Part shown: piece by piece, positions 1 through 64,000 of the stretch | How positions within the stretch are numbered: position 1 is the stretch's first letter | Layout: each line of letters opens with the position of its first letter | NCBI GenBank assembly: GCA_964016885.1 | Contig: OZ024740.1 | Span: forward strand, 181,536,001 to 181,600,000 | Direction of reading: 5' to 3' | Source: Eledone cirrhosa | Lineage: Eukaryota | DNA: 64,000 nucleotides | Translations under genes and position numbers: made by a program | Notes under the pieces: model-generated | Seen by the model: only the letters and a program-made list of their open reading frames with translations | The model's database searches: none | Told to the model about the DNA's origin: nothing

Positions 1-3000
1 GAAGCTAATAGACTGATATATTTATAAGATTTTACATTTTGATATATTATCGTAATCAGGTTGATACTTTTAAATAAATGCAAATGTTACTGTTCTATTT
101 GTTGTTTCCTCGCCTATCTTACTTCTTGACTACTGGATATTTCGTTTCAATAGCAAGTAGAATCTAAATTCCTGTTTATCCCTCACAGTAAAGGAAGTGT
201 TAGTACTGACATTTGTAGAGGATGACGGACAGTTACTTGCATTAATTCCAGTACATAGATAATAATGTGTCGTGGACTACGTAGGCAGAAATGGTGGGGC
301 TTGAGGTCTGAGAGGACCTAAATACCAGACAATAGATCTGATTCTGATAATCCTTGTTAAAAGAAATATTCCTATTCATAATACAGATTAATACTTTTTA
401 TGATTTTGTTATCTGTAGAAACGCGTATATTTATAGATTTTCATCTTAGCAAATGTTGTTGTTCTCTAAACACAGATGAAGATAATTTGACATCACATTT
501 GGTTGACAAAGTTTCAGCCATGGTCATTCCTATGATAATATTAGATGATCTATCGTTACTCGATTAAAATGACTCTACATATATATTTTTTCAGAGAGAT
601 TTAGCTGATAAATTTAACTATTCTATTTCAGAATGTCTAAGTGAAATCAGCCACTGAGAATCATGTTTCCTGTCCAAGAGAGTAAAGCAATAACTACAGT
701 CGATCTGATTTCACAATAACTGAGAGAATTCTAGACCTGATTTTTATTCCTTCTTTCATAGTATGTATGCATATTTCCAAACCAAGATATGTCAAATTTG
801 ATAAAGTAATGTGAAGTTAGCGGAAATATCTGACTGGGTATTAAAAAGGATTCATAGATTTATACCGTCCAAGAACTCATATACAGTGATTGCTACAAAC
901 AGTTCTATGCCTTTGTGTTGAATAACCTGACGCCTGAAGGTGTATTCAGTGTAGCTGATAACATATTTCTTGTGGCATTTTAACAATATTTGTCATTTTA
1001 ACAATATTTTGGGAATCACAATTGAGCCATGTTAATTCAATAACATCTTTTAAATGTATGCATTCTTCGCATTCTTCTTTTAACATAAATGTTAATTTTT
1101 AAATACAAATACCTAGTTGGCTTTTGCTGAACCACGGCATTTAAAATGAAAGTTATTGTTGAGAGCAGAGATCGGATTGAATGAAATACTCTAAATAAAT
1201 AAAATATTACTAACTAGATTATGTGACATTAAAGCTAACGATTGTAGGGGAATGTACTTTACTAGCACAATGTGTTGTGACTTAAGGAAATGTACGCACT
1301 TCTAAAGATATGATGTGGGGCCCCTCTACCGCTGTGAATAGCGCCAGAAGTCCCAGTCAGCGCTTATAATACATTGAAACATCGAATGACTACTTGAGAT
1401 ATATTATCATCGCAAGAACAAAGAAAACAGTAAAGTGAATATTAATCAACTGCAACAAAACTTTATTTATTACGAGATCCCGAGCTTTAAATTCCCGTAA
1501 AATTCAATGATATTCGTTTCTAAGTCTCAATTTATCTGTAATACTTTAAAATGTAAGTTACTGTTCTAAACATATTCAAAGGACCTTACTAATATAATTA
1601 TTCGGAAACTAGACGAATTATTGCGGTAATCTTCTCAAACTTCTCTGAAAATTCATCCTGAATCTGCTGAGAAGAGCGTAACCTGATTAAGTAGAACAAC
1701 ATACTTCCTTAGTGGCATCAACATACTCACTCTCTTTTTTATTTCGATAGAAAATGATAAAGCTATACGAAATTTATTTTAGCTTCCATTTTAGCTTTTT
1801 CGTTATTTTCTATTTTCTGTGTACTATTTACAAGATTTATCAAATATACATCGGATGATTTGTTGGTCTGTGATAAAATTAAAATGTCGATCTAGAAGAC
1901 AATGGCACTCTTTACACAAGTATTCGACGATTGTGGCCATGTTTTTGGCAATAGAATGATTCAACAATTCACTTTTAAAAATGTTAAGAGAGAAAAACGC
2001 AATAAAGCTTTCTCCTTGTGGCAATGCTGCAGTTCTCACCATCAGCAGAAGCAGATGGTTCTTGCCTTCCAATGAACAGCTAATAAGTCGTGATTCCAAT
2101 ATCTGTGTTTCCTTTTAAGAAGAGAATAATACAGTGTTTACTTTTCTTTCGGTAATGTTGAAGTTAGAAGAGTTTCTGATGTGTCAATCTCAGCTGAGAA
2201 TAACATGGAAGCAAACATATTCTATATCGATTTATTTTCCCTCAAACTAAGAATTTCTACAGGAATAGAAAAAATTCTTACATTTCGTCGTCTTACTTTA
2301 GAGGAACACTTCGCCAAATATTTGCAATATAAAACAACCAAGATTATTTTTTATATATTATTTTTCTATTTTTCTTTTCCAAGTTCCTTTTAATGCATTT
2401 AAGCGGGGAAATCCACGAGGATCAGATTTTTGTTTTCAATACTCTATTTAGTTATTTTTGACAAAACGTATCGAATGTATTGTTATTACAAGTTGTAATA
2501 TGTCTAAATCGAACCTTGTGATATCATTAACAATCCATTGCATCAAAAGGCCTTATTTCTATTTACAATCATCTTAGAGAATATAAAATACAAAATCATT
2601 CAGGACGATTAAGATTCTAAATATGCCAATACTGTGAATCTCAGTGGGATTTCAATGAATGCTGCATTTTAATTGGATTCCGCGAGAAAATTGATTGAAT
2701 TGTGGATTCGAAGGACTGTGTTTCATACGTCAGTAATTATATAAAGGTAGTCCACAATACGACATGCATCAACTAATATTATAACTGAAATGGTTTTAAT
2801 TAGTAGGGAAATCAGACATGCCGTCTTCCTATATCCCCGATTTAATTGCTGATCTTGAGAAATAAAAAAGATTGCACTAAATAGGAAATAATAAAGGGCC
2901 TTTTTCAAATGTCATGTTATGATTCGAAGTGAGCTAATTTTCTCCATATTAATGAGTTTTAATTGCACTGATTAGAAAACTAGGAATCGTCTCCAGTTTA

Positions 3001-3075
3001 GAAGTTAGAAGGAATTTCCTTTAAATATATGTTAAATTCTATTTCTGATTTCGTGTGCACTCATATATTCTTTGA

Positions 3076-3147
<72 letters not shown>

Positions 3148-3148
<1 letters not shown>

Positions 3149-3456
3149 GGTGGTTACACAACAGTTAGTTCACCATACCGACAACAATTGTTTCACCTTA
3201 GCGGATCCTCAGTTCGTAATGGACATGTTATACGGAACAGGAAGGACAACCAGAAACTTTCGGACTTTCGCAGTTATTTCCCTTACACATATCGTAGGCA
3301 ATTTAGTATTGCCTGTGTGAAGTGATCGTTTTCTGCGCATACGCGTTCGTACGGTTGTCCTTCCTGTTCCGTATAACCATGTCCATTACGAGCTGAGGGT
3401 CCGCTAAGGTGAAACAATTGTTCTCAGTATGGTGAACTAACTGTTGTGTAACCACT

Positions 3457-3457
<1 letters not shown>
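3148..3457. mobile_element. Non-autonomous fold-back element derived from a PLE 3' end (pLTR), with a hammerhead motif in each arm
   Basis: Arms about 3148-3251 and 3353-3457 are reverse complements and are flanked by (TA)n. 3252-3457 matches the 3' tail (40157-40362) of the PLE at 38968-40365. Left arm (minus) reads CTGAGGA-tccgctaaggt-GAAA-caattg-TT; right arm has CTGAGGG (A9G). Confidence 0.85.
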
Positions 3458-3537
<80 letters not shown>

Positions 3538-3559
3538 GTGTGTGTGTATGAGTGTGTGT

Positions 3560-4095
3560 CGGGTTCGAACAGGCGTAACAATAGTAAGTTACTCAATACA
3601 TAGCAGAGTATACATGGTTCATATAGAAATGGCCTCTACGGAACTAGAACGGATTCATTCGAAAGAAATCATCAGGAGAGACGACTGTTAATGGTAGTAT
3701 TTATACATTTTCTACTGGTAGAGGTAGGTGGTGATTTGAATGGGTGGAGGCACTTCTAATGTTCAAAGTTCATTGAAAACCCTTTGGTTGCTTAGAAAGA
3801 AATGAACCTTCAAAATTAGGAGTGCCTGTCAGTGTATATGTGTTTGTCTATAGATACTTAGCGTGAATTTCCTTGTTCATTTGTATCACTATGTATTTTT
3901 CTCTAAGTATAGTTTTTTCAACGAATCCCCATTCTTTAAATCCTTTGGCCAATGACCCCCACCTATCCCAATCACAACCTTCTCCTACCACCAGAGAATG
4001 TATAAATACCAACATATCACATTGATAGTCGGCTTTCCTGATGAGTTACTTCGAATGAACCAGTTCTAGTCCTATAGAAGCCATTTCTATATTAA
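3560..4095. mobile_element. Diverged fold-back repeat with degenerate hammerhead motifs (family ttc-CTGATGA..GAAA-cag ttctagtc ctg-TA-gaa)
   Basis: About 3621-3750 and 3958-4092 are inverted homologues. CTGATGA at about 4038 (+) and tcatcag at about 3669 (-); GAAA is mutated in both. Same family as 18170-18350. Confidence 0.65.
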
Positions 4096-4225
4096 ACACA
4101 CACACACACATATATATATATATAAATATATATATTTATATATATAACGAAGGAAATGTGGTAAGAAACCAGGTGGACCATAACGCACCAAAGTACTCAA
4201 TACTTAGGGTAGTAGAATGGGTAAA

Positions 4226-4339
4226 AGGAACAAGTAAGACCCCGACGGCTGAGCTCAAGCCGTTTCGACGGCTAATTCTGGACTCAGAATTAGCCGTCGA
4301 AACGGCTTGAGCTCAGCCGTCGGGGTCTTACTTGTTCCT
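4226..4339. repeat. Perfect hairpin (55-bp arms, 4-nt loop) made from the 3' half of a PLE hammerhead
   Basis: aggaacaag...aattctg / gact / cagaatt...cttgttcct. Contains GAAA-cggc-ttgagctca-gccg-TC-gggg, matching 18030-18056. Confidence 0.9.
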
Positions 4340-4483
4340 ATTTATATATATATACATATGAAGATGTGAACGCATAAAATGTGTCTGTATAGATTAGTGT
4401 ACCAACAAAATAAACAAGTAAGACTGTATATGTATACAATTATACACACACACGCACACAGGCACACACACATACACACACAT

Positions 4484-4546
<63 letters not shown>

Positions 4547-5339
4547 TTAAAACAAAGAAATAAAAAATCAAGTCATTAGAGATATACTTCACTGCTTTAC
4601 GATCTTTTCTAGATTATGATAATACATTGTAGCTATACTCCGTAATTGATCTATGTAAGGTTAGTTACAAACAATCAGATAAAGAAAATATTTACTTACA
4701 TGCATATCACCAGCTGTTTTCAAAAGCAATAATAATTTTATTCAATAATGATTTTATTCAGAATTAGTAGTATGTTAGTATCATGTCCTTATTTGGAGGC
4801 CGTTGAAGAAATAACAAATCATTTTTTTTTTTATATGGTGTTAAAATGAAAAGTAATATACTTTAGTTGAGGTCATGACCCTTTGAAATGAATGGTTGAA
4901 GGGTGTTAATACTATATTTGGCATAAACATCTATTAGTAGGAAAGGGATTGTCATACTGATAGTTGAATGTATCTGGTATAGTGAATTTAAAATGAATGT
5001 CAAAATAAATGGTGATTTTAAGGTGAATATAAATTAAGGTTATGGCTGGGAAAGATAGTATATTAAAATATAAAAATGTTAATAAGATAATGAAATACAG
5101 TAATGCGATAATATACAAATTTACAAACACAATATAGTACTGTGTGGTAAATTATATTTAATATAATATAGCATAGTATACGCTCTAAAATACTATCAAG
5201 TATATTTATGCATAATTAATCAAATTCAGATAAATACATGTTGGCATAGTTAAAACGCATAAATTTTATAGTTTACAAAGTGCATATACCCACACTATAT
5301 ATAGAGAGAGGTACAGTTATATTGATATCCAACCCAAAA

Positions 5340-5833
<494 letters not shown>

Positions 5834-7940
5834 CACACACATAAATATATTTCCATATCATACATAGATATATATTTACTCATGCAATTACGGGTGTTTG
5901 TGTATCTTGTTGCCTTTAGTCATTAACGCATAAATCTAAGGAAGCCAAAACATTAAAAGCTAAAAGATAAGCATGAATGCATATAATTAGGGGAAAGAGT
6001 TACTAATAATTGTTACTCTATATGGAATTATAGTGAGTTGCTATTTAGAATATTTAATTAGGTTTATATTATTTAAATGTTTTTCTTATACGGTGATTAC
6101 AAACTATGATCAAATCCTGTCTTTTATTTAATAAATCGTCCTTAGATTTCGTAATTTCCAAGATCTTCCCTGAACATAATCTGCATTCCCTCCTGTTCCC
6201 AAGATATGGAGTTCTTTGTAGAATGGTGTTCCACGATAACTTGAAATCTATTTTTTTCTTTTTAAAATTATTTACCGCTTCAGCTAAAGATGTGTATTGT
6301 TGAAACTACCAGAGTGTGCGAAAAATCCTTTCTTAGATGTGTTTGATGTAGATCCTATATATGTTTTGTTGGAGTCTGTAGTAGACACAGTGCGTTTATA
6401 TAATACATTATTAATCAACAGTTTCCATTTAAGGGGCAAATGCTTCTATTTCTGCAATTACAGCCATACGTAAGATGGTTATTGGGGGTGCTAATACTAT
6501 TCTCATTAATCCTTGAGCTATTTCTATTGTAATTAATGATAGCAGGAGAATGCAGGTTGCTTTGTGGGAGGTTTGGTGCTGGGGTTGTATATGATTTTGT
6601 GTTCTGCTGTTTTTGTGTTGGTGATTTGGGTGGTTGTGTTTTCTAGGTTGAAGGATTGTATTATTTGCCTTTTTAAAAGGTTCAGTCCTATTTAAATTAT
6701 GTTGCGGTGGTGTAGTCATATTATTTTAAAGTTTTTAAATGTTATAGTTGCTTATTTTTTTGTTTGAGATTGCTTGATGTAGAGTATGAGAATTTAGCAG
6801 TATATTTGTTAAATATTTGGTGGTATCTGTGGTTTAGTGGAAAATGTTTATGTACAATTTCAAAGAATTTTGGGGGGATTTGTCCAATAGTTTGCAGGTT
6901 GAAGGTTGCGTTTTACCATGTTACGTTTCTTTTGCGGTTTTTAGTTAAGTTCTTATTATCACTTATATTTTTGTGTTGTGTTCCAGAAGAATTCCTATGG
7001 TTAGTGTCCATATTTGTGGAATTTGGTAACTTATCGTGGTTGTATTTGGTGTTATTTATGGGTAGATTATGGGATTTTGAGTGTTTGGTATTCATATGTG
7101 GGTTGATAACATTGGACATAGACCGTGTAGTAATAGTTGTTGTGGTTTTTCGGTTGTTTGGTGTAATAGGAATAACCACTTTAGGTATTTGTTTCAATGG
7201 TATTTTATGCTGTTTGTAGTTTTTGTTAGGATTTATTTTTTGGTCCGTAGTAGTGTTGGGGATATATGAGATGTTTTCTTTATATCCACTTCTAGTTGAG
7301 GCCATCGTAAAGGCCCTTAAATGGAAACTGTTTGATTAATAATGTAATATATAAATGCACAGTGTCTACTACAGACTCCAACAAAACATATATAGGATCT
7401 ACATGTAAGAAAAGATTTTACGCACCCTCTAGTAGTTTCAACAATACTAAACTAGCTAACACCACATCTTTAGCTGAAGCGGTAAATAATTATAAAAAGA
7501 AAAAAATAGATTTCAAGTTATCATGGAACACCATTCTACAAAGAACTCCATATCTTGGGAACAGGAGGGATGCAGATTATGTTCAGGGGTGATCTTGGAA
7601 ATTACTAAATCTGAGGACGATTTATTAAATAAAAGACAGGATAGATCATAGTTTGTAATCACCGTATACGAAAAACATTTAAATACTATAAACCTAATTA
7701 AATATTACAAACCTAATTAAATATTCTAGATAGCAACTCACTATAATTCCAAATAGAGTAACATTTATTAGTACATTTTCCCCCTAATTATATACATTCG
7801 TGCTTATCTTTCGCCTTTTAATGTGTTAGCTTCCTTAGATGTATGCGTTAATCACTAAAGGCAACAAGATACACAAACAACCGTAATTGCATGAGTAAAT
7901 ATATATCTATGTATGATATGGAAATATATTTACGTGTGTG
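5834..7940 (-). mobile_element. Degraded 5'-truncated PLE (RT C-terminal linker + GIY-YIG) with inverted duplication of its 3' end
   Basis: Arms about 5834-6437 and 7313-7940. ORF pieces RSGYKENISY, RKRNVTW, GCNCRNRSICP (minus, about 6435-6465) and NVIYKCTV..KTYIGST..NTTSLA (7332-7592, +). Confidence 0.85.
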
Positions 7941-8040
7941 TATATATATATATATATATATGTGTGAGTATATGTATTGATGTATGTGTATGTGTGTGTA
8001 TATATATGCTTGTCTATGTATATGTGTATGTGTGTGTATG

Positions 8041-8078
<38 letters not shown>

Positions 8079-8320
8079 AGGAAGTTATAGTTCACTTGAA
8101 GCATTGTGTAATGAGGTATAAACGTTTGTATATGTATAATAAAGCCAAAACAATGCAGGTATGGACATAGAATAAAGAATGCAAATGCAAAAGATATTGT
8201 TGACAATTAGTCTTTTACCTTAGATTTATTTAAATGTCCTTAATTTTCGAGATAATATCTCTTCTTCGGAGAGAAGTAAAGCGGTTAAACCAGTGTTCTA
8301 AATAGCTTGCCAAGTCATGG

Positions 8321-8368
8321 TGACAGGAAATGGTATAGAGTATCGATACTCTATACCATTTCCTGTCA
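8321..8368. repeat. Perfect 48-bp palindrome without a loop
   Basis: tgacaggaaatggtatagagtatc|gatactctataccatttcctgtca. Confidence 0.95.
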
Positions 8369-8476
8369 GCATATATATATGAATGTTAAATTAAAAGCAT
8401 TTTGAACACCTTACGCTATTGTTTTAAAGTAGTGACTATGTCACTTACTTCTATTTTTAGCAAACAATGGGAGATA

Positions 8477-8520
8477 AGCTAACAGAGCTCGGTTTCGTAC
8501 TGTTGGCACTTATCAAATCC
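8477..8520 (-). ncRNA. Type I hammerhead ribozyme, U3-A8 core variant (mirror copy)
   Basis: Minus strand: ggat-TTGATAA-gtgc caaca gtac-GAAA-ccgagctctg-TT-agct. Confidence 0.65.
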
Positions 8521-8621
8521 TAGCACTCCTACTGTTTGCTGAAAATTATCAGTTGCTGATTATTACTGGAATTCTATAAGAATCCAACATTCATAATTTA
8601 TAGCAAACAGGAGGAGTGCTA

Positions 8622-8665
8622 GGCTTTGATAAGTACCAACAGTATGAAACAGAGCTCTGTCAGTT
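8622..8665 (+). ncRNA. Type I hammerhead ribozyme, U3-A8 core variant
   Basis: ggct-TTGATAA-gtac caaca gtat-GAAA-cagagctctg-TC-agtt. Stems I and II present, stem III palindromic, GUC triplet. Confidence 0.75.
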
Positions 8666-8909
8666 TATCTCCCCTTGTTTAGTGAAAATACAAGTAAGTG
8701 ACCTAGTCACTACTTTAAAACAATAGCGTTAGGTCTTCAAAATGCTTTTAATTAAGCATACAGTGCATTCATATATATATCGCTATTTCAGAGCACCAAT
8801 TCTAATTATATATATATATATATATATATATACAAATAAAATATAGAGTTATTAACTCACATAGATACCCTGCAATTAACAAGCTCAAACTATAAATACT
8901 GAGAATTAT

Positions 8910-9514
8910 AATATTAATATGTGTAGAAGTAAACACAGTGAACCCATGTTTACAATTACCAGGATAGATTACACCACAAATGTTATATATCATTCAACCT
9001 GAATCATATGGGATGTTACAAGATTTCTTACAAGCTTCCTCATACATACCATATCAATAACGAATTCATCTCCCGGACAGACTAAAGATTTAATCTGTTT
9101 CGTCCTCTATATTTTATATGTATTTCGGCTCCTTAGCTGTTGAGCTTTTAAACATGAGTGTAAATAGGCTATTATTTCTAGGATAACCACTCGCACCGCA
9201 TATGAGTTTCAACGCGCTAGGTGTAAAATTTACTGAGTTTATGGTTATAGGTGTTATGTAAAATTTAGTCTCATCTCTCGCTGGCGAAATGCCTACGGAT
9301 GACTTGTTACAAACACGATTCATTCAGGGCGAAAGATATTAAATTTTTAGTCTGTCCGGGAGATGAAATGGTTATTGATATGGTATGTGTGAGAAATCTT
9401 GTAAGAAATATTGTAACATCCCATATGATTTAGGTTGAATGATATATACCATTTGTGGTGTAATATATCCTCGTAATTTTAGACATGGGGTTACTGTGTT
9501 TACTTCTACACATA

Positions 9515-9520
<6 letters not shown>
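8910..9520. mobile_element. Fold-back element (about 195-bp arms) with degenerate hammerhead 3' halves
   Basis: About 8910-9106 and 9326-9520 are inverted. Minus 9072-9106 reads aggac-GAAA-cagattaaa tc tttagtctg-TC-cggg. The right end abuts (TA)n. Confidence 0.75.
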
Positions 9521-9601
<81 letters not shown>

Positions 9602-11000
9602 GGGGTATTAATACATAGGTAAATTTATAGTTATGAATAATTTTGAAAATATGTTCTATAAATTCATTAGCTGATTTTTTGTACTGTTTTATTTTGTTAG
9701 TTATGTTTTCTATGATGCTTTTATATATCATTTAATGATTTGTTATGCGTTAATGCAAACTATCTCTTTAGAACTGTTCATGCTAAAGCTAAATAACCCT
9801 CAGCAATAAACCAATACACCAACATATCTGACCAGAATAACTTGCAATAACAACACTTCAACACATCTAAATGAACACTACGCATATCAAGTTATCATAA
9901 ACACATGGCAAACAAACCCTTAAATATTCGTCTATCTGCTCAACTCCATGACAATATACTCAGCCTACAAAGAACAAGATAACATTAATTTTACCAGCTT
10001 CAAAACAAAACAAATAAAAAGCCACTTGAAGTACTTTTACTGGGAGGCAAATCTAGAGTTCACAGAATTCAACGCTATGATAATTACTAATTACATACTA
10101 CAATAAACACATTTAACAAAGAATAATATCCTACGACGCAACAAAGCAATGAAAAAACCTACAGCTATACAGCTGAAATTTCTAATGATATAAAGCAAAA
10201 CGGAGTCAACTTTAAACATTTAAATTGAATTCAGAATCGTAGATTTAAAGAATAACAATGACAATTGTGAAAAAGGGAAATTAGGAGTGACAGATATGAT
10301 GATAAATTGAAATTGGGAATTTGAATTTCAAAATGTATCAGCAAAATCAATGTTTTCGCAGTGTCAGTTTTGATGTATAAAATTTGATGAGGAATTCGTT
10401 CAACCAAAGGTTAATGTCTAGGAAATATGCATCTATTTAGTGTTTAGTCCAACACTACGGTAACTAGTATATTGAAGTATATGCTGCATTGATGAGATTG
10501 TGATAAGACGCAAACATATCCGGACCTTTCTCTTTCATAATGTTTTGTCTTGTTCTTCCTCGCCGCATAATTATTTATGGCTCACTTTTAAAGTGGTATC
10601 TTAAATACAAATTTAATTAGTGAAATTTAGAGAATGCAAATGAAATTGTTAATACCTGTTTTTGAAGATCTGGTTGCCTTGAACGATGCTTACTACATTC
10701 GGACGGAATAAGAAGGAAACATAATTCGATCTAGACTTCCCAATTGATAGAAGGGAAGAATTATCTAAGACGACGATGTGTATCGATAGACAAAATGTGA
10801 CATAAGCAATGTGAAATTCAAATTACTTATTCTGTTAGTGGAATTATACAAACATAAGTGTACATAGATTATAAAAGCAACCCCTAGAAAACATAAGTTT
10901 TTTAGATGTACCAGATACTCGGTATTTTCTTTCATTCTGTGTGGTAATTTAGTTTGTATTCAATTAATTGAAACATGTATTATTCGTTCAATCCTAGAAT

Positions 11001-11074
<74 letters not shown>

Positions 11075-13097
11075 ATACATACATCACATAGATATGTATA
11101 TGTATATATATGTGTGTGTGTATGTGTGTGAGTGTATATGTGCGTATGTAAATATTCATGTCACCTTAACTGATATCAACTATTATCTCCTCAGTACTTG
11201 ATAAGATGGAAAGCAACAGAATGTGTAATCAATGTGATTGCATGAAGGTGACATATGTATTTACATGACAGTGTTATTGAAGAAACCAATTGTCTGGTGG
11301 CGGAGCCATGTTGATATTTAAAGGCAAGTCAAGATGATATATGGTAATTATTACATACAAAAAGCAAAATAGATTATTATTAACTTGATATTACTTTATT
11401 GCCTCTCCAGACACTATCTTAATTTTCAGATAAATTATATCCTTTATTCTAGCCGTTAGCTATTTGTCCTCCTTTTATTTGTTCTCTATATTATTAAGAG
11501 AGAGAAAGACAACTGTGCAAAAGATGTTTTACCACCATATAATACTATTATTTGCAAAACAAAATTCATAGATGTAGGCATAAGATATCCTATAAAACAA
11601 CGCAGCAAGCTATTTATGGTTTGGATGTTTCTTAAAGTCCTTAACATGTTACACACAAAAACATATATGCAAACACACACATACACGCAAAACTTTAGCA
11701 AGATAAATTGATCTAATCAATGAAGTTAGAGCTAAGAACGTTTTTCTTTCATATACTATTGATTTATTGTTCTAGCATCAGGTCAAACATTTTTAGGAGG
11801 AGAAGTATAGTTAATCGAAATAGCGTTAGTAGATTACTGGTACCTATTTTATCGACACAAGAGAGGATAGAACGATTCGAACACAAAATATGAATACATT
11901 GGACTAAATACTCATTGCCGTTTATATCATTCCGCCTCATTTCTTAATAGATGTTTCTTTGGTAGAATATAGTGACACATTTCTAAATTCGATGACTAAA
12001 CATTATTGATAAATCTTACATCAATTTCGGTTACGAGCATTCGGTTGTTAAATCAATGAATGGCTGACTTATTGAATTAACGTGTAACTGGTCGAGTATT
12101 CCACAGTTATGAATACCCTTAATGTAATTTACCAGCCAATTCAGCGTTGTGCAATATGTGACAGTGCAGAACTTTAGAATTACAGGTAAAACCCAATTGA
12201 GGGATTCCACGCAGATTCCGTCTACCCAAACTTAGTTACAAGCCTTTGGATTGTCTGAGGCTATACTATTGACAATTTACCCCGATGACTGGCAGTCATA
12301 TCAAACCCGGACAGCATTTTCGGTACATTCTAGTTACAACTTTACTTGAGAACTTCTTGACCTTATGCAAGTCAATATGTGACCTCTGCACCTTATATTG
12401 ACCTGGATGATATAGCAGTAACATTGAATAGTGTGGCGATTAGTGCATTGAAACGACTCCAGCACATGTACAGCAACTATTCAACCAATCTCAGATTTAC
12501 AAAATCAATATATCGTTAGGCACCTTGGATTCTCGGTTTTACTCTTTTTACCTAATATTCTCCCGTTATGCCTATCCTAAAAAGTCTTAGACTATGAAAT
12601 CGATAAAGATCTGTCACACTTTCGTTATGTCCTTTGTTACGAAACCCAACACCTTCTTGCTATCATCTTCATATTCTCTTTTCCTTCCTGGTGGTGGTGG
12701 TGTTTACTTTCAGTGGGGAGGGGGTTAGTACAAATAGACTAATGAGCTGAGGCACTCCAGTTGTACCATTCTAAGTACGACAATACTTTTGAGAAAATAG
12801 GATATATTTGCGGGAGATTTGATTGTTATCTCTTTTCAGTGGACTATTGGTTTACAGATTTCCTTCATCGTGCAACTTATTTGTAGTTTAGCTATGATCA
12901 ATAAATTCAACACTTAATTTTATTATATGTAAATGGAAATGTGATAAAAACCACTTACGAATGTCTTGTTGTTTTGGGTGAAATAAATTTACTCGATATT
13001 TCAACTGTAACAAGACCTAATCAGAATTATTTTAAATAGTCAGTGAGCTGTGATGAACATGAGACTAGAAGACACACATACATATATACACACACGC

Positions 13098-13184
<87 letters not shown>

Positions 13185-13740
13185 ATTGCATAGATGTATG
13201 TATGTATGCAAGTACATACAGTGCATAGATGTGTGAAATACATGTACTTAAATTTATACAAAGCGGCATTGCTATATTGGCATTGGCATGACAAATACAT
13301 GTCGTTCGGAACGTATAATGGTGATTACACTGTAGCATACACAAAGAAGCATAGCGTAGCAAAGATGTGTTGTCTGTGATATTCAAATCAAGCAATAATA
13401 AAGTGTTGACAGACGAATTTGCAGTGATTGTTAATCTGATGTTTCTGAAAACCTAATAAATATTACTTCTTTAATAACCTAAGTTACCGACGTTTCAATC
13501 GAAGAGCAGAATGAAATCCATAATTTCTGTATTCTGGCAGCTGTCAAGTGCCTTTTAACAGACGTAGCTGCTATATCCATGTGTTTCCTTATGCATGAAT
13601 ATAATCAGTAATGATAATGACGTTTCAAATGTTGCTGTGGTAGAGCAGCCTACGTAAAACTTACTATATTCTACGCATGCTATAGAGTGTATTTCGCAAG
13701 ATCGAAATAATTTATCGTCATTGGCAATGGAGCAGTTTAG

Positions 13741-13777
<37 letters not shown>

Positions 13778-13869
13778 CGTGCGTGTGGGTGCGTGAGTGG
13801 CTGCGTGGGTGACAATGTGTACATTTATTCATATATATGTGTATGTTTGTCAGTTTATATGTGTGTTTA

Positions 13870-13939
<70 letters not shown>

Positions 13940-15069
13940 TGTCTCTATGTTTGTCAGTGTATGTGTGTGTATATATTTGTCAGTGTATGTGTGTGTGTGT
14001 AAAGTAATATATTAACTATTTAATATGCCGGTTGCAGCTGGATAACGTCCTTCACCCAATTGGCGCAGATTTGGGAAGGCTAGTGTATGGTTTTGAAAGA
14101 CGTGTTTAAACTTTATTTATGACTGGTGCAGCATACGTATGCGTTTCGGGTTGATTGTAGTATCATGATATGCGTTCGAGTTACTCTGAGGATAACATGA
14201 TTTGGTTTAGATTTGATTACGTTTTATATTTATATTTATATATATATATAATAGGAAAAAGTATGACCCCGACGGCAGAGCTCAAGCCGCTTCGACTGCT
14301 CTTTCTGGACTAAATTAGAATTGTTAGCCTAGTGAATGAATAGCCCAACTTGTCAAGGGGGTACTTCCTTATATGGGAAGATTATAGGTGTCAAGAGGAT
14401 TGGTTAAAATTTGTTTTAAACACAAATAAGTCTATCATGGCATTTGGTGGGGAGTAGGGGTGGCTGAACTTGCCTGTACAACAATAGGGGAGTGAGTGGA
14501 GCGGTCAAGCGTTGAATGTGATATGTATACAGCAGATTTAAGGATATGTATGAAATGGAGGAGGGAGGTTATAGAATAGGTAAATCGAATGAGAGTAGGA
14601 GACATTAAAACATACTAGAAAGAAATAAAAAAAATATATAAAATTAGATAGTGAGAAATGATTAAAAAAAAATCACAATGTTATCTTACAATTACGGGTT
14701 AATAAGTTAGAATAGAAAAAACTTGTAGAATGAGTAGTAACAAAACTGATACAAAATGAAAGGGGTTTTAACATATCTGCTATAAGTAGTTAGTAAAACG
14801 TATTCGGCCAATTCTATCTTAAATTTACAGGGGTGGGGGAACTGATGTTACAGAGGCCCGATTGGCTGCATCGGGGTAGGCGAATGGGGAAAAGCAGAGG
14901 AGGAATAAAATATGGGGTGGAAGGAAGTGACTGGATGAGACAGAGTGAAGAAGAAGAAGACAAAGAGGAAGAGAAAAGAGATACATCTACCTATATGAGC
15001 TGGAGTTTTCCCTAACCTATTCGGCAAGTGGGGCGGGGGGTATCAGCCCTTGTCTACCCACCCGGGTGG

Positions 15070-17048
15070 TTATGGGGTTTGAGGGCGAGGTAAGTCCTAC
15101 GCAAACTGTGTTTGCATACGGTTACCAGTTCGTCTTTCTTGAGTAGGAGTTGCTCCTTCGAAAACAGCATTTGTAATGTTTCCAACGAGCATAAGTTACA
15201 CGGACGGCGTCCTCCCGTGTAAGAGTTAGCTCTGGACAGTAAGCTCCAAGTCAGATTGTAGGTTATATTATTATCTTGGAGGTCTCAGATGTGGCCCGAA
15301 AGTGTAGTGGTATGTCGGTGTTGGTAGAGCCGACTCTTGAGGTCACACGCGGTTAATCCTATATAAGCTTTGTTGGATGTGTCCTTGCTCCCGTTGCACT
15401 GGGAGATCCCGTTACCTTCTCGGCATTTGCTCTTGAGTGGGCACGTAGATCTATCAGGGCAGTTACACCTCCTGGTCGGCTTCCACTGATGTCTAGGTTA
15501 TTTCTTCCATTAAGTTGAGTTTTCTGTTGTTTGGGGAGACGATGTTTTGTGCCAAGTTAGGTGTGGTGCTGTAGGAGAGTTTGATGGTGTTTTTGTTGAT
15601 TATTTTGTGGTAGCGGTGTTGTAGTGGGAAGTGTTTTTCGAGGAGTCTAAAGAAGATTTTCCCGACAGGTGTTGCCTCCTCGGCATTATGGGGAGGATTG
15701 AAACACGTTACGTTGTGTGATCGGCGCTGTCGCCTGCTGGATCCGCTAAGAGAAGCTGGATAAAAAGATATTTCCTTCCGGAAGCTACTCCGCTTGAGGG
15801 CCTGGTTATAATGAGGCGCGTGTTCGTCAAATATCTGCTCATTAGCGGACAAACGAGATATGCGGAGGGAGATGTTTTTAACCATGTTATTAGTGATGTT
15901 TCTAGGATGGGTAGAGCGGCGGTGGATGTCGTTTGGTTTCCTGTATGGGTAGTACAGATCATTTTCGAGGTTAAGGGTAACGTCCAGGAAATTGACTCGG
16001 GTTGGGGACGTTTGTAGGGTAATTTTAAATCCCCAGCCCCGGAAGAAGTTGATTAGTTGTTAACGGACCCGATCTGTACTACTGGAGTTGTACTCTTTAA
16101 GGGTAAGGAGCCCATCATCCTGGTACAAACCACCGCCGAATGCAGGAAACATTTCGGTGAGTTTAAATAGTAGGAATAATCCTATAAGATCTGTGACCTC
16201 GGCCGAATCCGTCGCGCCCATACTGACTTCGAAGGGGGAGTCGGGTGCTCTCTTTATTCACTTGAGTTGTCGAAAAGTAAGACTGTCTTCCTGGCGTGGA
16301 GAATGATATTTCTTTCCTGATCAGTGATGGGTGTGAGTGTTTCGGCAAAGTCCAAGGCGTCCGTAAGGAGCGGTAAGGTAATAGATGCATAGAAACTCTC
16401 TATGTTAAACTGGATGAATTTTGTGTCTCGTTTGTCCTCCATATTCCCTGAACACTGAGATTACTTCCTGGCTGCTGACCCATAGGCTAAGTCTCCCGCT
16501 TTGCTTAACTTTTGGTATAACTCGGTCTAGGATATTTTTACTGATTTTCCCTATGTCCGACTTCGTTTGGTTTATAAGCCTAATGGATGGTTTGCGGTCC
16601 TTCAGTGTGAAGTAGGGAATCTGTGGGTCTAGGGGTTCAGTGTGGTCGGCGACCCCGAGGCTGGAGGTAATTTGTTGTCCATCTCAATTTATATCCTCCA
16701 TAATTGAATGGTTAGCCTTTTTATAGGTGGAGTTTAGTCTGCTCCTGATCAGTGTGTGGTATCTGTCAAGGTTGACGAAGTAGAGGTTTCCTGTTTTGTC
16801 CGAGTGTACCATGATGTCGTTGGTGTTTTCATACTCTGTTATTTTGGTACGGAGTTGTAGGTGTCTGTTGTGTCTGGGTTTGAATTTAATGTCTTGATCA
16901 GGTGGAAAAGGTCGTTCTCGAAGGGTGTGAGCATAGGGGTCGGAGGGGGAGATTTGAAGGTATTTAATCCGAATCTCTCTTTGCTGTCGAAGTCCTGAGT
17001 GTCGCGGTATCTATCGTAGAAAAAAGTTCTCCATCTTAGTCTTTTCGC
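15070..17048 (-). pseudogene. PLE reverse transcriptase + GIY-YIG endonuclease, frameshifted
   Basis: Motifs KRLRWRTFF, SDKTGNLY, RLINQTKSDIGKISK, FIQFNIESFYASI, VSMGATDSAEVTDLIG, GLYQDDGL, FLDVTL, CNCPDRSTCPL, CNLCSLETL, CKH. Confidence 0.9.
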
Positions 17049-17961
17049 AAAAAGATAATAATATAACCTACAATCTCACTTGGAGGTTACTGTCCAGAGC
17101 TAACTCTTACACGGGAAGACGCCGTCCGTGTAACTTATGCTCGGAGGAAACATTACAAATGCTGTTTTCGAAGGACCAACTGCTAAACAAGAAAGACGAA
17201 CTGGTAACCGCATGCAAACACAGATTGCGTAGGACTTACCTCGCCCTCAAACCCCATAACAACCCGTGTGGGTCGACAAGGGCTGATAACCCTCCACTTG
17301 CCAAATAAGTTAGGGAAAACCCCAGCTTACATAGGTAGATGTATCTCTTTTCTCTTCCTCTTTGTCTTCTTCTTCTTCCCCCTGTCTCATCCTATCACTT
17401 CCTTCCACCCCCTATTTTCCTCCTCGTCTGCTTTTCCCCATTCGCCTACCACGATGCAGCCTATCGGGCCTCTGTAGCATCAGTTCCCCCACCCCTGTAA
17501 TTTTAAGATAGAATTGGCCGAATACGTTTTACTAACTACTTATAGCAGATATGTTAAAACCCCTTTCATGTTGTATCAGTTTTGTTACTACTCATTCTAC
17601 AAGTATTTTCTATTCTCAACTTATTAACCTGTAATTGTAAGATAGCATTGTGAATTTTTTATTCATTTCTCACTATCTAATTTTATATATTTTTTTATTT
17701 ATTTCTAGTATGTATTACTATCTCCTACTCTCATTCGATTTACCTATTCTATAACCTCCCTCCTCCACTTCATACACTATCCTTAGAATCTGCTGTATAC
17801 ATATCACATTCAACACTTGACTCTCCACTCACTCCCCTATTGTTGTACAGGCAAGTTGAGCCACCCCTACCGACCACCCAATGCCATGATAGACTTATTT
17901 ATGTTTACAACAAATTTAACCAATACTCTTGACAACTACAATCTTCCCATATAAGGAAGTA

Positions 17962-18057
17962 CCCCCTTGATAAGTTGGGCTATTTATTCACCAGGCTAAA
18001 AATGCTAATTTAGTCCAGAAATAGCCGTCGAAACGGCTTGAGCTCTGCCGTCGGGGT
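17962..18057 (+). ncRNA. Type I hammerhead ribozyme, U3-A8 core variant, long stem II
   Basis: cccc-TTGATAA-gttgggctattt...aaatagccgtc-GAAA-cggc ttgagctct gccg-TC-gggg. The mirror copy at 14267-14361 (-) has TTGACAA and GAAG. Confidence 0.7.
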
Positions 18058-18067
18058 CATACTTTTT

Positions 18068-18134
<67 letters not shown>

Positions 18135-18169
18135 TTAATATATAAATATATATATAAATATATATACAC

Positions 18170-18350
18170 TTAATATAAAAATGGCTTCTACAGGACTAGA
18201 ACTGTTTCATTCGGGAGAAATCATTAGGAACCCCTGATATTTCCACAATGAAACAGTTCTAGTCCTGTAGAAACAATTTCTATATTAAATAGTTATACTC
18301 TGCTATGTAATGATTACGTTACTTACCGTGGTTACCTCCGATTGAACCTG
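18170..18350. mobile_element. Mini fold-back of two back-to-back degenerate hammerheads
   Basis: Minus: ttc-CTAATGA-tttctcccgaat-GAAA-cag ttctagtc ctg-TA-gaa. Plus: ctgatatttccacaat-GAAA-cag..ctg-TA-gaa. The tail is homologous to the reverse complement of 3560-3620. Confidence 0.7.
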
Positions 18351-18764
18351 GGATAAACTTCTGTATCTTTTATATATATATATTAGTAGTGTAAGTATGA
18401 AAAGGAAAATGGCTGTCGACATGCAAGTAATAGTTGTTCTTGTGCTTCATTACATTTTATGCAACGACATTTATTCTCAACAAAATGGCGACACTCACTG
18501 CATAGTTAAGGGAAGATAAGATATAAACTAGTAATAAACATTGTCTGAATTGAAATAACCCGGCTTAACAATTTCAACGAAGTTCAAACTAGTAGCAATT
18601 TTCGAATAAAACAGTTTGTTTGTATAGACTCCCGTATACTCCATGTTCTGTTGTAGCATGTTGTTCATAAAGACAAATACCACTTTCTTGATGGAAGAAC
18701 TTCGCATACTTGAAACTACATGCTTGATATTGTGCTTTGGTTACTTTTATACTTATGTACGACA

Positions 18765-20095
18765 GGACGGTGGATTGGCAGAATCTATAGAGTGTCGGTT
18801 GAAATGCTTCACACCATTTATTTACGGAGATTTACGCTCTGAGTTCGAACAACACCGAAAACAACTTATTTTATCCTTCCAAAGACAGTAGAATACTGTA
18901 TCAGTCAATTATTAGGGTTGATTTTATCAACTTTGCCCTTTCCCATATTTGCTAGGATTGTACGTAAAAACGAAATCAATATTTAAATACTATACTTACA
19001 CTTGACTTGACGTCATTGTTGCTGGTGTAAGTAAATTATATGAAAGTGGGTGTGAGGTACGTCTATTAGACTCAAAGCAATGCGTACACAGGGACAGCAA
19101 TCCTTCTTTATTATTATGCTTTGCGGCTTAACATTACGGTCCTTTACGTGCTGAGTTCAAATCCCACGAAGTACTTGGTCTTTCATCCTTACGGGGTCGA
19201 TAAACTAAAGCACCAGTAATGTACTGAGGTCGACTTTCCACTTCCCCAAAAGGTTGTTGGTCTTGTGCCTAAACCGGAAACCATTATTATTGGCAGTATA
19301 GGTAGGGGGTCGGACACCATGCTTTGACGCATAGAGTTACGGTGATATTCTGAGTTCAAATCCCGCTGACGTTAACTTTGCCTTTCTTCCTTACGGGGTC
19401 GATAAAATAAAGTACCAGTAATGAACTGGGTAATTGCTGGTCTTGTGCCAAAACTAGAAACAATTATTATGTGTTGTTTATATAGTTCCCTTCCTTTTCA
19501 TTATCTGTTCAAATCCCTTCAAGGTGAACTTTGCCTTTCTTCCGTATGGAGTCCATAAAATAAAACACCAGTCACACTGAAATCGATTTAATTGGCTTTT
19601 CTCTGCGCCAAAGTTGCTAGCTTTTTTGTCTAGATCAGGAACCAGTATCATCATTGTAAGGGCAGTGGATTGGCAGTGTCGGTAGAGGGTTGGACGGCCT
19701 GCATTGCAGCATAGAGTTACGGCCCTTTATGATCTGAATTCAATTCCCGCCGAGGTAACTTTGCCTTTCATACTTACGGGGTCGAGAAAATAGAGTACCA
19801 GTAACGTACTGGAGTCGATTTTATCGACTTTCCCCTCCCCCCAAATTACTGGCCTATACTAGAAATTATTACTATTATTACTATTATTATCAATGATATT
19901 ATTATTATTTGGGCGGTGGTTTGCAGTATCAGCAACCGTGCTTTGCAACATAGTGTTATGGCCCTTTACGTTCTGAGTTCAAATCCCGCCGAAGTTAGCT
20001 TTGCCTTTCATCCTTAGGGGATCGACAAAATAAATCACCAGTAATGCACTGTCGTAATTGCTGGCCTTGTGCCCAAAGTAGAAACAATTATTGTA
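18765..20095 (+). mobile_element. Tandem cluster of about 6 diverged tRNA-derived SINE copies (Meta/MESC-like core)
   Basis: Repeated B-box gagttcaaatccc followed by core ctttgcctttcatccttacggggtcgataaaataaagtaccag near 18840, 19155, 19350, 19510, 19735 and 19975. Confidence 0.88.
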
Positions 20096-21699
20096 TATTA
20101 TCTTCGGAACAAAGATTTTCTATTGGAAAAAAAGCTAATGAAAGACGGGTTTGGCATGATTGATCTGGTATAATTCCTTTTTGCATCAAGAATGCATTAC
20201 AGGAATATATTGGATTTTCCTGCCTTCAGGAAAATATAATATTCAGTACGTGTTCATCTTTAGTTAAATCGGGGGTGGCGTGAGTTCGATACCCGGTGAT
20301 GCATTGCATCAATGAGACATTTTATTTAACGTTTTTTCTAATCCACTTAATTGACAAAACTTAATTATACCTGCAATATAAAGCACCATTCCGTGACTCA
20401 GGGAATATCTCTGATAATTAATTTAACGGTATAGTTAATTAGAGTATTCTCGGCTGCTTTTACGTTAATTTTAAAAGTTGATTACTCTGTTGTTCGAATA
20501 ACTGGAACACTAGTTTGTGTTTAAAAACGTGGAATATTGCATTTATAAAGGATGATTATTGAAAAAAAATTAAACTTAAGAAGCTGGTAAGACTTGAACT
20601 CGTGTAGTTTGTATACGTCTCCGTGGTGTAATATTTGCATATTCCCGACTACAAGTATCTCTCCCAGTAAATAACGTATGCTAATATTGCTTGTTTAAAT
20701 GTAAACGAATATTTGGATATGCTACATACATACTTGTACCCATATCTGTATATATCAATGTATAAGGGTGTGTGTGTGTGTGTTTGAACATATTTCTGAA
20801 TCTTCTGGCTTTCCAAACAAGACTATATACATAAAGGCACGTACATACCAGGGTTATTTACCCGAACGCTGCAAAAAGGAAAATAACGTATTTTAGTCTT
20901 TAATAAAACGGTTGTATCTATTTGCGTTTGAATGGCATCTCATTCCAAGTAAAGTGGAATGTTTAAATATTTGTGAAATATTCGTAGCAGTCTATTAAAA
21001 TATAAAACAGAACTGTCAGCATTGAACTGTTTAATGGGAAAATGATATGGAAGAAAGAGAGGGATAGACACAAAGAAGAGACAAAGAGTGAGAACATAGA
21101 CAGATCAATATCAACTTTCTTCAATAACGAAGATGTCAAAACAATTTAAATAATAGAAGAAAAGTCCAGTGTTATTGCAAATATACTGCCGGTGTTCGTT
21201 AAACATGATTTCGATAAGAAAAATGTCATATGCTTTTCTAGCTTGAAATCAGAAATAAATGGAATGTGCATCAAAGAATGGTATGTCTAATTCGAAATTT
21301 GAGGCAATTTGAAGGGAATTATCTCTGTCGCAAGCATTCGTGTCAACGTCCTTTTGTGCTACTATTGAACTACGCTGGACATAGAATCTATCGAACTCAA
21401 TGGTCTGAGAGATCCTCCAAATATCGTGGGCACAGCCTACTACTACTACTACTACTGCTGCTGCTGCTCCTGCTACTACTACCACTGCTGCTACTACTTC
21501 TATTACTATTTGTGTCACGGTTCAACAGCGGTATATTTTCAAGATCTCCAGGGCCCTACCGAGAATATCTTTCATCTTTCCGGAGCCAAAATATTATAGT
21601 ACTAGTATATTACCGATGCCAATATAACTAAATTTTCCTCTTCCACACCGATTTGCTGTCCTTGTGCTAAATTTGAACCCATCCAATAAAGAAATCATT

Positions 21700-21880
21700 A
21701 TTCAGTATCGGTAGAGGGTCGGACGCCATGCTTTCCGGCATAGTTACGTTCCTTTACGATCTGAGTTCAAATCCCGCCGAGGTTGACTTTGCCTTTCATC
21801 CTTACGGAGTCAATAAAATAAAAGTACCAGTAATGCACTGGGTAATTGCTGGCCTTGTGCCTAAAGTAGTTACAATTATT
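21700..21880 (+). mobile_element. SINE copy (same family)
   Basis: B-box, core and 3' gctggccttgtgcctaaagtag. Confidence 0.9.
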
Positions 21881-22814
21881 ACATCAAATCAGTTTCTGCA
21901 GATATATGATCAATGGCTTTCGAAACAACGATTATCCCGTTTTATCGGTATTATACAAAACTAGTTCGTGCAATATTTCTTTACCTTATGTAAAAAACAA
22001 TAAGACGTCATTTAAAGAAAATTTGGTTACTATTTCTAGCATTCCGATGAATTACGCTGAGATTACCTCGGCTATAAAAAGATAGATTTTTAATCTAGTT
22101 ATCATTGAATCACCCAAGATGTAGGATATTTATGTCTAAAATATTCCGATGCAATCTTGATCAAACCTTCGTTTTAATGTTCTTTAACACTACATTATAT
22201 AATATACATTTGGTTGTCTAATATGAGGTATAATTTTAGAAGGATTTGGCAGCTGTGTCTTGAAGATCGAATTATTAAGAGTTTTACTCAGATCTATAGA
22301 AACTGGAATGTTGTTCTTGTTTACACTTACCTTCTATCAGCCTGGATTAAGCAAGCGTATCATGAAAAAAGTTCAGAACTCTGATAATCTTGTCATATTA
22401 TATATGATGTCTGCAAAGTCTGGACACATAGGAAATATCACTATTTATAACTATAAAACCTTTTTCTCCCCAGATTTAATATGGGTTTGTCGAAAAAAGG
22501 AATGATTGAACCAATACTTCTCAATGGACGTGAATAATGGTCATGTAGAAAGATAGCAGATATGTTTAAAGCTCATCATCATGGAAGGACAACAGACATT
22601 AGGGCCCTCCTATATAGGAGCACACAATCTATTATGTCCGTTTCTTAAGGTAGTGAGCTGTAATTTGAGAAAGATTTGGCTATAAGTTCTTCCAAGAATA
22701 ATGAATACGAAGAGAATAACACTGAACAGACCTGCGCACCTCAAGCGATAGACACCTGAACTGTTGACATCTCAACATGACTGCAACTCAATCAAGCGGA
22801 AAAGGACAATCTTC

Positions 22815-23235
22815 GACAAACCTACATTTGGCGCGAAACCAGTTCGCACTAAAATCCATTTAAACAGTCACGTGACATCTACCGACCAATCAAAATTGTT
22901 TTTACTACAAGAATTTTTGCAACACGAATTAACGCGAAATGTATAATGCTTATTCACGTGACATTCAACAACCAACCAAATTTTAATACCTCCCGAGCCA
23001 CCTTTTTCACATAAACCAGGAAGAATTCTAAAACTGATCAGATTAGAGCAAAAATCACGAACACTCCATCTCAAAATTATTTTTGAAAACCATAGGAAAT
23101 GCGCAACCGGTAAAAACTTAAAACTAAACCTGATTACTAACCAATACTTATTACAAATTTATAATTATACCGAATTAAACTATTTTTCATTTTGAAAAAT
23201 TTGTCAGCATTTCCTTTTCCTTTTTACTAATATAT
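22815..23235 (+). mobile_element. 3' non-coding fragment of the PLE family seen at 31058-32605
   Basis: Diverged reverse complement of about 31058-31425; ends near (CT)n/(TA)n. Confidence 0.7.
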
Positions 23236-23270
23236 CACAAATCATGTGTCACACCTCTATTTTTTGAAAA

Positions 23271-23351
<81 letters not shown>

Positions 23352-23359
23352 ATATATAT

Positions 23360-23420
<61 letters not shown>

Positions 23421-23546
23421 AAAGTTTTATTTAAAATGTTGGGTTACAACGAGTAAATATTTTATAACTGATATAAAAGCACTCAACAGGTTTTGGAGTA
23501 TTTTACGATATTAAACAAATGGTAATTACATTTATAAAACCATATT

Positions 23547-23612
23547 TATTTCATTATATATATTTCAGGGATATCATATTAAAAATATGGTATGCCCTCT
23601 TCAGATAAAATA
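23547..23612 (-). ncRNA. Type I hammerhead ribozyme (mirror of 28186-28251)
   Basis: Reverse complement of the 28186 motif. Confidence 0.8.
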
Positions 23613-24954
23613 CAATATATAGACAGCTTTATAAATAAATTTGACATACCTTAGAGTTCGCAACTTCCATTTAAAAAGTTGTTACGGTAGTGAAAATGTT
23701 AAGGACGGTTAGAAAGAAAGACGGAGAGAAAAAAGGAAAAAGAAAAAGAAGGAGAAAAGAAAAAGAAAGAGCGGAAGGTGAAGAAGATGAAGAAATGTAT
23801 GTAAAGAGAAAATTACCAAATGAGAGATCTATGAGGGAAGGGGGTACTGTAATTATTCATTTGTTTATTTATTTATTTAGTGTTAAGGATACGGGGAGAA
23901 ATAAAAATAAAAACAAAATAAAGAGAGGTAGATCGAGTAATATCTATTATACGAGGTGGGAGAGATAGGGGAGGGGTGATATACAGGAGATAGAGTTAAA
24001 CCAGCCGATATAAGAGTAGAAGGGAGGGGGAGAGGTGATATACTTAGAACCAAAAATGATAGTTTTAAAATATTATGTTTCATCAGTCTATCAATTCCTA
24101 TGAATTGTAATGTAAACATCAATATTCATGAATGAGACACATATCAATAATGTGTGAAAAAATAGTGACTATATGTTTAGTTTAAAAATTCATAGGTTTA
24201 TAATCAAAATCTGAGATAAAACCTCAAAAAAAACTACTGGAATACATAGGTATATATGTATTTTCATGAAAAAAGAGAAAAGAGAAAGAAAAAGAGAAGG
24301 CTATCTCAAACTGACATTATAGACACATGTGAGTTTACATGATCAGCTCTGTAAATTTTTATTTCACATGGAACTCTTCATTGCGTTAACAAGATTTTAC
24401 CATACACATAAGTGTACATACATATATATATACATAAAATATACATTATTAATAATAATAATATTCTTGCCCTTTTTTACATGATTATCGTACAATCATA
24501 GAATAGAACAGATATCAATATATTAAAATATTAAAAAATTAAAATATTAAAAACGCCAAGAATATTTTCCTCCCCAGAATATCTAGGGCCGTAATAAAAA
24601 CACAGTGTGCCCAGCATATCAATCAATCCCTCCAATTTATTTGACAATACTGCCAAGTTTATTAGAAGCAATCAGAGTCAAAAGCAAACAAAACCAAAAT
24701 TATTCACCAAACTTATTTAGCAGAAATCATTCAAAAAAAACTTTAGGATGCTCGGTTGTTCTACAGATGCTCTTATATTTATTCTAGAAGTTTATCTAGC
24801 ATAACAATTTTATTCAATAGATTTGGATCATCACCGTTTTAAGGTAGTTTAATTACATTATTAATTATATATTCATGGAGAAGGTTTAAAGAATTGAAGG
24901 AATCGAAAGAAATCGCCAAGTTTTCTAAAATAATTAAAAGTCTTAAGTAAATAT

Positions 24955-26058
24955 ATTACATTTTAAACTTATATTTATATTTAAAAGTTGAGTTCAATCT
25001 ATGTCTGCAGCAACTGAATAAATTGGTCCGTAAATTAAGGGAATTTTTAGATTTTAGTATAAAGAATATCTCCTCTGCGCAGAGGTCACATATCTCAGAG
25101 GAGGAATTAAAAGGAATCCCTCTTGAGACTATATTCCAAACCGTCGAATATCCAACGTTATTATGTTTAAGTTGCCAGAGTAAGCCTGATAGTGATGTTG
25201 AAGATTTTTGTTTGGATCTGTGAAAGAATACTTGTGATTATTATAGCGAAGTTTAAATTCTGTCGAGGTGGAACCAACATAATTAAAAGAATTTAAGTCA
25301 GTTTTAACATTACAGTTGTATATTATATTTTTAACTAAGCAATTGTTATTTAACGGGCATTTAGATCTATCTCTACAGTTACAGTTGTTTACTTGAATAT
25401 TGTTTATGCTATTATCGGTATTTTGGCTAGGTTTTAGATTTCTATTATTTATTCTATTAATATTTTGTGCTAAATTTTTGGTGGACGAGTAGGCTAATTT
25501 TATAGTATGTCTATTGAAAATTGAGTGATACTTATGTGTTCTAGGGAATCGTTTGTCAAGAGCATTAAGAAATAGTTTAGCGATGTGGGTTTTAATGTTT
25601 AGTGAGAAAGGGGGGGGGGGCAAACCAAATTATGTTTCTAGTTCTATTCCTTTTCTGGTTTTTGGAATTATTGTAATTCTTTCTATTATAGTTGTTAAAG
25701 TTGTTACCGTAATTAAAATTGTTGTTATTTTGGTTAGTTTGTCTATTATTATCGATGTACATAATTTTATCACTATATCCTGCTCTAGCTAACGCTTCAT
25801 TGTAATAGTGGGCTTTTTGGTCGAAAATATTTTTATTAGATGAGATTCTAGATATACGTTTATGAACAGAGTTCACTATAGTATTTTTAACAGATCTGGG
25901 GTGGTTGGAGTTAAAGTTGACATAATTCAAGTTTTCATTTAACTTGTGAAATGGATTGTGAAGACATGTGTTGAGATTTAATGTTACATCTAGGAAATTG
26001 ACTATTCTATGGTTATTCTCAATTTCTATTTTTAGATTAAGGTAATTAAAAAACTGTA
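24955..26058 (-). pseudogene. PLE RT C-terminus + GIY-YIG endonuclease (left arm; homopolymer frameshifts)
   Basis: NFLDVTLNL, SNHP, RNIIWFAPP, CNCRDRSKCPLNNNCL, NYVGST, FKLRYNNH, CDLCAEE, CCRH. Confidence 0.9.
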
Positions 26059-26189
26059 TAACCAAAATAACAACAATTTTAATTACGGTACAACTTTAAC
26101 AACTATAATAGAAAGAATTACAATAATTCCAAAAAGCAGAAAAGGAATAGAACTAGAAACATAATTTGGTTTGCCCCCCCCCCCCCCCC

Positions 26190-26843
26190 TTCTCACTAAA
26201 CATTAAAACCCACATCGCTAAACTATTTTTTAATGCTCTTGACAAACGATTCCCTAGAACACATAAGTATCACTCAATTTTGAATAGACATACTATAAAA
26301 TTAACCTACTCGTCCACCAAAAATTAAGCACAAAATATTAATAGAATAAATAATAGAAATCTAAAACCTAGCCAAAATACCGATAATAGCATAAACAATA
26401 TTCAAGTAAACAACTGTAACTGTAGAGATAGATCTAAATGCCCGTTAAATAACAATTGCTTAGTTAAAAATATAATATACAACTGTAATGTTAAAACTGA
26501 CTTAAATTCTTTTAATTATGTTGGTTCCACCTCGACAGAATTTAAACTTCGCTATAATAATCACAAGTATTCTTTCACAGATCCAAACAAAAAATCTTCA
26601 ACATCACTATCAGGCTTACTCTGGCAGCTTAAACATAATAACGTTGGATATTCGACGGTTTGGAATATAGTCTCAAGAGGGATTTCTTTTAATTCCTCCT
26701 CTGAGACATGTGACCTCTGCGCAGAGGAGATATTCTTTATACTAAAATCTAAAAATTCCCTTAATTTACGGACCAATTTATTCAGTTGCTGCAGACATAG
26801 ATTGAACTCAACTTTTAAATATAAATATAAGTTTAAAATGTAA
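26190..26843 (+). pseudogene. PLE GIY-YIG endonuclease region (right arm; frame open through the nuclease, no RT)
   Basis: Mirror of the left arm. An extra A at about 26590 restores the frame to a TAA at 26841-26843. Confidence 0.8.
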
Positions 26844-28185
26844 TATATTTACTTAAGACTTTTAATTATTTTAGAAAACTTGGCGATTTCTTTCGATTCC
26901 TTCAATTCTTTAAACCTTCTTCATGAATATATAATTAATAATGTAATTAAACTACCTTAAAACGGTGATGATCCAAATCTATTGAATAAAATTGTTATGC
27001 TAGATAAACTTCTAGAATAAATATAAGAGCATCTGTAGAACAACCGAGCATCCTAAAGTTTTTTTGAATGATTTCTGCTAAATAAGTTTGTTGAATAATT
27101 TTGGTTTTGTTTGCTTTTGACTCTGATTGCTTCTAATAAACTTGGCAGTATTGTCAAATAAATTGGAGGGATTGATTGATATGCTGGGCACACTGTGTTT
27201 TTATTACGGCCCTAGATATTCTGGGGAGGAAAATATTCTTGGCGTTTTTAATATTTTAATTTTTTAATATTTTAATATATTGATATCTGTTCTATTCTAT
27301 GCTTGTACGATAATCATGTAAAAAAGGGCAAGAATATTATTATTATTAATAATGTATATTTTATGTATATATATATGTATGTACACTTATGTGTATGGTA
27401 AAATCTTGTTAACGCAATGAAGAGTTCCATGTGAAATAAAAATTTACAGAGCTGATCATGTAAACTCACATGTGTCTATAATGTCAGTTTGAGATAGCCT
27501 TCTCTTTTTCTTTCTCTTTTCTCTTTTTTCATGAAAATACATATATACCTATGTATTCCAGTAGTTTTTTTTGAGGTTTTATCTCAGATTTTGATTATAA
27601 ACCTATGAATTTTTAAACTAAACATATAGTCACTATTTTTTCACACATTATTGATATGTGTCTCATTCATGAATATTGATGTTTACATTACAATTCATAG
27701 GAATTGATAGACTGATGAAACATAATATTTTAAAACTATCATTTTTGGTTCTAAGTATATCACCTCTCCCCCTCCCTTCTACTCTTATATCGGCTGGTTT
27801 AACTCTATCTCCTGTATATCACCCCTCCCCTATCTCTCCCACCTCGTATAATAGATATTACTCGATCTACCTCTCTTTATTTTGTTTTTATTTTTATTTC
27901 TCCCCGTATCCTTAACACTAAATAAATAAATAAACAAATGAATAATTACAGTACCCCCTTCCCTCATAGATCTCTCATTTGGTGATTTTCTCTTTACATA
28001 CATTTCTTCATCTTCTTCACCTTCCGCTCTTTCTTTTTCTTTTCTCCTTCTTTTTCTTTTTCCTTTTTTCTCTCCGTCTTTCTTTCTAACCGTCCTTAAC
28101 ATTTTCACTACCGTAACAACTTTTTAAATGGAAGTTGTGAACTCTAAGGTATGTCAAATTTATTTATAAAGCTGTCTATATATTG

Positions 28186-28251
28186 TATTTTATCTGAAGA
28201 GGGCATACCATATTTTTAATATGATATCCCTGAAATATATATAATGAAATA
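28186..28251 (+). ncRNA. Type I hammerhead ribozyme, canonical core
   Basis: tattttat-CTGAAGA-ggg cataccatatttttaatatgatat ccc t-GAAA-tatata-TA-atgaaata. 8-bp stem I, palindromic stem III. Confidence 0.8.
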
Positions 28252-28291
28252 AATATGGTTTTATAAATGTAATTTCCATTTGTTCAATATC

Positions 28292-28346
<55 letters not shown>

Positions 28347-28537
28347 CAGACATTTGAGGTTCTTTGAATGAACTTGAAATATATGATTCCACGTAATTTT
28401 GACGAATCCGTATACACACAAGCATTTCCCATGGTATTAAATAGCGATTAATTTCTCGACAGCTGATTAGAAAATAAGTTTACTAATGCATTTTATGATC
28501 TTAATATTTATTTGTTTCCACTTTTGCTCCTTTAATG

Positions 28538-28610
<73 letters not shown>

Positions 28611-28613
<3 letters not shown>

Positions 28614-31000
28614 CCTGATGAGTCACCTGGTCTCCCCGGACGCCTCATCGTGGCGAAGGGGTGCCAACCACTAAGCTCAATGGGCAAATAATCGGCAAAT
28701 ACAGTTTGCAGGCGTCGGGTTAGCAACCCGGAACTGCTGTAAAAATTCTAACCGCTAAAGAAACGGTACGTGATGTCAGAGTGTACCGAGGTGCGGACGT
28801 GGGCTCAGACCACCACCTAATGTGTGCGGAACTTCAGCTGCGCCCGAAGAAACGGATACGACAGGAAAGACCAAAGTCATATGCAGTGGAGAAGCTGAGG
28901 TATACCGGTCAAGCACGACTGTACAAACTGGCTCTACACAACCGAATCCAATAGTTGAGTGAGGCTGCAGATCTGGAAGATCAATGGACGATGTTCACGA
29001 CAGCGGTGACTGAGGCAGCACCAGAAACCATTGGCCGAAGACGAGGAACGAGGAGGCAAAAATGGATCCAAGAACCAACGTGAGACCTGAATGACAGACG
29101 AAAAAAGGCAAAAGTCGAGCGAGATTCTGTCAGATCGAAGGAAGACCAAAAGAAAAGAGATGCCGTATACCGCCAAATCGACGACTGGTAAAGCGAAGCT
29201 GCCGGCGAGACAAACGTGACTGACAGAAGAAAAAGTGTGCTGAGGCAGAAGAAGCTGCTGGTCGAAACGATACAAAAGTACTGTTCCGCATCGTGAGGCA
29301 GTTGACAGGAATGTCAAGCGGTGCCAGCATGCCAGTGAAGGACAAAAATGGCAAGACGTTGACCACTGGAGCGAACCAGGAGCAGAGATGGACGGAGCAC
29401 TTCCGGGAGATGCTGAACCAACCAAATCCGGTCGCCCTGATATACATGACCGCAGAGACTCCAGCAAGCACTGAGGTACTCAAAGTCTGCGAGGACCATA
29501 TCACCAAGCAAGAGACGAGAGATGCGATTAGCAGGCGTACTGGATGAGATCTCTGCCGAGCTGCTCAAATTCGGTGAGCAGAGCACGATAACGGCGTTGA
29601 CAGACTTGATGAACCACTGCTGGAAAGTTGGTCGGGTTCCCCTTGAGTGGCAGCGTGTTGTTATCGTCAAACTGCCGAAGAAGGGAAACCTGGTAGACTG
29701 CAACAACTGGCGTGGTATCACATTGCTGTCGTCTCAGGCAAGGCGTTCTGTACTGTGCTGCTGCGTGACTCCGGCAAGCTGTTGACTCTGTGCTCCGGGA
29801 GGAACAAGCCGGCTTCCGAAAAAACCGATCCTGCACGGAACAGATCTATACACTACGCAACATTCTCGAACAATGCGTTGAGCTACAACACCCTTTGGCG
29901 GTCAATTTTATATATTTCCAGAAGGCATTCGACAGTGTACACCGTGAGTCGATGTGGAATATTGCGCAACTGTACGGCATTCCTGCAAGATTCATCGCCA
30001 TTTTCAAGGCCCTGTATGAAAACTTCAGCTGCTGCGTGCGGAATGAGTCCGGTGTGACGGAGTTCTCTTGACATTATCTCCGGAGTCAAACAAGGTTGAA
30101 TTCTCTCGCCACTGTTGTTCCTGCTGGCAGCCTATTTCATACTAAGGCGAATGGATGAAGGACCCGGTCGAGAACCCCATGGAGAGGGCAGTCGAGGCTG
30201 AGGAACCTGGTATTCGCCAACGACATCGCTTTGATCCCTTAAAACAGTTCAGATCTGCAGGACCTAACAACGTCCTTACAAGAAAGTGCGAATAGATAGG
30301 CCTGAGAATCAACACCAAAAAGACCAAGGTCATGAGAATGGCCAGCAACACACGTCCAGTGATCACAGTCAACCAACAGGACCTCGAGGAAGTCCATCAC
30401 TTCACCTATCCGGGCAGCATCCTGACAAGCAGCGGCGACGCGGAGCTCGACATCAACTGTCGGATCGGCAAAGGAGTCGCAGTTTTACCGCGGCTGTGCC
30501 CCGTTTGGTCGTCTTCATGCATTAGCACCAAGAACAAGCTCCGCCTGTACAAGAGCATCCTGCTGCCGACAGTGATTTATGCGAGCGAGACCTAAAGAGT
30601 ACGGCAAAAATAGAGATGGCTGAACGCTTTCCAGCAGCGGTGACTGCGAAAGCTCCTTCGTGTGTCCTGGCGCCACCGAGTGCGAAACGAGGAGATCCTA
30701 CGGAGGGCCGAGTCGTGGACGCTACAGAGAGTGGTCATGGAGCGTCGGTGTAGTCTGATTGGCCATATTCTGCGTCTGCCAAATGAACGGCATTCGAAAA
30801 CAGCGATGAACTGGTCTCCGCCTGGCGGTAAACGGAGTTGGGGGTTGCCCAAGTATCACCTGGCGACGAACGTTCCGGAAGCACCTGATGGCAGTCAACA
30901 TCACCTGGCACGGTCTCGAAAAAGTTGCCACTGATCGTGACCGTTGGCGCGTACTTACTGCTCGATGCGCCGAACGGCGCGGAAGAATCTAAGACTAAGC
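28611..31000 (+). mobile_element. RTE-clade LINE, degraded, with most of the APE domain deleted
   Basis: APE end VRVYRGADVGSDHHL (about 28775-28820); RT motifs KLPKKGNLVDCNNWRGITLLS, LREEQAGFRKNRSC, KAFDSVHR, GVKQG, SILLPTVIYASET; ctaagactaag tail; (TA)n flanks. Confidence 0.92.
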
Positions 31001-31057
31001 CATATATATGTATATATATATATTTAAAAGAATAGAGGTGTAACACACAAGTTATTA

Positions 31058-31572
31058 TATATTGGTAAACGGAATAGAAAATGCTGACACATTGTTCACA
31101 GTGAAAAATAGTTTAATTAGGAATAAGTGAGAATTAGTAATTGTATTGGTTAGTATTCAGTTTTGGTTTTAAGTTTTACCGGTTGCGCATTTCTAATGCT
31201 TTTCAAAAATAATTTTGAGATAGAGCGTCCGTGATATTTGCTCTGATCTGATTAGTTTTGGGGATTCTACCTGTTTTTATGTTAAAAAAGTGGCTGCAGC
31301 GGTATTAAAATAGGTTTTGCGCCAATTCGTGTTGCAAAAATTCTTGTGGTCAAAACAATTTTGATTGTTCGGTAGAGGTCATGTGAATTTAAAATATTGA
31401 TTTTGCGCCAAATGTAGGTTTGTGTCGGCTGACTGAGAAATGACTCTTTCACAACAAATATGTGTGTGTGTGTGTGTGTGTAGTAGTAGTGAAGTGTTCG
31501 TTGTTGTGATAATGGTTAGCAGGGATGTGTGTGCGAACCGCAGCCTGTTGACAGTTGAAATGCCTATTAAAA

Positions 31573-31631
<59 letters not shown>

Positions 31632-31750
31632 CAGAGTATTTCGTGGTAGAGGGATGGTCAGTAGGAATGTGTCTGTAAGTGAGTGGGGGATATTTTAACA
31701 TGTTAAAAGATATTTTTCAGCTCTTGTCTTATACGGAGAAGTGTGTGTGT

Positions 31751-31782
<32 letters not shown>

Positions 31783-32599
31783 AGCAGAGTAATTCGTGGT
31801 AGAGGGATGGTCAGTAGGAATGTGTCTGTAAGTCAGTGGGGGATATGTTAACATGTTAACAGATATTTTTCAGCTCTTGTCTTATACGGAGAAGTGTGTG
31901 TGTGTGTGTGTGCGTATATGTCTCTTTGTATGTTAATGTACGCGTGTGTATGTGTGTGTATATATATGTGTGTGTGTGTGAGAGAATGTGTGTGTGCCTG
32001 TGTGTGGGTTGACCAGTATTTTTTTCCCTGGTAAAATGGTGTACATTATTCGATATTTTCAGTAAAATCGATTCTCTCAATAGAACATCAAAAACCTTAA
32101 TAATAAAAGGTGTGAAATGATATTCACTATATATATATATATTCACTATATATATATATATTTTTTTTTTGTGTGTTTACCCATAGAACATGTGTGTTTA
32201 CGTATGTCATTGTGTTTATATGTGGGTAGAGATGTGTGCTGATGTAGATATGTATGTTGACGTGTGTATGTTGTGGGTTCGTCTTAGGGAGAAGTGTTTA
32301 GACGGGGTCCGTATTTGTTAATAAAGTAAGATTTCTTGCTGATGCGCTGGGTGTGGGTGGCATTATCTTTAAATTTGTAGAGGGGAAATATTCTGAAGTT
32401 GGGATGATTTTGGGCGGCACAGGTATCAATGTATTCACTCAGTGGTATTTTCCTGTATTCCCGTATTTTAATTTAAAACTTTAATTAAAAACTTAAAACT
32501 GAAACTGAATACTAACCAATACAATTACTAATTCTCACTTATTCCTAATTAAACTATTTTTCACTGTGAAGAATTTGTCAGCATTTTCTATTCCGTTTA

Positions 32600-32605
<6 letters not shown>
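31058..32605 (-). mobile_element. PLE 3' remnant (GIY-YIG C-terminus + long 3' region) with about 115-bp inverted terminal copy
   Basis: Minus 32295-32446 translates PLSEYIDTCAAQNHPNFRIFPLYK...SYFINKYGPRLN. 31058-31170 is the reverse complement of about 32490-32605. Internal direct repeat of about 153-bp period (31628, 31781). Confidence 0.7.
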
Positions 32606-32640
<35 letters not shown>

Positions 32641-32708
32641 ATATATCTGCATATCTATATATTTGTTTTCATTGTTAATATATATGCGTGTATGTGTGTT
32701 TACATATG

Positions 32709-32795
<87 letters not shown>

Positions 32796-32800
32796 GTGTA

Positions 32801-32846
<46 letters not shown>

Positions 32847-33838
32847 TGTGTGTGTGTGTGTGTGCGTGTGAGTGTGCGTGTGAGTGTGTGTGTACGAGAC
32901 ACATATTCAAATATTTGTTCAAATAGTAAATTCATATTCATATTTTCAATTTTCTTTTTTGAGTTCCGAAGAAAATCATTCCGGAATGAATTCATATAAG
33001 ATAGTGAAGACATGCAATATATCATACATGCATTGTCAAAATAGTGGATATCTTGCTGATAAATGTAGAAAAATAAAAAGAGACTTAAATAAATGAAATT
33101 AGGAATTTTAACAACAGGTTGTAGTTTTATGTTTTTATATTTATTGTCGAGCCAGAGAAACAAATACAAAAGTTTATTCTCCACTTCAGCCACCACCTAC
33201 GTTAAGCATATTAGTGTTTTAGTGTTGTTAGATCATACAGCTCTTTTAAGAGCAATTTTTGGCGCCGGAGACAACATAAAAATGTAACCGAAAGGAAGAT
33301 ATGCAGAACAGATGAATACAAACATGTATTTCTATTTGAACACCATTTAAAAATGTCTAATGACAAGACATGAGTGTAAATGACATACTTAACAATAGGA
33401 AGGAGATATAGGGATCTTCACCCAAATAAGATACATAAAATAGTCGCAGAGTAGCGAAAATGAAGCTGTTGCTGTCGAGGTCAGAGAAAGAAAACAAGTC
33501 AAACAAGGGCCGGAACGAATTATTGCAGAACAGCATGCATAGTAAGGAGAAAGATAGATAGAGAAAAAAAGTAGAATCGACAGATGAACAGAAGGAAAAG
33601 AGAGAAACAAAAACGGAAAAGGTGTATAAATAGAAAAGAAAATGGTTGTAGTTGTCGTACAAGTGAATGCTAGTTAAATTACATCATATGAACTGTTACC
33701 ACTATAAGAATGATATACAAATGTAAACAGCCTACTTATAAACCCACACTTAAGCACACATAGTCATACTCACATATAAACACGCACACAAACACAGACA
33801 CACAGACACACAGACACACACACATACACACACACACA

Positions 33839-33882
<44 letters not shown>

Positions 33883-34704
33883 AACCTCGAACCTTTGAAT
33901 CACCATTCTTAATATTAAAGAGTAATAGTAAAATAATAAACACCAGAAAGATCATTCTTATCATGTTTAAAATATATACGACTGTACCACTTTTATTTCT
34001 GCTGTGTGTCTGTGTGTGTGTGAGCATGGGTGCGTATGCGTGTGGGTGTGGGCGTGCGTGCGTGTGTATATGTGTGATGACTAAAGGTATCCAAAGAAAT
34101 TCTTTTATCCAATACTTAATCCTCAGATTTGTAACTCCGTGAAATGTATTCCTGGTCATGTTTAATATACATACATCAATCATCATAAGCCCATAACCAC
34201 CTATCGCATTGTGGAGAGAAGTTCTGTACAAGACTTAGACATGGATTACTTTCAGTAGTTATTTCTTACATGGGCCTAAGTCCAGAAATGTAGAGTGCAG
34301 GGGAGAGTCGATTAAATCAATGTTAGTACTTTAATAGTAATTTATTACGTCGAACCCGAGAGGATGAGACGAAACGTTGACTACAGAGAGATTTGAACTC
34401 AACATACACAAAATACAAAAGAGGCATTTTATACACATCTCTACCAATCTCGCTAATCCACTACACTTAGTAGGGATAGCAATACAACAAATACAAATTA
34501 ATACAATGACTACTATATTTTATGTGTCAACAAAGTAGGAAATGATGGCATTGGTGCCTTTCTTAAAGGGCGCGTAACTGGAGTGAAATATACACATTTA
34601 CCAGATATTAAAATTGCAGCAATGATTCAAATCATATAAAACATAAGTCTCACTCATTTGGAATTTATCTGTCATTCGCACAATGTCTTGCTAGAATATT
34701 GCCT

Positions 34705-34915
34705 TCTGATTTAGGCACAAGACCAACAATTTTGGAGGAAGGAGAAAGTCGATTAAATCGGCCATAGCACATTACTGGTACTTTATTTGTAGATCCCGTA
34801 AGGATGAAAGGAAAGGCTAACATCGGCGAGATTTCAACTCAGAACGTAGAGCACGAAACTATATACCTTAAAGCAGGGTGTCAGGTACTCTACCAATACT
34901 GCCAATAAACAGCTT
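34705..34915 (-). mobile_element. SINE copy (an older copy lies at about 34270-34460)
   Basis: Reverse complement of the SINE core and B-box. Confidence 0.85.
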
Positions 34916-35889
34916 ACAATATTAAACATAATATTCAACATTTGCCAACACATTTTGAACAGTAGCAGCAACCGTACCCTTCAATATAATATTACTTCCT
35001 AAATACAGGACTTAATATTGTTTATTGATTTCTCTATGATGAAAGTTAAAACTATCCTCAGCCTCAGTAGGTTCTGAACATGGAACAAAGAAGAATAAAA
35101 TGAAATCCTGCAATATTTATTCGGATATTCTAAAGCTTATGCTATCATCAATTGTGTTAATATATTATATATACTTTTTTAGAACCATAAAGGAATATAT
35201 CATAATTTGAACTTTGTGACTTCCTGGAAATTCAATGTTAGACATAAAAATAACAATCACAAGAGCAGCAACATCAACAACTTAAACATGTTTGAATGAT
35301 ACATGTTTTCTTGTCAAAGTAATTTATAAGAATCAGTTAAGAATTATAAAATGAAAAAAGTCAATTTGGATGTAATAAATATAATAAAAGTTAATCTGCT
35401 TTATCTCCAGGCAGCTTGGCAAAACATGAAGCAGAAAAAGAATAATAATTAAATTGAAAACTTATAATGTGTTTTTTACGCAACAAATATATATTGCTTT
35501 GTAAATGCACGTTCTTCGGAGAAAACTCGATCGGGAAAAATAAAAAAATTAAATTAATTGAAATTTCTGGCTAGACAAGGGTTAAAAAAGTATTTATATA
35601 TAACTATATATGTGGTTTCTACTAGACGTTTAATCCTTTTTTTATGAGTTTCGGTGAACATTTTCTTCTCTTCAATTGTTGTCATACAGACAAGAATCTT
35701 AACTTAAGCATTCGGTAAAATTAATTTTCTTAACTTGATGTGACGACGAAGAATATGTACTGCTTGTAAAGCTTGTCCTGTGAATTTATTCAACTCCTGT
35801 CTTTCATAATTTCCAATTATCTATGTGTCTTCATCTATCATAAAATTTCACTACGTATTGAATCAAACAAACCCACGTGAAAAAAAAAA

Positions 35890-36345
35890 AAAATCTTCTT
35901 GAATGACTCCACTTGCTTCAGTGGATCTCAAAGTGCATTGCTCAGGTTTCCTTGTCAGCAAGAGTGTCTTAGTTTTCACAGCACTAATTTGTATTCCTGC
36001 TGTGTAGCATTCCTCAGCAAACCTATGATGTGCAAATTCGAGTTCCCTTTCTGGCGATACCATGTCATCAGCAACTTTCTACCGAACGATCCTACATTCG
36101 CCCGCAGTCATGATATCAATTTCGACCTGGTTGTGCATATTAATCCTGTTTATAAAGATTATAAACAGAAGAGATGAGAGTGCCAAACCTTGCCAAAGTC
36201 CAATAACTAAATTGAGTAGTTTCAACAGGACCATCTATTCAAACACAAATTGTAAGTTATTCGTATATAGACACCAGGGCAACAAGAAGCTGTTCATCGA
36301 TCTCATACTACTGAAGAAACTTCCACAACTTCTCCCGCTCTGATA
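35890..36345 (-). pseudogene. Old RTE-like RT fragment
   Basis: GLWQG.ALSSLLFIIFINRI, ADDMV, FAEEC..AG.QIS..KT. Confidence 0.6.
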
Positions 36346-37133
36346 TCAGTTTTAACATCTTATCCATTCGTCATAGATAAAATAAGCTACCAGTAGAGAA
36401 CGGTTAATTGGCGGAATTTTTAGAGCGTCAGACATGACGCTTTGCGGCATTTGTTCCTACTCCTTGCATTTTGACTAACATATGTTGAACTCACATCGTT
36501 TCTCTGTTTAATAGCCACGCTTTGACTTTGGGTGCTTTGAGCAGAATTAATTTGGTGCAAGCATTAGAATCGAGTCTCCAGGTTCAAGATAACTGCCTCC
36601 TACCAAAATCATTCTCGATGTCCCTGAACAAAGGTTTTTTTTTTTCTTATAGATTCTTCTTCTTCATTCAGCATTAAAGCAATGAATTTGTTAATGCAAA
36701 TTCGTAGAGAAAAGAGCACCACATCAGAAAGACTACTTTTTATAGGTCACAAATAGTAAGGGAAAATTTTTTAAAAAGGCTATATCTAATTAATGCGGCA
36801 GTAAAATAATTTTTTCTATAAAATCAAACACGGAACAGATTATGTTTTATTGGATTAAAAATAACTGTTAGAAATAAGTAAATGTTTCAATCCAATTTAA
36901 ATGTTATACTATAAATAAACAAAATATTTTTAAAATACAAAGAGTAGAAACGAAGAAGTGTATTAAGAAAAAATGAAATAGAATCGCAGATTGAAACTTC
37001 ACAATTTATTTCTATTCTTAACATTTCACAAGAAAACTGGAAGCGAAATTTTTTTTTATTTTACATTCATGCTTACGTTCTCGCTTTCCTTTCTTTTTCT
37101 CTCTTTCCTTGAATTAGTTATATAAATATATAT

Positions 37134-37241
<108 letters not shown>

Positions 37242-37275
37242 ATATATATGATAAGAGGGTGTTAAAGTTTGTATG

Positions 37276-37345
<70 letters not shown>

Positions 37346-37938
37346 GAAGAAGATGTATCAGTTAATACATTCCTAGCATTAAATCAATAAATACTATGAC
37401 AGACTATAGATGTTTCGGGAAATCGTTTGCTGTTGACCAATTCCAGACATAACGACCTTGAAATGATTCTAAATTTAAGAGATCTTCAAGAAAACATAAA
37501 ACGGAGAAGTAAATATTATTGATCGATAAAAGATTTTATTTGTCATAGAAGTTTTCTCGGAACTTAGATGGTATTTCTTCAGAATATATAACATTTTTGT
37601 TCCCCAGTTTGGCTACTTTCTTTACTACAGTTTTTAATTGTATTGATACAATAAGATAAGTATTCTGAGTGACAAAACTAAAGATGAGTTCTGATGTCAG
37701 ATCAAACTTTTACTTACGACATACGATCTTTATTTTCCAGATTTTATTGACTGAGAGGCGCCAACGAGGCCTATCAATAGCTTCATTCGATATTACTTAT
37801 TTTTTCTTTATTTGCAGCAATAGGTTTAGTTCTTACCTCTCACTACTAGACTAAAATTGACGATAAGCACTATTTCTAACGTAAACGAAACACACACGCA
37901 CACACACACGCACACACACACGCATACACACACACACA

Positions 37939-38027
<89 letters not shown>

Positions 38028-38069
38028 ATATATATATAGAAGTTAGTTCCACAAGAGTTAAACCATTTT

Positions 38070-38107
38070 CGAGGACACGTGTTTCACCTTGCGGATCTTC
38101 GAACTCG
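38070..38107 (-). ncRNA. Hammerhead-like motif with aberrant core
   Basis: cgag-TTCGAAGA-tcc gcaa ggt-GAAA-cacgtg-TC-ctcg, in an island of about 90 bp between microsatellites. Confidence 0.5.
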
Positions 38108-38276
38108 TCCCATGGACTAAGTGCGCATATATATATATATATATATATATTGGGCTTAGTGATGGCTTTCCATTGAATGGAGTAGTCTACACATGAGTCC
38201 TTCAGGGACCGTACGTGGCTCGCGAGTTTCCTGGATGAACGTCTGTCCGGTATCTACCTGTTATAGTAGGGTGCCG

Positions 38277-40365
38277 CCCTGTCAAAGATAGCCTTATTAG
38301 AGGAGAGGTTTGAGATTATAGTACTGATATTATTTACGAAGTTTCTAAAAACAGTGGGAGGCTGGCATGAGTCCTTGTAATTGTAATTGAGTTTTTCGTT
38401 TAACTTATGGAAGGGTATGTATGTGTGTGTGCGAAGGTCTAAATTAATGTCTAAGAAATCTACGCTAGAGATGTTGGTAGCTACTGTTAGACATTGAAGG
38501 TAGAAGCTAAGTCTTTTTTAAACCGGTCAAGGTCGTGACCACTTTTATGGCTCGTTAAGGTCAGTCCATCGTCGCGGTATATTCCCGTGTGGAAGTCCGG
38601 GAATCTAACACGTAATATGTCTAAAATAAATAGGCCAACCAAGTCGCATACATCAGCACTGTCAAACGATCCCATGGAGACGTCGAATAGGTCTGAAGTT
38701 GTAGACTTCTTTGCACAGGCTACTCCGTCGTTGAAGAGGAGGGTTTTTCGGCAGTGAGCGATGATTTCCCTATCTAAACCATCGACGGAGGTGTAAGTGG
38801 TAGCGAAGTCCAACGCTTTGTTTAACAGGGTCTCTGAGATCGACGGGTAAAGATCGACAATGTCAAACTGTGAACTTCGCTTTTGGGGATTTTAATGAGA
38901 TAAACCACTTAATTACGGAGTCGCTGTTCTCCCACTGGGGCAGGTTGGACTTGGTCCTAATGGTCTTAACCACTTACACCACCGTCGATGGTTTAGACAG
39001 GAAAATCATCGCTCACTGCCGAAAAGCCCTCGTCTTCAACGACGGAGTAGCCAAGAAGTCTTCAACTTCAGACCTATTCGACATCTCCATGGGATCGTTT
39101 GACAGTGCTGACGTATGCGACTTCCTTGGCATATTTATTCTAGACATAATACGTGTTAGATTCCCGGATTTCCACACGGGAATATACCGCGACGATGGAC
39201 TGACCGTATCGACCAATAAAAGTGGTCACGACATCGACCTGTTTAAAAAAAGACTTAGCTTCTACCTTCAATATGTTAGGACTTAGGATAACAGTAGCTA
39301 CCAACCTCTCTAGCGTAGATTTCTTAGACATTAATTTAGACCTTCTCACACACACCTACAGACGCTTCCATAAGCTAAACGAAAAACTCAATTACATTCA
39401 CAAGGACTCATGCCACCCTCCCACTGTTTTTAGAAACTTCGTAAATAATATCAGTACTAGAATCTCAAACCTCTCCTCTAATGAGGCTATCTTTGACAGG
39501 GTGACTTCCTCTATAACACGGCGTTAGCTAACAGCGGCTTCTCTTACACTCCCACTATCAACAAGAGCAATAAGAAAAGAAAGCTTAAAAATAGACAAAC
39601 TATCTGGTTCTCTCCTCCCTTATCACTCAACGTTAAAGCCAATATAGGCAAAAAATGTCTAGCCCTCTTAGATAGATATTTTCCCATAGTTCATAAATAC
39701 CGCTCCATCTTTAACCGACACAAAGTAAAACTAGGATTCTCCTGCGCTAAGAACATGATGGCCCACATCACCAGCAGCCCAAGGAGCAACACCTCACCAG
39801 GGTGCTCTTGCCGTGAGCCCAAAGCTTGTCCCCTTCAACAGCAATGCAACACACCCGCTGTAAATTATGAAGCTGTGGTCACTTCCAACCGACAAAATCT
39901 ACCACAGGAGGTCAAATCCTATGTGGGTATAGCGGAGAGCCGATTTAAGGAACGTTTCCTGAACCACCAGTCGACCTTTAATTACGTGTGGACTATGTAT
40001 TGATGAACGAATAAATATTCTAAAGAGATTATGCACTAGTAAGTGCCTAAACACGAGAAATGAATTCTTCACACGTTGTCCACACGTCTCGAAACACCTC
40101 TTGAATAACTACAAAGCTCCGGATTGAATTACAACATCATAATTTTCTTATCAACTAGAAACTTTTCGGACTTTCGCAGTTATCTCCCTTACACGTCCCG
40201 CAGGCATTTTAGTATTGCCTGTGTAAAGTGACCGGTTTCTGCGCATGCGCGTTCGTACGGTTTTACTTCCTGTTCAGTATAACTATGTCCATTATGAGCT
40301 GAGGATCCGCTAAGGTGAAACAATTGTTCTCAGTATGGTGAACTAACTATTGTCTAACCACTTCT
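38277..40365 (+). mobile_element. Degraded PLE (38968-40365, +) preceded by an inverted RT segment (38277-38967, -)
   Basis: FDISMGSFDSADVCD, GIYRDDGL, DFLDINL, CSCREPKACPL, SYVGIAESRFKER. Inverted arms about 38277-38801 and 38968-39501. Confidence 0.88.
40289..40338 (+). ncRNA. Minimal type I hammerhead ribozyme in a PLE 3' end
   Basis: ccattatgag-CTGAGGA-tcc gctaa ggt-GAAA-caattg-TT-ctcagtatgg. Confidence 0.8.
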
Positions 40366-40427
40366 ACCTAACTCGTCCCAAGGACTGAGTGCTCTACCAC
40401 TAAGGATATTACCTTCCACTGTTCTAC

Positions 40428-40499
<72 letters not shown>

Positions 40500-41595
40500 C
40501 ACATAAGAAACGCGCATGCGTGAGGGAATTAGTTGCCCGTATAACAGTGCACCATCGAAGTGTGCCGTCAGTTGCTCCAGCGTGAGTACTTCTAAGAAGC
40601 CACCCAACGTGCTAGAAATAGCAGCTTTATTTCTCTGAAATCATACCACCCTCTTCCAATAACAACACATTAGATGACTATGCCTGAATAAAAGAATGGT
40701 TGCTTTTTATCCAAAGTTTGATTGATCAGTGCTAACCTGCTGCTAAATACATTACTTATAGAACCGAGTAGTGGCTGTAATATCGATAAACCGCAAACCT
40801 CTTGAGCGGCACTCGAATGACTTGATGCACCAGTTGCTGGAACATGCCATGATGAAGATGCTGAACAAATTATCCTATGCTATATAATTACTCTTTTACC
40901 TTTAGCTTTCAAAGGTAGTTTTGATATTCACTCTTAAGGAATTGATAGAAATAAAGTACAAGGTATATAATAAATTATATTTGATCGATTACAGACTTTC
41001 CGCCACATCTGTGACCTTGTCTCTCTTTCTGTGTTCGATGTCATTCGCATATATCTTTATTCAATGTATTATACATGAAATCATTGGCAGCTTATATACA
41101 TGTTATGTTTTTTACGTCGAGGAAGATTGTAACAATTAGCTATTCTAATGAAAAAAATGTAGATAAAATGAAAGTGCTAATAGAAAATAATAATATAACT
41201 TCTAAGTATAGAATTCTGTTGAAAGATGAAACATGTAATTTGATCATTTCTCATCAGTTCAGTTTCCAATAATTACATCTCATTCTGATTTTCATTATTT
41301 CTTCATTAATTACATTCCATGAATGTCATTATATATATATATGCGTGTCATTATATATATATATATATGTACGCACACACACACACAGAAACGCACACAC
41401 ACACGCACACACACTTACACATGTATATATATATATACATATAAACACGGATATATTCAGTCACATATTTCATACATATACAATACATGTCTATAAACAT
41501 ATAATACGCATACACAGACACAGACACACAGACACACATGCGCGCACACAAACACACACACACACACACATACACACACAAACACACACACACAT

Positions 41596-41636
<41 letters not shown>

Positions 41637-41637
41637 G

Positions 41638-41925
41638 TAATAATTGTTTCTACTTTAGGCACAAGGCCAGCAATTACCCAGTGCATTACTGGTACTTTAT
41701 TTTATCGACCCCGTAAGGATTAAAGGCAAAGTTAACCTCGGCGGGATTTGAACTCAGATCGTAAAGGGACGTAACTATGCTGGAAAGTATGGCGTCCGAC
41801 CCTCTACCGATACTGCCAATCCACCGCCCCTATATATATAGTAATAATGGTTTCTGATTTAGTCACAAAGCCCGGGAAAGTGAAAGTCGATAAAATCGAC
41901 CCCAGTGTATTAATGGTACTTTAAT
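41638..41925 (-). mobile_element. SINE copy plus a partial second copy
   Basis: Reverse complement of the full SINE (41638-41830) and a 3' part (41840-41925). Confidence 0.9.
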
Positions 41926-41939
41926 TAAGTGATAGATCG

Positions 41940-43575
41940 GTTGGAATATATGTTTTTGTCGATTTTGGCAAGAGTTATGTTATACCTTGTGCAAACCAAT
42001 CTGGAGTTTTCTCAGCGTTTTGCATAGTTTCATTATAACATTTTACTAACGGATCATGGGTAGCAGTCAGTGATAATAACCAGAGGTTTGACACTTTATC
42101 GATGTGATGATATTTCCCTTTGTTGGCTTTCGTTACTGCACACTCCATTCATTCCATAGTTACTCCCTGCCAAGTCTGCCATTCTAAATTATTGTATGCT
42201 CTTTCCATGATCTTTCCATTCTGCATTCAAGATATGAGATTGTTCTGTGCTCCATACTTTCTTACCATTTTCTTCAATCTCATGAATTGAAGGAGGTTCC
42301 TTTATTTGGATTTCCTGTGTTTTGAATTGCCTGTGAAATCTTTTTATATCTGACATAATTAACTTATTTTGCCTGTAAAACCTATTTCGTCTTTCACATC
42401 TGATTCTGTGAGCATTCAGTTGTACTTTCTGTTTCAGGGTTTCTTTGATTGGTGGATTATCAGAATTGGAGGATACTTTTTATTTCATGATCACTTTTCT
42501 TCTTTCTCTTGACTTGACAGATGTCCTAAGTTATATTGTATCCAGGATCGACATTTCTCCCCTTATCATTTCAATATCCTTCTTAATTTTTATCTTTCAG
42601 AATGTATTTTGTGAATGTGGTGTCCTTTTCACTTTTTCCGTAACACACATTTCCTTGGTATTACTGTTACTGCTGCATAAATAACCTCATTAAATGTTGT
42701 TACATCAGGCTGCATCTCTTCAATCATGGCTTCACGAGCTTTATTTCACATTGTCATATGGCTTTTGATCTGTTTGTTGTCTGTCAGTTTTAGTAAGTAG
42801 TATCTTCCCTTTATATTTGTTTCTCTTTTCCAAGTTCGTAGAGAATTGCTTATTTTTTATTGTTCTACACGAAATGGATGCTTACTCATAAGCTATGAGT
42901 TAAAATATATTCATCTGTATTGTCCATCTACCTTTCAGCTTGACTCTGCCCTATTGTATTTCTGATATATTCAATGTTTCTCAAATTAATTCTGGTGACA
43001 ACATAGTCAAAACGCCTTGTGGTTTCTCTTCTCTGACAATTTCATTTTTGTTATATTGATATTCTCATATCTTTTTTCGAAATTCTTCTTTATTTCCATT
43101 TAACTCCATTAATCTGTTAGTCTCTTCTTTCTAAGAATCTTTCTTCTTACATTTGTAATATCTTTTTCATCCGTATTTGGTCTGCTTTGGGGATTTCTTT
43201 CCTTCCGTAACCCAGAAAGAAATGACTGTGTGCCTTGATTCCGATGGTTTTCTCAATGATTAATAGAATGCGTATATCGATTCTTTATACAATTCATGTG
43301 GTATTTGGTATGTATAGTTTATAGACATCCTTGTGGTGCTAAACGTGGAGGTCTTAGGTGCAGATTACTTTGATTCAACTGACCATCAGAGTCCGCATTT
43401 GATAAAGAGCTTGTTTCAGGAGCAGTCATTTCGACTGTAGGTTGATTCCCCCACCCACGAGGGATACGGCTCTTGTTGACCTGGGCGGCAACTGTTCTGG
43501 CATATACTTTTGTCAGTAGACATTGTGGGAAATTTGTTCTTTTTGCGTTATATCCCTCACCGCTGAGGGGTAAAC
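41940..43575 (-). mobile_element. Heavily degraded 5' portion of an R4/Dong-like LINE
   Basis: Minus about 41940-42130 resembles the pre-RT region (DKVSNLW..HDPLVKCYNE..TPDWFAQGIT.LLPK). The 5' end abuts (TAA)n. Confidence 0.5.
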
Positions 43576-43592
43576 ATTATTATTATTATTAT

Positions 43593-46500
43593 TTATCTTG
43601 CTTTATGTTCATACGACTTATCACCAAGTCACAACCAGTGACCTCAAGAGACAAGGTCCGCCATGTTCAAGAAAGAACATACATACACACACATGCATAT
43701 TTAGGTGTTTAGACTTGTGATGTACTTATATTGACAGAATCTTCCTTAGTATATGGGCAGTTTCCATTAGTACTATCTTTTGTATTTCTCCTATACGCGT
43801 GTTTCCTGGGATTTGCGATAAGTAATCATTTAACCCCTTATATATAATTCCTAGAGCGCCTACAACCACTGGTATTGTTTAAGTTCTCAATTTCCACATT
43901 TTCCCAATATCTATCTCCAGGTCCTTATATTTGCTCAATTTTTCAAATGATTTTATAGATACATTCTTGATAATTGGAACGGACATTTCAATTAGCAGGC
44001 ATACCCTCTTTTTAAAGTACTTCAGTATTATATCAGGTCTTTTCTCATCTATCTTTCGGTCTGTGTGGATGCTAAAGTTCCACAAGATTGAGATGTGATC
44101 TTTTTCAAGTACGGGAGGTGGTTGAGGCTCCCACCAATTATTTTGATGTGGCAGGTCAAAATGCTTACACATTATCCAATGTATGTATTGTGCAGCTCTG
44201 TCGTGCTTGTTTAGGTATTCAGTTAGAGCTATAGGACTGCACATTCAAATTATATGATCAATGGTCTCTGGTCGTTTTTTACATACACGGCATAATGGGT
44301 TGCATCCATCTTTTATTATGTTGGATTGGTAATTTTTTGTTGGCAGACACTGATCTTGTGCTGATATAATTAGTCCTTCAGTCTCCGATTTCAGTCCAGA
44401 GGATGCCAACCACTGATGGGTTAAGTTTTGTCAACATCAGGATTGTTAGCTCTTTCTGGGTATTTTCCATACAGGCGCTTTTCTTGTCATTTCTTAGCCA
44501 GTTTCTGTAGCAGTTCTTTCTTTGCAGTTACTTTTACCTGCTTTGCTTTTTCTGTGTTTTAAATTTCAGCAGTAAATGGAACTTCTGAAAGTGTTAGTTC
44601 ATTACTGTATCTTTGTGCATCTTTTGTAATGGGGTATGATCTTTTGATGCTTTCATGCTTCAAAACGAGTTTGATCATCCAATCATGTGTTTCCATTAGA
44701 TATGTAGATAATCCAATTGTTGCAGTTTTCAAAGCAATATCTAACTGGATTAATCCACATCCTCATTCTTTCCTAGGGAGATATATTCTATCTGTATCAG
44801 CCTTAGGGTGATGCATTTCGTGCATGGTTAAGAATGTCCTTATTTTTGTATCGAGCCTACGAATCACCCAGCTTGACCAGTTGATGACATTGTAACTGTA
44901 TGTTACTACTGGTATAGAAAGCGTGTTTATGCCATCGATCCTATTCCTTGCATTCAATTCCGTTCTTAAGATTGCTCTTACTCTGCGGTAACATTCCTTC
45001 CTTATCCTTTCCCTCATTGTCGAGTGCTTGATTCCGTCTCCTTCCCAAACACCTGGATATTTTAAAGTTTCCTCTTGGTTAAGTTATCTTATCATAGTCC
45101 CCCGATCAAGATTAATGTCTGAACTTTTCAGCAGCTTTCCTCTGGTGAACGTGGCTTTGGCGCATTTTAATATCATCACTGAACTGCTTCACAGTGGATA
45201 ATATCCCTTGCAAATAGTTTTAGGTTATCCATGTAGAACAAGTGATTAATAGTTTTGTCATAGTCTTTATATCCATGTTTTGTTTCATTGAGCATTATAC
45301 TTAATGGCATACGCGCGATGCAGAATAAAAGCGGTGATAAAGAGTCACCCTGAAAAATTCCACAATTGATATTAACTTCTCCAGCTTCCAGTGATTTTTT
45401 TTCACCATTCAAAAGGAGTGTCGTTTTCCATGTCTTCATACTGAATGACAGGAACCTCCTGACAACGGGAGATATTTTGAAAATATCTAAACACTTTTCA
45501 ATCCAACTGTATGGCAAACTATCGAATGCTTTTTTGTAATGTATCCAAGCAATTGATAGATTTTTGTGTCTATTATGACAATCTTCCAGTATCATCTTGT
45601 TAAACAATGGCTGATCCTTACAGCCTTATGAGCCCCGTTTACACTCTTCGGAATTATGAATGTATTGTCATTAACTAGCCATGAAGGTATCTTTTCTGGC
45701 TCCTTAACCATTTCACTGTAAAGTTGGGCTACAGCTCATAAGACTCTGTGAACGCATTTATCCAAACATTTTGTATTTTGTCTTTCCCTGAGGATTTCCA
45801 TTTGCTGGATTTTCTAAGAGCCAAACGCAGATGTTCAACTGTTATATTTTCTTATGTTTTTTTCCTCAAGGTGAGCATTTTTCTATCTATCCATAAGGCA
45901 TGTATATTATGAACTTTTTCTTCGGCCCAGATCTTTTCCCAGAATTCTTGCACTTCCTCCTTGATTTAGCAGTTATTGTTGACTTGCCAATTTTTCTGTA
46001 GAAGTTTCTCTGGTTGTTTTGGAACATATTATTGTCCTTATAGAATCTAGATCGTTTTTCAAAGCGCCTTATACCAGCAGCTTTGGCCGACACTTTTTGC
46101 TTGATTGTTTCTATCAGAATGTCTATGTCACTTGTTGATTTTATACTGTATTTTCTTTTCAATTTTCTAAGTTTAGTTTGTTTAACATGTTCACCTACTT
46201 TGTAGTTTGTTAACATATGTATGTCAGATCGGAGAAGGTTTATTTGGCGACTGACGTTCTCTTGCCAAGTAGTGTTTTTGTGGGAACTCTTTTGTTTTTG
46301 TTTTTTCCACTCCACATAAGTGAGTGGTGACTTTAGCCGATGCATAATAGAGATGATTTAGATCAGTAATGTTTAGTTTGTTTGTGATAATAATGTTTCT
46401 GAGAGTTGGTTAGTCTTGTGTATCCTTTGGTTTTGTTTGGTGTTCTGGATCTTAGGGAGAGTGTCTCGTTCCCCCATGTCAGATTCTTTCATTTTCATAA

Positions 46501-47310
46501 ATTCGATCATAATTTCATTCAAGTTGGCGAGTTCATTCTCATTCATTTCTTTATCATTGACGATCTCATTGTTTTTATTTTGAGTTTCATCTTGAGCATG
46601 CACTCCTTCCACTTTGTCTATCCTTTCTTTAATTTGTTTTGCTCTCAGTGATTCCGCCCCAACCCTGTGATTTGAAGTGTTACACTTTACCTCGTTTTCA
46701 CTGACACATGTTTCATTTTCCCTTCGCTGACTTTGCGCTAATAGCTTGATCTGATCAATTTCTATATCAGTTAGTAACATTTTCTTAACAATATTTCTTT
46801 GTATATTAACTAGCTTGTTACTGTCAATATAGTCTCTGTTTTCGGGATGTTTCTTTTTCCAGTTGATATACGTCTGTTCTCTATTCCATCTATTTGATGG
46901 GCGGTACATCGAAGTATAGTAAGCCTCAAGGACTTCTTTATTGTCTTACCTTGACGATTTTTCTCTCTTTTTCTTTGGGTTTCTTGATGGTGAGCATGGA
47001 GGGCTAACAATAGGAGTATTCCGGTTATGGGAAGTCTCCAACTCCGAATTTATGGGAAGGTTTGAACCATTAGCTGATTTTTCGACCCCAGTTTGGTTCC
47101 TCTCTGAGGGACGCAGCCCTTTTTGACATGGGTGACGGCCGATCCGGTATAACATTTTATCAATTGACATTGGCTTTGTTTTGTTGCGTTTTATCTTTAG
47201 CGTTGTCGCTACTGAATTATGTTGAATAGACTGTAGCTTGTATGCGTTTGTTTGATCTGGATATCTATGCGGTTTGTCGCCTATGTTTAATATATATGTT
47301 AACATATTTC
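43593..47310 (-). mobile_element. R4/Dong-like non-LTR retrotransposon (RT + CCHC + restriction-like endonuclease), near full length, inactivated
   Basis: KWKSSGKD, IAWIHYKKAFDSLP, GIFQGDSLSPLLF, HLFYMDNLKL, HHPKAD..RIYLPRK, CRVC..ETIDHI..C, HDR.A..IHW, RPDII, KYKDL. The 3' end runs into (TAA)n. Confidence 0.9.
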
Positions 47311-47354
47311 CTTAATATTTGAATTAAATATTTTGAGGAAAATTGAGATACAAT

Positions 47355-47512
47355 AATTATTTCTACTTTTAGTACAAGACCAGCAATTACCCAGTACATT
47401 AATGGTACTTTATTTTATCGACCCCGGCGGGATTTGAACTCAGATCGTAAAGGGGCGTAACTATGCTGGAAAGCATGTCCGACCCTCTACGATATTGCCA
47501 ATTCACCACACA
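47355..47512 (-). mobile_element. SINE copy with internal deletion
   Basis: Reverse complement of the SINE, lacking about 30 nt of the core. Confidence 0.85.
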
Positions 47513-48039
47513 ATAATAATAATAATAATTATTATTATTATGCTGGGATTGGTGGTGGTGAAATCGCCGTTATCTGGCTGTTGTATTTACTGTACATAGA
47601 GAGGCGGGTTGGGTGGTATATCTAGGTTGTGGTGGTGAAATTGCTGCTTTTAGGCTTGGAGCGATGTGGTGAAATTGCAGTTATGTGGGTATTCTATTTA
47701 CTGTAGACAGAGGTGGGTTTCTTCCAATTATAACAATTTTCTTTTTTGAATATAAAATTTCTAATACAACATTGAATATTTGAGCCATATGCCAGGGTGT
47801 TATGGCTCTCATTTCCTGAGAGCTGAGCTAAGACTGGTGCCTTATGTCCCATGTGTACTAACTAAGAATTGTTATATCACAATTGTTTCAAATATGTTAA
47901 AAATCAAAAGCTTACGGGAGCGATTCCATAACACTCTATCCACCACCTTGAGGTCTCAGACATTGACGTTATTTAACTGGAAAGTTTGTCAAAATGAACA
48001 TCAAGCCGCTACCTGCAGCCTCAGATATTCAGGATGTAT

Positions 48040-48720
48040 CGGAGTGTTCTTGCTGTTCCCAGCAAGCCTTTTGAAGTGTTCCCAAAAATGGGGGGGGGGC
48101 TGGATTAATGTCCTTTAACCATCCTTGAAAATCTTTGAGATAGTACCTAGTGCTCCTATGACAATCGGGAAGAGATTGATCTCATGACTGTCCCAAATCC
48201 TTTTGAACTCCCAATTTAAATCCTGGTTTCAGTTAAATTTCTCCTCCTTTGCTTGCACTCTTGTGTTAAATGGGCAAGCTACATCTACAATCAGGCACAA
48301 TGATTTTTCATCATCGAAAACCAGCAAGTCAGGCCTATTGTGTTCTTACTTGTCTCTCTGTATCCTGAAATCCCATAGCACCTTCACCTGATCGGTTTCT
48401 ACCACCGACTCTATCTTATGCTCATACCACTTCTCAGAATGGGGTAAATTATTTAGTTTGCATAAATGCCAGTAAATCACATTTCCTATAATAACATGCC
48501 TCCAGCCTTTATAGTGATTCTGGGCTAGGTGTTTACACTCGGATACGATGTTATCCACAGTCGCCTCTGTCTTTCCACAGATTCCACTCAGTGAGGTAGC
48601 TTCCTCCTTATCAACATGGTGATTCACCCACTTCGTTTTGAGGGCTTGCTCTTGTGCAGCCATTAGCATTCCATCTGTAGCTTTTTTAGGTCTACTCTTT
48701 TTAACCAGCTCCATATTCCT
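48040..48720 (-). pseudogene. R4/Dong-like C-terminal fragment (second subfamily)
   Basis: AAQEQALKT, CGKTEATVDNIVSECKHLAQ, WRH..IYWHLC, KVLWDFRIQ, NRPDL. Confidence 0.85.
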
Positions 48721-48774
48721 GGATCTCTGAATTCCGTTTTCTTAAAGAAGGTGATATGAAGGGATTTTGTATGA

Positions 48775-48995
48775 AGGTTTGGTTGGCAGTATTAGTAGAG
48801 GGTTGGATGCCATGCTTAACATCATAGAATCACGGCCGTTTACGGTCTGAATTCAAATTCCACCGAAGTTAACTTTGCCTTTCATCCTTACGGAGTCGAT
48901 AAAATAAAGCACCAGTAACGTACTGGGGTCAATTTAATCGACTTTCCCTCCTCAAAAATTGCTGGCCTAGTGAGTGCATATATAAGAAACCATTA
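48775..48995 (+). mobile_element. SINE copy
   Basis: B-box, core and 3' region. Confidence 0.88.
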
Positions 48996-48999
48996 TTAT

Positions 49000-49712
49000 T
49001 TTATTTATCTTGCTTTATGTTCATACGAGTTACCACCAAGTCATAACCAGTGACCTCAAGAGACGACAAAGTCCACCATGTTCAAGAAAAAACACAGAGA
49101 AACATACATGTATCTTTAGGTGTTTAGACTTGTGTTGTATTTATATTAACAGAATTTTCCTTAGTATATGGGCAGTTCCCATTATCTTTTGTAAATTCTT
49201 CTATACGTGGATTTCTCGGGTAATCATTAATAAACATTAGACAACTTCAGTATCATTCCTAGAGCGCCTACATTTTTTTTGGTATTTTATGGTATTTTTT
49301 TAATTCTCAATTTTCACATTTTTTCAATATCTATCTCCAGCTATTTATGCTTGCTCAAAGATTTTTATAGATACATTCTTGTCTATAGGAACGGACATGT
49401 CAATTAGCAGGCATACCCTCTTTTTAAAGTGCATCAGTATTATATCAAATCTGTTAGCATGTATTTTTCGGTCTGTTTGTATGCTAAAGTTCCACAAAAT
49501 TGAGATGTGACTTTTTCAAGTACGGGAGGTGGTTAATGCTCTCGCCAATTCTTTTGATGGGGCAGGTCAAAATGCTTACACATTACACAATGTATGTATT
49601 GTGCATCTCTGCCGTGCCTCTTTGGGTATTCGTTTGGAGCTATAGGACTGCACATTGAAGTTATATGACCAATGGTCTCTGGTTGTGTTTTACACACATG
49701 GCATAATGGGTT
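49000..49712 (-). mobile_element. 3' fragment of the same R4/Dong family as 43593-47310
   Basis: Clear homology to 43593-44300; (TTA)n on both sides. Confidence 0.88.
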
Positions 49713-49857
49713 ATTATTATTATTTTTTTAAAAAGACAAATCACGCCTTTCATTCATGCGGGTGTCATAAAATAAATTAACAATAATGCATTGTGCTTGA
49801 TTTACTCGACATTCCCCCTCCATTCAAATTGCTGGCCTTGAGACTAAAATTAGAAAG

Positions 49858-49881
49858 AACTACTACTAGTACTACTACTGT

Positions 49882-49942
<61 letters not shown>

Positions 49943-49960
49943 GCGACTACAACCTCTACT
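49858..49960. repeat. (TAC)n microsatellite
   Basis: Direct reading. Confidence 0.95.
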
Positions 49961-50002
49961 ATTACAAACTTACATAATTTAGAATTCATTATTATCAATA
50001 CA

Positions 50003-50190
50003 AGGGCGGTGAATTGGCGGTATTGGTAGAAAGGTCGGGCATGCTTTCCAGCGTAGTTACGTCCCTTTACGATCTGAGTTCAAATTCCGCAGAGGTTAAC
50101 TTTGCCTTTCATCCTTACGGGGTCGATAAAATAAAGTACCAGTAATGTATTGGGTAATTGCTGGCCTTGTGCCAAAAGTAGAACCAATTC
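50003..50190 (+). mobile_element. SINE copy
   Basis: Head gggcggtgaattggcgg, B-box and core. Confidence 0.9.
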
Positions 50191-50518
50191 TTATCAATAC
50201 AACTAAAACTATACAGCTTTTTGGAAAATTCTTCATTTTCTTTTTATCAGATTAATATAGTGTAGTTAACTAAAACTGAATGCCTTTGGTGCAAATTTCT
50301 AAAGCAGCATAACTCGCCCCGGCCTTTTCATATGTCTCCCGGGGATCCAATGAATGTCTGCAGAAATATTTGTTTGTTTAGCTATTGAAGGACATTGATT
50401 GATTTCTTTATTCATTTCTAGCACATACATTTTCTATTTGGTTTCGACATATCAATAAATATTGACAATACTTGTTGCACTTATATATATATGTATATAT
50501 ATATATGTATATATTTAC

Positions 50519-50602
<84 letters not shown>

Positions 50603-52794
50603 CTGTGCTTCTGAGCGTGTGTCTCTCTTTCCCTTTGTAAATGTATGTATGTGTATATAATGTTTAATATACAATATTTATTAATGTTATGTAAATTGAA
50701 GATTAGCATTGACAACAGTAACAATAACACCAATCATAATAATAACAAAAATAACGGTTAGTTTAATAGAATATAAATCTATAAAACCCGTTTTATTTCG
50801 TTCTTTATTTTCTCACTTGTTTCAAATTTCGTTTATACAAATCGCTTATTTAAAACCATATTTTGTCAAAATGAATACATCATCAAATCATAGATGTATA
50901 TTAACATTATATTGACTTTTTATGTTCAGTGGTGGCAGAATTGGTAGCCTGCAGCACAATGATTATTTATATTGTTTAGAAGTGTATTAGTGATTAGCGT
51001 GTCCGGATCCCGATCGTAAGATCAAGCGTTTGATTTCTGGTGGCGCGTTGCATTCTTGAGCAAGACACCTTTACGTTGTTTCAGTCGGGCAAAAATGAGT
51101 CGTATCTGTAATTGAAAACGCCCGTTTTGTCAAACACTGTTTAGTGATTTTATGGTGAGGCTTATCCAGAATGACAATCGAAGGTTCTAAAACCTGATAT
51201 AAAATTTACTTTCATCAACAATATATATATGAAGATATGAAATAAGGATTTATTTTTAATTGAGACTTGCCAGTTTTCTTTTGTCATTCCTAATGATACA
51301 GATGACTAGGAAAACTCTGATATTTACATGAAGATACCAATGTCAACTTTGAAGTTTCTAGTATAAGTAAATTAACATATAATAATATTATGGATAGAGC
51401 ATTTTACATTGTGTTGCTCCAGCGAAAATTAACCAGTCAAATGTATACGTACAATTGTACCTATTGACGATCATGTTTACAGAAGAATTTAGTGTACCTA
51501 GTTTTCCAGCTTGAATACAATGAATATAACACAGTGTGTCAATAGTTGTATGGTGAAGTTTGTATTTGAATTGTCACAGCACTACTGAAGAATATGTGCC
51601 TTCTTGTAGTGAGTCAACAGTAAATCAGGACAGCAGTGCCTACCACCCTGCCAGCTATATGTTTGCAGACAGTGTATAACCTAATGAAACACGCATGAAA
51701 TGTATAGTGCTATTGCTCCTGTTGTTCATCTAAACAGTAGCAGCATCTGCGGCAGCCCTGAACTTAAAAGTCTGGTACAATTATATAGATACATAAATTA
51801 GGTAATTTTAGACGTAAGAGTATTGGATAGTGTAACCCCATTAACAGGATGCAAATTATCAACTGTTGGAATAGTAGTCCACTTCTCTTGATAACTTAAG
51901 TTATATGCATCTACATTCAATACATGCTTGATTGTCAAAGACCAAACAATGCACATTATATAATAAACTATATATTGAGAGAAGGTTTAACCAATGAATT
52001 AAATATGGATTACTGACGTAGCTTCGGGGAGATTTACAACTTGGTTTAATAAATTCTGTATAATCAAATATATTTAATCTCAATACGACACTCTTAAAAC
52101 ATTAACTCTACAATAAACAGTATGAAACAGTCATCAGAAATATCTTGATTTAAGTACCGAACTATTTCCTTAAGCCATTCCACGTCACATTAGTCTCCTG
52201 GGAATGCTATACTTCCAAAATTATAGGAAATTTTAGGAAGATATTAATTAATTTATTGTGTAATGAGTTTGGCTTCAAGAACTAAACCACTACAGATAAC
52301 ATGTGAATCTTTCATCTGCATCATGCGCATATTGTGCAGGATGTAATAGCATATATTTTCAAGTTAAAATCACTATAAATAACAGGGAAACCACTTAGTT
52401 TGCGACGCCATTCAGTGCGAATGTTTTTAGAAGGGAGCAACAGAACTAACGGAGTTCTGAGCTTCTTATTCACTGGTTTGCTAAATACACATACACTCAC
52501 CTACCACACACACTCACACACATACACACACATACATATACATATATATATATATATATTGTCGATCGACTTTTGTCAAATCCGACCGAGGAAACACAGT
52601 TTCTGTTGGTCTTTCCAATTGGTAATATTATCTGTCAGTCGCAACCGGAAATAAAGTGTCTAGCCCAAGGACATAACGCATAGCCCAGACCAGGAATCGA
52701 ACTGACAGCCCCATGATTGCAAATCCAGTTCTCCAAGCAATCACCCACAGGCTTTCACTTCACTCACACACACACATATATATATATGTATATG

Positions 52795-52828
<34 letters not shown>

Positions 52829-52880
52829 AATATATATATATGTGTGTGTGTATATATATATGTATATATATGTGTGTGTT

Positions 52881-52923
<43 letters not shown>

Positions 52924-52934
52924 GTATATAAATA

Positions 52935-53018
<84 letters not shown>

Positions 53019-53034
53019 TATATATATAAATTTG

Positions 53035-53153
<119 letters not shown>

Positions 53154-53426
53154 TAGATGAACAATCAAGCCACAAATGCGGAACTCGTGTAGATTCAACA
53201 GCAGTTCTAGTCTGGAACAAGCTGTTGAAACAACAAGACATCAGTCAACGGGTTCCAGACTTTTTATAATATAACCATACTCTATTACCCCAAGTATCGA
53301 GTACTCTGATGAGTAATTTTCTTACCTTTTCCAAACTGAATACATCATGATATATATCTTTATCTAACAATCTCTCTCTCTACATATATATATGTTGTGT
53401 GTGTGTATGTGTGCACGCGCGCACGC

Positions 53427-53466
<40 letters not shown>

Positions 53467-53539
53467 AGATTTGAATGGATACAGTTTAGTTGAAATTTAG
53501 TTGAAATTTATTCTGTTATTTTAATAAATAAATAAATAA

Positions 53540-57180
<3,641 letters not shown>

Positions 57181-57276
57181 TTTTAATGAATATTTGCTCT
57201 AGGGTTCTTATATATTTGATATATATTTATCCTTATCGAGCCCTCTTTGGATTTTAGTCTTCAAATGTATTATTAT

Positions 57277-57340
<64 letters not shown>

Positions 57341-58614
57341 TAGTATATATATATATGTATATATATATATATACATGCTTGTTGAACTTCGGAACTTCCG
57401 ACGAAGATTATTCCAATTTTGGACTAACCAAGAAACTTGGTCTTGAATTTGGCATACAAATGTCTGATCATTCTATAGACACGGAATATCAAGGATATTC
57501 CACGTGATATATTTTATTACACTATGTCACATGGATAAAATACATGTGCATTGAATCTTTCGAATTACAATCATATTTGTAACGCCGAATTTTCTTTGTC
57601 CTTTAAACATGAAAACGTACATGTACTTACACATACACACATATAGTGAAATGTAAGTAATCATAGTCACAGAGAAAAATCTAATTAAATTTCACGTTTG
57701 CATACATACACACCTGTGTGTTTAGAAAAGATTAGGGGAGAAATTTCATTTAGTAAAAAGATGAGGATTCATATACATACATTCACACCCACATACATAC
57801 ACGCACATAAACACACATATATGTATGTCTTTTTAGATAAATAGAAAAGAGCATAAATATTTGCTTTGATATTAATAATTAATTGTTCAGATTTACTAAA
57901 TTGATTTTGTTAATTACTGCAAAATATACTAGTGAAAGCGTGTCTTCCACAGAATATAACTTAATAGGACCTTTCTATCTAGGCAAAATAGGTTAATCCT
58001 GTAAACATGTTTGAAATATTAAAATTTATTAGACAGATTCTGCACGCTTCCTATTTCACTTATTGTTTCCATATTAAGTTGACTCGCTCTCCCACCTCTT
58101 CCCGTGCTAGACTTCTTCTTTCTCGGCTTCACCCCGTCTCTTGCTTGCTTTCTCCTCAATTATCTCCACTTCTCTCTTTTCCCTACTTCTCAGTCTCCTC
58201 TACTTCTAGTTAATACATTTAACTCCATTTAACGTCTCTCTCTAAATATGATTGATGTAAGGATTTCTTAAAGATTCTTCAGATTCAGCTAAGTACATTC
58301 AGTTTTCTAATGGGAAATCCAGTTAAACCAAGATTAAATAGGGCAATGGAAATTGTGATTAAAAATGCACAGTTTTCTTGGAAAGTTTACAATAAACTAA
58401 AGAGATTAAAGGTAATAAAACAAAAACTGTTACATCAATAAGTATCCAATATTATTTCTTTTCTATTATTTCTTACGTACTTTGAGTGAATTGTAAAAAT
58501 TCTGGAAATACAAATCAGAATACAGGTTCAGTCAGAAATATTTTGTTATGGCAATAAAATAAACTATCTAGGTTAGAACTACATTGCGTTTATATAGAGT
58601 TTTTATTACTATTA

Positions 58615-59148
58615 TGTTGCTTTGGACCGCTTAGAAGGGTAAAACCGCCAGCCGCTGTAGACTGGCCGGCTTTGTGTTGGACGAGCATTTTGTTACGGCT
58701 CCTTTTATCGGACCCCCCCCCCCTTCGTGCGAGGGTGAGCAGAGCTCCCCTGAAAAGGGCTGATCAGTCGCCCGGTGAAACGCCTGATCTCCTCCTGCCT
58801 TGCCCTGCCCTAGTGCTCCAAACCGCTTGCTGTCGCCGCCTTCATGTCTGTTGGGACAATGTTGTCATCATCCACTCACTCCCCCGGGTCCAGTCTTAGC
58901 ATCAGGGGCAGGTATCCCCTATCTAACTCACCGGGGGCTTGCAGACCCGTCCGGCTACCCTCAACCTGGTTCGGCCCGCCAGCCAAGGCGGTTTACCAGG
59001 GTGAGGCCGCTGTCGCATGCTACAGATTCTTGGGGCCACAGGTGAGAGCTAAGTGTAAGGTGGGACCCAGTGCATGACCAGCTGTCATGAAAAGGGCATG
59101 GCTAGCCCCCCCTACAGAGGTACATGCCCCTCTCTGTCACCCCAGGCA
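58615..59148 (-). mobile_element. GC-rich island resembling the 5' UTR of an RTE-type LINE
   Basis: Sharp GC-rich island that starts at a (TA)-rich boundary and has no supported ORF. The resemblance to RTE 5' UTRs is from recall only. Confidence 0.45.
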
Positions 59149-59438
59149 TATATACAAGTATATACATACACATACATATGTACATGTGTATATACATATT
59201 TACACATTTTTGGATGGCCGTTGACTATTATGAGTTATTCCGCCCTTTGTCAGGTTTTGTTTTTTGTCCTGCAGGGTGTCCAAAATCACCCTCCTCACAA
59301 AGTAAACTTAGTGGGGTTGCTAGTTTAGACGCCGTGAACCCGACCATGCTACAGGTTGTACTGGTTTACATGTTACCAGTAGCACTCAAGAGTGTTATAT
59401 ATATATACGTATATATACATATATATATATACATATGT

Positions 59439-59543
<105 letters not shown>

Positions 59544-59580
59544 CTTAGATTAATAGAGTCCATAACACCAATCAAACCCC

Positions 59581-59640
59581 TTTTATAGCTCTGAAGAATC
59601 CTACAGTTACGTAAGGAAGAAACATTGTAAGCCAATAAAA
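59581..59640 (+). ncRNA. Minimal type I hammerhead ribozyme in an island of about 140 bp between (TA)n tracts
   Basis: ttttatagct-CTGAAGA-a tcct acagttacgta agga a-GAAA-cattg-TA-agccaataaaa. Confidence 0.65.
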
Positions 59641-59692
59641 ATGTGTTGATGTTGTAGACGCTCTTGTGTTCTTTATCAAATATATATATATA

Positions 59693-59794
<102 letters not shown>

Positions 59795-60347
59795 TTGCGA
59801 GGTGATTTATATGAAATCGTGTGTCGAAACAAATATTGTTATACTTGGGGAGGGTCATATTTGTGTAACATTGCCAGAATTAATAACAGAACTCACTCAC
59901 TGTTTGGTTGGTTTTCGCTTCTGTGTCTTTTATATCGGTAATCTAATTTATTCGGTCCTCAATGTTGCCATTGACTGACCGACGGTCAAAAATAATACAG
60001 ATACAATATAGACACAAACACATATATATAGTTAATCAAAGTTCTTTTGTTGCATATCTGCAACATCGTCAGTGGTGCTATTGTTTCCTCCCGTTACATT
60101 GTATGTCTACGCCATTTTTATTTAGTCTGTCTATATATTTATTTATTTTATTTGTTTGTTTGTTTATTTTATGTTGTCTTCTTTGCGCATGCGTTTGCGT
60201 GTGTGTATAGTGTTTGTTTGTGTGTGTTCGTGATTGTATTCTATGTATTCTATGTATTCTATCTTTACTAGTGTATGTTTATATGTTTTTGTTGTTATTG
60301 TGCTTGTGTATGTATTTATTTATTTATTTATCTATTTATTTATTTGT

Positions 60348-61860
60348 TTATACTTCTCTTAGGTCAGTGTTGTTTGTGTCGGTGTTGTTGTTATTCCATT
60401 CATTCTTTCTGTTTAGTCTTGGACTTCTAAGTTCTATTTCACTGGCCTCTCTAATTTGCCTATCTGCTGGGTCATTTCTATGTTTAGATATTATTCTAAT
60501 TTCTATGTTGTCTATGTTACCGTCGTGTTGTTGTCTGGCATGTTCGTATAGTACTGACCCGTTTTCTCGTCCTTTTAGTTCCCCCCAGTGTTGGTCTATC
60601 CTTTCACCTATGCTACGAGCTGTCTCGCCTATGTATGTTGTTGTCATGTTTCTGCAAGTACCCCCTGTACATCTTATGCTATAGACTACGTTTCTAGTTT
60701 TACAGTTTATCCTGGAGTTTACCTTACATATGATACATTTCCTATTAGTACAGTGGGTTTTCTTAAAAGGGTAGGTTTTGCTGATCAGGGATTTTATGGT
60801 GGTTCCTGGCTTTTCTACCACCTTAATCTTTAAGTGGGTCTTTCTCAGGGCCTTTCTACACTGGTTAGCTAATTTCCCACCAGGGGTAGCGTCCACAAAC
60901 ATGACACTCTTTTATCTCTGGTTGTTGTACCATGATGTGGCCTTCCCTATCTTATGTCTAGCCCTATCTAAGCTATTCCATGATTTGCTCCTGTATAATG
61001 GGCAAATTCCTTTCATGTCCAGTTCTATGAGGGTCGTATACTTCTCCATGGCTCCTTCGTATACTCTGACTCTGTCTCTTTGGTTGTAACCAGAGAACTG
61101 CATGCGGTTGATGAAGTGTTGGATGTGTCTTTCCATTTCTGTTGGGTCGCACATGCGGGACACATTCTTCATCACTCGTACCAAATTTGCGATCAGAATA
61201 TTAAACTTAGCACTACTGGACATTGCTGAGTTTTTGAGTATCAGGTATTTGTAGGCCATGGGTTTAGCATAGTGTGAGTGGAGAATTTGGGCTCTCTCAT
61301 CTATAGTTTTAATCCAGAGTTCCGTGTCTAATACAGGTAGTCTATTGTTAGGGTGTTTGGAAGGGAATTCGATAGTTACAGTTACACTCTGGTGTATGGA
61401 ATTAGCTATCTGCTGGATGCTTTCCATTGTGCTACGTTCTAAATCAAACTTGTTAGTGCTCTCTAGTGGGGATATTCTTATAACTATATTGACATCGTCT
61501 ACGTAACGAGAGTACATGATGAGGTCTTTGGAGCTCTCATTAAGGAGATCTTTAAGTCTCCTTTCCCACCATACCATGAAAAGGTTGGCAACATCACCAG
61601 CTATGCTGACGCCGATGGCTACTCGCTCAGTTTGGGTGTAGATCTTCTCGTTGAACTTGAATATGTGGCCCTTTAGGGTAGTTTTGATACTAGCCCCTAT
61701 TGCATGTGCGAACATTTTTCTTACCTGATCATTGTTTTGGGGGATCCGTATAGCTTTGGTCCACCCAATCCACCTTCCCGTGGGAGTCATTTTTGCCATT
61801 GAGGTTATGGTGGAGGGTCTACACTTATGGGTCTACTAGGGCAGAAACGTCTAAGGTCAT
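60348..61860 (-). pseudogene. PLE of a different clade (YVDD RT + Cys-rich GIY-YIG), 5'-truncated, with one in-frame TAA
   Basis: YSRYVDD, LPVLDTELW, FSGY; CIIC..NCKTRNVVYSIRC..C..YIGETARSIGERIDQH..P.LN. ORFs 60912-61799 and 60348-60902 share a frame. Confidence 0.92.
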
Positions 61861-61962
61861 GGCGTTGAAAACCACGAACTGGATTACAATAAGCAATTTC
61901 CTTCTTCCCTAACTATATATATATATATAACTATATATATATTTATTAAAATAACAGATTAA

Positions 61963-62013
61963 AGTTTAAGCAAAGAATCGCTGCTTTCACCCTTAACGGG
62001 ATCTTCTGAAACT
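61963..62013 (-). ncRNA. Hammerhead ribozyme, U4A core variant
   Basis: agttt-CAGAAGA-t ccc gttaa ggg t-GAAA-gca gcgattctt tgc-TT-aaact. Confidence 0.65.
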
Positions 62014-62941
62014 AACAAAGTCAATCTGTAAACGCAGAACTGGATATTTCAAAAAATGTTGCAACCGGAGGAAGACAGGAAGTCGATACTTTGGTTCGTG
62101 GTAACGTTCGCTGGCAAAGAACGGGAAAAAACGAATAATACGTCATTAATAGGAGCGGTGAAAAACAATTACGTGCAAAGACAGAACCACGTTTATGGTA
62201 TAAAAGAGGTCGTAGACTAATGTTCTCTTAGGTGGTGCATAGAGACGTTCTCTGGCAATGAACGAAAAAACGAAGATAATAAGTCATATGTGGAGCGTGG
62301 AGAACAATAGCACGCAAAGACAAAACCACGTAAATGGTATAGCAGAAGTTGTAGACTAAAATTCTAACTAGGAGACCAAATGAATCTCCGCTACAGAGTT
62401 AAGAACAAAGTAAATAAATACAATACAGAAGTAATAGAAACAAATAAATACATACACGCAAACAGATACGTACATACACAAGCATACGCAAAACCTTACC
62501 ATAGGTATACAAAACCACGCACATATAAATATGTGTGTCTGTGTATGCTTGTGTACAAATAAATAAATAATTATATAAACGTATATAAGTAAATAAATAC
62601 GTATATAACAAGCGCACACACATACCTACAAATAAATACACGAATGTTCGGAGACGTATGTCAACTAAAACAAGAAGTACACATATACACACACCCACCA
62701 TACGTACGAACCTGCATACTCACGCAGACGCAAAACGCCCGTATACACATAGCCAAACCCTAAATACCAGACTATGTAAAAATTATACGCCATAACAGTC
62801 AAATATACGTACTAGAAGGTATACATACCTTCACAAAACATACGGGTAATATATACTTACCTATGCAAATAAGTAAAGGAATAAACAAAACATATAATTA
62901 GCTCCCACATCAAGACGTAAAATATCCACGTATATATCGTG

Positions 62942-64000
62942 CTATCCGTTAGGGTATAACGTGGGGCTGTAATACAGGAAACTTTTGTGCAATTTATGTT
63001 TACAAGCCGAAATTGCCTCAGATTTTGTGTTTAAGATGTGGTCTGTGGCGTAGAGTATTTCCAGGGCCTCAGCGGCGCAGAGGTCACATGGGCTTTTATT
63101 TCCGTTATACGATCTAGCCCTAACTAGGATCTCCCAGTGTAACTTATATTGGGTGTGGTTGTCTTTTAGACTCCAGATATAAGCTGAAAGTGACGTCATA
63201 TTCCTTCTTAGAGGGTAACGAAAAGAATGGGTATGCATGTAAAGACGCTGCTTGAAACTATTGGCGGTTAACCCTATGTAGGCCCTACGGGACGTGGGTG
63301 TTACAACCTTACATTTGTAGACAATGTTACTAGAGAGGCATTTCCCGGATAGGGGACAATCAGCCCGATTCCTACAATTACAGTTAGTACTAACTACAGG
63401 GTTGCACGTGTTCCTACGGCTAGGTAGCTTAGCTAAATTTGAAGCTGTGATGTTATGTGCAAGGTTAGGAGTCGTAGAGTAAGAAATTTTAATAGTATTT
63501 CTATTAAAAATGTTACTATATTTATGTGTAGGGGGAAAATTCTTCGTAATAAGGGAAAGAAAGATCTTAGCTAATGGTGTGGCCTCCTCCATATTATATG
63601 GTGGGTTAAACCAACAAATGCAACGGGATCTATTTCTTCTAGGTCTATTTTCGTACTCTGTATATGCTACCTTATCGACAAATCCACTTCGAGCAAGAGC
63701 TTCATTGTAATAAGTGGAATGGTCGTTGAAAATGCGCTCGTTGGTGGAAAGACGGGAAAGCCTCAACGAAACGTTTTTTACCAGGTTCTTGATTACGCTG
63801 GCAGGATGGTTGGAATGCTTACTTATGTAATTAAGCGTGTCATTCGGCTTTCTATACGGGTAATACAACCCATTCAATAAATTGAGTGTAACGTCGAGGT
63901 AATTAACGACCGAGAGATTGGCCTCAACCTGTATAGAGAGGTTGATGCCTTTAAAGAAGGCTGTGAGTTCTTTTCTGAACCTGTCGCAAGCACGAGGTCC
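62942..64000 (-). CDS. PLE RT C-terminus + GIY-YIG endonuclease, uninterrupted up to the window edge
   Basis: The frame stays open upstream of the listed ORF (GPRACDRFRKEL...NYLDVTLNL). Motifs SNHP, WFNPPY, CNCRNRADCPLSGKCL, AYIGLT, CDLC, CKH. Confidence 0.88.
   Translation of the reverse strand, partial: GPRACDRFRKELTAFFKGINLSIQVEANLSVVNYLDVTLNLLNGLYYPYRKPNDTLNYISKHSNHPASVIKNLVKNVSLRLSRLSTNERIFNDHSTYYNEALARSGFVDKVAYTEYENRPRRNRSRCICWFNPPYNMEEATPLAKIFLSLITKNFPPTHKYSNIFNRNTIKISYSTTPNLAHNITASNLAKLPSRRNTCNPVVSTNCNCRNRADCPLSGKCLSSNIVYKCKVVTPTSRRAYIGLTANSFKQRLYMHTHSFRYPLRRNMTSLSAYIWSLKDNHTQYKLHWEILVRARSYNGNKSPCDLCAAEALEILYATDHILNTKSEAISACKHKLHKSFLYYSPTLYPNG

What the first reader, a model, noticed from the sequence alone, without database searches (positions are those of the whole stretch)
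61963..62013. Conserved U4A hammerhead core (CAGAAGA) in two diverged copies of one PLE family
Seen: the copies at 61963-62013 and 54764-54817 differ in flanks, loop III and triplet (CUU versus CUC), yet both have CAGAAGA. Stem I changes in a pairing-compatible way (agttt/aaact versus aattt/aaatt). Known: U4 is nearly invariant in hammerheads. Inference: a natural non-canonical core kept under selection, attached here to a PLE whose visible ORF is uninterrupted.
Basis: partly seen in the sequence, partly recalled or inferred. Interest (0 to 1): 0.72.

Follow-up and report, generated by a model that had tools for sequence, protein, structure and literature searches.

The report
Altered-core hammerhead in prolific retrotransposon
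About 29,000 copies of a jumping-gene family in this animal genome carry a hammerhead self-cutting RNA motif with one normally fixed core letter changed from U to A; it is likely a slowed cutter, so the family would be a natural test of whether such elements need to cut their own RNA.

Summary
The CAGAAGA core is real. It is the type I hammerhead (minus strand, A4 = 62007) of a Hydra-clade Penelope-like family (3,243-nt unit, 709-aa ORF). A4 is fixed: 19,541 exact matches against 203 non-A. It is derived: the sister family in this genome has U4, and 73 of 74 sense-strand hits beside related ORFs in metagenomes have U4, none A4. Between two subfamily consensuses the 51-nt junction shows 0 differences against 95 of 685 in the UTR.

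The window's ORF is 5'-truncated. Cleavage is untested. Published mutagenesis predicts a strong slowdown, and unconstrained loops are conserved too, so selection on catalysis is not shown. Copies read through the cut site, but so do those of the U4 sister family.

Best reading: a slowed ribozyme kept as part of the element's terminal cis-structure. My searches found no published natural U4A; one key paper was unreadable. The scan had no note on this sequence; other core variants were noted on other genomes.

The parts
61954..62029 (-). Full extended type I hammerhead, copy 1 (young subfamily)
62002..62008 (-). Core C3-A4-G5-A6-A7-G8-A9; A4 = 62007
62009..62013 (-). Stem Ia 5' arm; pairs with 61963-61967 (5 bp)
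61989..62001 (-). Stem II: U10.1-U11.1 mismatch, 3 C-G pairs, 5-nt loop
   Evidence: the same closing mismatch is common in Hydra-clade hammerheads
61968..61988 (-). G12-A13-A14-A15.1, stem III (4-5 bp) with loop, U16.1 (61969), U17 (61968); predicted cut between 61968 and 61967
   Evidence: cut site inferred from hammerhead numbering
62014..62021 (-). Internal loop of stem I; holds the only 2 subfamily differences of the 76-nt motif
62022..62029 (-). Distal stem Ib 5' arm; pairs with 61954-61961 (8 bp, predicted pair probabilities 0.72-1.0)
61939..61967 (-). 29-nt extension past the cut site; the commonest 3' end of genomic copies (the other is +117)
61914..61938 (.). TA-rich insertion target
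62030..62941 (-). 3' UTR / pseudo-LTR of the element
62942..64000 (-). 3' part of the RT-GIY-YIG ORF (352 aa visible); the copy ends 58 nt beyond the window, 5'-truncated
54764..54817 (-). Hammerhead copy 2 (old subfamily), decayed; core 54804-54810, A4 = 54809
54744..57282 (.). Old rearranged insertion of the same family: end and UTR (minus strand from 54744), broken ORF piece (plus, 55620-57170), 5' UTR piece (plus, 57166-57282)

Best explanation
This is the family's inherited hammerhead with a fixed U4-to-A change, which likely slows self-cutting at least tenfold; the fold is likely kept because these last ~90 bases also serve as the structure at which the element's protein would bind and start copying, so fast cutting would not be needed. 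Shown: position, fold, fixation, derived state, conservation of the terminal stretch, copies that run through the cut site. Inferred: the slowdown (from other hammerheads), the protein-binding role, and that cutting is not limiting.
For: Same place and layout as Hydra-clade hammerheads: 159 nt before the ATG and near the 3' end, U-U closing pair, monomeric stem III. A4 in 19,541 of 19,744 pattern matches and in 77 of 77 copies from loci chosen by ORF. Sister family U4 in all 63 distinct cores. Roberts 2023 (passages): all single and double mutants of the CUGA turn are low except the C3-G8 swap. Perreault 2011: natural U4C considerably lowers activity in vitro yet suffices in vivo. Frangieh 2024 (passages): a PLE hammerhead cuts only with the element's protein, cutting mutants insert normally in vitro, and RT starts inside the RNA at two sites. 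Here 3' ends fall at +29 (97) and +117 (77) of 301 ends. N7, loops II and III and the tail are as unchanged as the core, which catalysis alone does not explain. U4 revertants exist (41 of the first 100 non-A matches, hand count), yet none of the 77 ORF-chosen copies is one.
Against: No rate was measured, and the mutagenesis data come from other scaffolds. All other core bases, all three stems and the distal stem are intact, and the predicted folding penalty of the active form (4.1 kcal/mol) is smaller than the median of 53 U4 relatives (5.6), as expected of a working ribozyme. Read-through of the cut site is uninformative: the U4 sister family also shows 0 of 30 starts there. No self-propagating lineage with a broken core or stem was found. 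Protein binding to this stretch was not tested.
Confidence: 0.55

Rival explanations
1. A4 is tolerated in this scaffold. The distal stem I and loop II contact, or the element's protein, restores near-normal cutting, and catalysis is what selection keeps.
For: 0 of 51 junction positions differ between subfamily consensuses and the 2 differences lie in the unpaired internal loop. In contigs of the best-holding runs no variant of 1% or more is listed at core positions in X19 or X20, while stems and loops have some. Tertiary contacts are proposed to offset core variants (Perreault 2011).
Against: No second-site rescue of the CUGA turn in a complete double-mutant set (Roberts 2023). No covariation inside the family. 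A4 was not seen in any related family. Free positions are conserved too.
Confidence: 0.2
2. The ribozyme is dead and nothing selects on its fold. The terminal stretch looks conserved because subfamilies swap or share 3' ends, or because of an overlapping sequence signal.
For: The whole terminal stretch, loops included, is invariant. Naiads multiply without canonical hammerheads (Craig 2021). The old loci were picked by similarity over a stretch that includes the motif.
Against: Subfamily-specific letters lie directly beside the junction (62016, 62020, 62030), so a swap would need a narrow breakpoint. The sampled intermediate copies keep the same motif. The active fold is predicted as well formed as in relatives.
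Confidence: 0.15
3. A4 was favoured for a second function: it makes a CAG after a U-rich tract (possible 3' splice site) and adds a pair to a competing helix that locks the core.
For: The sequence shows CAG after a U-rich tract. A D. virilis PLE intron ends at hammerhead helix I (Cervera 2014). Predicted C3-G12 pairing is 0.32 with A4 and 0.01 with U4.
Against: 0 of 30 copies that begin after the CAG are joined to an upstream sense exon, although PLEs keep introns, so this is weak. The net predicted effect on the active fold is only 0.25 kcal/mol.
Confidence: 0.1

Closest known systems
Hammerheads of Hydra-clade Penelope-like elements (Craig et al. 2021, PMC8557442; section 11, passages and rows of File S2 seen)
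   Same: Type I, in the pseudo-LTR, short stem II often closed by U-U (13 of 19 rows seen), U at position 17 (9 of 19), (TA)n target, same protein motifs
   Different: All 19 rows seen have CUGA (found with a canonical descriptor, so this is partly circular); here CAGA, G15.2-C16.2 and a longer loop III
Natural hammerhead core variants (Perreault et al. 2011, PMC3088659; section 8 and passages seen): U4C viroid variant, U3-A8, A6C, U10.1-U11.1
   Same: A normally fixed core base is changed in nature; U-U closing pair
   Different: U4A is not named in the text or searchable supplements (figures not seen); here the change is a pyrimidine-to-purine swap fixed in about 29,000 copies
Minimal dimer-type hammerheads of metazoan PLEs (Cervera and de la Pena 2014, PMC4209133; parts 1-2 of 4 seen)
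   Same: Hammerhead in both pseudo-LTRs of a PLE; low activity expected
   Different: This motif has a 4-5 bp stem III and a non-palindromic loop, so it is predicted to act as a monomer
PAc Poseidon element hammerhead (Frangieh et al. 2024, PMC11167929; passages seen)
   Same: Two fixed 3' ends downstream of the hammerhead; copies made across the cut site
   Different: Canonical C3 and G8 tested there; different clade; tail here 88 nt against 30-40

Membership tests
Hammerhead ribozyme, type I | Three helices round a junction, ends in stem I | tested here: met
Hammerhead ribozyme, type I | C3, G5, A6, G8, A9, G12, A13, A14, A15.1-U16.1, H17 | tested here: met
Hammerhead ribozyme, type I | U4 | tested here: not met
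   A in 19,541 of 19,744 matches
Hammerhead ribozyme, type I | Covariation of stems within the family | tested here: inconclusive
   stems invariant between subfamilies, no compensatory change; copy-2 changes are decay
Hammerhead ribozyme, type I | Stem I - loop II tertiary contact | not testable with these tools
   an internal loop and distal stem exist; contact not shown
Hammerhead ribozyme, type I | Site-specific self-cleavage | not testable with these tools
   copy-end test uninformative by its control
Hydra clade of Penelope-like elements | Single ORF, RT followed by C-terminal GIY-YIG endonuclease | tested here: met
   709-aa ORF with YRDD and a C-terminal VYK...YIG, read by eye; Pfam gave no hit
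Hydra clade of Penelope-like elements | RWK motif, DKT, CxCx5C linker, CxxC and CxH near the C-terminus | tested here: met
   RWR, DKT (NKT in P0004), CNCRNRADC, CDLC, CKH against Craig section 11
Hydra clade of Penelope-like elements | (TA)n insertion, tandem and inverted pseudo-LTR arrangement | tested here: met
Hydra clade of Penelope-like elements | Phylogenetic placement with named Hydra families | not tested
   the tree holds only unnamed relatives
Hydra clade of Penelope-like elements | Canonical hammerhead core | tested here: not met
   A4

The most novel reading that the evidence does not exclude
A natural hammerhead that cuts at a useful rate with adenine at position 4, rescued by its distal stem or by the retrotransposon's own protein: a fixed purine in the uridine turn, which a complete double-mutant scan of another hammerhead could not rescue.
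Probability: 0.2. Interest if true: 0.75.

Novelty: new variant of a known kind. Interest (0 to 1): 0.5.

Why it matters
Craig 2021 states that hammerhead function in endonuclease-bearing PLEs is unclear and that the ribozymes may be passengers. Here a very successful family carries a core change predicted to cripple cutting, next to a young sister family with U4 in the same genome. One kinetic comparison splits the outcomes. If A4 cuts well, the U-turn rule has an exception and CUGA-based searches miss real ribozymes (Rfam listed neither copy). If it does not, a PLE multiplied to about 29,000 ends without fast self-cleavage.

Tried and rejected
Copy starts at the cut site as a trace of cleavage: no peak at +1 in family A (0 of 68 rows covering the ATG, some rows duplicates; the first attempt used a wrong ATG position and was redone). 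The U4 sister family also gives 0 of 30, so the test says nothing.

Lineages that tolerate a broken stem II: G11.3-to-A (741 matches) is scattered over subfamilies and is often absent from the partner segment of the same insertion, so it is decay. A 195-match clade with two stem II changes sits in a composite repeat with a shared foreign upstream part in 27 of 30 loci; its mode of copying is unknown and it was not used as evidence.

Spliced copies: none in 30. A closer outgroup: the 57%-identical protein P0005 has no DNA context or name, and searching the genome with it listed matches at 53-57% identity, several at places already known as family A.

RNA: no RNA holder listed. All laid runs are contigs; X1 laid 0 records; X23 and X24 laid one near-identical contig each and were not used. 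Core-to-loop III pairing: 4 possible pairs seen by eye, chance level, not pursued. Pfam gave no match for either full ORF. The careful tree did not finish; the quick tree is cited.

Rows dropped from the metagenome count: 5 minus-strand hits, one of them a low-scoring UA core; 19 of 76 loci had no hit (4 show a U4 core by eye, the rest are mostly cut short).

Full report
Observation. Both motifs lie on the minus strand and fit a type I hammerhead with core CAGAAGA. Copy 1 has stem Ia of 5 bp, stem II of 3 bp closed by U-U, stem III of 4-5 bp and triplet CUU. Stem I continues past an 8-nt internal loop into an 8-bp distal helix, so the motif spans 61954-62029. Copy 2 pairs only 3 bp of stem Ia before an A-A mismatch and has lost a stem II pair. 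Its 29 nearest loci mostly carry the copy-1 letters at those positions. The two-copy covariation argument therefore fails: these are changes after insertion.

The element. The window lies in a 3.0-Gb genome. Full-length copies have a 3,243-nt unit with one 709-aa ORF that starts 159 nt after the cut site of the upstream hammerhead. Motifs read by eye (RWR, DKT, CxCx5C, CxxC, CxH) and the (TA)n target match the Hydra clade as defined in Craig 2021, section 11. Pfam gave no hit, and no named Hydra protein was placed in my tree. Copy 1 is 5'-truncated at unit position 1172 and carries an inverted end piece, so it is not an autonomous copy.

A4 is fixed. An exact 30-mer with A4 matches 19,541 times and the same with C, G or T 203 times; the reversed controls give 0. 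With stem II left free there are 29,467 matches, and the 100 listed all belong to this family. These count element ends, not insertions. In loci chosen by ORF, 77 of 77 cores have A4. Of the first 100 non-A matches, 41 are T, 35 G and 24 C (hand count). Five of the six T loci fully visible begin at the 5' edge of stem I or at a fold-back junction.

A4 is derived. Of 76 metagenome loci that encode related ORFs, 57 gave a sense-strand hammerhead; of 74 such hits 73 have U4, one C4 and none A4, although position 4 was left free (hits are redundant, shuffled control 2 hits). A young sister family in this genome (about 54% amino-acid identity over the stretch compared) has a U3-A8 core with U4 in all 63 distinct cores, and N7 varies among them (40 G, 19 U, 4 C). 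In the quick tree family A, P0005 and the sister family form one clade (support 100), with A and P0005 together (92). The hammerhead of P0005 is unknown, so A4 arose after the split from the sister family, date unknown. The U-U closing pair and U17 are ordinary in this clade (13 and 9 of 19 rows seen in Craig's File S2).

Conservation. Majority sequences of a young and an old subfamily differ at 95 of 685 UTR positions, at 0 of 51 in the junction, at 0 of 13 in the tail and at 2 of 8 in the internal loop (Fisher p 0.0007, or 0.004 against the nearest UTR part). Contigs of the best-holding runs agree: variants of 5% or more inside the junction fall at or beside CpG sites, while upstream there are many frequent ones. 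Two cautions apply. The old loci were selected by similarity over a stretch that includes the motif. And N7, both loops and the tail are as constant as the core, unlike N7 in the sister family, so the constraint is wider than catalysis requires.

Activity. Nothing here measures it. Roberts 2023 (passages) found all single and double mutants of the CUGA turn low except the C3-G8 swap. Perreault 2011 lists natural variants including U4C, slow in vitro but sufficient for viroid infectivity. Frangieh 2024 (passages) found a PLE hammerhead that cuts only with the element's protein and is dispensable for insertion in vitro. In family A, 3' ends fall at +29 (97) and +117 (77) of 301 ends, and none of 68 ATG-covering rows starts at the cut site. 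The U4 sister family behaves alike (3' ends +20 and +103, 25 each of 82; 0 of 30 starts at the site), so read-through is general and cannot show that A4 is inactive. Folding predicts the active form no worse than in U4 relatives (4.1 against a median of 5.6 kcal/mol over 53), with a small A4-dependent competing helix.

Mechanism. I read the motif as a slowed ribozyme inside the terminal structure from which reverse transcription starts (0.55). Near-normal cutting by context or protein rescue (0.2), a dead relic (0.15) and selection for an overlapping splice or lock signal (0.1) remain open. Searches for lineages that spread with a broken stem gave nothing usable: one variant is scattered decay, another rides in a composite repeat.

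Novelty. 'Hammerhead' with 'U4A' gave 0 papers; CAGAUGA and CAGANGA occurred in none of the 15 papers listed; led to no report of it. Lunse 2017, Ambros and Flores 1998, Nelson and Uhlenbeck 2008, Tang and Breaker 1997 and Hammann 2012 were not held, and figures were not visible, so an earlier record is not excluded. Other papers opened (PMC6765202, PMC7151607, PMC3376415, PMC11014351, PMC6155905, PMC3907566, PMC2553840 and a 2026 preprint on retrozymes) were seen as term passages only and held nothing on U4A. The scan's notes had nothing for this sequence but describe other core variants in other genomes. Hammerhead numbering and the cut-site position rest on established convention. Verdict: real, a new variant of a known kind, activity untested, interest 0.5.

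Noticed in passing
window near 4298 (+), 18029 (+), 14294 (-), 4267 (-); loci L243-L322: Ends of a second young Hydra-type family whose hammerhead has a U3-A8 core, a long loop II (about 40 nt) and variable N7; it also forms tandem arrays of about 3.5-kb period. My first descriptor missed it.
   Followed up: partly
window 8626-8661 (+) and near 8516 (-); L079: Another U3-A8 hammerhead family (UUGAUAA) with stem changes between copies.
   Followed up: no
window 54330-54401 (+): Canonical CUGAUGA hammerhead with a short palindromic stem III; the only Rfam hammerhead hit listed (HH9 model, 38.6 bits, below the gathering score).
   Followed up: no
window 28194 (+), near 23604 (-), 40299 (+), 59591 (+), 18227 (-), 3675 (-): Further U4 hammerhead-like motifs of other repeat families; the genome holds many such families.
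   Followed up: partly
window 60912-61832 (-); L091 7459-9048 (-) and 3668-6416 (+): RT-endonuclease ORFs of a different Penelope-like clade beside the family A copy.
   Followed up: no
L353-L412: 5' truncations and fold-back junctions pile up at the 5' edge of stem Ia (13 of 77 segments at -44 to -52, none between -53 and -84), perhaps an RT pause or snap-back site.
   Followed up: partly
L093-L136, L213-L242: Near-full-length copies often begin at +95 to +134, close to the +117 end; this could mark a transcript start or one full turn of a circular template.
   Followed up: no
L455-L484: A composite repeat of at least 195 copies: a shared foreign upstream part joined to about 270 nt of the old family A end, with stem II broken.
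   Followed up: partly
L323, L329, L330, L341, L349: Short family A ends (about 96 nt upstream of the cut site), most with a shared downstream flank, probably carried inside another repeat.
   Followed up: no
run X22 laid on L127:1772-1900: This run (kind not on record) shows more sense-strand A-to-G differences, fewer CpG changes and depth centred on the hammerhead, unlike X19 and X20. Contigs only, so no claim on expression or editing.
   Followed up: no
L178 2167 (+): One C4 hammerhead-like hit 334 nt upstream of a related ORF in a metagenome contig, probably from another element.
   Followed up: no
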